Below, one piece after another: positions 1-64,000 of a DNA stretch of 64,000 nucleotides. A model generated the notes under the pieces. The model ran no database searches, was not told the DNA's origin, and saw nothing but the letters and a program-made list of their open reading frames with translations. This DNA comes from Monocercomonoides exilis PA203. Taxonomy: Eukaryota; Protista; Preaxostyla. The translations under genes and the position numbers were made by a program. Positions within the stretch are counted from its first letter, which is position 1; every line of letters begins with the position of its first letter. The DNA lies in contig LSRY02000056.1 of the NCBI GenBank assembly GCA_001643675.2, positions 62,001 through 126,000 on the forward strand, given 5' to 3'.

Positions 1-4
1 GTCA

Positions 5-805
5 ATGTATTCCCTTTCCACTGAAATTTTTGAAATGACCTCCTGCAGTTTCAGAGAAAATAAAGTTAAAAACAAAACATATCATTTTGGAAACGACATT
101 TACATCGTCAATTATGAAAAATCAGTTCCATCTGACTTTCTGAGTACTTCTACATCTACGAGTGAAACACCTCGCTTGTACATTGATGGCTATGGACCTT
201 GCGACGAGTATTGGAAAAAATTGGTAGAGAAAAAAAAGTTCCCTGTTGTGGCAATAGTTTTAATAATTGTCGGAGTTGTAATTTTTGTCGTTGTGATTGT
301 GATCATAATTTGCTGCTGTTGTCGTAAAAAGAAGAAAAGCGATTCGTCAGCGAGTAATGTCGCTACAACTGGCATTGTTGTTGATACAATAGTGGAGCAA
401 CAACAATACGTACCAACTCAAGCAATTAATCCGTCTTGCCAAGGTTACGGCGTGCAGCAACAACAAATGCAATTCTCTGGGATGCAGCCTGGTTTAATGA
501 ATGGGTATTCTTCTTATGGACCTGCTCCATCACAGATGCAACCATCTGGCCAGTATCCTGTTTCAGTTGCCCCAATGATGAACTCACCTCAAGGATCAAT
601 CCAGCAAGCGCAGCCAATGCAGCCAATGCAACCGGTACAACCGATGCAACAAATGCAACCAATGCAACCGATTCAGCCTGCACAGCAACAAGTAGCTTTT
701 ACTATTCCTCAGCAATGCATGACTAATCAGCCTCCAATGGAACAAACACAAGCATACGAGCTTACAGATGTTAATGAAAAGGCCAATGATTTTGTTGTTG
801 CATAA
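5..805 (+). CDS. Single-pass membrane protein, Cys cluster after the TM and Gln/Pro-rich cytosolic tail (probably 5'-truncated by the window edge)
   Basis: Hydrophobic stretch FPVVAIVLIIVGVVIFVVVIVIII followed by CCCCRKKKK, then (MQP)n-type repeats; ends at TAA. Confidence 0.7.
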   Translation: MYSLSTEIFEMTSCSFRENKVKNKTYHFGNDIYIVNYEKSVPSDFLSTSTSTSETPRLYIDGYGPCDEYWKKLVEKKKFPVVAIVLIIVGVVIFVVVIVIIICCCCRKKKKSDSSASNVATTGIVVDTIVEQQQYVPTQAINPSCQGYGVQQQQMQFSGMQPGLMNGYSSYGPAPSQMQPSGQYPVSVAPMMNSPQGSIQQAQPMQPMQPVQPMQQMQPMQPIQPAQQQVAFTIPQQCMTNQPPMEQTQAYELTDVNEKANDFVVA

Positions 806-1823
806 GATGCAAATTGAGTAATGCTTCAATATTGTTGATATTGTCAAAAGTGGCAATTATAATCGACGGAATATTCTCATAAAAGCCTTCTTTATTTCTT
901 TTGAAAACATTTTAAAGGAAATAAAATCCGGCCGTAATATTTTGAATATCCTTTTGATATTTAAAATACTATATCCAAATTTTTTAGCGCTTTGCTAATA
1001 GGGATGAATTTTTAAGCAAGATTTATTGGACTTTTGGGAAAAGAAATTATATGAAGTTTCATTAAATGAATAAATTTTGTTTGATATGTATTTTTTCAAA
1101 GCATTTATTTATGTTCTCTCATTCATTTTGGAATGTTAGGTTAGCATTATTTTGAATTTGACGTTTGTTGTTATTTGAATAATATTTTTCTTTTTGAGTT
1201 GTAAGAAAAATTTCCCAAAGATTTCCAATTTAATGACTTTTAAATAATAATTTATTAAAATTATTATTATTAAAAATTATTATTTTTTTAATTAAATTTA
1301 ATTTTATTTTTTGAGAATTTTATTGATCAAAACGAATCTGTAAGCAATTTTAAGAAAACAGTACTTTGCACGCAATGCTCTGCCTTCATAACTTTTCTTC
1401 TTCTTTTTCAGGTAATACTTATAAAAGCTCAATTAAAAAAGCAATATCTTTTCAACTGAAAAAAGTTTTCTCATAATAACACTTGTAACAAAGAAGTCAT
1501 TCCGAACATTATGTGATTTCATATATCAAACACATAACTTATTGTCTAAAAAGAAAAAAATCGAAAAGCAATGATGATCAATTGATTCAGGAACAAAATA
1601 TTATCCTTCATGAATTTTTGCGAATTATTTTTTCACAAGTTCAACTTCATTGACAAGAAAGACAAAATAAAAAATGGTTGTCCGTGAAGCGATATAAAAA
1701 CAAATAATGTCGGAGCATATGAAATGCATGAAATGAAATTATATTGCAGATGCAATTTATTTTGATATGTAGATTAAGCCCTTTCAGACCATTCATTCAC
1801 TTTCTCATGCTTTGCATGCTGTT

Positions 1824-2219
1824 TCAATATGCCTTTCTCCCCTTTCTTCTTTCTCCAGACTTTCTTTGATTTGATTCTCGTTTTGACCTTTTACCAGAAA
1901 AGCCTTTTCCTTTTGCTGCTCTTCGCTTACAGTAACATGAATGGCTATGATCTTTCAGCATTCCTCGCATTATCCATTTTTCTTTATCTTCTCCACTTTC
2001 TTCTTCTTCTTCTTCTTCTTCTTCTTCTTCGTCATCAGTTTCACTTTCTCTCTCGTTTTCGCTCTCATCTTTGCTTTCATTTTCATCACTGATACCATCA
2101 CGCTTCTCAGTTAAGTGTCTTGCACCACTTTCATTTAATTCATTTCGACTCTCTTTTTCTTGGTGCTTCAAATTATGATCTTTTAATAATATATTATCTT
2201 CCTCTTTTTCATTCAACTT

Positions 2220-2260
<41 letters not shown>

Positions 2261-3787
2261 TTTCTTCTTCTTCTTCGTTTTCATTTTCACCAGCTTCATC
2301 ATCATCTTCTTTGCAATGTTGAGATCTCTCTTTTCTTTCCTTCTTTCTCTTTTCTCTTTTCTTCTTCATTTTGATCATACTTTCGAATACCATTTTCCTT
2401 CTGGCTTTTCCTTTTTTAACGCTTTCTCTGCTGTCCTTCCCAAAGAGTCTGCTCTTCAATTCTTGTATCATCATCGTCATTTCCTTGTATAATTTGTCTT
2501 CCTCTTTCCTTCTCTTCTCACTTAACTCCATCTCATCATTCGATCGACTATTAGAAGTCGGCAACGAACAAGAGCAATGCTTTTCTTCCTGAATGGAATC
2601 CTTTTGCTCATCAAGTTTTTCAACAGCCACACCTTCACTGTCTCTTTCTTCTTCTTCTCTTTTTTCTTCTCCCCTTTCTTTTGCTCCTGTTCTTGCTGTT
2701 TCAATCATTTCGCACAACTGATTAACTTTTTTTGCCACTTTTTGACATCCGACTTTCCATAGGTCAACTCTGATGTCTGTTCTGTCATGCGTATGAAATT
2801 CATAAGTGGCTGCGAGAGGATAACGATATTCTCCGATTGCACAAGGAGAAAGCGATAGAGAAGTCAGATATTTGTTTATGAACTTTTGCAAATAATTCAA
2901 AAATAAAATAAATAATTATATTTTTTGCAAGAATTATCACACATTTCTTGTTGTTGACTTATTCAAAGAATACAAATTTCCTCTACAAAGCTTTAAATGT
3001 GGAATTAGCCCAAGTTTTATTGGTTGAATTATAGAAACAATTACGAGAATAATAGGTTTTTAGAGTAATATTTTAAAAAAGAATGAAAAACCATTGCACC
3101 GATTCTCATAAACATAACATCTGCCCCAGTTTGCCTTGTTCCAAAAGGAGGATTCATAAGCACAGTATCAAACTGTTGCAGTTGGACCGCGCTTGCATCA
3201 AATTGCTGGTATTTTTCTTGGTCATTACACAGAAACCTCAATAAAGGATGCCGTAAAAACAAATTGGGAAGAGACTCTAAAACATCAGCCAAAACAAATT
3301 CAACTTCAACTCCGGCTTGTTTGCAATTTGCCTTTGCAACCTGAATGGCATCTTCATCAATATCTACTCCTATTACATAACTTTTCAAAAAAAGAAAAGA
3401 AAAGAAAAGAAAAGAAAAGAAAAATAGAAGTAGATTATTTCAGAGATTGATTATTTCATTCATTTAAATGCAAATTAAACCTTGCTCCAAGAAGTTTTGC
3501 ACCAATTCCAAGAATCCCTGGTCCACAACCTATTAAACAGAAATATAGCTTTAATAATTGAATACAATTTCAAACCTAAATCTAAAACAATCTTCCCTTC
3601 AATGTCTCCATTTTCAAAAGCTTGATAAAGAAAATTTGAAGCAATTTCAGCAGGTGTGTTATACTGAAAAATAAATCTCAATTTTCATTATTAAAAAAAT
3701 ATGTACTTGTTCGAGAATAACATTTGGTTCATGGAAGGCATCTAACTCCGACAAATCTTGCTCCAAATGCTTCAATCTGCAATTCAT
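1824..3787 (-). CDS. METTL5: rRNA N6-adenosine methyltransferase METTL5 homologue, multi-exon, with long acidic C-terminal extension
   Basis: Spliced reading MNCRLKHLEQDLSELDAFHEPNVILEQ|YNTPAEIA...VLDLG|CGPGILGIG...GVDIDEDA...VLMNPPFGT...LYSLNKSTTRN|...YPLAATYEFH...DIRVDL; SAM-binding DLGCG and NPPF motifs; GT-AG introns in consistent phase. Confidence 0.9.
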
Positions 3788-3871
3788 TTTCGATAAAATT
3801 TTATTATTTATTTATGGCAATATTTCCTTAATTATTTCCATAAACTCAATTATTTTAAAAATTGATTTATA

Positions 3872-5159
3872 ATGAGTTTTGGACAACTTTCTGATGTATT
3901 TAATTGGGTGCAAGCAAAATGTTACAAAGAAGCTTTAAAAGCTGCGGATGCCCATCTTTCAAAGAACCCAAAAAATCCAGAATTATTAATAATGAAAGCA
4001 AAAGCTCTTTTTTATCTCAGAAAAAAGGAACAAGCACTTAAAATTGCAAGAGAAGTTAGAGAATTAAATGACAATTCATCTTATACTCAGTCTGAGATGG
4101 AGGCTTTGTTTTTTATGCTTGAGAAGCCGGAAGATAATGTTGTGAATGCAGAAAGAGCATTTACTTCAACGCCCTCGATTAATAATGCAAATAATTTGTT
4201 CATTTCTGTATGTCTTGCAAGACAATATGCTAGGCAACAACAGGTGTCATTTTTTTAACGAGATTTTTGAATTATTTGTGTTATTTTAAATATTTGATAA
4301 CAGATTGCAACACAATTCTACAAACTTTTTAAACAACCAGCATACTCATATTGGGCTATTACAAGTTTAGCGCAACAGTACTTAACTGCAAAAAGTCCAG
4401 TTCAACGTAACATGTTTTTAAAATTAGGAGAAGGTTATCTGAAGCAAAGAGCAGAAGGAAATGACATTCAAAATCCCTCGGAATTGCAACTATACTTTTT
4501 GTTTTTGAGGGGACTAGGAAAATATAAGCAAATAATTCAAATGCTCGGAGATAAGCGTTACGAACTTATGTTCTCAACTCCAATTGATCGTCTGAACATT
4601 CTAATGAATACAATAAAGGTAATGACAAATAGTCTGTTGAATTCAAAGCAAAAAGCAAATAAAGAGACAGAAGTGAAATTTCCAATTTCAGTCTGCTTTC
4701 TTTTTTCTGCTTTGAATCGAATAGGCAAGTGCTTAATCAAGGAGTTTGATGAGGATGGATGGCTCGGTTACAACATATACTTAGAGTCTCTTCGCTGCTT
4801 AATTGCAGTCTCTTGGACGCGAAAGAAGGAAGAAGAGCTTAGAGAAGTGCTGAACGACTATGAAGGAGCCGGCAATGAAAGCAAGGATGAAAAATTGAAA
4901 TTGCTTGGGTTGAATGAGAAGGAAGCAATTGAGCTAAAAGAACTTGTTGATGCTTTGAACAAAGCGGGGGAAATGCGAGTGAGATTGCCGGAATGGGTGA
5001 ACGACGGAGAGAAATTGGAGAAGATCCAACAGGATTTGTTTCCATCAGACTTGCAAGATCAGTTTAGAAAGACAAAGCTTTTTGGAGATTTTGAATTTGA
5101 TGATTCAATCGAAGAAGCTGAAAAATATTTTAATGAAATTGCAAGCTCATCATCATCAC

Positions 5160-5196
<37 letters not shown>

Positions 5197-8100
5197 TTCT
5201 TCTTCTTCATTTCATAGAGCTCCTCATTTGGCTCTTGCTGAACTGGCTCATTTGAAAGCCACACACACAACATTAATTCGCCGAAGAATGGACCTAAAAG
5301 AAAGACAATTAAAAGAAAGGTGTTTGAGGGAGAGCAGAATGAAAGACGTGGTAACTCGAGGGCTGTCAAACATGTCGTCTTCCTCTTCGACATCTCCCTC
5401 AACCTCCACGACATCCACTGCCATATCATCACCAGAGAGCATCAGCACATCCGCACATGCGATGGATCAGACGTGTGTGCTTGACCTTCATTCTGATATT
5501 TCTTCTGTGCCATCTGCCGTCTCTTCTGCCGCTCTCCTTCCTCCACTCACAGACTTCTTTGCCATCGCAGGGGCAAAGCCATCGTGTGTGAATGAAATAC
5601 TTCCTTTCGTACGCTCTTTGCCGCATATCAATCAGCAGCAGCTGGCCGAAGAGACGCTGAAGATGGCAATGAAAGAGAAGGAAGAGGTCGACAAAATTAG
5701 AGAAACGCTGAAGGAAGGAGAGGAAGATGAGGAGAAAGAGAAGAAGTTCGAAAGCCAGCTGATTCGAGCGTGCAATCGTGTTGCCAATGCAGAGACATTG
5801 CAGATTGTAGCTGATGAGGCATACTTTGAGGGCGAAAGAGCAGAAGGCGAAAAGAAAGACGAGCCAAAAGAACCACAAAAAGAGGAAGAGAAACCATCAT
5901 CTTCTGCTGCTTTAGTTCATCCAGCGCTTCCAGAACTGTTTCAGCTGTTCCACTCGTCTTATGCATTCTTTGTGCAGATCAACAAGAAGCGTGACTCATC
6001 CACACACCTTCCGAAGGGGGTGCCTGAAGGAGCGAAGCTTAAGTCGACGCTGCACAACCCGCCAGACAACTTCTTGGCATCCTTTTCGCTGCCTTCTACA
6101 GCCGTCCGTAGAATATGGAGCGAGGCATTTGGGAAAGAAGGGGACACTTTTGGGTCAAACAAACTGATGGAAATGATTAAGTCGACGAAGGACGACTATG
6201 AGATTCCTGAATCATCGTCTTCGTCTTCTTCGTCTTCTGATTTGTCTGTTTCTTCCATTTCTTCTCTTTCACCTTTGATTCAATCGTTTTCTGCACTGAC
6301 AACAGATTCTCTTCTACCTTGTTCCTTCTCTTTTTTTCTGCCTTCTCCTTCTCTTCTTCTGTACTCTGTTGAAATACTCGAGTCCTGCTTTAAGACACAC
6401 AACGTCGGACATTTTCTTCCTCTCCTGCAGCTGTATCGCCTGTATGGCGCACTTGGCTGCGTTTCTGAAGCAGACAGGATTTACAAGGAGCTGAAAATAA
6501 AACACATCCAAAAAGTGAGCCTGCTATTTTCGATGGGCTTTTTGTGGAAGGTGCTGAGCGTGGGCGAGCTGAATGTGGCGAAGAGACTAATCGATGGGGT
6601 GGAAGGATTGAAGAACGAGTGGAACAAAGAGGAGGGAGAATATCTGAAATGGGTGTTTACACCAAATGTGAAGAGAACAATGAAGAAGAAGGTGAAGAGT
6701 GTGGAGAGTGAATCTGAGAAAAAGGAAGAGAAAGAAGGAAAAGAGGAAGACGGCTCAGAGAAGGCTGATGACGAATGCCAAATGTGTGGCAACTATCACA
6801 TGGTGGAGCACCATCACGCATTCAGACAGAAAATGCTCACAGCGCTGGAATTTGAAGTGGTGTCTGTTGTGCAAAATCTGCTGAACTTGCTTGAAATGAC
6901 TGGAGGAGGGAAAGAGAAAAAACGAGACAAGAAGCCCAAATCCAAAGGAAAAGAGCCGAATGTGGGAGATGTGTGCTCAACTGCAATCAAAAATGTTATC
7001 TTCTCTCACTCTGCAGCAGACAGTTCGCAGCCATCAGCTCAAACTCTTCTCCCTCCGTTTGACTCAGACGCAGCTGTCGATGATTTGCTTGCTGCGTCTC
7101 TGCGCAGCCCATCGTCATTAGCACAGATGAGCGAAAAGCAGTCATCAGCAGATGGGTCCATCTGGGAATCACCCTTGTCGCTCTTCAGAAGAACAGAGTT
7201 TTTCGACTTTGGAGGAGTTGCAGAAGAAAAGGATGGGAAAAGAGGAGAAAAAGAAGGCTCGTCTCAATCGAGTGACTTGCTTTCTTCAGTTTCTGTTTCT
7301 TCTGCTTCGCATTCATTTTACGATGATGCATTCGAAGAACGTTTCAATCAGCTTCTTTTGTTGATAATACACACAATAACACAGCTAACACTTCGATTTT
7401 TGTCTATTTCTCGCATTTATCATTCTTTTACTTCAAACTCTTCTGCTTCTTCTTCCTCTTCTTCTTCCTCTACTTCTTCTTCCTCATCGTCTTCTTCTAT
7501 GCACACTCAGATGATGAAAGAGCAGTTTGAAGAATACACTGTTTATCTTAAAGCTTTGCAATTGCTTCACAATGAACTTATCTCTGGGCAGTCATCATCA
7601 AAAGACGACTCCTCACAAGCTTCAGAAGACGTTCAATCGAGTTCGACCAGCTGTTCAAACAAACTTTCACTTTCTCCTACAACAATGGTTGGGCTGTGTG
7701 CAGAGTTCTTTGCGCTTGTTTCTCCCGTTCTGTCTTCTGTTGCAATGCCTGAAGCTGATTGCACATCAGAATCTGCTGCTTTCGATGCAAGTGCATTTGG
7801 ATTATTTGCCTCGAAGCTTCAAACTCTTTCTTTTCTTCTTTCTTCCTCGCTCACTCTTGTTCACCCACTTTCAATAAATCTTGTCTCGCTCTCTTATTTC
7901 TTCTTCTTCTGCCTTCTTCTGCCTTCTTCGACTGCTTGCACTGCATTCAATGTGCTGATTCGCGGTGCTTCTTCATCTTCTTCGGCTGCTTCTCAGAAGA
8001 AAAAGAACAAAAAGAAAGGAAAGCAAAACGAAAGCGAAAGCGATAACGATAAGGCAATAGTATGGACATATTTATTGACAATTTTTGATTGATATTTATC

Positions 8101-8723
8101 AATTTTTACTCATTTGAATTTTGATTTGTTTGATGTTTCTTTTGATTTCTTTATTAAAAGAAGCTGATGAATAAACTTAAAGCCGATTGTGCAATTATTC
8201 AGCAAAAGCTTCATCCATCCTTCAGAATAATCATGGAATGCTTCTTCAACCTGACGTCTGCTTCTGCACAGCCAATTTTCAATGTTCCTTGTATGGTATG
8301 CTTCTGATGACCATTCATTTTGATGAAAAAATGGATGTATTCAATCTTTTGGAGCGTTTTATAGTTTTCAAAACAAATCTGATTTTTCATATGAAATCAT
8401 TTTGCTATGAACTATTTGTTGTTGTGAATCGTCGCTTTTCTTTCAATTTCTCTTTATTTTTTTAAAATTTATTTTTATTTATTTATTTATTTTTTTTTTT
8501 ACAATTTTATTCACAAAATTTTGATTCTATTCATTTTTTTTCATTTTTTTATTCGATTTTTTCAATTATAATTGTAACATATTATAAACTTATTTAGAAC
8601 GAAGATTATTCAAACGAGCACAATGAGCTTATTCATACAATCAATGAGGAATATAACACGATTCTTCATCGATTTTTGTCATACATTTCACCTCGAGCAG
8701 ATGTTTTGGTATCGTTTGAGTAA
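3872..8723 (+). CDS. NAA25: N-terminal acetyltransferase B auxiliary subunit (NAA25/MDM20-like), multi-exon
   Basis: TPR-like N-terminus (KEALKAADAHLSKNP..LIMKAKAL), ARQQQ|IATQFYKLFKQPAYSYWAITSL, LYRLYGALG...YKELKIKHIQ motifs; last exon NEDYSNE...LVSFE-TAA at 8721-8723. Confidence 0.8.
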
Positions 8724-9593
8724 AAGCCAAAAAGAAACGAACAAGAAATTTAATTCGTTTCATTTGTATTTAGACGCATGAACTTTTTACATTTCCCTTT
8801 TTTCGAGCTAATGCTTGTCATTTGGAGTGTTTTTGACATTTCTAAAGAACATTTTCGTAAATATAAACCTTGATTCTTAATTACATAAAACTTGCATTTT
8901 TTCATATGAATGACTTATGTACTGAATATCAATTGAATCAAATTGAATTGAACACCAACAGAACAATAAATACAAGTACATCATGTCAAACCGTCAAACT
9001 TTTAATCTTAAAACTCATCTGAATGTAATTATCTTTTCAAAAATGCTTTTTTGTTTTTTTGATAGGATTTTTGATGAAACAGATTCTTGGTGTATAATCT
9101 TCTTGTTAGAACAAATCACACAACAAAATAATTCTGGCACAGTTCTTGTTAAAAGTCCTACTTTGAGACAATTTGTGGATACACAAAAAAGTTCGTTTCT
9201 GCAAAAAACACACAAAACTTATTTTTAAAAATGAACAATTACAACGATAAAAAAGTCAAAAAATTGGCAGAAACTACTTTGGTGCACGTTTCATACAAAA
9301 TAATAAAGCTGAAGGAGAAATAAAACCATTTCATTAAAATAGATTCTAACAGATTGCAAAACAGAAAAAGTAGAAATAATCTATATTTCGAATTTAGCAT
9401 TTCAGAAATCGCAATACTGAAAAAACAGCTCATTCAAAACCGAATTCCAAAATATTCTCAAATATACTCCAGATTTTGAAATCACAGCTCGCAAAGATTG
9501 CATTACTCAAACGTTATGAAAAAAGGGACCAATTCAAATAGCTTTGAAACAAATAAGAATGCCGTTCAATCAACATCATTCTTCAATTGACAT

Positions 9594-10807
9594 TCAATCT
9601 GGCTGATCTGCAAAAAGTAATGTTGAAGGATTAGGAACAGCATGTCTCATTGTGCTTTGATTCGGAAGTACATGAGAAGATGCAACTGATGGAAATAGCA
9701 CATTCGATGTGCTTGAAGCTGATTCAGCAGAAGAACAACGCAAACTTTCAGCCTCTGCCAAAATGTTGTATTGAGTAGGTGGCGGATAATATGGACTGTG
9801 CTTTGCCGCAGTGCATCCAATTCCATTATCCGAAACATTTTCATTCAACATAGTTGACAAAGGTGGGAAAGAAGCAGAATTTGAAAAAAGATAAGTTGAA
9901 ACCTGGGCCGAAGAAGATGGAGGGAATGGGGTGGCAGATGGAACATATATTAATTCTCTTCCCGATTGGCTTGATTGAGAAGACGAAGATGAAAATTGTT
10001 CAGAAGGATTAAGCATATGTCTAAAACTTTCAGCTGAAGGAAATAGAATGGAAGCTTCTTTTGAAGTTTTATTTGCTTGTGATGATGATTTAAGACACAA
10101 TTCTTCTCGTTTGTTTTTGTTATGAATATGAAAAAGCATTTCGCATGGTTCCATATATCTCACAATTGCAACCGAGTCAGCATAAGGGTGACAACATTCA
10201 TCACATATTGTCGAAGATATTGCTTGATCGCTATATTCAATTGTTGAATACTCCGCTAACGGAGATTGCCCTTCTTCAAACGAGGGATTAAAAGGAAAAA
10301 AATTATCAAGTTTATTGTCATGATAAGCGTGTGTGCGTTTAATGTATTTTTTCTTTTCGACTGGGGCAAAGCTTTGAATTTCACCTTCATAGAATGCCGA
10401 ATCTTCTCTTTTTCTTGCTTCTTCAAAGGTTTCACAATCCAGGCATGGAATTTTGTGTATGAATCTGAAAAAATGAACAACATTATTAAACAGGAAAAAA
10501 AATGAGCAAACATATCATGATGAACCAATTGTTGAGTTGGAAGAGTATGCATTTCTTCATTAAAATATACGCTTGAATTGTCTGTATCACAAATTTCGTT
10601 CTCCAATTGAGAAGAATATCCTCGTTTCGCATCTTTCATTTCGATAATTATTTCATCTCGACTATTCATGAGAAAATTTTTCTTGTTTCGATATTTTTTC
10701 ATTTTATCTTCAATATGACCAAACTCTTGACACTGATATGATGGTGAATCGTGCACTCCAAAATGCTTATAAATATTTGCCTCTTTACGAAAATTATTTG
10801 TGTTCAT
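9594..10807 (-). CDS. Hypothetical Ser/Pro-rich protein, probably two exons
   Basis: The 9594..10163 frame is open upstream to about 10465 (FIHKIPCLDCETFEEARKRE...), preceded by a ttttttcag acceptor; an upstream ORF starts near 10807. Splice phase not resolved. Confidence 0.45.
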
Positions 10808-10982
10808 TTCCACAATATCAACTAAAAATTCAATAAAACTTTGAAAAGAAAAAATAATATTGGGAGATCAATTTTGAAACGCAAGTGTATTATCCTACAA
10901 GAGAAATGAAATAAACGCAAATAAAAATTTTATTCTTTCTTATCACAACATTCTTGAAAACGCATCGATCTCAAATTCAGAT

Positions 10983-12356
10983 CTAATCATCGTCCTCTGG
11001 AGGCTCATCGCCATCTGACATTCTGCGAGCAGCTCTTCTCAGCAAGTTTCTTTCATCAGCTTTTTGCTCATTCAATTGTTCGTCCAATTTCTCATACATT
11101 TCTCTTTCTTTTTCCATTGTTGAGAAGAATGTTCTCTGTGCAAATTCCTCGAATTCTTTAATATCGTCTCCAACGAAGAAGTTGTCAAATATTGTTCCTG
11201 CTTTAACCTGCCAGACATCAACAGCAATTCTTCGGATATTTGGAAGGATGTAGAATTCATCACGCTTTGAATAAAGAGGATTTTCAATAAGAGGCGGAAT
11301 CCATTCTCCTTTATAGTTTGGATTTGGAAGCATCCTTGGAATCCATTCGCCCTGATACGTTGGATTTGCTATGAGAGGTGCAACCCACGTTCCATTCACC
11401 TTTTCATCCCACCCTTCTGGCTTCAAGGCTCTGGGATCTGGGATAGTTTCGCGATCGTCCCAATCATCAGGTTTCTTGTCCAATGGATCAGGCATTTCTG
11501 GTGAATCTGCCCAATCTTCGGGTTTCTTTGCATTTGGATCTGGTATCTAACATTTGTAATTCATTAGAAAAAAATTTTTTTCCAATATAAACAGAAATAT
11601 ATGATTTGTCAAAAAAAAAAAAAAAAAAAGAAAATGATAAAATTTCTGCAAACATATCGTCGTTCAACAATTGGGAAATCATCAACAAAAGGCCCAGATT
11701 GATAGAGTTCATTGTCCATTCGTATTTCATATGAGCTATTTGGATGAATAATCAAAGTGTACATATGAGTAACTTTGTCGTTCAGCATTTTCAATGGTCG
11801 ATTTGATTGATATCTTTTTCCATTATAATTCCAAATAAACATCACATCACGCTTGTAATGCAGATAAACATCAGGACCAAACATCAGCAAATATGAAGAA
11901 TTTTCGTTGAAAGATTTTGGATCAACTTTATCGCTCAGAAGTTTAATATAACCTCCACCGCAATCAATATCCTGATCAAATTTTACAGTATATGAAATGA
12001 TGAGTGTTTTATCCTTATTAGAAAATGTCTCCCCCAAATCTGCAGAGATCTGATAACGCGATTTATGATCCATTGTTTTCATTCCCATTTGAGTTTCAAA
12101 ATCTCCATACCACTTACCAGCGTCCCACCCCCATGTTCCTCGTGTTCCGTCATTCGCATGTGCATCTGATTCAATCCAATGCTCTCTCCATCCCTCTGTT
12201 AATGTATCAAGAAAAAGTGTAAAAAATAAAACAGCAAATATAAAAAATAAATTGGGCAGTGCTTTCAAAAAACAGAAACTAACTTTTGAACTCTTCTGAA
12301 AAATAAATTTTGGATTGCGAAAAGCAAACAAGAAAAACAAGAATGAGATTGATCAT
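10983..12356 (-). CDS. CALR: Calreticulin-family ER lectin chaperone, three exons
   Basis: Signal peptide MINLILVFLVCFS then KIYFSEEF; DCGGGYIKLL; YLLMFGPD; THMYTLII; P-domain repeats IPDPNAKKPEDW, PDPLDKKPDDWD, GEWIP..I.NP.Y; VDVWQVKAGTIFDN. Confidence 0.93.
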
Positions 12357-12491
12357 TTGAATTATGTGTGAGATCACAATGAATATTTTATTGATGAGCA
12401 ATAAAAAGAATTTGGATCTGCAAGACATATTCAATTGTTTTTGGGTTAAAACCTCCATTATAAAAAAACCCATAAGCTAATTATTCCATAA

Positions 12492-14030
12492 ATGATAATT
12501 TTGTGGTGCATCAATTGGGTCTTTTCAACATGCTTAAATGAAGTTATATTTGAGAACGAGAACGAAAATTCTATTTATTTACTTGTAACTGGATTGTATG
12601 TATTTTAAATTAAATTTTTAATTTGAGATTGTTTCTATAAAGTGGCAAAGAGACCGATAGCATCATCGATTTTATTAACACATATCCTTCTTTTAAAGAA
12701 ACGAAAATTAAATTCAATGTTGAAGTTTTAGATCACGACAATAGTGCGTCTTTTACAGCAAAAGACTGGAATCGTATAGCGAATAAGATTAACTCAAATT
12801 ATGATTCTTACAACGCTTTTGTAGTGCTTCATGGCTTGTCTTACTAACACATTAAAAAACAATAAGTTATTGATTCAATTATTTATTTTAGGTTTTTCAA
12901 CTGTTGAGTTTACAACTTCATATCTTTCTTATCATTTCGGACTTCACGAGAAAACAATTGTTGTAACCACTTCACAGGTACTCCCAAGTGAAACGTATTC
13001 GGATTTTGTATCAAATGTTTTTGGGGCATTGAAGCTTGCAAACGCAGAGCCAAAAGTTCCTGAAGTTTTGTTCTATGCAGACAACACAATTCATCGTGGA
13101 ACAAGATTCATTGGACTTGAATCAGCATCGATTTCTGCATTTTCGTCGCCCAATTTCCCAACGTTAGGAACCGTTGGTCATGATGTTGCATTAGATAAAT
13201 CAAAGTTTGAAAATTATGATTTAGATCTATTCATCGTTTTTTTTCCATCATATATTTTGCAATCACTAATCTTGTTGATTTTTGCAATTTAGGATCCTAA
13301 ATGGAAATACTCAAGCACCGGAAATTTCTGATGCCAAAGATCGGGTTTCGATGATCTTCTTTTATCCAGGAATGCAGTTATCTGTTGTAAAAGCGCTTCT
13401 TGATTCATCTGAAGGAGCCGTTTTGCTTGCATTTGGAATGGGAAACGGTCCATCTACAGATAAGCCTCTGTTAAACCTGCTTAAGGAAGTTACAGATGCA
13501 GGGAAAGTGGTAGTTGATTGCACGCAATGCTACAATGTTTGCTGAAAAAGATTATTACAGCAAAGAAAAGGAAAAAGAAAGTTAATGTTGATAGAAACGA
13601 ACTAATTTAGTGCTTTAATCCTTTTTTTCTTTTTTAAATAAATTTTTATTAAAAGGTTATTCCTCGTTTTCTTTTTACCATGTTGACATTCTTTTTCATG
13701 GTTGATTTTATCTGTTTGATGATTGGATATTTTTATTATGAAATATTTAAAAAAATTTCATGTTTTTGTATCTTTGAATATAAATTTTCTATTTAGGGCC
13801 GTGTTGATTTCTCTGTTTATGCGACTGGGGAAGTTATGCACGATGCTGGATGTATCGGTGGGTGCGATCTGACTCCAGCTGCTGCTTTTACAAAGCTCAC
13901 TTATCTTTTGAACAAGAAAGCAAAAGACCCAAGCATTGACGTGAAGAAAATGATGGGTGAACCAATTGTTGGTGAGCTCACGAAACTGCAAGAAGCTGAT
14001 CTCCAAGTGATGAGATTTAGGCGAAATTAA
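12492..14030 (+). CDS. Type I L-asparaginase-like protein with putative signal peptide; catalytic motifs degenerate
   Basis: Spliced reading MIILWCINWVFSTC..SIYLLVTGF|GKE..KDWNRIANKINSNYDSYNAFVVLHG|FST..VVTTSQ..HRGTRFIG..AFSSPNFPTLG..FYPGM..LLAFGMGNGP..VVDCTQCYN|GRVDFSVYATG..DLTPAAAFTKLTYLL follows the AnsA/type I asparaginase motif order end to end. Confidence 0.85.
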
Positions 14031-14375
14031 GGCTCGTTCAGAGACAAGTCATGAATAAATATGCTTCGATTTTGGCTTTATATGTTTTGCTTTTAAAAAT
14101 TAAATAAATTTATTTTGGATTCTGCTCAACACTTTCCAATCAATCAAAAGCAAAGAGAAATAGTTATTTTTTTTTCCTTTCTTTTCAGTCTTCAAGTGAA
14201 TCATTTCATTAATTTTCGTACTTCTGAGCTTAGTCGTATTTTTCTTTTCTGTTAAGTAGAATATTTTTCTTTCAATTGAAATAATAAAAAAATGCATTAT
14301 CTAACCTTAATTTGAATTATTTTGAAATTTGTCCCATGATTTGTGCAGTTGTTTTTGAAGCGACTGCTTTTTCGA

Positions 14376-16543
14376 ATGGCTTCTGACCAAACTGAAAAAA
14401 ATATGCTTAAAGATGATATTCAAATTCAACCAGAGGCTGTTATTACCAAGGATACCCTTCGTGGTTTGCTTTTGAGAAAAATTTTTTCTGATATTAATAA
14501 TTAAATTTCTGAACTTAATTTTATATTTTTTGCTTTAAAACTTTTTTTCTTGTTTCTGTTTGTTATTTTATGTTATTTATCATCGATTTTGTTTACAAGA
14601 TCTTATTAAAAAAGCAGTTGCTGCTGAAAAGATCAAACGGACAAACATAATCAAGAAAATTGAAAGCATGGTTACTGGTCTTGGCCTTCAAACATTGCTT
14701 GATCTTTTCGATCCAAAAACGCTCGAAATGATGGAACCTTTGCTTCGTGCTCCAGAAAAAAACGCTCAACGCCGAACATTTCATATTTTACAATATATCG
14801 TATTTCGTGGCGCAAAAGAAACAGATGATTTTGATATTAACCCATTTCAAATTAAATTTTCTAATTCGAGGCAGCTTTCCACTTTGGAGGATTTGATGAT
14901 AAAAGAAGATACTGATCCACTTGTACAGTTTCGGATCATTCTAATAAGATGTTTTTTGGCAAAACGGCAAACTCTTGATCCTTCTCAGATGTACTTTTTC
15001 GTAAGTGTGCTTTCGGATGCGCTTAGGCCTTGGGCTGAGCCAAATGTGGAAGGATTAAATTCTGAGTCCGATGGTGCAGCTCTGTTTATCCAATCATTAG
15101 AGGCACTTCAAGCTATTTTCACATATTACTGTTTGCATATTGTTTATTAACATTGAATCATTAAACTTCTTTTTTTGTTTATTCTTTTGTTATCTTTGCG
15201 TTTTTTTCTATTTTATTGGGCTCTATCAAATTATGATCCGTTCCACAGCTCCAGAATCAATTCGTGCAGTGAAGACTTACAAAACCCACATCATCATCAT
15301 GAAAATCCTCATTTCGCACAGGCCAAACCAGAACACAGCACTCCGGTCGGGTGTTCCGGAGACAGTTTCACCGACCAGCGTTGCTTCGTCTCTGACTCCG
15401 CTGTCAGATGTGTCGTCGAGTGGCGAAGAGACGAATGAAGGGCTCACACAGGCAGATGAGCAATCACTCACTCAGCAGACATCTCTGTCTCCTCTGCTAT
15501 CTCCGTCTGTCTCATCCGCCTCTGCCTCTGCTTCTGCCTCATCATCCAGTGATTCTTCGTCACTTAATAGCAATTCATCATCATCATCAACATCTTCTTC
15601 CTCCTCCTCCTCCTCCTCTTCTTCTTCTTCTTCAGCCAGCACCTCCGCCACCCTCACGCCTGATGTCTACAACATCCTCTTCAGCTTCCTCCGCCACATC
15701 AGCAGCTCTCCCTCTGTCTACAACGACCTCACCACCCAGTTCGACCTGATGGGCATCCTCGACGACTACTTCCCCAATTTGGGGCACTCTTCCGCCTGCT
15801 GCCCTTTCTCCTGCGGCAGACACGTCCTTCAGGCTGATCTCGTCCGCTCTCCTTCAAACTCTAACACGTCTATTTCTTCTTCTTCTTCCTCCTCCTCCTC
15901 CTCCTCTTCTTCTCAATCATCAAACACACGTCAAGGCATGTCATTGTTGTTACCTCCTTCCTCTGAGTTTATGAATGGGCAGTGGTCTCTTGCACAGCCA
16001 CTCTTCCGATACATCTTCATTCTTGTGTCGTCCTTCCAGTCAGCCATCACCTCTCTTTTGGCACACCCGTCGCTCCTCCGCAAGCTCTTTAGCTATCTCA
16101 CTCCCTGTTTGTGCACATGCACTCCCTTTGCCGAGCAGACAACGCATCGAAACTTTATGTTTTATCAGACAGGCGCCGGCAGCGACAAGCTGGTGACGCC
16201 CAACACAGTGCGGGGGAAGACGCTGTCGCTCCTTCTGACGATCTGCCACCAGCTGACTGTGGTGGATGCTCCTCTGCTGGTTGAGCAGGGCATCATCCCG
16301 ACCCTCCTCGACGCCATCTCTGACTCGCGCTTCAGCACCAATGCCACCACTGCGCTGCCCATCCGCACGCTGTTCAAGCTGATCAACGTCATCTCCTACA
16401 ACAGAAGCTCAAAGTCGATGGAGTTGTGGGAGCAGTTCTTCATGCAGCTCGAATGCGAAGGCGCTGACGACCTCTTTCTCGCGATGCACTTCCACACGTC
16501 GCAGCAGATCAAGAGCTTGGCGCTGGGCTTTGTGTTTCTTTAG
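14376..16543 (+). CDS. Hypothetical helical (ARM/HEAT-like) protein with Ser-rich inserts, multi-exon; 3' end uncertain
   Basis: ATG at 14376 (MASDQTEK...), long coding-like ORFs 14560-15150 and 15140-16543 with amphipathic Leu-rich helices (LLVEQGIIPTLLDAI). Confidence 0.55.
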
Positions 16544-18236
16544 GAGCAGAAGAGGAGCAGAGGATGAGAAATAGAAGAGGATATTGAAGATGATAAAGAT
16601 GAAGTTTTTTAATGAAGAGATATCTTGATAAAATAAAATAAAATGAATGAAGATGAAACAAATTAAAAAATTCAAGTAAAGTTTTGATTGAGAATTTGCA
16701 GTGATTGCTATGTGTTATTGAAACTATCATGTCAATGGTTGCACAGTAGCTTGCGTTTATATCTTATAATTATCTTTCCTCGCAATCTGTTTGCTGTTAT
16801 ACAAGTTGTTTGGTTGAGTAAGTGAATGAGTAAGTGAATGAGTGTGTGGGTGTGGATGTGTCTTTTGGCATTGCTCAGAGCAAAATTCCCGTGCCGAGTG
16901 AATACAGAGTCAATTGCCTTATTCTTCATTCTGTCAAAAGAGATTCCTTAGCAATTACAAATGATGACAGGAATGCAGATGTCAAACAGAAGATGGAGAA
17001 AGAATGAATGAGATTGTGAAAGAGCATGTCAAATTCACGTGATACATGTCAATGGCTGTGCTTGCAAGCACAGCGGTTGTATGGATTACACATCACCTTC
17101 ATTGAAAATTGTGCTATGAGAAATCGAGCAGCAGACGGAGATGCGGTTAGTTATAATGTAATTTTTAATGTCTATTTCCAGGAAAAAAAATAATAATTGT
17201 CTTTCTTTTCTGACTTATTTATTTTTTATTTTTATTTTTATTTCCGTTCAGTTTTGTTAAATGTTCTATTCGTTCGTCTTTCGTAAATATTTAAACAGAC
17301 TTTTCGTTTTCTTCTCTTTCCTTTCTGAACTTTTGGATCAACAATCAACTGTTCTTAATTTGCGATAGCACAAAATGAAAAATGCCATTTTTTTAAATAA
17401 AAAATAAAAAGTTTATCCTTTTTGCTTTTGACTTTTGGCAATCAAATTTATTTTTTCGAATCTGTTTGTTTATTTTGCGCTTTGGAGGAAGAGAAAAAGC
17501 ACGAAGCTTTTAAACAATTATTTTAAAATTAAAAGCTTGGCTGGGTTGCGTGTTATCAGTTTACTGTTTTTCTTTCAGTTAATTGTTTGTAACTCTTTTT
17601 TTCTGATTTGTCTGGTCTTTTTTAAATTCAGTATTCTTTTCATCTGCACTTCATACCCTCAATTTTTTATTCAACACTGATCTTTTTTCTGGAAGCACCT
17701 TTCTAATTATCTCAGTTTATGAGAATCTGTCACAGCTAATCTCTGATAAAACGGTTATAGAAAAATATTTATTTGTCATTTTTTGAATTGTAAATGTTTG
17801 TTGAGTTTTTGAATTTTCTTTGAATTATTGAAGAAATTCCATTCTTTTCTTCATCTTTTAAGTGTTGATAATTCAATAATCTTGGTGGAGTATATCGAAT
17901 TGAGATTTCTTCACATCTTTCCAAGTTTCAAACGTTGAACTAAATTGAAATACAATGCATAAACAATATAAAAAGCAGTAATTTGTTCAATGCTCGTCTT
18001 CGTCTTTTATTTTCTAAATATACACTTCATATTTTTTTTTTCTAAAAGATGTTTTTTCACAAAATTTTCGAATTTTGTGTGTGACAAGCCAATAATTTAT
18101 ATACCGATTGCAATTAAGGTAAAAATGAAAGTATTGGTTTTCATTTTCGGTAATTCATCACGAACATTTGATCAACAATTCCCTTTACAATAATATTTTG
18201 ATACGACAGAAAGATACTTTGCTGAAATTCTTGTCA

Positions 18237-21200
18237 ATGGAACTGGTACGCTAATTTTTATTGTAAATTTTTAGTTTCTCTGTTTATTTTTCATGCTTAT
18301 TTAAAGGGTACTTTTGATTCAGTTCCAGAGTTAACAGATGATCCGACATTTATGCAAGTTTGAACAGCTGTATTTTATGAATTTTTCAATATGAAGAATA
18401 TTTATTCTTAGACAATAAATGCTATAGTTTTGCTTGCAGATACAAAGTCATCCAGAATGAAAACTCTTGTCGGGCAAAGATACTGCTCGAGTATTCTGTA
18501 TCAACTACCAACATCAGATGTAGCGTTTTTTATCCCTCAACTTTGGTGTGCTTCAATAATTTTTTTTTATGTGTAAAAACTTTTCGTAAATATTAATTTT
18601 TATCTTGGTTTTTTGAAATTTATAGTAAATTGGCTATAACAAGATCTTCACCTTTCGTTGATTATCTTCTTCTTGAACTTGCATCGCGTTCATTATACCT
18701 TGGATTGATTATTAATCTTCTTCTAAGAAGCGAGGAAATTGAAGTAGCAATTTCCATTGTATGTTTTTTTTATTAGAAGATTTATAATTGACTCATCGTT
18801 TTGAAATGATAAAATTTTTGTTTTTTTAATAGCAATCACCGAGGCTGAAAGCAGGATTACTTCCTGTAATAAAGCCCGTACCGATTGATCATCTGTATTC
18901 TTCTACGACTTTAACAATGCAACCTCCTATGGCATTTCCTTCTCCTTCTCGTTCTCCTTCAGAAGCCTTAGTCACTCAAAATGCTGTTGCAGAAGAAGAT
19001 GCGAGCTGCACGAAAAAGCAGAAAGATGTAGAATTTAATGGAAAAAGCGATGAAGCTGAAAAGAACAATATGAATGAAATTATAAGCTCCACTGATAGCG
19101 GAAGCGGGATTGGATCAACAGCATCTCCTGATTTTCCAGCAAAGAACTCACCTGAAACAAGCAAAACAGAATGCTCATCACAACAATGCTCTTCTTCCTC
19201 TTCTCTTCCTTCTTCTTCTTCTTCAGCGTCTTCAGCATCTTCTCACTCTGAAGATTCTTCTGTTCAATCTTTATCAACTGATGTCAGACAAACATCAGAA
19301 CAATCTGAATCAACTTCTTCTTCTTCTTCAAATGGTCCTATTGTTCAAACGGTGAATGATTCAATGAATTCTTCCATGTCTTCAATGCCCACAACAACAA
19401 CAACAACTTCTTCTTCTTCTTCTTCTTCTTTCAGTTCATTTGCTTCTCTTCCACATTCACTTTCTCCTTCTCTTCATCCGACACCCCCTCCATTCGATCC
19501 ACGATCCACCCTCTGTCTTTCTCCCTCTCTCTCTCCCTCTCTCTCCTCTTCTCTTTCGCTGCCTTCTATTCCATTCGGTACTTCCATCTCTCCTTCTTCC
19601 TCTTTCTCCTCTGGCCTTTCTCCTTCTCTCTCTGCAATGTCCTTCTTCAGACACCCTCTCTTCGATGCCTCGCCACATTTCCTGTCAATCGCACAAGCTG
19701 CTTCCACACCTCAAATGGGATATTCTTCTTCTCATTCCTCTTCTTCTTCCTCTTCTTCTTCTTATCCCTCCCTTTCCATCACTCCAACTTATGCTTCTCT
19801 TTCAGCCACTGTCAATCTGTCCTTTCCATTTCAGCACTCCCTCAAATACAAAAAATACCTCAGAAACTGCAAAACTATCCGGCAGCACCATTTGTATGCT
19901 CTTTCTCAACAAGAATATCGCAATTATCCATATTCTCCTCTTCCATCCTCTCCTTATTCTTCATTATCCTCTTCTTCTTTCTCATCATCATCCTCTTCTT
20001 CTTCTTCTTCTTCAACAGTCTCCAAAAATGCTGTTCTGGTTGAGCTGTGTGAGAGTGCCACTATTCATGGCGAGCTCTTTTCACTGCAGACGGCCAGAGG
20101 AATTATGAAGCCCTTTTACGTCAGCAACAAAATGAGACGAAGAGAAAACGGCAAACTCGAAAGGGACAGAGAAGAAGAAGAGAAGCGCAAAAGAAATGTG
20201 AAAGAAGCGAAGAAAGCGAAGAAGCACCCAGCCGTCTCTTATTATGCCCCCGCACATGGTGAGTATCCATCCAGTCAGAAGTCTCCCTCTGCCAGCTCTG
20301 TTGCCTCGTCTGCCCTTTCCTCGCCTTCGTCCACGCCATCTCCTGTCCAGCTGCCCATCAGCATCAACACAACACTCCACTCTCCTGCTCAGTCTGCCAT
20401 CTCATCCACCCCGCCAAACCTGGCTGCAGCTACTGGGCTAGGCACATCCCCTTTTGCATCTTCTTCTCCTTCTCCTTCTCCTTCTTCCTCTTCCTCTTCT
20501 TCCCCTGCTCATTCTGCTCTTCCTTCTCCTTCATTTCCTTCTTCTCCTGCTGCTGCGTATTATCAGCAGGCTCTCATGTCACCCACTTCTCCTCCACCAT
20601 ATTTCCTCTTCAATCCAATCTCTTCTCCTTCACACACACTTTCTCCTTCTCTCCAGCCATCTCTTCTTCATTCATTGGGATCATCCTCTTCTTTGCTCTC
20701 TTCCTCTTCATCCTCTTCATCATCTTCTTCTTCATTGACATCTTCTTCTTCATCTACAACTTCTTCGTCTGTTATAACATCAGACACGTCTTCTCAGCTA
20801 TCCACCAATTCAATGCTTCCTCAAAGCACTTCTGCTTTTGTGCTTCCCCGCAACTTTCAAATAAACACCACAAAACTCGACTATTCGTCTACAGCGCATC
20901 TCGATCCAGCTACCTTCACCTCATCGCCTGGCCATCCAACACAGACACTGGCTGTGCCATCGTCCACTCTATCGCCCACTCTTCCCCCTTTCCCCACATC
21001 AGCAGCTGCAGCAGTCATGTCATCGATGGCACTTCCTCTGTCATACACACCTCCTCTTTCTTCTGCTTTGCCTTTATCTTCTTCTCCTGCTCAGACGCAG
21101 GCAATGCTTTCACTCACACCACAGTTCTATTCTTCTTATCCCTTCTCTTCCTGTTCCTCTCCTTCTCCTTCATCTCCATCGCCTTCTCCCTCTCCCTCTC

Positions 21201-24200
21201 TTTTGCCTGCCCTGCTGAGTCAAGTGCATCCCTTTGCCCATCTCCAGTCTCCTCTTCCTCCTCCTGTTGCTCTGTTGGATCCTCCTCCATTTGTGTGGAG
21301 TGACTGCAATGCGAACAGAACAAGTCAGATACTTCCATTCAGAACATGCGAAGTGGACAGCCAGAAGGAGAATGGGAAAGAAGATGAGGCAGATGGAGAA
21401 GGTATGAACAAAACACATCCTGTGGAAGAAAACAATGAAGAAGACAATAAAGAAGACGAGAAAAGGAATGAAAGTGTGAATGAAGATGAAAAAGAATGTG
21501 TTTCAAAAGAAGGAACAAGCAACCACACAAACAAGACAGAAAGTGAAGCAACCGCTTCAGATTGCACAGCAAATGCATCTCATTCACAGCCATCTGACCA
21601 GTCTGATTGTTGCCTCCCTGCTTCTTCATTGAATTCTGCCTCGCACACACCAACATTCCCATTCAGTCACATTTCAGAATCTCCTTCGCTTTCTCCTTCT
21701 TTGACTAAAAGCGACTCTTCTTTGAGTGTTTCTTCCCCTTTTTCTTTGAGTGACAGTCAAAATCAATTGAATATATCTTCTTCTTCTTCTTCTTCTTTTG
21801 GTTTGCCCAATGAATTTGTTGATGTGTTTGCCAAAGTGAATACAAGAGCCAATATTTTGGCGTTTTCCTTGTTCTTTTTTGATCAGATGAAGAAATTGAG
21901 CAGAAATGTGCGTATGTTCATGAAAATAACACAGGAACGGATTAAAAAGGGAAAAGAAAAGATTGTCAAAGAGGATGAGGAAGAGGAAGAGGAAGGGGCA
22001 GAAGAAGAAGAGGAAGATGAAGTTCTGTGTTATGACAGGGCAATTCTTGAAGCAAAAGAAAAAGCAGCTTTTGTGGCTGAGTCAATTGCAAAGGAAGAAG
22101 AGAACAAGAAAGAAGACATGAAAATTACTGAAAATGCAGAAGAGAAGCAGAACAATAAAGAAGACAAGAAAGATGAAGCAAAAAATGATGAAATTTCACA
22201 AAATGCAGAAGTCAAAGAAGCAATCAAAAGGGAGAAGATGACATCAACAGGAAATGAATTGTATCGAATTCTTGAGCAGCAATCCATTAGGAAGCAGAAG
22301 TATTTTGAGCTGAAATATCAGTTTGAAGAAGAGCTGAGGAAAGAGAAGAAGAAGATTGAAGAGGAAGAAGAGGAAGAAGAGAGATTGAGACAGATTGAGA
22401 GCGAAGAGAAAGTGAGAGCGAGAGAGAAAGAGAAAGAGAAAGAGAAAGGAAGTGAGAAGAGCAAGCAGATGAAGGAAGATGTGAAGAGGAAGGAGATTCG
22501 AGCAGAGAAAGACAAAAGAAGGAGAAGGGCAGCACGAATGGTGCATGCGATGAATCAGAATGTGTCATCAGTCATTTGGATGATGAAGATGAGCATCAGA
22601 AAGGAGCTGGAGGCAGAAGAGAGGAAGAGGAAGGAGAAGCACATGCAAAAGGAAAGAGAGAGAGAAAGAGAGAAAGAGAAAGAGATGGAAGAAGGAAATG
22701 AATACGAGGGTGTTGCAGCAAATAATCAGGAAAGTGGAGTTGGAGGAATTAGAAATAAGAACGATGAAGATTCCGTTTGTTCGATTTCTTCTTGTTCTTC
22801 TTCATCTCCTCCACCATTTTCATTAGCATTGTCATCATCTTCTTCATCTTCCTCTTCCTCTTCCTCTTCAACATCATCTCCAGCTGCATCTTCTGATTCT
22901 CTGTCATCTCCATCTAACACACCCACACCAACACCAACATTCATCCAATCACTTTCACAGACACAGTCGCATTCACATTCACCCATCTGTTCTCCACTTC
23001 CTTCCACTTCTCCTTCATCTTCATCTTCTTCCTCTCTGCTGCCTCTGCCTGTTTTATCCACCACCCCACCCCCTCTCTCTTCTCTTCTCTCCCTTTTTCC
23101 TCTTTCTCTCTCTCTTTCTCTCTCCATCCCCTCTCTCCCCCCGCCTCGCCTTCTGCTCCCCCTCCTCTCCTTCTCCAGCCCTCTGCCCTTTTTCATCTCT
23201 TTTGTGCCTGCCCTCACTCGAGTGATGAATTCGAGAGAAAGATCGCCTGTTTTAGTGGTGTTTGAGTGTGTCGATGCAGACGAAGAGGAGAATGCCCTGC
23301 GAATTGCAGAGGGTGTGGGGAAGAAGAGAAGCAGGAGGATTATCGAAGGAGTGAAGAGATGGAGGAAGGACAGGGTGAAAAGAGGGCTGGATGAGAATCA
23401 TGATGAATGTGCTGACACAAACGCAAGTGCAAAAGTGGAGGTGAATCAAGAAATGAAGGAAAAGGAGAAAAATGATGTTAAAAATGGTAATGTTATTAAT
23501 TCTGAACAAGATGCTAAGATAGAAAAGAATATACAAAAAGAAGATGCAAGTGAAGTGAACGAAGCGAAAGATAACAAAAACGATAGGGAAAAAAGCAATG
23601 ATCACAAAGGCGAAATAAAAGTTGATGAAGATGAGGATGAAGAGAAAGGTAAAATGGAGAGTGACGATAAAGCAAGTGATTCACCAATTGGTGACTGGTA
23701 TGGATTGCCTGATACGAATTATGTTCACAGCCAGCAATTAAGACATCACTCAGCTTATACAAAAATTTCATGCTCATCATCGTCTTCTTCTTCTTCTTCG
23801 ATTAGCAATATTAATTCAACAAACACAAAAGCAATCATTTCTGAAAATTCATCTGAACATGTTTCTGTTGAACCCCTCGACATCTTCTTTCCTCTTCCTC
23901 CGTCTTCCACACGCTACTCTGCCCTTTCGAAGCTTTCTCCCTTTTCTTCTCTTCCGTCGCATCGCTTCTCCTCGTTCATCATCAAAGAGCACGACGATGT
24001 GCGGCAGGATCAGCTGGTGGAGCAGCTGATGAGGGTGTTCAGCTTCATCTGGAAGGAGGAAGGGCTGTGCCTCAATCTGAAGACATTTGGCGTGGATGTG
24101 AATGGCAGCGACGGCGGATTCGTGCAGGTGGTGGAGGATGCTGTCTCTATCCACACGCTGAAGGAGAGGTGGATGGAGGTGGAAGAGGAGAAGAGGAAGC

Positions 24201-25509
24201 TGAGGGTGGAAGTGGCGGAGAGGGTGAGAAGGCAGCAGGAAATGGAAATGGCAAGAATGATGGAGAGCATGAAGATGAAGAAAGAAAATGAAAGCGGCAA
24301 AAAGATGGCAGATCAGATTGTCACTTCTGCCTCTTCGTTTGCTCCTCCTCAATTATCAGCTTCTTCTTCCTCTTCTTCCTCTTCTTCCTCTTCTTCCTCT
24401 TCTTCCTCTTTTTCTTCCTCTTCAAGCACTTTGTCTTCATCTTTACCTTTTAATGTGTCTCCCACTTTCCTTCTGTCCCTTCCTTCTGTTTGTTCTCTGC
24501 CAACTTTCTTTGCAGTGTGTTTTGGTCCCATCAACAAGCAGAGGTACAAAGAAGCCTTGTTTAATTACACCACTTCTTTGGCTGCATCATCACTCGCTTG
24601 CTATTTGCTGAGAATAAAAGACAGGTTTGTTTTCAACATTTGTGCAGTTAATGAGAGTAAGAAAAAGAACCTATTTGGGTTTATTTGAATGAATAAATAT
24701 ATTTAAATATTATTATTTATTTTTTTATTTATTTATTTATTTATTTATTTTCTTTTCTTTTGTCTTTTCATTTTCTGACAGACACAATGGCAACATAATG
24801 TTATCGCGGGATGGGCACATCATCCACATCGATTTTGGGTTTGTGTTTACTCGGTCGCCAGGCGGAATAAACTTTGAGACAGCTCCATTCAAACTGACAC
24901 AAGAGATGGCAGAGGTGATGATGATGACAGTGAGTGAAGGCGAAGAAAAGGCAGACGAGGAAGGAAACGAGATGAAAAGTGGCAATTCAGACAAAATGGT
25001 GAAAGAAGCAGAAAATGCAGCACGTAATCGGCAGGCGCATTCTCCTTCACGTTCTATAAGAGAAAACACAGAAAAAGTCAGCTTCAGCCGCTCGTCTCCG
25101 TTCTTCCGGCTGTTTGAGAGGCTGATGGTGGAAGGGTTCCTTTCACTGCGGAGGAAGAGGGCACTCCTCGTGGGGCTGGTGGAAGTGATGGCTAAATACT
25201 CTGCACTCCCTTGCTTCGACACAAAAGACGGCGGGAAAAGCGCAATTGGTTTGTTCATTAGCAAAGTTATTGTGTTCTTTCACTTATTTGACAATGTATT
25301 TTTATGTATTTTATTGTTTGTTTGTTTGTTTGTTTGCAATATTCCACTTTGTAACTGTTTTAGATGAGTTTAACAAGCGTTTTGTTCCGCAAATGAATGA
25401 CGAGCAAGCAAAACTGCATGTTTTGGGTCTTATCAACAAATCATTCGATTCATGGACAACTGCTCAGTACGACAAGTTTCAATGGTACTCAAACAGAATA
25501 ATTCCATAG
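18237..25509 (+). CDS. PI4KB: Phosphatidylinositol 4-kinase type III beta (Pik1-like), multi-exon, with huge low-complexity inserts
   Basis: Helical-domain VAFFIPQL; kinase motifs [41 protein letters not shown]|[25 protein letters not shown], and terminal [20 protein letters not shown]. Confidence 0.92.
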
Positions 25510-26274
25510 AAATTCTGGAAATTTCGGACAAATTATTGTCTTTTTTGCATATATTGATTTATCTTATTTGTGACATTTTCATGAAATGAAAGTGCAAAAT
25601 GGAAAAATGGAAAAATAAATTCGAAACAGCTTTAACAAAAGCGTGTTTTTTATTCTTTTTTACGTGAAATTCTATCTGTCATTGAGAATAATTATGCTTT
25701 GTAATTCTTTTATGTGTATCATTTCCATAAATGGTATTTTGTTTATAGAGTATATTTTATTATGCTTTTTTTTTAGAAATTAATTTTTCGCTTTTGAAAA
25801 GATTATTTCCAGTAATCATAATATTATTATCCGAATCTTAATCATTTCATTATCATTGTGACACTACTCATTGAGTTTCTGTTCGGTTTGAGGTACTTTT
25901 TCGTTCATTTTTCGTTAGGCGCACAATTTTTTTTGTTTTACTAGACTTTTTTGTAAAAAGAAAATTTTACAAGAAACATTTTGCGTTCATGTTTTGTTTT
26001 TGATGCTGAATAGAAAATTTCATTTCAATGCGTTGACATAGAAAATAAATTTGTTTGTTGCCACAAAATATCTATTCCGAAAGTCTTTTTTCAATGTTAA
26101 TTCAAAATGTGAAATTCTGAATATATGCTAGAGATATTCTTCAAAAAATTATGAATTTCAGTTTTCAAATGAGATGGCAAATGTTTTGTTCAGTTTTTTT
26201 TCATTATCGCAATCTTTAATAAAAAATTGATCAAACCTATTATTATATTAGTTGATAATAAATATTCCAGATTA

Positions 26275-28214
26275 ATGAGTACAGAGAATGCTCCTGAAGT
26301 TAATGATGCAATGCCACTTCAAAATAAATGTAATGAAACAAATGGAAAGGAAAAGCATGAACCCGAATTTGATCAAGAGCAGATAGATGTTTATGAGAAT
26401 TTTTGGAGTGTTTTGGGGTACATTAAGATAGTAATAATCGGATGTATTTTGCTTCCAATTAGAGTCGTTTTGTGGGTCATTTCCTTCATTTTGTATATTC
26501 TCATTCTTTTATTCTTTGTTTGGTGCTTACCAGAAAAAGGTTTGAATAAAAAACTTTTTTTAAGAATTAATTATTTCTAAATTTCGAAGATGAGCCTATC
26601 GGAAAGGTTCGTGGTACCCTTTGGAGATTTTTCACTCGGATATGGGCTAGATTTATCCTTCTTTGCATGGGATACTATTGGGTTCCTCATAAAGGAAAAC
26701 TCTATCGGGATTGTAAAATAATCGTTGCAAATCATACGTCATCCCAAGAAATTTTGTATACTGCTTGGGTTTATATGCCGTCTTTTGTCATTGCAGAGTT
26801 CGTCATATCAAAGCCAATTTTGCAACATTTGGCAAAGCTAAATATGGCTGTTGCTGTAAATAGACACAAAGGTGGAAATAGCAGCTCATTCAAGGATCTT
26901 GTGGAACGAAGGGTAAATGATAAAAGATTTCCTCGAATATTGATATTTCCTGAAGGAAGTACGAGTAACGGCACTCGAATTGCTCACTTTCATTCCGGAG
27001 CATTTATAACTGGCAATCCTGTGCACCCACTTGTCATTGATCATCACTACATTTGGAATGATCCAACATGGTCCTTGTACAATGTGTTTAGACATTTGGC
27101 ACTGTTATTTTCTCAATTAACAAGTTGGATGTCTGTCAAATCACTACCAGTGTACTATCCATCGCCTGCAGAAAAGGCTCATCCAAAGTACTATGCCTGG
27201 AATGTGAAGAATCTAATTGCGCGAGTTGGAGGGAAAGGAATCTCATACTTAACATTGAAGGAGAAGACGCAATGGGAAAAAACAAGAGATAAGATACCTG
27301 TTCTGAAGCAGCCTCGCCCGAGAAATATTCAAAAAGAAGTTGCGCAAAAGATTAAAGATGGAGAAGCAATACGGAAAAGGAGAGAGGAAAGAAGCAAAAA
27401 GAGAGAGAAAGAACTCAAAGATATTGAAGAAGGCAGGATTTTGGACGAGCAAATGTTGTCAGATGAGGATCGTTCCTCAAACAGTGAAGCATATGAGGAA
27501 CAGGAATTTGATGAACTTACTTATTGTATGTATTCCTTGATTAATATGAAATCTTTTTAACTTTTTCTGAAATTTGATTTTTTTGTAACTGATTTGTTTG
27601 AAACAACTCAATTGCTTTCGATCAATATAGACATTCCGCCAGAAGCAATGGACACCTCAAAAGATGAATTTCATTCAAACGCCGTTCTTCCTCCACCAGC
27701 CATTCTCAACTGGATTGAATCTCTTGGGAATTCGTCTGCTGGCACAACATTTGCACGCTCTGTTCCAAAGCCTCCGGCATCGATGAGAGGATGGAGCCCA
27801 TATGTGAAGCAGGATGATATTAGAAGAAGCGACAATGCCAAAGAAAGAAAAGATGAAGAGGCAATAGCTGAAGAAGGAAGCTCAAGCAGCAGTGCATCTA
27901 ATGTTAATGAGACAAAAGAAAATGTGATGGCTGAGAAAGACAATCAAATGCAAAAAATAGATTACGGAAAAAGCAATGAATTGGATCTGACTCCAGAGGA
28001 TTTCACACCTTCTCCGCTTTATCTTCTCACCAAAGGCAATCAATCTGGAGAAAAGAACGAAACGCCACAAAATGTGTATCAGGCCCAGCAAATTGTGGAG
28101 GATGGGGAAGGAAACAAAGAATCTAATTCTCAAAATGATACTTCTTCTTCCTCTTCCTCTTCCTCTACCTCTTCTTCCTCCTCAACGTCTGCTTCGAGTT
28201 CTGAACAACTTTGA
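26275..28214 (+). CDS. Lysophospholipid acyltransferase, LPCAT/AGPAT (PlsC) family, three exons
   Basis: N-terminal TM (IIGCILLPIRVVL), IIVANHTS motif I, RILIFPEGSTSNG motif III, FHSGAF..G.PVHP, LPVYYPS. Confidence 0.85.
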
Positions 28215-29282
28215 AGAGGAATATGAATAATTATGCCTTTTGGCATTGAGAATAAGTGTATTTACAAAGTCATTTCGTTCGAAGAGAAAATTATGTATCT
28301 ATTTAAGTTTTCGTTTTGATTTTCCACTCTTGCATTTTTCAATGAAGATTTGTGTTTTATAATCATTCATCAGCTTCTTACTTCCAGCAACATTTTTTTA
28401 TCGATCATATTTCCACATTTTTGTGATTAACTAATCATGAATTTCACTTCTCTTGTTTTTGTTGTTTTTTCACATCAATTTAGTAATGGCATAATTACAA
28501 AGGAAAAGATCGAAGATCTCCTTTTATAAACAAGAAGACAATGTTCATTCAAAAAAAAAGTTTGTTTATTTTTGCTAAAATGCAACATTACAAAAATAAT
28601 AATAAAAATAAAAATAAAAATAAAAATAAAAATAAAAAATGAAATGAAGTTGAGAAATATCAAAGACATGTTTGAGGATGAGAATAAGTGTTGTTAGGAA
28701 CATAATGCCCAATGAAAATATGAAATACAAAATTACATTTTTGAAAATGATAAGAAACTGTTTGTATCAATTTATAAAATGCGACTCATCGAAAAAAGAT
28801 ATAAAAACACTATTTACACGAAATAAAATGAAATAAACAAGAAAACTGTATGAGCTCATATTTCAGTCAACAAGATTGCTGCTTCATTGCAAGGTTAATA
28901 GACAAGAAGACTGAATGTATAAAAACAAATAAATAATCCATCAAAACATTTTTAAATTCAGTTAGAAAATCACCAAAACAAAAGTGGAAAAGAAAAATCT
29001 TCAAAAAAAATTGTTCGTGTGCCTTCGTCATCTCTACGAAGCACTGGAAATACCTGCAAAAACAAGCAAAACGGAAACAAGAAGCTCAAACAAATAACAA
29101 TATTTAATTTAAAATGCACATCATAATATTAAAAAAATGTTAATTGGCAACAATTTCCTTTTCAAAAACTAGAAGTCAATGAACATTTAAAAATGAAAAA
29201 AAAATGAAAAATGAAAATTAAACGCAAACAAGATATTCAATATATAAAAGAGGAATGAACTCAATCATTGTACAGAGAAAGC

Positions 29283-32200
29283 TTATTGTGTTTTTGGAGG
29301 CCCAGACCAAGGGACAGCCTTAGCTCCTTTGATGGGATAGACAGACGTGTTGTAGATGTTCAAAATAGACAGAACTTTCACAGTTGCTGAGGGTTCACTC
29401 AGATATGCCTGGGGGAGGGGGGGATGGGGGTTAAAAAAAGAAGTAATACGGGTAAAAATGATTGGTTTTGTGGGAGATGACATATGAAAAGAAAAATGTT
29501 GTTGGAATAACACATGTTTCAATTACAACAACAAGTTATTATTTTGTGATTTGCAAATGAATAATTCGTTAATTGAAAATAGAAAAGGAAAAGAAAAGAG
29601 TAAAAACACACCATAAACTTAATCTTTGGTGGAATATGCTTCAAAGCGATTGGCTGGATTGTATCATTCACAAACAAGTGCATCGTGTTCTGGTCTTTGT
29701 TGCAGTTCACTTCGATGGCTATTCTGTCTGAATTTCCATATTTCTGGTTCCCTCCCTTTGAACGCTTGTTGTGCGTCACTTGACCACTAAATATCAAAAA
29801 GACATCAAACATTACAAAAAATGTTCGATTTTGAAGGTGTAAATGTTCCAAAAATTGAAAATAAGAATCAAAAAATAACGTTTTTAAAAAAGGAGTTGAT
29901 GAATGTTAAATATAAAAACAAAAGCAAACGTCTTTCCATTGTATATTCCGCTTTCTGATGAAATAGAAATAATAATTCGTTATTCAAATAAATGAAGAAC
30001 ACAATGAAAGAAATAAAGGTGCAAACGAGTGTCGCTTCCAGGATCATATCCTGCGGTTGGCACAAACGTTGTTGGAACTATCCCAATTCCTGTGTTATTT
30101 TTTAAATGGTTGATGAGAAAGAACAATTAATAACAGAAATGGCATCACATATGCACGATTAATAATCAACACACACAAAATGTACAATTCAAAATAAAAT
30201 TTAAAAAAAAAGTTGCTCTTTTCCCTCAAATTTGTCAAAGTTTGAGAGAAAAGAAGAAAAACAGAAGGATTCATTTAGCAAACCGTATTTTTCAGTGCAT
30301 CCGTCAAACATCCACTCGCAACGCCAAATGCCCTGTGTGATTGGATACTCAACGATGACAACAGTAACACCAGGCGAAGCAAGACTAACTCCACTCAGAA
30401 ATGGAACATGAGGAGAAGAGGAAGAAGAGGAAGAGGAAGGAGATGGAGTTGATGATGATGAAGAGGAGGAGGAGGATGATGATGAAGTGGAATCATCTCT
30501 GAAGACAGACAGGTCTTTTGTTTGGTTGTTATGGATGAATGTGACTTGAGACACCCGATGGATGATAGCATCTGCAAAGCATACAGTTCATTGATAGATT
30601 ATTAGAAAAAAAAGAAATAAATAAATAAAATAAAATAAAATAAAATAAAATAAAATAAAAAAACAAACGAAATGCGATTCTTCTGGGGATAGCTTCCTGA
30701 ATGCCTGGGAGTGGAACAGAGCCATCTTCATAGACAGAACGCTGTCTTTCGTGGCGAATGAGCTTCTGCGGAGACAGCCCTGCTGGCTGCTCAGAGGAAA
30801 CCTCAGCCACTTTGTCAGATGCTTCACCTGTGGGTGTGGCTGGAGATGATGATGATGATAAAGATGATGAAGATGAAGAAGATGATGATGATGCAACATC
30901 AAATTCTTCTTCAGCTGATGGAATAACCAGCCCTTCAAGTTCATTCTTCTCCTCTTTTTCTTTTTCTTTTCCTTTTTCTTCGTTGGCTTTTGATTCTTCG
31001 TTTGTTGTTGCTTTCTCTTCTATCTTTTCGTCTTTCTCTTTTTGAATAACCGATTTTTCCTCCTCTTTCTTGTCGTCTTCAGCTGCTTCGTCTGTTTGTT
31101 TGTCTTCTTCTTCCTTTTTCTTCTTCTCTTCCTCTTCCTTTCTTAAACGTTCCTCTTCTTCTTCTTCTTTCTTCTTTCTTTCTTCTTCCTCTTTTCTTTT
31201 CTTTTCTTCCTCTTCTTCTTTCTTCTTTCTATCTTCTTCTTCTTTCTTCAATCTTTCTTCTTCTTCTTTTCTCTTTCTCTCTTTCTCCTCTTCTTCTCGC
31301 TTTATTCTTTCTTCTTCTTCTTTCTTCTTCCTTTCTTCCTCTTCTTTCCTTGCCTTTTCGGCTTCTTCTTCCTTTCTCTTCTTCTCTTCTTCCTCTTTTC
31401 TAATTCGTTCTTCTTCTTCCCGCTTTAATCTTTCCTCCTCTTCCTTCTTCTTTCTTTCTTCTTCTTCTTTTCTCAATCTCTCTTCTTCCTCTTTCCTCTT
31501 CTTTTCCTCTTCTTCCTTTCTCAATCGTTCTTCTTCTTCCTTTCTCTTTCTCTCTTCTTCTTCTTTCTTCTTCCTCTCTTCCTCTTCTTTTCTTAAACGT
31601 TCTTCCTCTTCCTTTCGTTTTCTCTCTTCTTCTTCCTTCCTCTTTCTTTCCTCTTCTTCTTCTTTCTTCTTCTTCTCTTCTTCTTCTTCTTTACGTTTTC
31701 TTTCCTCTTCTTCCTTCCTTTTCCTTTCTTCCTCTTCCTGCTTCAGCCTTTCTTCTTCTTCTTTTCTTTTCTTTTCCTCTTCCTCTTTCTTCTTCCTTTC
31801 TTCTTCCTCCTTTCGTAATCGTTCCTCTTCTTCTTTCCTCTTTCTTTCCTCTTCTTCATTCTTGATTCTCTCTTCTTCTTCTCTTTTGATACGATCTTCT
31901 TCTTTTCTCTTTCTTTCTTCTTCCTCTTTTCGTAAGCGCTCCTCCTCTTCCTTCTTCTTTTTCTCTTCCTCCTCTTTTCTTTTTCTTTCTTCTTCTTCCT
32001 TCCTTTTTCTTTCTTTCTCTTCTTTCTCTCTCTTTATTCGTTCTTCTTCTTCTTTTCTCTTCTTCTCTTCTTCTTCTTTCTTTAACCTTTCTTCTTCTTC
32101 TTTCCTCAATCTTTCCTTCTCTTCTTTCTTCTTCCTTTCTTCTTCTTCCTTCCTCCTCCTCGCTTCTTCTGCTCTTCTAAAGCGCTCTTCTTCTTCTCTT

Positions 32201-33233
32201 CTTAATCTCTCTTCTTCTTCCTTCCTCCTTCTTTCCTCTTCTTCTCTCTTGGTACGTTCTTCCTCTTCTTTGCGTTTTCTCTCTTCTTCCTCCTTCCTCT
32301 TTCTCTCTTCTTCTTCCTTTCTCTTTCTTTCTTCTTCTTCCTTCCTCTTCCTCTCTTCCTCCTCTTTTCTCTTTCTTTCTTCTTCTTCCTTTCTTATTCT
32401 CTCTTCCTCTTCTCTCTTCTTTCTTGCTTCATCCTGCTCTTTTGCATATTTTTTCTTTTCATTTTCTAACGTCTCGAGCTTATTTTTATCTGCATCAATT
32501 TCTCCTGGAGTTGATTTATCGCCTACTGCAGCAGTTGCTATGTTATCTCGCGTTACTCCAACTTTTTCCGCCTTTTCTGTTTCCAATGAATTCAGTATTG
32601 ATGGAAATACAAGCTTTGGACTCTCTTCATCAATCTGATCAGTATGTGTAAATTCATCTCCTTTTAAAAGTGAACCATTATTATTTTTTTTATTTCTAGA
32701 ACGTGCAGCAGAAGATGAAGCCTTGCATTGATGTGGCATCGATTCTTCTTTTGATTTAAAATTACCATTGTCTTTTTGAATAGAATTATCGAGTGTAACA
32801 TATGGGCATTGATAAGAAGGTTCTTCTTCCTTTACTAAATTGTAATTTTTATTTTTTCTCCTTTAGAAATAAATGGATATTGTTATTATACAAAAAAGAA
32901 TCTTCTAATAAGTCAAACTTAAATAAAATCCAAACCTCTTTCGGTAACATACGCAAGCAATGATAGTAATTAATATTATGATGAAAGAAACTCCAATTCC
33001 AAGGCCTAATGATAATCCAAGAATAAGATTTTTGTCTGCATCCTCATTTGATGATTTTAAATAAAATTTTTGAAGTGAAAACAATTGTTCCCCAAAAGAA
33101 CTAAAAATATAGGAAGAAATACATATTAAAAAACATTGTAATTGAAAACATTTCAGTAATAAGAACGGAACAATTATGCAAGAAGTATTTAATTGTAATA
33201 TGTAAATAACCTTTTTTGTTGAACTCTTTCCAT
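29283..33233 (-). CDS. Single-pass membrane protein with long ER/K repeat helix and C-terminal beta-rich (SPRY/B30.2-like) domain, multi-exon
   Basis: Spliced reading MERVQQKS|SFGEQ...LILGLSLGLGIGVSFIIILITIIACVCYRKR|RKNKNY... joins the 30529..32739 ORF; the C-terminal exons give GIWRCEWMF, GIGIV, GNQKYGNSDRIAIEVN, MHLFVNDTIQP, IPPKIKF. Confidence 0.7.
31090..32420 (-). repeat. Coding ER/K tandem repeat (about EEEERKRK)n, roughly 440 codons
   Basis: Nearly pure pyrimidine on the + strand; translates on - as alternating E4 and (K/R)4 blocks. Confidence 0.9.
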
Positions 33234-33411
33234 TTTAGAACTTCTAAACTTAATAAATAAAAATAAAATCAAAAATTGCTTTAATTTAAAAAGATATGAA
33301 TCGATCATACAATTCTTTATTGAAAAAAAAAGCAAATTATTCGTTTCAGAATATTCAAAAAAATTATTATAAAATTCACAGATCAAATAATTCGATCAAA
33401 AATTCTGTGAG

Positions 33412-35960
33412 ATGGTGTTTCAGAAAAAAGAAAAAGCCCAAAAAACACAAGAACTAGTTAGACCATCAAACACTTTATTCCCTGCTGTTATAACTTTAGT
33501 AACTTCAACATTAGGTGCAGGATTATTGGGAGTTCCTTTAGCTTACGCAAAATCAGGAATAGTTGTTGCTTTGATTATGAACATATTTGTACAAATTATA
33601 TCGTTCCTCTCAATGGTTATGGTGTTATATGTAACTGATGCTTCTGGTGTATATTCACTCGGAGGAGTTTGATTTTTAATTTTTTATTTTTATTGTTATA
33701 ATTTTCAAATTTTTCGAATAATGATTAGCTAACTGCCAAATACTTTGGAGGATGGGGACTTATACTTGTTGAATGTTGTACATTTATGTTTTGTTTTGGA
33801 TGTCTTTGGGCTTATGTGATTTTGATTAGTGACTTTGTCCCCTCTTTACTACGTTTGGCGGGGCTTAATCCGAATTCTATATTTGCCCAACCTTGGTTTA
33901 CAGTTATTGTATTTGGCTTGTTTATTCTTCAACCCCTTTCGTGGTTTCGATCGATGGAAGCCTTAAAGTTTACATCATTTCTTGGGACAGCGTCAATGGC
34001 ATTTTGTATTGTTGTTATTATCATACGATGCTTTAATCATACGCCTTCAATGGGACAAACGCCAGCCGCTGAACTTGTCCATCCGAGTATAAAAATGATT
34101 CAGACTTTTTCAACTTTGATATTTTCGATATGCTGCCATCAGAATGTTCCGTTGGTGATGGGAGGACTAAAAGGACGTTCACGAGAGACGATGATAAAAG
34201 TGACTATTGTGCAGTCGCTGATTGTTGGCTTGTTGTACATCTCAGCAGGGGCCTTTGGATACATGTGCTTCACAACTGGGTTTTTCAGCTCGTCTCACGC
34301 AGGGAATATTTTGATCATGTTTGATGACCATGATGTGCTGGCAGTTGTAGCGCGTGCTGCTTCTTTGGTGACTGTTACGTTCTGTTTTCCTGTGCAGATG
34401 TTGCCGGCTCGTCTTGCACTGAAGAACATTGGAACGATGATATATCGAGCTTATAAGAGCATGAAGAAGGAGAAAGAGAAGAGAAAGAGAGAAGAAGAAA
34501 GGAATAAAAGAAGAGAGAAAGAAGCAGAAGCAAAAAGGAAATGGGAAGAAGAATTGAACAATGCTTCAGTTAGTCAAGAGCGTCGAATGGAGAATGATGA
34601 AAATGAGCCGAATGAAAATGAACAGGAAGATGATGATAAGACAGATGAAGACAGATTGATGGTGGATCAATCAGTTCAGCTGAAGATGAAACGAAAGGAA
34701 GATTCAAAGGAAAAAACAGCAAAACAGAACATTTCATATTTCAGAATTGTAAAGCCTAAAAGGAAACTTGTGACTCAGCCGGTTAATAACGATGCAGAAA
34801 TGCTAAAGAATATGCAGTCATATCAAAGAGCAGATGCATATTCAACTGCTGAACAACCAAATAACTCATCTCCTTCTCCTGTTTCTTCACCCTCTTCTTC
34901 TCTTTCTTCTTCTCCTTCTTCAACTCGAAAGAGATCGCACACACTTACCAATCTTTTTGACGATGTTGCTCTGCCAGCGCCTTCGTTTGCATCGATCTTT
35001 GCAGACGAGGCAGCTGTTGTGGAGAACGAAGATTATGCAGTGGAGACGGGATATGAGTTCATCGGAGGGGACATTCTGCCTGATGCTGTGTCACTGTCTG
35101 TGAATGATGACTACGAATACGAAGGTGCTGATGACGATGAAGGAGATGATGGAGATGGTGATGGACTGAAAGGGAAAAGCAGAAAGGGAAGGGGAATGCG
35201 GCTGATGCTACCAGATGAAGGAGAAGATGAGATGTTCCCTTCGTGGAATCTGGTAAGTGAAAGCGAAGAGAAGAAGAAAGAGAGAGAAGACAAAGAAAAA
35301 GCAGGATTAGCAGAAAAGCATTTTGTTGCTGGCGAAAACAAAACAGATGGAGAAGAAAAAGCAGACAGCGCAGAAAAGAGCTTGGAGCACTTTTTGGAGT
35401 CAGATGAAAATTTGAAGAAGACAGAGACAGTCGAAATGTCATTGGAGCCTTTGTCTCCTTCTTCTTCTTCTTCTTCCAATCACACCCCAAATTCTCTCTC
35501 GTCAAACACTTCTTCTTCTACTACTACTACTACTGCATCCACAGCAAACAAATGTCTTTCACGTGACTTGATCATTTCTTGTGTGATGGGCTCATCGCTC
35601 ACTGTCATTGCGATGATTTTGGGGTATTTCATTCCGCAGGTGAATCTTGTGTTTGACATCGTTGGCTCGACAGCAGGAGTGGCTATTGTGTGTCTGTTTC
35701 CTGCTGCACTGCTGCTGAAGCTCATCAGCAATCCACACAAATATGTCACAAGGAAGCGATACTACGACCCGTCAGATGCTGAGTGTGTGTGGAAGAACCA
35801 GAAGAGAATCAAGCAGCTGCTGCGCCAGAAAAGGAAAGGGTGTTCGCTAAAGAAATGCGGTGGGGTGGCATTTCTTGTGTTTGGCATTTTGATGGGCCTT
35901 GCGTCTTTGGCGATGGCACTTTTGTTTGATACATCGCTGGGAAATAATGTTGAGTTTTAA
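33412..35960 (+). CDS. Amino-acid transporter, AAAP/SLC38 (Aa_trans) family, two exons
   Basis: TLVTSTLGAGLLGVPLAY..SG, QPLSWFRSMEALKFTS, FSICCHQNVP, GAFGYMCF, FCFPV, VFDIVGSTAG..LFPA; about 11 hydrophobic segments. Confidence 0.9.
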
Positions 35961-36619
35961 GTGTGAAATAAATGTTTACATATTATAACTGAGTTTTTAT
36001 TCATTTTGTGTGTTTTTGGTTCGGACGTGCTTTATTTTTCAGCAGATGTCACAAGCTTGTTTGTGATGTCATCTATTTGTAATTACTTCTCATTTGTTGC
36101 TTGTTCTATTAAAGTTAAGTTCCGTTGAAAAATGTTACTTTTAATTTTTTTTTTTTTGAATTTTTGTTTAATTTTATTTATTTTTATTTTTATTTTATTT
36201 TTGATTTTTTTCTAGAGTTTGCATCATTGATGAATTGCATTGTATTTTTGATGTTTCTTTATTTGTTTAATGTTGCCACTTTATGTTGATATGTGGCTAT
36301 TTTCTTTTTGTTTTGCTGGAGTTTTGGCAAAACTTGTAAAAATAATATTTTTCACTTAATATGCATGTAATAATAATATTGTTTGTTTCAAAATTCCTAT
36401 GAAATGAAATTTTGGGTAAATTTTTTGCTTTTTCGAAAAAAAAAAAAACAGCGATTTGTTTCAAACTTTTTCCACTTCCATAATAATAAGTCTAATGCTA
36501 TTGTGTAAAAAAAATATGGAAAAATTATGAAAAGCAAAAAGATTCAAAAATGTTGGATGGAACAAAATTTTGATTGCAAAATATTCCTTCCCATATAAAA
36601 ATAAAATACAAAAAATCAG

Positions 36620-39590
36620 ATGAACAGTCTCATATTCTTTCATTGTTTTTCCCTCATTCTCATATCAAAAGTAACATATGAATTCTCCTTGGTACAGTCT
36701 TATGAAATGCAAAGAATTTGTTCGAGAAGGCAATTTCTTGGAAATCATCTTTGCGATCTTTACGTGCATAAAAATAGCAATCTTTTATCTTTTGATGCAT
36801 ATAAGACAACAAATATTTCAAAAGATTTTTCAATTGCAAAAGAATTCTTTCCATCATTGTTTACATCAGTAAATACTGTTCTCATAATGGGGAATTGCTC
36901 AATCGAACTTAAATCATCAATGCTTCTTTCTTCATCAAAACCATTAGCAATAATCAGCAAGCAATCTCATCTCTGTTTGAATGAGAGCATCACTCAGCAA
37001 AAATTAACATCTTTGTTCCAAATGCAAAGTGGGTCAATTTGTTTCACAAACATGACTTAAATCCCCCAAGAGAGTCTTAACCCATCCGGTATCATATTTT
37101 CATCTGATGATTCCAATTCAGCCATTTTGAGCAATTCTGTCATTGCAGGCCTGGCTGTTTCAGCTTCAGATATTTCCTGTTGTATGGAAAGAGCAAAATC
37201 GAACAAATTGATAATTGTGCCTTCAGGAACATGACTGTGAAATATTCCTCGAATAGCGATCATTTTGTGGAACATTCATGTTTTCGAAGTTCAATTGAGA
37301 ACTGCCTCATTTATTCGTGTGTGAATGTCTTTGAAGGAGGGATATCGAGTGGATCGTTTTCTTTACATGAATTTATTTGCAAAAACGCAACCACACATTT
37401 TGGGAAAAGAGAAACGAATGACCTTCAAAGAAAAGAACAAATTAACACAACAGTAAGCCAATCCTTTTCATTGTGTGAATGTGAAGATTGCACATCCCCA
37501 TATGGAGGCGCTCTTTATGTGCATGACAATGCAAGTGCCATTTTCACAGTTGAAAATTCTTCATTTTTAAGATGCAATGCTTCTTCGACAATTGGAGGTG
37601 GAATTTATGCTTGGAAAATTGCTAAATGCATCGTGCAACGTACGTCATTCACTCAATGTTCGTCTGCAGCAACCACATACTTTGGAGGTGGAGGAATAAT
37701 GGTCGATAATGTTTATACCCAATCAGTTGTTGACGATTGTTTATTTTATAATTGCTCTTCAGCTGATGATGGAGGAGCTATATATTTTTATCAAACAAAA
37801 ACAGAAAGGCAGAAAGTGTGCGTCGTGAATTCCTTTTATGATAACTGTCGATGCAACTCTTCAATAAATGGTGCAGGAGGGGCAATTATTCATTGGACCC
37901 CTTCAGATAAAGTTGCTATTTCAAATTGTTTATTTTGTCATTGCTATGCAAGGTGTTGGGGAGGAGCTGTATGCATTGAAATAAATGCATATAATTACGG
38001 AACATTATTATTTTTCTGCTTATTTCACAACAACACTTGTAGAAAATTAGGAAATGATTTATCTCTGCAAGGCTCAACGTCAAATAACATTGATCCAACC
38101 TGCTATTCAACCGGCCAAACAACAAACAGAGTTTGTACAAATTTTTATTCAAACGTTGATCACAGTGAATGGCTTCGCAATGATTTTGGAAATGTGAGAT
38201 TTGTCTCATCAACTGATTCACAACCAAAAGGCAACGACACATATGCGTGTGGAATTTATGAATCTTATCCATGCAGCACGATCAGTCGTTGCCTCACACA
38301 ACTCATTCCAGACTTGGTTCCCAATGTCGAAATATCTTCGGGAACGATAATCGAAACAAATAGTTTTGATTGTGGAGTCAATGCTTTTACTGTTAATGGC
38401 CAAAGCAATATGAGCACAGCAATCCAAACAGAACAAGAGGCTGGTGGTTTGCCTCTTTTTTCAGTCTCAACAGGCACATTGACAGTCAGGGACTTTATTA
38501 TTGTGCATGACTCAGTTCATTCAAATAATCAAGTCTCAAAGCTAATTGAGATAAGTGGAGCAGGAGGAATGAGGATCAGCAGACTGAACATGTCTTCTGG
38601 AAGCGGACAATCAACAGAAACAGCATTTTCGACAGAACTGATAAATGTCCAGAATGGGATGTTTCAGATGGAACATGTGAACTGGTCAATGACTATTTCC
38701 ACAAATTCACTGTTTTCGCTTTCTTCAACAAATGAGATTTCGTTGACGCTTTCAGAATGCGCTTTTGATGGAATAGAAAGAACAACAAGAGGAGCAGCTG
38801 TGATGTCATTTTCCAACGATAAGACTAACGTTGATCTGAATTCTTGTTCATTTTTGGGATGTGGAAGCACAAGTTCAGAGAATGGAGGATCGATGATGTT
38901 ATGTGCAGGAGAAGCAAATGAAGTGAAAGTGGAAGGTGGGACGTTTGAAGGGTGTTTTTGCTCTGCATCGTATGTCATGGGGGAGGAATCCTTCTCCAGC
39001 TATTGAATGCAAACCCCAATTTCCAGATATCCTCCGAATTCGGAACAAACACAGCCAAATGGGGGAATGATATCTTTGTCATTTCACCCAATCTGGAAGA
39101 AACAGCAAAATCAGAAAACATCACATGTGAGACAGCCACCTTGAACTCTGTTGACAAAGTGAGAGGATACGACAATGAAAACACGAATGTAGCCATTCCT
39201 CTCTGCATCTATCTCCTTCCCTCTCCAGAAGAAATATATGCTAGAAGCACCGAGTCGTCTGATCATTCGCACTGTGGAATTGTCCAATTCCCTTGTTTGA
39301 CAATGAAGCACTCTCAAGCACGTCAAACAGGAATAAAGATAGTGACTGTGAATAGAATGATTTTAATGAACAATAAATTGACATTTGAAGAACGGAAACA
39401 TGAAATCAAAGGAAATGATGATGAAAGTGGATGGACAGTCTCCGATGCAAGTTTAACACTGGACTCAGCGATGATTTCAGCAAATGTTGAAACGGAATTA
39501 TCAAAATTCATCTTCTCTCTTCCATCATCTATTTTTCTTCGCTCCATTTTCATTCTCTCTTCATCATCATCTCTTCTTCTTCTATTCCAA
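36620..39590 (+). pseudogene. Disrupted, 3'-truncated beta-helix (Pmp-like, GGA/GGG repeat) surface-receptor paralogue
   Basis: GGALY/GGGIY/GGAIY repeats, ACGIYESYPCSTI and HSHCGIVQFPCLT modules and IPLCIYL resemble the 47659 protein; in-frame TAA at 37058-37060; frameshifts near 37170 and 38975; no TM or kinase part. Confidence 0.75.
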
Positions 39591-39599
39591 ACACAAAAA

Positions 39600-41257
39600 T
39601 ATGCACATTGATCAGATGGAGAAACTCCAACACACTTGCCTCCCTTTCACCATTGTTATCTCATGCATTTGCGCCACAGCACCGTCCCACGTACAGCCTG
39701 CAGTATCAAAACCACAAGTCCAGAAACGCTCTTCTCCTTTATCAACCATTAAATCATCAACAAATCCACTTCTGCTCTTTGCAGATTCTTCTTCTACAGA
39801 AACTCAAGCAGCACTTCTTTCTCCTCGTCCTGCGACATATTCTTTATCGCCTTCCATTCTTCCTCAATCACCTCCCTCACTTCGCTCACAACATTCACAA
39901 ACTCCCAAACAATCATTTGTTTCATCTTCATTCGTTTTCTCAAGCCATTCAACTCCAATATTTGTTTCTTCTCTTTCCTTCTTCTTCTTATTCACCTTCT
40001 TCTTCTTCTTCTTCTCTTTCTTCTCTTTCTTCTCTTTCTTCTTCTTCTTTTTCATCATCATCATCTTCTTCTTCTATATCTTCTTCTCCTTCATTGACAG
40101 TTTCCACCTTTGCCTCTGTCTCAGCCACTTCCCCCATCTTCCCTGCACCCGCCATCACTCAAACAACCACGTCAATGGCACGGATACACTCATCAACAGC
40201 ACACCGCTTTGAAATTAGCACCTCAAACACTTCATTTTCTACCACTTTTACATTAGCCACGCTTCGCTCTTTCTTTGATGACACATCGTCTTCTGTTTCT
40301 GCATCGCTGTTGGCTCCGACGATTGTGCTTGGAGGATCTTCAACTGAATCCATTGCATTTTCTTCTTCTTCTTCGTCGTCTTCTTCTTCTTCCCTTCCAC
40401 CTTTATCTTCCTCTGCTTCTTCTTCGTTGGCATCTCTGACTTCTCCAACATCTCTCGCTTCCTCCTCTTTCTCTGCTCTTCTATCCTTCTCTCATCCCAT
40501 CCAGCAGATGTCGACATCCACCTCTCCTGGCCCTGCACTCACCCGACAGCCTCAGCCTTCATCTCAGTCTCAATCTCAATCTCAGCCTCAGTCTCAATCG
40601 TTGTCTTCCTCTCAGAACACGAACTCTCTCCACTCGCACTTCGTCAGCCACATCGCAGCAGTCACTCACACAGGCAAGCTCTCCTTCCCTCCCGTCTCAT
40701 TTGGCTCATCCAGGAAGCCTCCAACAATCTACTGCTGTTGCAACCCCAACTACATCATCAAACTTGCCAGCTGCAGTCACTTCGTCTGCTATCATCTCCA
40801 CTACTTCCTCCTCATCTCTTTCATCTGCTCTTTCTGCGCCTCTTTTCTCTTCCGCAACTGATGCGCCGCTTCTCCTCGGCACATACTCTCCATCTTCACA
40901 CACCTCGTCGCAAAAGCGCTTCTTCTATTCGCCTCCTCGTCTGTTCAAATTCACCACTCATCTTGACGATGTACCACATTCAATGCCTTCGTCCCATTCG
41001 TCGCACAAGCGCTCTTCTTCTTCGCATCAGGAGATGAGGAGGTCGATGGAGCTGCATTAACACCGTAAAGCCAATTATACAAGCACATCGATAAGCAACT
41101 CGTCAGAACACTCGCATTTGACATACTGTTCAAAGCAGGTGCTTCCAGAGATGAATGCGCTGGGGTTGATGAAAAGAGAGAAGAAGAGGAATGTGACAGA
41201 TGAGATATATGAGATGATGAAGGAGATGGAAAAGAAGAAGAAGGAACAGACACTTAA
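39600..41257 (+). pseudogene. Frameshifted Ser-rich gene fragment
   Basis: Ser/Pro/Gln-rich coding-like sequence switches among three frames (ORFs 39484, 39608, 40701), has an internal stop at 41058-41060 and no clear start. Confidence 0.45.
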
Positions 41258-44200
41258 ATAAATAGAAATTGATGACGAAGAAGAGGAAGTGGAAGTGGAA
41301 GTGGAAGAGGAAGAGGAAGAGGAAGAGGAAGAGGAAGAGGAAGAGGAAGAGGAAGAGGAAGAGGAAGAGGAAGAGGAAGAGGAAGAGGAAGAGGAAGAGG
41401 AAGAGGAAGAGGAAGAGGAAGAGGAAGAGGAAGAGGAAGAGGAAGAGGAAGAAGAAGAAGAAGAGGAAGAGGAAGAAGGATGATGAGGAGGAGAAAGAAG
41501 AGCGGAAGAAGGCAGGATTTGAGAAGGCAGCAGAGAAGCAGAAGCATTTTGAGGCAAAAGAGAAGCAGAAGGAGAAGGAGAAGGAGAAGGAGAAGAATGA
41601 GAATGAGAATGAGAAGGAGAAGGAGAAGGAGAAGGAGAAGGAGAAGGAGAAGGAGAAGGAGAAGGAGAGACAGTAAGTGATGTGTTAGCAGAGGCAGATG
41701 CTGACTGTTGTGTCTGTGTTTGTAACATTGTCTGTGAAATCGTCTGTGTGTGAGAGTAAGCTTGTGACTGCGAAATGGAGCTTGTATTCGAATGAGGCTG
41801 AGAACGTGGCTGAGAATGAGAAGAAGATTGTGAATGAGTTTGATGCTGTTGAGCAGCACTGCCATTATGAGTGTGATTAAAATGATGATGATGGCTATGA
41901 GCATGACTTTGACTATTACTTTGGCTATGGCTTTGACTGTGATTATCAAAATGGCTGTGTATATGTGTTCCAACGGACTCAGCTGTGCGTGCAGTGGAAG
42001 AGAACTGGGTGGATGTGTTTCCCGACACGACAGACGGGGTGGGAGTGGTAGAAGGAAAGATCAGATCATTGCGAGGAAGAGGAGATAGTTGTGACAGTTG
42101 TGTGACTGCATCCTTCACTTCCCTCCTCGAATCCAGCAGGTCTGAGTACTCTTCATTCACATCCGGTCTTATCAGCTCTTCGAGCGTGCGGCACAGGAAT
42201 GAATCGATGTTGGTTATCTCCTGTGCCAGCGACACCACGCTCCCGTCAAAGGAGCTGTCGTCCATCCAGAAATGCAGCTTCAGCAGGTTCTGTGCACGCA
42301 CAAAGGCAGTCAACACCTGGTGTGCTAGTCACATGCAGATTTCGATGCGGTAGATGGAAATGGCGGCTAATGAGCAGATCTCATTGATGATGCCTCGAAG
42401 CACATGCAGTCTTGTTCGCAGGCGCATTGGCAGCTCCAAAAGGATGGGGGTGATGGTGGCAGAGTCCGAGCATTGAGACAAGATGCGGGATACGACGTGG
42501 GAGCTGGCGGGGGAGCGTGTGGGGTGGTGATAAGGAAACTGAAGAAGAGGAGGAGGAAGAAGAGGAAGGAGAAGGGGAGCCGCAGATAGAGGCAGTAGCA
42601 GAGGCAGCAGCAGCAGAGGCAGTAGCAGAGGCAGCAGAAGAAGTGCCGAAGGTGGGTGAGTCAGGCATAGAGGCGAGGGAGATGTGGCGTGATGATGGAT
42701 GAGAGGAAAGATTGAGATGAGTGTGATTGAAATGGCTGGTGTTGCTGTAATTGCTATTGATGTTGATATTGTTATTGTTATAAAGATTATGATTGTGATT
42801 ATGATTATGATGGTTGAAATGATGATGGTGATGGTTATGATGACTGGGGTGGCTGAGATATTGATGAGCATCACCCGATTGGTCTGAATGAGCAGAATGA
42901 GTAGAGTAGTGCGAATGGTGCGAGTGGATGGAGTGATGGCGACTCAGAGCATGTTGCTGCTGCTGATACTGTTGTTGTTGTTGTGATTGTTGTTGTTGCT
43001 GCTGCTGCTGTTGCCTTGTCATCTGAGGCTGGTTGAACTGCAGAGTCGGCAAGTGCACACGCGAATGAGAATTCTGCAGTGTTTGCATCGTCTGCAGCGC
43101 AGAATGTGAGGCGCGGTGCTGGTTCTGTTGTTGGAACAGAGACGATCGCGAGGCTGGGAGTCTCGCAGAACTCGTTCGACGAGGAAGACGGAGACGACGG
43201 GCTGAGCGGAGGTTCTTCGGCACCGCTTATTTCTCCGTCCGGAGAAACATGAAAGCGATCTCTTTGACGCTGCTCGACGAGCGAGGAGAGGAACTCGTAG
43301 TCCTGCTGCCCGAAGGCAAACAGGCGGGCAAGCTTCTTGTTCCCGCTGGCGTGCTGGATGAATGCGATGATGGCATCCAGCAGCTGAAGAGCGCTGTCGA
43401 TGTACTCCCGCACAACAGTCGGCTTGATCGGGTAGATGTCTGCGATCTTGATGATGCCTTCGAACGGCGACCAGACGTTGAGTGCCTGCTGCTGCTGCTT
43501 CATGCTGCGGATCTCCAGCGCCACCTTCGCGCGCACAGCAGACAGCGTCAGCGGCACCAGCGGCTGCGACGCCATCAGCGTATATGTGCGCTCCGCAGCT
43601 GCTTTCTGCTTGTACTGCTTCAGCTGCGCCGTTTCCAGTTTGTAGAACGCTGCTTCAAACGGCCTGCGCTGCGTCTCGTTGGAGGTGGCTGGCACACACC
43701 CCAGATGCGCAGCATATGCACAGGAATACACCACAAAGTAGATCAGCGCCTTCCGCACGGGATCTTCGGGCATTTGAAAAGCTGACTGTGACTGTGAGTC
43801 GAAGTCGTCTGCTTTGTCAGGCATATCCAACGAAGCACTGTGAGCAGAGCACTGTGCAGCTCCAGTGGCTTCGGCAGCAGATTTCGGCTGTTCGTTTTCT
43901 GTGTCTCCCTTTTGGAGCTGAGGTGGCTGTTGGGCAGCGTTCTTGCTGTGCTGAAGACGAGAAGAGAAGCCTTCTGCCTTGTCGCTCTGTTGGTAGACAG
44001 AAGAATAATACTGCACTTCTTCCCATTCTTCGCTGTTGTGCCAATCGCTCTTCTTCGTGCTAATGTTCGCTTTCTTTCTTTGACCTTGCGACGAAGAGAA
44101 AACTGAAAACATTCGTTCCAGCTCAGCTTCCACAGCTTCTGTGTATATTCCAGACTGGAGCACTTTGAAATACACGCCGCACTCCATATTCTGATAAAAA

Positions 44201-45354
44201 TCGCACAGCATTTTGCTCCTTTGTACAATTACTCGAGCAGATTGCACATCAACCTCTGGGACAAAGCCAGATGAGAGATTGAAAATATCCTTTGGTGTTG
44301 TGTCCAGCAATTGTTGTCTCTCTGCTCGAATGCTGTTTAGCTAACCTCCTTCGATTACGATTATTCGAGATAAAATTAATTTTTGAAATGATTCTATTAT
44401 TTCACTGTTCAATCCTTCGGAAGGCATTTCATCTCCCTCGCTCAGAAATAGCTGCATCGCTGGAGCCAATCTATAAAATGAATCATTCATTCCATTGAAC
44501 AAGTGCGAAGAAAATAAAAGCACTTGCAAGACCAATCGAGATGGTCCATACTTGTTCAACGTTTTTGAATGAGACAATTTTCCACTTATCACATTAATCA
44601 AAAAATTCCATTTGTTCACGTATTTGTAAAGTTTTTTGTAAGCTGCCAGACTTTTTAATATTTTATGACGCTCTTGTGTACCATGAAGCGGAAGCGTCGA
44701 AAAAAAAATAACGAGGCAAAAGGCTATTGATCGTTCCTTCGATAATTTTTAAGAGAAATGCAAATCGAACGTGTTGAACTTCCAATCTAGTTTCGCAAAT
44801 TGAAGGATTTTTAATAATGTTTGGTACATTCCATTTGCAGCAAGACGGATTGTAGACGCAATTGTAAGATTGAAAGAAACAGATGAATATGGTAAAGAAT
44901 ACATAAGTAGCGATGTAGCAGTTGGAACTCCGTGAGGATAATTACGATTTATTAATACAAATGTAAATGGTAATGATTTTTTTCGTTTCCTGCCTCATAA
45001 ATGTGCAGATAAGATACGGTAAATTTCCTGAAGAAAAGTCCTTCACAATTCCAAAACTCTTCTTTTCTTCATCTCTGTCATACACTTGCGATATTAAATT
45101 TACAAATGTATTAAGGAATTTTTCTGTTGTTTTGGACTCCAGTTTGATGAAATAGAGCTTTAATTAATGGAAGAGTTGAATAACATAAAAAAATACATAA
45201 CAGATCAACAATTCTAAAAAAACACATTTTTTTTTATGAAATGAGCCAGATGATTTGCATTGCCCTGATCAAAATAACTTTTTAGCAGAGAACCCATTTG
45301 TTTGAAATTGGTAATAGTTGTTTCATTTACAATTTCTTGCTCCCAAAAAAGCAT
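41258..45354 (-). pseudogene. Disrupted large hypothetical gene with low-complexity Q/H/S tracts
   Basis: Exon-like 5' part (MLFWEQEIVNE...), in-frame TAG at 44341-44343 and TGA at 42329-42331 flanked by continuous coding-like sequence, plus two frame switches near 43230 and 42520. Confidence 0.55.
41304..41447. repeat. Perfect hexamer microsatellite (GAAGAG)24
   Basis: 144 bp of uninterrupted GAAGAG, poly-Ser on the - strand; (GAAGGA)n Ser-Pro repeats follow at about 41567-41667. Confidence 0.95.
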
Positions 45355-47658
45355 CAAAATATTCTAATTCATTAAAATCAAGAACCTTAAAACAACCAAA
45401 AAAGCATAAATAAATATATAAAAGAAAATAAAAATAAAAAATAAAAAATCAGTTGATCTGGAAGCATATTGAGTATGAGGAGATAAAAAAAACTGAATTT
45501 GGAGAAGTGTTATATGCACAAAATAGAATCTTTCAAACAAGCTGTGAAAGCAGAACTGGTTGATCTGTGTGCTTTTGTCGATTTGAGAATAAGTGATTGT
45601 TGCTGAAGATGAAGGTGATGATGATGAAAATAACAAAAAAAAAAAAAAAAAAAGAATAGAAGGTGTTTGAGAGACCAACGAAGAGAGAAGAATTTCTCTT
45701 GTCTTGTTGCTCTGTTTTTCTCGCAAAAGAGTCAGAAAACCCTGTTCCAGACTGGTCACTTATACAATCGGATTCTGTGCCCATCCAATTCAATGAAGGA
45801 AAGTAAAGATATATGAAACAAAGAAGATTGAAGAACAAAACAGATGAAAATTGTATGAGTTTTCGATGAGTAAACTATCGAGATCGATGAAAAAGAAGAA
45901 GATGATGAAGATGGAGAAGAACAAATTGACAGCAATGACAGAACATATTGCCAAAGTGAAATAAATTTTCTGATTCTTTCCCTTTCTCTTCTTCTTCTTC
46001 TCTGCTGCTCAATCACCACAAGATGAATTGATTTTCCTCCCAGAATCCACAAGAGAGGAAAAAGTGAAAGTTAGCTTCAAATAATCAGGGGCAGAAGATA
46101 ATTCTCATATTTTGTGCTTTTCATCCGCTTCCAAAGCAATTAGTGAAGATTGTAAGGAGGAAGTTGATGATGTTTGAAGTGTGTTTGGAGACTGTTTCGT
46201 TGAAGAAGATGAAGTAAAAAAACTTTGCAAATCAACTTGGTTCGTCAACAGCTCATAATTCTTTTTTTTCAAGTTCCAAATGAAACTTTGTTGCACCTGT
46301 GAATATGACGATTTGTGCATCCAAATCTCCTTCTGCTGCTGTGGTTGATTCTCTTTTTCATCTGCTTTGCATTTCTCTCTCTCTCTCTCAATCATCCTCA
46401 CCCAAATTCGCTCATAACCCTTTCCACTCCTGCTGCTTCCAAGCATTCTCGTTCAATGCTGACTCATACAAATAGACTTTGAAATCGAAGTGATATCTCC
46501 TCCTTTTCATGTTTCCATCTGGTGCCTTCATTGTGCAATCACCAGCATGATTCTTGTTCTTTCTTCACTTCAACAGCAAATCCAATCCCAAATCATCCCC
46601 CACACCCAATGCATTTCTCCATTTGTTCCACCAAAAAGAAAAAATATCATTCATCCATCATCTATCTCACTTCATCATTTCTCCACTTTTCCAAAGCTCA
46701 TTGCATTCGTCTGCTCATTTTTCTTCCTTTGCCTCTTTCACCAAAGCAATTTGTCAAACAAATCCGTCATAAGCAAGGCACATGAGACTTTGGCCATTGC
46801 TCTAGAATTGTTCTATTGAAATTAAAAATATAAAAATAGACAAAAGCAGGTGCGGATTTCCATTCCAATTAATAATCAAACAAATGATTTTGTTTTATTG
46901 AAATTGTTCGAAAAAATAAAATTTTGGCAAACACTTTATACAAAATCCTTCTCATCCGATATTATCTTTGTTTTTTCTAAAATTTTCCATTTTCAAGTGT
47001 TTCAGCCTTTGGCAAATTTCTTTTGATTGAAATAGCATCTTTTTCTGCTCAAAGCATGCAAAATGCATCCCCATTTCAAAAAATGCAAAATGCACACAAA
47101 TGAATAAATAAATCCTGTGTGGATCATTTCTTTGATTGAAAATGTTCATTTCGGCCAGGATTCGCTTTTCAATCTTCAATTCAGAAATCAATCATTGTTT
47201 CTGCTGTTTGAAAATTCAAAAATACAAATTCTCAACAAACAAAAAATATCATCCTGTGATATGAAATTTTAAATATTTCTCCAAAGGCTCTTTAATTCTT
47301 CAAATAAACTAATGTTTTGAAGAACAACCACTGACCAATTGTTGTGTTTGAGCGTGCTAGGAAATCTCTCTCAGATGTTTCTAAATATAATATGGCATCA
47401 TAGAAACCACATTTTGTCGCTGTACACTTGTTGGTTGATGAAATATCAACACATCAAAATTGTTGTATTCTCAATTTATATTATTCATTTGATCAATACG
47501 ATAATTTGTTTTCCTATAAGTTATGTTGAAAAAATGCAACTACAAATGAAAATACAATTGCACTTTTGATACGAATATATTAAAAGTTTGTTACCCATAT
47601 TAGAAAAAGAAATTCAGGAAAAAAAAGAAAAAGAAATTCCACTTGGGAACTGGGCTCA

Positions 47659-50600
47659 ATGCTGTCAGGAATATGCTGTTTTGTCTGCATAATATATTTT
47701 CAGTGCATGTACAATGGTATGGCAAATGAAGAAACATTCCAGACAAATGAACTGAAGAAAGAAAGAATTGATGATAATCTCGAAAGAAATTGGTCGGACA
47801 CCTTTCAAAAGGACATTTTTGCCAATGAAAATGCATTGGAAACAAACATCGATGGAAGAGAAGGTGGAACGAAAATAACGAAGAAATGTGAAAAAAGGAA
47901 GAATGGAGATTCGAAAGAAGAGAATGATGAAAAACTCAAATTCAAAAAATCCAGCCCAAATGAAATGGTTCGAGGAACAAACATGTCTGATGAGCGAAAA
48001 ATGAGGAAACAACAAAGATTTGAGGGTGAAAGTTGGATTGAAGGGTGTTTGATGTTTGCCAATTCTTCAATAAAACTCCACTCCCTGGGATTGGTGCCAA
48101 ATGAAGGCCAAAGTGTATTGAATGCTGCAAAAGAGTGTTTTGTCGAAGTGAACAGATGTGGGATAGAAATTGGGGGAGAAATACCTCCATTTTGTTTTAG
48201 TGGAAGTTGTGGGCTGTTCATCAATATATCTCTCCGATTCCCTTTGAATTCACATTTACAGAAATGCACATCTCTCTTTTCTTCACAACCATTTGAAGAG
48301 GTGCGTTCAGAAAAATGTCATGTTTCTGTTTGTTCCTCTCATTTCTCCTCTTTTTGTGTTTCTTCAGCCCCATTCCTATCATCCCCTTCAATACCCCTAA
48401 TATCCCTTTCTCAACTGACATTTTTCAACATTTCAACATCATCTACAGATTGTCCGTCCCCAGCAACTGTGACAACCCAAACGTCATATCTAATGAATAG
48501 TTGCTCATTCTCATCAATCTGCGATGCATATGATGGAGGAATTGTTCCCTCTCTTAACAACCCCTTGACCTCTTTGACAGCCTCAAACACCTCTTTTTTT
48601 AAATGTTGTCGGACAAGAAATATTGAATGCAATGGAACCGCAGATAATATTATAAAGCCAGGGAGACAGAATATAACAGACAATGGAGCAAATTTATTCA
48701 CTTGGTGTGAATGGAACGGATCAAAAACAACAGGAACAAATAAAGATTTCTCTGATGGCACTTCAAATGGTGGAGCAATTTATATGTTCAATATGGAGAA
48801 TGGAATTCTAATAGTCACTCACTGTTCTTTTAATGGATGTGCGGCATTTCATACTGGAGGAGGAGTTATGTGTGCAAACATTAAATCTGTTGAGATTGAA
48901 AACAACTCATTCAACTCATGCACAGCTCAAATAAGTGCTGGAGGAGGAATGTGCGTCGTGGCAGTTTCATCATGTGTTCGGATCAGCGGATGCAAGTTCA
49001 GGTTTTGCCAGGCATATCATTATGGAGGAGGTCTTGATCTTGAAGATATTAATTGTTCAGGAACAGGATGCATTGATACAGAAAATGATGGAGGGGAAAG
49101 TTTGTGTGTGATTGATTGCAGTTTCACTTCTTGCTCAGTTTCAAGTTATTATGGCGGAGGCATGTTTTGCGAAATTGTTCCTAAAACTCAATTAAAAATT
49201 AGGTTCATTCAGTTCATTTCATGTTCAGCAGCATTGTATGGAGGTGGTCTGAGAATTCATCTTTTGAGACAATCATCACAAAAGGATATAATTTATTGTG
49301 ATTATCTTTTCTTTCACGAATGTGAATGTTCAGGAAATCCCCCCTATGGCCATGACATAATGTTTTATGATCTTTTTAATGCTTTCCTGTCTTCAAGCAA
49401 TCCGTTCTTTGAATGTTACACAACAAATACAAATGATCAGAGAGTATGTTATGGATATGACAATATGGGAAGCAGTTGGTCGTACCATCACACAGAAAAA
49501 CAGTGGTGGATAAATAATGGGATTCTGAATCGGTTTGTTGCAGTTGATGGTGGTTTTGAAGACAAGATGTGTGGAATAGATGAATCAAGGGCTTGCAAAT
49601 CAATTGGAGTTGCTGTTCATCAAAGCAAAACACAGACGACCTTGGTTGTCATCCCGATGGAAGGGATTCACAAAAGAGAGACCACTCCTATTGATATTGA
49701 ATCAATGAAGGTATCAGTCATCGGGTCAGGCAACGATAAGAGTTCGATTGGAACAGGAGCCCTTTCATCAACTGGATCGCTGTTCAGTGTGACGACGGGT
49801 CACCTTGGTTTATTGCACATGAAGGTTGATTGCAACTCAAATGCAAATCCTTCTTCGCCGAGTGTGGTTGTGGTGTCTGATGGAAGTGGATCACTCTCGT
49901 TGGAGGATGTTGTGATCACCACGAGTAACACAGGAGAATATTTGATATCATCGTCTTTGTTTGTGGTGCCGCTGTCGCAGCTATCGATGGTTGGTGTGGA
50001 GATCAAAGATATGAATGTGTCAGAACCATTATTCTCTGAGCCAGATCAATCATCGAGATCGACATCTGGAGAAAGCGTTTTGGTGAATGTGACAATTCGG
50101 AATGTTAAACTGACAACAGGAAAAGGAGCTGTAATTACAATGAGTGCGAAGTCAGAGGAGAAATTTCTGGTGAGCAATACAACAATAGAGGGATGTGAGT
50201 GTGAGGAAGGAAATGGAGGAGGAATGAGTATTCATTTGGCAGACAATGGAGAAGTGGTGATGAATGGAACAACTGTCGTTGATGGATGCAAGGCTGGGAA
50301 TAATGGAGGAAATGGAGGGAAAGGAGGAGGGATGTTTGTTTTGATGGAGAGTGAGGGATGTGGATTGACAATTGGGCAGAATGTTGAATTTTCAAAGGTG
50401 AATGAGAATGTGGCCTCATATGGGAAAGATGTGTTTATTCATTGTGAGAGTGGTGTATTTTTGGAGTCAAAAGTGAATACCAGCTCATTTTCATTTTTTG
50501 ATGCAAGTGTTATTCCATCAAATGTGTTGAAACTAAGTGGGAGTGAAAATGGTAATGAAAGTGAAGTGATTCCACTGTTTGTGTATTTATGCACAATGGG

Positions 50601-53600
50601 GACAAAGGTGATTGTTGATGGGAGTGGAGGAAATGGAAAGGACCACAACCATTGTGGATTTGAAGCATTCAGGTGTTTGACAGTTGATTATTGCGCAAAC
50701 TCAAGAATGAATAGCACCGTGAATGAAATAGAGATTGTCTCATCTTCATCAATAACCAAGGAAATAACAGGATCGTCTTTTGGTGTGATAATTTCAGGAA
50801 GAATAACATCATCAGCGGAGGAGAGGATGGGAGTGAATGTGAGTGACAGAGGATCAGCCACACAAAATTGGCTTGTTGGATGTTCGAGTTCACTTACAAT
50901 GAGCAGACTTTCATTTGTTGTGAAAGATCAGTTGAATATGAGGAGAAGTGCATTCATCCATTCAACATCAACACTCAAAATTACAAACTGTTCAGTCTCA
51001 TTTGAGAGTGGGGCAATGACTGATGGAAAGATAGGATACAATGTGATAAACATTGAGGGAGGAGAATTAATTATGAATGGATTTGTGATGGAAGGGGGAG
51101 TGACAATGAATGGGAAATCAACAATATCAATGACAGATGGAATGAGATTGGAGATGTTGAACAGCAGAGTGAGTGGAGTGGAAGTGATTGGAGTAGATGG
51201 GGGATGTATGAATGTTGTGATGAAGGAAGAAGGAAGTGCAAAAGTTGAAGAATGTAATTTTTCATCAAGATGCTCGGATGGAAATGAAATGAAAGGAGGA
51301 GGGATGATGATATCAGTGGTGAAGGGAAGGAGCTTGGAGTTGAAAAAGGTGAATTTGTCAAGATGTGAAGTGCCATCAGAGGATAGCGAAGAGGGAGGAA
51401 AAGGAATTGGAGGAGGGATGTTTGTTGAACTTCCCAATCAAATGGGATCATTTGTGATGGAAGGAATGACATTTGAGGGATGCAATGCCTGGAAAGGGAA
51501 GAACGTGTTTGTTTCTGGATGGAATCTGAGCGAGATTGTGAACAAGGATCATTTCAAATGGGAGATGAGCGAAGGGGAATTGAAATCATTGGATGAATTG
51601 TGTGGGCGGGAAAAGAAGACAACAGGAGAGGGATATGTGATTCCATTGGTTGTGTATTTGTGGAGGAATTGGAGTGGGAATGGGTTTGCTTCGAAAGATC
51701 AAGGAGGAGACTTCAGTGGGTGTGGGTATTCAGAAGCACCATGTTCATCGATTGAGCACTTGATATCACTGAGATATGAACCACTTGGAAAAGGGGAAAC
51801 ACACATCAACATTGTTGGAACAGGAGCACTCAACAGAGCAATTTCATTTCCATCACCTCCTTCATTAACAGAAACTCCCATTGTGACGATCGAAGGAGAA
51901 AAGAAAGGAACAGTTTTGAAAGTGAGAGAAATGGATGGAAATGGAGGAGGTAAATCGATGGTTGTTTCGAATGTTCATCTTTCATTCAAGAACATATCAT
52001 TCACAATGCCGAATGAATTGGGGAGGCATTCATCATTCATTCAATCTTCATCTTCCTCTGCAATGCTTTCGGTTGTGAGCTGTTCGATTGATTGTAACGA
52101 GGAAACAAGAGAGATGAAGTATTGTGTTGTGAGGGCGGATGGAGGAAGTGTTGCAATTGAGGATTTCATGCTTTCTGAGTTGAGTGTAGCGAAAGGGTTT
52201 GTGGAATTCACGACAGATGTGAAAAGTGTTGATGTGATGAATTTGACAATATCGAACACAACAATTTCAGGAGGCAGTCTGATATCGCTGAGTCAGCCAT
52301 CCCCAACAAATGTGTTGATCCACAATCCAAGAGAAAGCACAAAACAAATCGTGAGTGTGAAAAGTTCCTCGTTCACAAACATCACATGTTCAGAGAACAG
52401 AGCATGTGTGATGAGTGTGGGATCATTTTCATCTTGGATGGAATGTGTGATTGAAGGGTGTGTGCTGACGAAGTGCATGAGCGAGAGAAGCTTGGAAGGA
52501 GGAGGGATGAAGATGTTGATGAAGAGAGGCGAGTCGGAGGTGAAAGTGAGTGGGTGTTCGTTTGGGATGTGTGTGTGCTCAACAGGGAATGGAAGGGGAG
52601 GAGGGATGATGATTGATGCACTTGATCCGAATGTGGAATGCTCCAACACGGAAATGCGACCTCTTGGGCTGAGATTGGAGAACATCCGATTCATGATGAA
52701 TGATGCGTTTGTGGGAAAGGATGTGTTCATCCTATGTGATTCGATTGCCTCGCAGATCAATGAAAGACTGTTTTTGCTGGACTTTAGTCAGGAATCTTTG
52801 AAGTTGAACAACTCGATGTGTGGGAGCGATGGAGAAGAGAATATAGATGTTGATCTTATTCCGCTGATCACATTCTATTATTCTTCGCAGGTGTTTGTCT
52901 CAGTGAAAGGGAGCGACAGTGCGCAATGTGGAAGACGAGATGCTCCATGTGAGAGCATTGGAAATGCTGTGCAACACATTCAAAGAAGCATTGCGAGCAT
53001 GATAATAATTGATGGAGAAGGGAAGATTGGAGGAGAATGTGTGACTGGGGATGTGAGGATGGTACCTGTGAAGAAAACAAAGGGGAAGATCCATTTTGAT
53101 GGGAAGATAGAAAAAGCATCTGAAGAGAACAGCATCTTGAAGTTTGTGAATGAAAGTGCAGTGGAAAGATGCTCATTTGAGTTTGGAGAACAGTTTTCAT
53201 CGAGTCACAGCTGCATCATGAAAGTGAAGAACGGGACAATCATGATGAGGGAGTGTGAGTGTTTGTCATCAACATCTGAATTGGTGATAAAAAGTATTGT
53301 GATGTCAGTTGAGGGAGGAGAGCTGGAGATGGACAAGTGTGTGTTCACGAGAATGCAATTGTCTGTGCCTTTGATTGAATTCATTGGGGAATCGAAAGCA
53401 GTCATATCAGAAACTAAAATAGATAATTTGGATTCAGAGGGAAATGTGATTGAAGTTGGAGACAGAGCAGAAGTGGAGATGAAGGAGTTGGATGTTCAGA
53501 ACATCACTCTCTCAAGGAGTGGAAGTGCGGTGAAAATGCAGTATTTGGTGAAGAATGAAGTGTTATCGAACTGTTCATTTGGAAAGTGTTTGAGCTCAAA

Positions 53601-55773
53601 GGAGAAAGGATCGATTGTGTCAGTGAGCAATTGTGCCAATGTGAGGTTTGATCTGTGCAGGTTCTCTGGGGATTTGGAGGTAGAAGCAAGAGAAGAAAAG
53701 AAAACAAATGGAAGAACAGAAGAGATTTGCAAATGGATGGGATCAGTTGTGGATGCCATTTCAAGCAATTTGACAATGAAATACACCACAATCAGCAACT
53801 CGAAGAAAGGAGGGCTCTCTTTGTCAGGTGGAAGTGTTGTTATTGAGAACGGAGAGTTTGAAAACAACAATCCATCAATTGAAGGATCTTCATCATTGAG
53901 AAGAAATATTATCTGCTCTGATTCGGGAACATTGAATGTGATGAGTTTGAAAGGAGGAGATGGATTAAAGGATAACACTTCACTGTGGATGTTGAACGAT
54001 GGGTGCAGTTTTGAAGGGATTGTTTCTGAGAGGGACTCTTCATTCTTCATTCCTGTGTTGGAAAGTGTGGAAGCAAAAGAAGAGACAAAAAGAATAAAAT
54101 TGATATTCAAAGGAATGCTTCTTGTTCCATGCAATCTGTCATTCTCAATTGTGAAGCGGAAGGGAGAAGAGAAGGAGTTTGAAAAATACAATTTTGATTC
54201 AAATAGATTCTTGTCAGAAAGAGAAGTTGAAGGGAGTGTAGCAAAAGATCTTATCAGCAGTTGTGGAGATGAAATTGAAGTGAGTGCTTGTATTTTGTTT
54301 GGGAATTCAAATTCTCCATCTTCAACAAATTCATTCATCCTGAAGAATAGGAGCGAAGATCAGTCAAGTGGAAATGAAAGAATTGTTGAAGGTGGAAAGA
54401 AAGAAAGTTCTATATGGCCAATTATTGTCGTTGTGTTAGTTGTTCAGTTTTTAATTGTTCTTGTTGGATTAATTTTGTTTGTTGTTCGATGGAGGAAGGC
54501 AAAGAGACGAACAGAAGAACTGGAAGAGATTGTGAACGACACAGTGAAGAAGGATCCGAAGGCAATTGAGATGATCACAATGGAGATGTCTCCAGAGGAT
54601 CAGTGGAGGAGAGCAGAGAGAGAGGCTGAGAAGAAGAATGAAGAGAGAATAAAGAAGAGAATTTATGAGAATAGCTTGGGACACTCAGAGTCGTCAGAGC
54701 ATCTTCTGTCTGAGAGTGGATCCACTGAATACATTCTTGGTCAAGACTCGGACAAGATTCCCAAATGGATGCTGGAGAAGGTGAATGAGAAAGAAGAGGA
54801 GGAAGAAGTGAGAAAGGGATCACCATCTCCATCCATTTCATCCACTTCAACGACAGACACTTCAGACACAGATTCCACTTTTGTTCGGGGAGAGGATCTG
54901 TGCCCAACCACCTCATCCATGTCGAATCTGGTGGATGCAATGGCCTGCTCATCCCCTCATGAGAAGCTGATTGTGGATCTGAGGGATTCGATGTTCATGC
55001 TGTTGCACGGGAGGAACAAGACAAAGGAGATGGCGATTGGGAGTTTGAAAGAAAGAGAACAAACAGCTGCTCAGATCCTTTTCTGGGTGGCTAATCTTGC
55101 CCTCCACTCCTTTGATGAAATGGAAATTCCACTTCAATCACTGGCAAATCTGAGTCCTCATATTGTATTGTTCTCCGAGCACATGGTGATTTATATTGTG
55201 ATGCACTCTGACTTGTTGTCTGATGATTCAGACTCGTCTTCCATCTCTTCATCAACAGTTGTAACTTCTGCAAGTGATGATGATGATGATCAGGACTCCC
55301 TTCCATCATCAGCTTTTGAGGATGATGATTATTACAAAAAAGAGTGTTTGAGGTGGAAGGCGCCTGAGCTGCTGATGAACAAGAAGATGAGTGCAACAAA
55401 GGAATCAGTGACATTCTCGATTGGGATGATGCTGTGGGAGTGTTTGACACTGCAGATTCCGTTTTGTGATTATGAGGCAGAAGTGGCTGGGCAGAAGATT
55501 GTGAATGGAGAAAGTGTTGGGCTTGAGAAAATCCGAGATTCATCTTTTTATGAAGCAGTGAAAAGCGCAATTTCAATAGAACCGTTTGAAAGGCCTACAT
55601 TAACCACTTTAAAGCGAAAGTTTTACGAGTATTTTCCATTAGAAACAAATATTGTGACAGTTTCTGATGCAGTGGACTTTGATATTGGAGGAGATGAAGA
55701 AGGGAGCCAATGTGAAGAGAAAAATTCCAGGAATAGTTTTATAAGTAAAACAGCCTTCAATACAACAAGTTGA
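47659..55773 (+). CDS. Giant intronless type I receptor-like protein: Cys/Gly-rich beta-helix ectodomain, one TM, TKL-like pseudokinase tail
   Basis: 2704-aa uninterrupted ORF; hydrophobic N-terminus; GGAI/GGGM repeats; TM IWPIIVVVLVVQFLIVLVGLILFVVRWRK; kinase C-lobe motifs LRWKAPEL, SVTFSIGMMLWECLTLQIPF, P.ERPT. Confidence 0.85.
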   Translation: MLSGICCFVCIIYFQCMYNGMANEETFQTNELKKERIDDNLERNWSDTFQKDIFANENALETNIDGREGGTKITKKCEKRKNGDSKEENDEKLKFKKSSPNEMVRGTNMSDERKMRKQQRFEGESWIEGCLMFANSSIKLHSLGLVPNEGQSVLNAAKECFVEVNRCGIEIGGEIPPFCFSGSCGLFINISLRFPLNSHLQKCTSLFSSQPFEEVRSEKCHVSVCSSHFSSFCVSSAPFLSSPSIPLISLSQLTFFNISTSSTDCPSPATVTTQTSYLMNSCSFSSICDAYDGGIVPSLNNPLTSLTASNTSFFKCCRTRNIECNGTADNIIKPGRQNITDNGANLFTWCEWNGSKTTGTNKDFSDGTSNGGAIYMFNMENGILIVTHCSFNGCAAFHTGGGVMCANIKSVEIENNSFNSCTAQISAGGGMCVVAVSSCVRISGCKFRFCQAYHYGGGLDLEDINCSGTGCIDTENDGGESLCVIDCSFTSCSVSSYYGGGMFCEIVPKTQLKIRFIQFISCSAALYGGGLRIHLLRQSSQKDIIYCDYLFFHECECSGNPPYGHDIMFYDLFNAFLSSSNPFFECYTTNTNDQRVCYGYDNMGSSWSYHHTEKQWWINNGILNRFVAVDGGFEDKMCGIDESRACKSIGVAVHQSKTQTTLVVIPMEGIHKRETTPIDIESMKVSVIGSGNDKSSIGTGALSSTGSLFSVTTGHLGLLHMKVDCNSNANPSSPSVVVVSDGSGSLSLEDVVITTSNTGEYLISSSLFVVPLSQLSMVGVEIKDMNVSEPLFSEPDQSSRSTSGESVLVNVTIRNVKLTTGKGAVITMSAKSEEKFLVSNTTIEGCECEEGNGGGMSIHLADNGEVVMNGTTVVDGCKAGNNGGNGGKGGGMFVLMESEGCGLTIGQNVEFSKVNENVASYGKDVFIHCESGVFLESKVNTSSFSFFDASVIPSNVLKLSGSENGNESEVIPLFVYLCTMGTKVIVDGSGGNGKDHNHCGFEAFRCLTVDYCANSRMNSTVNEIEIVSSSSITKEITGSSFGVIISGRITSSAEERMGVNVSDRGSATQNWLVGCSSSLTMSRLSFVVKDQLNMRRSAFIHSTSTLKITNCSVSFESGAMTDGKIGYNVINIEGGELIMNGFVMEGGVTMNGKSTISMTDGMRLEMLNSRVSGVEVIGVDGGCMNVVMKEEGSAKVEECNFSSRCSDGNEMKGGGMMISVVKGRSLELKKVNLSRCEVPSEDSEEGGKGIGGGMFVELPNQMGSFVMEGMTFEGCNAWKGKNVFVSGWNLSEIVNKDHFKWEMSEGELKSLDELCGREKKTTGEGYVIPLVVYLWRNWSGNGFASKDQGGDFSGCGYSEAPCSSIEHLISLRYEPLGKGETHINIVGTGALNRAISFPSPPSLTETPIVTIEGEKKGTVLKVREMDGNGGGKSMVVSNVHLSFKNISFTMPNELGRHSSFIQSSSSSAMLSVVSCSIDCNEETREMKYCVVRADGGSVAIEDFMLSELSVAKGFVEFTTDVKSVDVMNLTISNTTISGGSLISLSQPSPTNVLIHNPRESTKQIVSVKSSSFTNITCSENRACVMSVGSFSSWMECVIEGCVLTKCMSERSLEGGGMKMLMKRGESEVKVSGCSFGMCVCSTGNGRGGGMMIDALDPNVECSNTEMRPLGLRLENIRFMMNDAFVGKDVFILCDSIASQINERLFLLDFSQESLKLNNSMCGSDGEENIDVDLIPLITFYYSSQVFVSVKGSDSAQCGRRDAPCESIGNAVQHIQRSIASMIIIDGEGKIGGECVTGDVRMVPVKKTKGKIHFDGKIEKASEENSILKFVNESAVERCSFEFGEQFSSSHSCIMKVKNGTIMMRECECLSSTSELVIKSIVMSVEGGELEMDKCVFTRMQLSVPLIEFIGESKAVISETKIDNLDSEGNVIEVGDRAEVEMKELDVQNITLSRSGSAVKMQYLVKNEVLSNCSFGKCLSSKEKGSIVSVSNCANVRFDLCRFSGDLEVEAREEKKTNGRTEEICKWMGSVVDAISSNLTMKYTTISNSKKGGLSLSGGSVVIENGEFENNNPSIEGSSSLRRNIICSDSGTLNVMSLKGGDGLKDNTSLWMLNDGCSFEGIVSERDSSFFIPVLESVEAKEETKRIKLIFKGMLLVPCNLSFSIVKRKGEEKEFEKYNFDSNRFLSEREVEGSVAKDLISSCGDEIEVSACILFGNSNSPSSTNSFILKNRSEDQSSGNERIVEGGKKESSIWPIIVVVLVVQFLIVLVGLILFVVRWRKAKRRTEELEEIVNDTVKKDPKAIEMITMEMSPEDQWRRAEREAEKKNEERIKKRIYENSLGHSESSEHLLSESGSTEYILGQDSDKIPKWMLEKVNEKEEEEEVRKGSPSPSISSTSTTDTSDTDSTFVRGEDLCPTTSSMSNLVDAMACSSPHEKLIVDLRDSMFMLLHGRNKTKEMAIGSLKEREQTAAQILFWVANLALHSFDEMEIPLQSLANLSPHIVLFSEHMVIYIVMHSDLLSDDSDSSSISSSTVVTSASDDDDDQDSLPSSAFEDDDYYKKECLRWKAPELLMNKKMSATKESVTFSIGMMLWECLTLQIPFCDYEAEVAGQKIVNGESVGLEKIRDSSFYEAVKSAISIEPFERPTLTTLKRKFYEYFPLETNIVTVSDAVDFDIGGDEEGSQCEEKNSRNSFISKTAFNTTS

Positions 55774-57076
55774 ATTACAAAATAATTTTGCATATTTTTG
55801 TGGAGAGGACTGATGTTTGTACATGTTTATATGATTTTTTTAGCTTTCTTTGTAAAGAATCACACAACTATTTTACTTTTTTTGACTGTTTCGTTTCCAT
55901 AATGATGAAATTTTTTGAAACTTTACCAACAACTTTGCTCTTTTCAAACTCTTTTGAAATATTGTAATTCTGATGTTCTTTGATTGTCTTTCATTTCAAA
56001 ATCACCTTCCAAACTTTGGCATTTCATTTTTATGTTTTTATTAGGAAGTCATGATTTTCTGTGATGTATTGATCCAAAATTTTGTGTTCATACATATTAT
56101 CATAGTTTTTGTTTCACTCAACATAACGCCAATTTTTTATTTTTATCATATTATTGTTTTATCATGTTCGATGTTCAAATTTTGTATTCATGCTTTCATC
56201 TTTTTATTTTTTTCTAGCAATTAAAAGACCTAATATGCTTTTTAAATCCACTCAAAAATTCAATGGTCTTTCCTTAAAGAATGAATTGAGATTTTCACAA
56301 ATGTAAAAAATTTTCAAAATTTAAAAACAAACAAATAATAAGAAAATAATTTCAAGATAGGAAAAAAAACCGACTCGATTTTCAAGAAAATTTTATCGTT
56401 TCAAATATCAACACTCTGATTTCAATAAAAAGAAAAAATATCAGTTCTCACTAACAAATCAAAGGAAATGCTTATTGTTGAAAATTATTGATTGGAAAAA
56501 TAAATGATAATAGTCTTTTTTTATAACTAATTGATCAAAATGTTAAATCAAAAACAAATATAATCAAAAAAAAATGAATTTTTGTTTTATTATTAATATT
56601 TTTGATTTTGGGTAATAATGGTTAATTTTTTGAAAAACATAATAAATGAATATTTTCATGAGTGATTATTTTTGAAATCAATTTTTTTTTTTCCTTCAAA
56701 TATTTCAATTCCAAATTTTGTGAAAAGAAAATGTGATTAAACACTGAAAAGAAATTTCACAATTGATTGAAAGAATAATTGGCATTCATTTTGGACATCC
56801 TTTTTATTTAATAATTGTGAATCTTTAAATATTTGATGAAATACACGTACAAAATAAAAAGAATCTTAGAAAAACAGACACCCCGATAAAAATTGTGATA
56901 AAAATAATTATCACACATATGGGTGATTTTTTTTGACATCATAAAAAAAGATCAAAAATTGAAAAGAAAAAATCAATAGTGGTATATTTTGATCAAAAAG
57001 TTAAATTGAATTTTTGTTAGTATTTTGCTTTTATTGCTATCATATATATTTGTAAAATTCATAAGAACAAAAAAAG

Positions 57077-57568
57077 GGCAAATGGGTATGATACGACCAG
57101 TGAAAAATTCATATCATAACGATTTCTTTTTCATATTCCCATCAGACAAATCATTAGTACAATGCAGATGAAGTCAATTTTTATCATCTATTTTTACATA
57201 GAAAGAAATTTATTATTTTTTCAATTTTTGAATAATGATAAAAAAATATTTTCGTATTAAAGCCCTAATATCTTTATAAATAAAGTTAAAATGAAATTAC
57301 TTTAAGGGTTAACCCTAATTCATAGAGTTCTGTTGTTAAAACTAGTTAATAGGGAAAAAAAACCTAAAAGAAAACATAATTGAATTAAATGATGGGCTCG
57401 TTCAAAGATTTTTATCATTTCAAAAATAATAACGTTGGTAGATAATTTAATTTTTGAAAAGATTTTGACGACTGACCTTAATTAATGAGTATGTTAAGCT
57501 CGGTTTCAATTCAATTTTTGATATTTTAAAGAAAAAAATCATAACTGGCCGTATAATCCCCTTTTGCC
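57077..57568. mobile_element. Non-autonomous MITE, Merlin/IS1595-like
   Basis: 25-bp imperfect TIRs (GGCAAATGGGTATGATACGACCAGT vs GGCAAAAGGGGATTATACGGCCAGT, 21/25) flanked by an identical 8-mer AAAAAAAG (57069-57076 and 57569-57576); no ORF inside. Confidence 0.75.
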
Positions 57569-57789
57569 AAAAAAAGATACCTTTTTTATGTTTTAAGTGA
57601 AAAAGAAAATTTTGATCATGTTTAATAAAAATAAACAAAAAACAAATACTGAAACTTCTAAAAGGAAAATAGTCATATCATAATTGGAAAAACAAAACTT
57701 ATAAAGAAAATTTATATTTATTGAACAATGTTGATGGATTTTTATGTACAAAATAAAATTTCTTCAAATAACATGCATTGAGTTTTGTT

Positions 57790-60700
57790 TTCATTGAGGT
57801 AAAACTTCATCACCAACTTCCTGCTACAGCTGAGCAGTTCAACGACTTATTATAACAACGAAAGGAATGGAGGCGAAACAATAATGGATGATCACAATAG
57901 AGTCAATCTCACTTTTCTCTCCTTTTTATTTTTTTGAACAAATTTCTAACTTTCTTCTTCATCTGCTGCCCATTTTTCTTGCTTTTCTGCTCCACTTCAT
58001 TAATATCCCCCATTTGAAAATGTTGCCCTTGTTGTTTTCTTTTATATATATTGTTTTCCTAATAAAAGTTTCATAACACTTCTTAATCACTTCTTTAACG
58101 AAAAAAGAACTTGTTAATTTTTTTCAGCGAATATGCTTCGTTCATTTTCTTTATTTTCTTCTCTTCTCAGCAAGCTCCCTCTTCCTCAACCACACATTCA
58201 TCACCAGTCTCATCTTTAACAACCTCACTATATTCCATCTCATCTCTCTCACAAACCCCTTCTCTTTCAACTCCTTAACAGTTTTAACAGTTCCATGAGC
58301 AGCGTAAATTTGGCACACAGAAACCAGCAAACATCGGAAGGCGAACACTTTCCTTGACGTGAAGATCATCCGGTTCCGCGTGATTGAAGAGGTGACCGAA
58401 GGAAGAAGAAGATGATGAGGAAGAGGAAGAAACAATAGCAGCAGAAATATCATGAGATAATGCAATATATCAAGAAGAGAGGAGAATGTAGTTAACAGAA
58501 GGGTTCAAGCAAGCACTGGACGAGACCGAATCAATAGCCCATTCAGAAAATGACTCAGAAACAGAAGAAGAAGTTGAAGAAGAAGATGAATGAGAAGACG
58601 AATGATAATTGGCTGCTATTGTGGCTGAGGAGTTGGTGTGTGTGATAGAACAAGCAGATACAGCTGTGCTCGCATCTGACAAAACATCCAATTCTTTGGA
58701 AGAGATTGAGTGATGTTTCTTGGAAGAAAAAGTTAAATTCTCTGATTTTTGGCAAATTTATTTTTCTTATTCTTGTTATTCTTCTTCTTCTTCTTTTCTT
58801 CTTTCTTCTTCTTTTTTCACTTTTTTCACTTTTTTCTCTTTCTTCTCTATCTTCTCTATCTTCTCTTTCTTCTCTTTCTTCTCTTTCTTCTTTTTCTTTT
58901 TCTTCTTTCATTTCAATTAGTTTCTTCGTTTTCTGCTAAAAAAGAGAATGTCTATTGAAATGAGTGTGTTTTCAATGAGGATTGATGAGAAAGTTGTTTG
59001 ATGATTGACGGCTGTGTGATCTATGAATAATCAGCCTTTGAATATGAAGAAGAAGATGGAGGAGAAGAAGAATGAAGAGAAGAAGAATGAAGAGAAGAAG
59101 AGAGAGAGAAAGAAGGAGAAGGAGAGGAAAAGTGAGAGGAAGAATGAGTTTGTGAAAGAGAACGGGGAAATGAATGGAAAGAAGGAGAAGGAGGAAAAGA
59201 AGAGGAAAAGGAGAGGAAGTAGACATGTTCGATAAAAAGGCAGTGCTTAGGCTGGATATGTCGAAGGACTTATGTGTGAGTGAAGAAGAGTCTGTGGCAG
59301 GAGATGACTGAGTGAGAGGCTTCGGCGGGGTTCCAACAAGAACAGAAGTAACAGACAATTGTGCGTGTGACAATGGAGAATAAGGAGGAGTAGCAAATGT
59401 TGAGAAGGCTGTGATGTTTTCAACGTGTAACTTTGCAGATGAGAGTGTGCAGTCGAGCGAGTAAAATGTCTGCTGTTGTTCATCATTATTTTCATCATCT
59501 CCTTCTTCTCTTCCCCTGTCCCTCCTCCTCCTTTCTGTTGCTGTATGTGCAAGCCTTGTGTCGAAAGTGTCAATTTGCGATGTTCAAAACTCGTCTTTCT
59601 TCTTCTTCTTCGTCTTCGCCTTTGGCTCTTCCTGCTGTCTCCCTTTCCTCTGCTCGGAACTCAATTTGCCACTGTTCTCCGCTCTCTTTGCCTCTTTCAT
59701 TTGATAGCGCACTCCTCGCTCTTCGCTTCTTGGCGGTGTCATAAAGTGAGTGGATAATTGCGATGTGCTGGCAGCCCCTTCCCCTTCCTACCCCAATTTC
59801 TCTTCTCATTTCCGTTCACCTCATTCACTGGAGCTTGTGTACTGAAGAAGAACGAGCTCCTTTAGCAGAGTAAGATGAACCGCTGTTGAATAGGAAATCC
59901 GTTCAAATGCACAACCTGAAATCCAATAGAACACATCGACAGTGATGATGATGAAGAGTATAAAGAAAAAGGAGGAGGATAGGAAGAAGAAGAAGAAGAA
60001 GAAGAAGAAGCAATATTTGACTGAAGAAGATTCTGTGTGTTTTTGGCTATGCTGTTCATATCATGTGTGCTAGTCGCTGAATAAGCAAGTGAATCGTGAG
60101 GAAGCGAATTTTGTGTTCGGAAACCGAAAAATGAGGAAGATGATCGATTGAATGAAGGAGGATTATCGGAAGAAGAAGAAGACGAAGACGAAGACGAAGT
60201 TCAAGTGAAAAAATGTGAATATTTGTGGTGATAGAGAAATGCGCAACCACTCAAATAACATTTCTGAAATAAATGATGAGGACACTTTGCGTGATGTCGT
60301 TGATTGGCCAAAACATCTCGCTTGATGTCTAAACTTCAGATTGGTCAGAAAAACTCAACCACAAAATCTATTGCAACAGATTTTTGTGAATCAATAATGT
60401 TGGTTTTCCACAAATCATTTGTCTTCTTTCTGTGACTTCACCTCCTTTCACCTCAAAAATAGAAAATGATAATATCTCTCAATTTCCATTCCTTTCCATT
60501 TCCATCTTCCATTCAGCTCACAAAACACTCAGAAAATATCTATCCCCTCCTTTTCTTCAGCATTCCCATTCTCTTCCAAAAAATATTCTTCTCCTCTCAT
60601 AAAAAATACCTCTCTTCCATTTGAACACTTCAGAATATTCTTCTTCCTTCCCGCTTTTGCCCTCTTTTCTTTCTCTTCAAAATCCATTTCTCCCATCAAC

Positions 60701-61400
60701 AATAATTACCTTCCTCATCATCCCCAGTCACTTCTCTATATATTTTCTACATTTTCTTCTATAAATCTCCGCCTGCTCTTCTCCATCCCTCCGTCTCCAA
60801 ATTTCAATCAATCAAAAACCCCTCTTGAAGCATTAACATTCAAAAATGCACTCAACTCCCACCCCCTGCCACAAATAATCCTCTTCCATTACTTGTCTGC
60901 CACATATCCATCCTGTTCCAGGCATTGATAAGATAAACATCAAATACTGCATTGGGTATTTGAGAATATTATTAAAGGAGATGATCATGATAAAAAAAGA
61001 AAAACGCATCTGGACATCAATCGCACTGCGGGTTGGTTGAGAAGACACTCCCAATGAGATACACGATGCATTTTGTGGAGATTTATTCCATGCTGCAATT
61101 TGACCACTCTTAGGTTGAAGCTGAAAAGTGTTTTTTTGAATGATGATTGTTGTGAAAATGAGGCTTTTTAGCAAAAAACAGTAGAGGAGCAGTTTGACAT
61201 TTATTTCTTTTTCTTTATATGAATATTAACCTGCCGACTGTTTTTGTGTTGTTTTCAGGGCAGCAGGCGTAAATGAATGAAAGCAAATGAAAGCGGGATA
61301 TCTCGTTGTGCAGGGTGAGTATGGAGTTCGGACAGCGAATTAGTGAGGAAAGTGCACAGGATGAAGGGATTTGGATGTGAATTGGAGATGATATTTTTGG
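57790..61400 (-). pseudogene. Heavily degenerate gene remnants
   Basis: Coding-like GC content with Ser/Glu microsatellite blocks but only short ORFs in shifting frames; no recognisable domain. Confidence 0.35.
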
Positions 61401-61785
61401 AATAAGAAGTTTTTTGATGATGAGTGTGGAAATGAGTAAAATACATAAATTTTACATTATTCAGAAGAGAAAGATAACTAAACAGTTGAAAGAGAAGCGA
61501 ATGTGGGTGAATCAACTATGAAAATTATTTATTGTCAAAAATTGATTGATGTTTTCTATTATTTGTTGATTTCAACCAATCAATTCTTTTTTCATCAATA
61601 ACATTTTTCTGCAAATTTTTCAAAAGATATTTATTGAATAATTTATCTAAATTGTTGCATTCATATTTTATTTGCGGTTAATTAATTGTTTAATTCTGTT
61701 TATTAGAGTTTTGAAACTTTTTGGATATGTTTAATGAATTTTCTTCAAATTTTGAAGCAAAAACAATTAGAAACAAATTAAAATT

Positions 61786-63264
61786 GGCATAATCGCGTTA
61801 TATCGGACAACGAAAATTTCAGTTTTTTTGTGTCTGATTTACTTAAATATGTATCTAATTCATTTTAAAAATAGTTTTAAAGCGCGGAAAACGTTTTGTC
61901 AAAAATAAAAAAATGTTTCGAAAATATCACAATTTATGGGTATGTTCCTATTTAGGGTTATTGAAAAACAAACAATGATCAAAAATGGCATATCCAAGGG
62001 AAAAGAAATATTCTGTATTCGGTAAAATTTGTACATTTATAAAAGAAGAAACTGCATGGGATTGGTTTTTTCATCACATTCTGGAAGATAAAAGTCCAGA
62101 TTGCAGAATTCATAAGAAAAAGAAGGTTTTAGTGAAAGAAGGAGCAAATTATAGGTATTGGACATGTAGAAAATGTGCAACAAAAAAATCAGTGTACAAA
62201 GGAACTAATTTGGAGAATTCAAAGTGTGGAATTAATAAGTTTTTACTCATCATCTTGTTTCTTTGGCTTGGGATTTCTCAATCAAACATTCAAAAAATGC
62301 TTGATTTGCATGATTCAGTTGTTGGCTATTGGAGCTGTGTGTTAAGATGTGCTTGTATGGATTTTATCAACAACAATCCAATCAAACTGGGAGGTGAGGG
62401 GGTTATTGTAGAGATTGATGAGTGCGTATGGAGACGAAGAAAATATAAAAGGGGGAGAAAGAAAAAAGCAAATTTGGATTTTCGGTGCGATAGAAAGGAC
62501 AGAAAATAAAAAAGAAATCAAGAAGAAATTCATCAATATAGTTCCTGACAGATCTGCAAAAACTCTTCTTCCGATAATCAGACAGCACATTTTGCCAGGC
62601 ACAACTATCATGAGTGATGAATGGAAAGCCTATTCATCACTGGAAGCATTCGGATACATTCATAAAACAGTCTGTCATAAGAGAAATTTTGTTGATCCTC
62701 TGAGCGGAGCTTGTACAAACACGATAGAGGGTATGTGGTCGCATTTGCGGGGGTTTTTCCCAAAACATGGTGTTAGAGAACGGTTTTTGGGGGATTATCT
62801 AGCATTTTGGATGGTGAAAAATACAAAACAACTCGCTTTTCAAGATGTTGTACACATGATCGTTTACAGAAAGGAAGAGGAAATCGAAGAACAAATTTTG
62901 GAAGAACAGGATAAAGAAGAAGACGACGAATTAACAGATGAAAATATTCCAGATATTGATGATTTTGATTCTTCAGAATCTTCCAATGAGAAAAAAGATG
63001 AATCAACAGACAGCTTGGGATTATCTGATGGTGCTGATGCATCGGAATGGGTGGATGAATAATAACAATTGATAATTTTTCTATTTTTCGATTTTTTTCA
63101 TTGACCCACAATCATTTTTTTTTTGAAAAAAGAAAAATTAAAAACTCGATTTTGACAAACTTCCGCGCTTTTTTAATATCCAAAACATTAATATATATGA
63201 ATAATAAACATTTCTATTTGCATTAAAATCAATTTCTCAATGTCCGATATAACGCGAATTTGCC
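61786..63264 (+). mobile_element. Merlin / IS1595-family (ISXO2-like) DNA transposon, 1479 bp
   Basis: 24-bp TIRs GGCATAATCGCGTTATATCGGACA (61786-61809) and its inverse at 63241-63264 (22/24 identical) enclose a DDE transposase. Confidence 0.9.
61985..63062 (+). pseudogene. ISXO2-like (Merlin) DDE transposase split by a one-base frameshift
   Basis: Zn-ribbon-like C..H/CRKC, HTH-like GISQSNIQKMLDL, LGGEGVIVEIDE, KYKRGR, WIFGAIER, VPDRSAKTLLPIIRQHILPGTTIMSDEWKAY, TNTIEGMWS; frame changes in the A-run at about 62462-62467. Confidence 0.9.
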
Positions 63265-64000
63265 GAGTTTTGTTCGTTTATAGAAGGATAAAAATGATAA
63301 GTCGATAATGAATGTTCTTTCTGATGAAATCGAAATTGATAATGTGTAGTGAAAGGATTTTGAGTAATTTAACTTTGTTTTTTGAGCGTTAAATAATCAA
63401 TAGTGAATCGTTATTGAAGGCATTTGATGTATCAGCATTTTATCCAGTTATTCATCTGACAGTTCATTTTTAACCTTCAAATATGTTAGCAAAAATTAAT
63501 TTGGAACCTTCCGGAATAAATATTTCACTCAAAAGCTTTCTGTGCTTTGTGCACAATAAAAGTTGAATTTTTATCATTATTGAAGAAAAGGAAATTCTCG
63601 AACAAACTGTTTTTGATTAACGATTTTTCATCATAATTTTATGATCCGCAACGACTCCTCACAGCTTTCATGTGTCAATTTTCCAAATAGAAACATCTCT
63701 TTCGATTGTTAAAAAAACAAACTTCCTGTTAGGTGCGAAAATAAATGAGATATTTCAAACAAAAATGAATTGCAATTCTGTTAATGCCAAGTCAGTATTC
63801 CATTTCACTATGTTTATTTTGTTGAACAAAACGAAAATTTGTAATGTCATGTTGTTTTTACAATTAATATTTGTTTTTTCTAAAAAAAGGACTGGTATAG
63901 TGAAAATAAGAAATGTTATGGTTGATATCATTAATAAAAGAAAATCTTTGCAATTAAGAAACAAAACATTGCACCTTTTCATTTTGGTTCTTTTTCCAAT

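Follow-up and report, generated by a model that had tools for sequence, protein, structure and literature searches.

A transcribed type I asparaginase pseudoenzyme with a hydrophobic leader, conserved among oxymonads

The window analysed here, a stretch of 64,000 nucleotides from a contig of Monocercomonoides exilis PA203 (LSRY02000056.1, positions 62,001 to 126,000), carries a five-exon gene at 12492-14030 of its forward strand (+), whose features are collected in Table 1. The exon model, derived from the sequence, comprises 361 codons without an internal stop, and an exhaustive protein search returned an exact match between its 361-aa translation and P0001, named 'Asparaginase [Monocercomonoides exilis]'. 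The gene is thus intact and full length after splicing, as the initial annotation had proposed. All four modelled splice joints, and no alternative ones, were present without differing letters in the RNA contigs of four runs, which come from a single study labelled 'synthetic metagenome', so that expression level and independence are uncertain. These contigs run past the TAA stop into the 3' UTR. Three introns are of the GT..AG type and the second one, of 58 nt, is readable only as GC..AG; its joint has 2 nt of slack, and an AG acceptor exists only in the +1 register. An upstream exon or a different start was considered and discarded, given the in-frame TAA that precedes the start codon of exon 1 and the lack of loose 5' contig ends. 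The sequence holds no further in-frame ATG ahead of the C-terminal domain (C-domain). The short upstream region common to this gene and a divergent calreticulin gene might serve their joint regulation.

Table 1 Features of the asparaginase-like gene and its upstream region, in window coordinates
Feature	Position	Strand	Description
Upstream region common to the asparaginase-like gene and the divergent calreticulin gene	12357..12491	.	135 bp
Exon 1	12492..12595	+	Start codon, hydrophobic leader, polar linker, first beta-strand; ends with T33-G34 and two bases of F35
Leader	12492-12536	+	14-15 hydrophobic residues, within exon 1
Intron 1	12596..12642	+	47 nt, GT..AG, phase 2; joint 12595>12643 in four RNA runs
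Exon 2	12643..12833	+	191 nt, length equal to the Blattamonas exon
G36	12644-12646	+	Exon 2; in place of the nucleophile Thr
N68-S69-A70	12740-12748	+	Exon 2; in place of D-S-S
H98	12830-12832	+	Exon 2
Intron 2	12834..12891	+	58 nt, GC..AG, phase 1; joint in four RNA runs
Exon 3	12892..13204	+	Altered HGTDT, TGSQ and Lys sites
F100-S101-T102	12894-12902	+	Exon 3; in place of T-D-T
T124-T125-S126-Q127	12966-12977	+	Exon 3; in place of TGSQ
R167...G173	13095-13115	+	Exon 3; Gly where active enzymes have the catalytic Lys
Intron 3	13205..13292	+	88 nt, GT..AG, phase 2; missing from the Blattamonas gene
Exon 4	13293..13536	+	Domain linker and first half of the C-domain; canonical FGMGNGP and TQC
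FGMGNGP	13432-13452	+	Exon 4
Intron 4	13537..13796	+	260 nt, GT..AG, phase 0; same position in both orthologues
Exon 5	13797..14030	+	Tyr292, full-length Tyr-loop, TPAAAFTKL, C-terminus MRFRRN, TAA stop
Tyr292	13818-13820	+	Exon 5; alignment counterpart of the catalytic Tyr that acts in trans in type I enzymes

Membership in the asparaginase family was confirmed by the Pfam domains PF00710 and PF17763, found on individual exons and on the whole protein at 109.7 and 89.9 bits, over the cut-offs. Type I asparaginases were matched among the PDB sequences (E down to 1e-46, residues 65-348). The protein scored below the cut-offs of TIGR00519 (180.6 vs 260.5, a model that Paratrimastix P0171 passes) and NF006998 (206.9 vs 376). 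An assignment to GatD, the archaeal Glu-tRNA(Gln) amidotransferase subunit D, was rejected, with no PF18195 match and 134-136 bits against cut-offs of 310-324. The structure predicted by AlphaFold (pLDDT 92.8) matched guinea-pig ASNase1 (4r8k) and E. coli AnsA (2him) in Foldseek with TM values of 0.8-0.88; the two-domain asparaginase fold is therefore kept according to this model, in line with the retained fold first proposed. Fold, C-domain motifs and the trans-acting Tyr discussed below are common to the solved type I enzymes, namely guinea-pig ASNase1 (4r8k, 5dnc), the N-domain of the human 60 kDa lysophospholipase (9s7y) and AnsA of E. coli, Vibrio and Yersinia (2p2d, 2ocd, 3ntx). The M. 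exilis protein differs from them in its hydrophobic leader at the N-terminus and in having no ankyrin domain. We also considered a retained allosteric Asn site like that of E. coli AnsA, which would involve Arg240 and Thr162, and set it aside; these positions are not conserved across the metamonad group.

The catalytic residues of type I asparaginases have been defined (PMC8948990, PMC12128190), and the substitutions T19A, T116A and K188M are described in PDB titles as mutations of the active site. In the M. exilis protein the corresponding motifs read TG/FG, NSA, HG/FST, TTSQ and RGTRFIG, the first and third being formed across splice joints (slashes). The structural motifs AFSSPN, FGMGNGP, TQC, YATG and DLTPAAAFTKLTYLL are kept, and all motif readings of the initial annotation were correct. 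The nucleophile Thr is absent and a deletion of 12-13 residues follows the TG motif; gone, too, are the Lys, both members of the Thr-Asp pair and the TGSQ glycine that contacts the substrate. Compared with guinea-pig ASNase1, the protein lacks Thr19, Thr116, Asp117 and Lys188. Matching losses were found in two orthologues, one from Blattamonas nauphoetae and one on a metagenome contig (L005), so that the cis catalytic set is missing in 3/3 orthologues: the TGGT site of these two reads MG/LG and TG/LG, and the HGTDT and RGNRxxK sites, HGFST and RFIG in M. exilis, read HGQSQ and RAIH in Blattamonas and HGYSM and RFIT in L005. Because the cis catalytic set, the lid residues and the TGSQ glycine have been lost, the protein alone is, as judged from its sequence, unable to hydrolyse asparagine by the known mechanism. 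The initial annotation had all catalytic residues replaced, which holds for the cis set but not for the catalytic Tyr, which in type I enzymes is provided in trans by the C-domain (Tyr308' of guinea-pig ASNase1; PMC12128190). This residue is retained as Tyr292, in a near-invariant alignment column and within a loop of full length. Among the near-invariant C-domain columns, the M. exilis and Blattamonas pseudoenzymes (hereafter the dead pair) lost a single one, Glu312, which is Ala in the TPAAAFTKL of M. exilis.

Wrong splice sites or sequence errors masking a normal TGGT/HGTDT enzyme could produce a similar picture, and both the GC..AG form of the second intron and the unclear make-up of the single RNA study might be read in this way. 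However, the joints were exact in four runs and a single splice form was seen in the RNA contigs, no GT/AG pair that would restore TGGT or HGTDT keeps the frame, and NSA and RFIG sit within exons. Moreover, the same sites are altered in two other organisms which use a GT..AG intron at the site of intron 2. Such an artefact, already disfavoured, has a practically negligible probability.

The orthologues also bear on whether the gene is kept or is on its way to loss. The Blattamonas protein is 46-47% identical to that of M. exilis, introns 1, 2 and 4 of M. exilis match Blattamonas in position and phase, and intron 1 is the same in both respects in the two orthologues. Codon comparison of orthologues gave a pS of 0.81 and a pN of 0.375; as synonymous sites are saturated, the dN/dS comparison that had been suggested supports a qualitative statement only. 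The path between tips was 1.61-1.62 for the dead pair vs 1.56 for the pair of active paralogues described below. Saturated pS together with a pN of 0.375 therefore indicates a selected pseudoenzyme and not a decaying gene, and the earlier view that the gene is maintained by selection gains from the common losses, the common introns and a divergence equal to that of the active pair. A duplicate that is transcribed but has no function would agree with the long stem branch of the dead pair (1.44), with the degraded N-domain and with the small size of the group, for which an exhaustive representative protein search found three members in total and the scan of one JGI metagenome added just two distant loci of 24% identity. 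Against it, reading frames are intact over 4-5 exons in separate species with common intron positions, amino-acid identity stays at 47% despite saturated synonymous sites, the rate of divergence is that of the active pair, and C-domain conservation is on par with working enzymes. Already disfavoured, this explanation is very improbable. The gene encodes a transcribed, correctly spliced pseudoenzyme that is conserved in at least three oxymonads.

The hydrophobic leader reported ahead of the domain was confirmed, its hydrophobicity (KD10 2.15) exceeding the maximum of 1.83 in 73 bacterial-type controls, although it is the weakest among the metamonad homologues. Leaders of this kind occur on all three dead orthologues and on their active relatives and are absent from the 73 controls. 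The Blattamonas orthologue ends in KDEL. The M. exilis protein ends in MRFRRN, with neither KDEL nor HDEL, though the genome does encode a KDEL receptor. Secretory or ER targeting, as initially proposed, is thus plausible from the leaders on the three orthologues and the Blattamonas KDEL, even if M. exilis itself offers no retention signal of this type. What did not hold was the idea that the protein had been moved into the secretory pathway: all active metamonad homologues bear a signal-like leader, several of them with a C-terminal membrane anchor as well, and targeting therefore probably predates the catalytic loss. Taking conservation and targeting together, the gene very probably encodes a pseudoenzyme that is under selection and belongs to the secretory pathway.

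The closest leader-bearing relatives are type I enzymes of metamonads (Paratrimastix P0171, Trimastix P0280, Carpediemonas P0030, Dysnectes P0176 and 'Eukaryota sp. GEM-RC1/TZLM1-RC'), which have in common with the M. exilis protein the leader, GMGNGP, TPxA[AS]FTKL and 31-36% identity, and which, unlike the dead pair, keep every catalytic motif. The gene is accordingly a non-catalytic paralogue of the metamonad type I L-asparaginases with putative signal peptides. An origin within a common metamonad clade (p 0.33) and an oxymonad-specific duplication (p 0.27) were both compatible with the AU tests, and dating the duplication by the tree was abandoned because it left the placement of the dead pair unsettled. 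The same two oxymonad species also have active paralogues of this family, MONOS_5194 in M. exilis (P0164; G000:C16) and P0165 in B. nauphoetae, which are like the dead pair in their predicted lumenal topology and in their interspecies divergence. In contrast to it, they keep TGGT, DSS, HGTDT, TGSQ and RGNRxxK and have a transmembrane anchor and tail.

What the pseudoenzyme does is a matter of graded likelihood. One explanation, in line with the Asn/Gln or glycan binder, sensor or scaffold of the initial annotation, is a stand-alone lumenal binder, a homo-oligomer located in the ER or secreted whose lid-less pocket would take Asn/Asp, a peptide or a glycopeptide and which would act as a sensor, a chaperone-like factor or a scaffold. 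It would account for the same new, mostly small residues in 3/3 orthologues (Gly for the nucleophile Thr, Ala after the kept Ser of D-S-S, Ser for Asp), and deletion of the lid segment would open the pocket. The leader and the KDEL of Blattamonas fit a soluble ER resident, and the M. exilis gene stands head-to-head with calreticulin, with 135 bp separating the start codons. On the other hand, further pocket positions have been free to vary (F/Q/Y at Thr116, G/H/T at Lys188), the KDEL is absent from the M. exilis protein, the calreticulin linkage is not conserved (the Blattamonas neighbour is an MFS transporter), and none of the tests run pointed to a ligand. A binder would, moreover, have no reason to retain the trans Tyr and an unusually canonical C-domain, and we regard this explanation as rather unlikely. 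It is improbable that the protein is still an enzyme, working on another substrate or by another chemistry through new residues in a remodelled pocket. Purifying selection and the conservation of Ser101 and Ser69 close to the former active site would be compatible with this, and database names give mammalian relatives a side activity as 60 kDa lysophospholipase. However, the known side activities of relatives depend on the same Thr nucleophile; nucleophile, general base and acid, oxyanion-hole Thr and lid are all missing here, and the three orthologues show no obvious replacement in the form of another conserved nucleophile-base pair.

The active oxymonad paralogues turned out to be a mirror image of the dead pair. 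Both carry a 5-residue deletion in the Tyr-loop, adjoining the Tyr, and have lost GxGN, and one of them has lost more C-domain columns. When C-domain identity was divided by N-domain identity against three references, the dead pair gave 1.21-1.37, the highest values of 16 sequences; the two active oxymonad paralogues gave 0.51-0.79 and the remaining sequences 0.61-1.04. This complementary retention of domains favours a heteromeric role, in which the pseudoenzyme would pair, as a 'prozyme'-like subunit, with MONOS_5194, the active paralogue anchored in the membrane, a tentative proposal to which we give somewhat less than an even chance. It starts from the architecture of type I asparaginases, in which every active site combines the N-domain of one subunit with the C-domain Tyr-loop of the adjoining one. 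The dead subunit would then contribute a canonical C-domain with Tyr292, the full Tyr-loop and GxGN, and the active paralogue would contribute an intact N-domain catalytic set despite its damaged Tyr-loop, so that a mixed dimer would hold one complete site, formed by the active N-domain and the C-domain of the dead subunit. Both proteins would be exposed to the secretory lumen, and in Blattamonas the KDEL of the dead subunit could also set the location of the complex. In its full form, the proposal is that the oxymonad secretory asparaginase may be an obligate heteromer arisen by complementary decay, in which the dead protein would act as a catalytic half-subunit and might, in Blattamonas, double as a KDEL-bearing retention subunit; this we consider possible, if doubtful.

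The common topology, with leaders on both proteins and a transmembrane anchor on the active one, agrees with pairing. Several observations weigh against it. The active paralogues have kept the aligned Tyr and may therefore be self-sufficient; the complementary pattern amounts to a single event on the oxymonad stem, seen in two full-length dead sequences; and the dead pair altered the near-invariant Glu312 of the very domain that it would supply. In Blattamonas, the KDEL of the dead protein and the plasma-membrane-type anchor of the active paralogue may point to different steady-state compartments, and in M. exilis the dead protein lacks KDEL in spite of the KDEL receptor in the genome. Dead-paralogue subunits of this sort are known from trypanosomatids, where the 'prozymes' of AdoMetDC and deoxyhypusine synthase pair with an impaired active paralogue and active sites are shared. 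They provide a working analogy for the proposed asparaginase pair, whose fold, lineage and compartment are unrelated to theirs.

A full-text literature search yielded no publication dealing with M. exilis asparaginases or with pseudoenzymes in this asparaginase family, which suggests, as a sign and not a proof, that the dead asparaginase was previously undescribed. Public databases call it and its Blattamonas orthologue plainly 'asparaginase', so that anyone reconstructing the metabolism of the amitochondriate M. exilis would include an enzyme that, on its own, is almost certainly unable to work. For metamonads as a group, the sequences suggest that an enzyme type that is usually cytosolic has been turned into secreted or surface-anchored proteins. 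Should the heteromer exist, it would be a clean natural case of complementary degeneration in an enzyme with intersubunit active sites, in a lineage and a compartment where such degeneration has not been seen before.

The gene at 12492-14030 reads as five exons that splice to 1086 nt (361 codons and a TAA stop, with no internal stops) and have a GC fraction of 0.385 against 0.15-0.24 in the introns. The translated model was identical to the 361 aa database protein P0001, retrieved by an exhaustive protein search using exon 3, the spliced model having been searched one exon at a time; a word search gave its name in NCBI, UniRef and EukProt as 'Asparaginase [Monocercomonoides exilis]'. Of the words sampled from a 1.9-kb stretch, 54-56% were present in four RNA runs, approximately the exon share, although these runs belong to a single metatranscriptomic study labelled 'synthetic metagenome', of unclear make-up, and their contigs inform about presence and structure, not expression level. 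RNA contigs covered all five exons with zero differing letters and confirmed exactly four splice joints (12595>12643, 12832/3>12891/2, 13204>13293 and 13536>13797), and an artefact is extremely unlikely. Three of the four introns have GT..AG borders. The second (12834-12891, 58 nt) is GC..AG, its joint having a slack of two letters with a single register that yields an AG acceptor, and is GT..AG at the same position and phase in both orthologues described below. The contigs begin 17-23 nt past the ATG and showed no loose ends over 12492-14030, giving no sign of a further exon on either side. The motif readings of the initial annotation were recovered in the exon translations and, as TG·FG and HG·FST are formed by the splice joints themselves (dots), the splice form considered there as the counter-case, restoring TGGT or HGTDT, was absent from the RNA contigs of the four runs.

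Coordinates of the asparaginase-like gene, its neighbour and its active paralogue
Feature	Position	Strand	Basis
Asparaginase-like gene, five exons	12492-14030	+	exon model from sequence
Exon E1	12492-12595	+	sequence model, RNA contigs
Exon E2	12643-12833	+	sequence model, RNA contigs
Exon E3	12892-13204	+	sequence model, RNA contigs
Exon E4	13293-13536	+	sequence model, RNA contigs
Exon E5	13797-14030	+	sequence model, RNA contigs
Calreticulin gene (PF00262), head-to-head with the asparaginase-like gene	10983-12356	-	
Active asparaginase paralogue	L001 (G000:C16:800578-803943), about 1048-2850		DNA reading

Both asparaginase Pfam domains were found, PF00710 (Asparaginase N-terminal) on exons 2-3 and PF17763 (Asparaginase_C) on exons 4-5. 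PDB matches of the exons were type I asparaginases and the human 60 kDa lysophospholipase, and full-length P0001 matched type I asparaginases from residue 65 onward (E 1e-46). NCBI curated type I models matched it under their cut-off (180.6 versus 260.5), the active Paratrimastix homologue lying above. An AlphaFold model built on a 74-sequence alignment (pLDDT 92.8, pTM 0.89) was placed by Foldseek next to guinea-pig ASNase1 and E. coli AnsA (TM 0.8-0.88), in agreement with the earlier proposal of a retained fold; the leader appears in it as a helix of low confidence (residues 2-15), with a disordered linker behind it. E. coli type II asparaginase has the catalytic sets T12-K162-D90 and T12-Y25-E283 and a lid loop at residues 14-33, and its active sites are situated where the N-domain of one monomer meets the C-domain of the adjacent one (PMC8948990). 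The type I guinea-pig enzyme uses Thr19, Thr116, Asp117 and Lys188 in cis, holds its substrate with Asp84, Ser85 and Ala142, and receives Tyr308' from the C-domain 'Tyr-loop' of the neighbouring protomer (PMC12128190). Alignments with 9 and with 73 homologues placed a Gly at the nucleophile Thr position of P0001, with 12-13 residues missing immediately past TG, and revealed the changes D-S-S to N-S-A, T-D-T to F-S-T, T-G-S-Q to T-T-S-Q and catalytic Lys to Gly. Tyr292 aligned with Tyr308' in a full-length loop; the claim that all catalytic residues were replaced thus holds for the cis set but not for the trans Tyr. Together with the type I matches and the structure model, these substitutions indicate that P0001 has kept the asparaginase fold and lost the cis catalytic machinery. 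Across all three orthologues some ex-catalytic positions are fixed as new small residues (Gly, Ala, Ser) and others are free (F/Q/Y and G/H/T); that P0001 has acquired a new chemistry is improbable.

Exhaustive protein searching found only three members of this catalytically 'dead' group. P0003 ('L-asparaginase [Blattamonas nauphoetae]', 359 aa) is 46-47% identical to P0001, reads MG·LG, TSA, HG·QSQ, TTYQ and RANRAIH, and has a hydrophobic leader at its start and KDEL at its end. Its gene shares three of four intron positions and phases with the M. exilis gene, and the second exon measures 191 nt in both. As its best match within the M. exilis genome (101 contigs, 82.3 Mb) was the 12492-14030 gene, P0001 and P0003 are orthologues. 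The third member lies on a 1.5 kb ENA metagenome contig (L005, whose exon 3 is P0002), with the motifs leader-TG·LG, DSA, HG·YSM, TSFQ and LGTRFIT and the same intron places as the M. exilis gene. The dN/dS comparison suggested at the outset could be made in part: P0001 and P0003 differ by a pN of 0.375 against a pS of 0.81, at which synonymous sites are saturated and a numeric ratio is therefore not obtainable. Neutral drift over such a time would have erased both reading frame and similarity. In the tree the dead pair was a clade with 100/100 support and a long stem (1.44), and its tip-to-tip path (1.61-1.62) equalled that of the active paralogues of the same two species (1.56); since the species split, constraint on the dead gene has thus matched that on the working enzyme. 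These values sustain the view of a protein maintained by selection; functionless decay is highly improbable, and the status of P0001 as a pseudoenzyme under selection is well supported.

The active M. exilis locus (L001), the second asparaginase locus of this genome, retains TGGT, DSS, HGTDT, TGSQ and RGNRxxK, and its protein runs from a strongly hydrophobic leader to a transmembrane segment and a tail, in keeping with a putative surface-anchored ectoenzyme. The nucleophile Thr of TGGT would come from a 10-nt micro-exon (L001 1190-1199); the database model P0164 (MONOS_5194) lacks the first exons and starts after leader and micro-exon. The Blattamonas counterpart, P0165, has the same build, and its model reads YTGGLMK, as if an equivalent micro-exon had been missed. 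The other metamonad homologues retrieved (Paratrimastix, Trimastix, Carpediemonas, Dysnectes and two 'Eukaryota sp.' lineages) all carry the catalytic motifs, preceded by 25-60 residues with a hydrophobic stretch (KD10 2.0-3.4), and some have a C-terminal anchor; in 73 bacterial-type sequences, TGGT is preceded by a median of 9 residues and KD10 does not exceed 1.83. The leader of P0001 (KD10 2.15) is the weakest of the metamonad group, yet exceeds all 73 controls. Because active metamonad homologues already bear signal-like leaders, entry into the secretory pathway appears to be older than the loss of catalysis, and the idea that the dead protein was moved there was not borne out. Among 282 proteins, the GMGNGP signature was common to the dead pair, Paratrimastix, three of the four 'Eukaryota sp.' proteins (P0168-P0170), P0151 (from a Logan assembly) and P0094. 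In AU tests a place for the dead pair inside the metamonad group was not rejected (p 0.33), and nor was a duplication specific to oxymonads (p 0.27).

With its leader and KDEL, P0003 has what looks like the classical layout of a soluble ER resident. P0001 ends in ...MRFRRN, without KDEL, and RNA contigs read through its stop into the 3' UTR; M. exilis does possess a KDEL receptor gene (ERD2, PF00810) of at least two exons (G000:C6:1449014-1449623; L011, L012). P0001 may be secreted, retained by a partner or located in another endomembrane compartment. Between its start codon and that of the divergent calreticulin gene there are 135 bp, an adjacency suggestive of an ER link; in Blattamonas it is not preserved, and an MFS transporter is the neighbour of the dead gene. 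The calreticulin carries a signal-like leader of its own; no KDEL closes its last open frame, whose final residues are ...PPEDDD.

Of the near-invariant C-domain residues, the dead pair has lost a single Glu. The active oxymonad paralogues are its mirror image: the N-domain set is intact, five residues are missing immediately behind the Tyr aligned with Tyr308', and GxGN is replaced (SANGT, SSVGV). C-domain identity divided by N-domain identity, calculated against three references, was 1.21-1.37 in the dead pair, more than in any other of the 16 sequences, versus 0.51-0.79 in the active oxymonad pair and 0.61-1.04 in all others, and the dead C-domains were as near to Paratrimastix (identity 0.43-0.51) as those of working enzymes. 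Since each active site combines the N-domain of one protomer with the C-domain of its neighbour, and dead and active proteins would occupy the same lumenal side, we tentatively prefer a mixed dimer, whose dead subunit would lend its C-domain Tyr-loop to the site of the active one. This possible arrangement, proposed from a single evolutionary co-occurrence and two full-length sequences, would resemble the dead-paralogue partner subunits that exist for some trypanosomatid enzymes; the Tyr aligned with Tyr308' is still present in the active oxymonad paralogues, which counts against it. The main alternative, a stand-alone lumenal binder with an opened and remodelled pocket, is somewhat less likely, and new chemistry, decay and artefact are less likely than either.

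Other altered relatives were also encountered. P0155 (ENA, 450 aa) has an asparaginase fold without TGGT, HGTDT and the Lys; its branch is very long, and it is not related to the dead group of the oxymonads. Two JGI loci (L013/L014; Ga0255342_1005535 and Ga0255343_1002213, about 2700-3900) hold an asparaginase-like frame with HGTDT intact and several in-frame stops, two of them at the expected GG of TGGT; the gene may be broken, or stop codons may be reassigned in the source organism. Signal-like leaders occur on the type I asparaginases of many metamonads (P0171, P0280, P0030, P0176, P0168-P0170 and P0173), some with C-terminal membrane anchors.

Full-text literature searching turned up no paper on M. 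exilis asparaginases and none describing a pseudoenzyme of this asparaginase family. Neither family nor fold is unusual, and databases already list the gene, as a plain asparaginase; the observation of a dead asparaginase in M. exilis is solid, and its interest would be greater if the complementary-heteromer reading were true. The leaders point to a lineage-wide shift in metamonads, by which a usually cytosolic type of enzyme would have passed to the secretory pathway or the cell surface.
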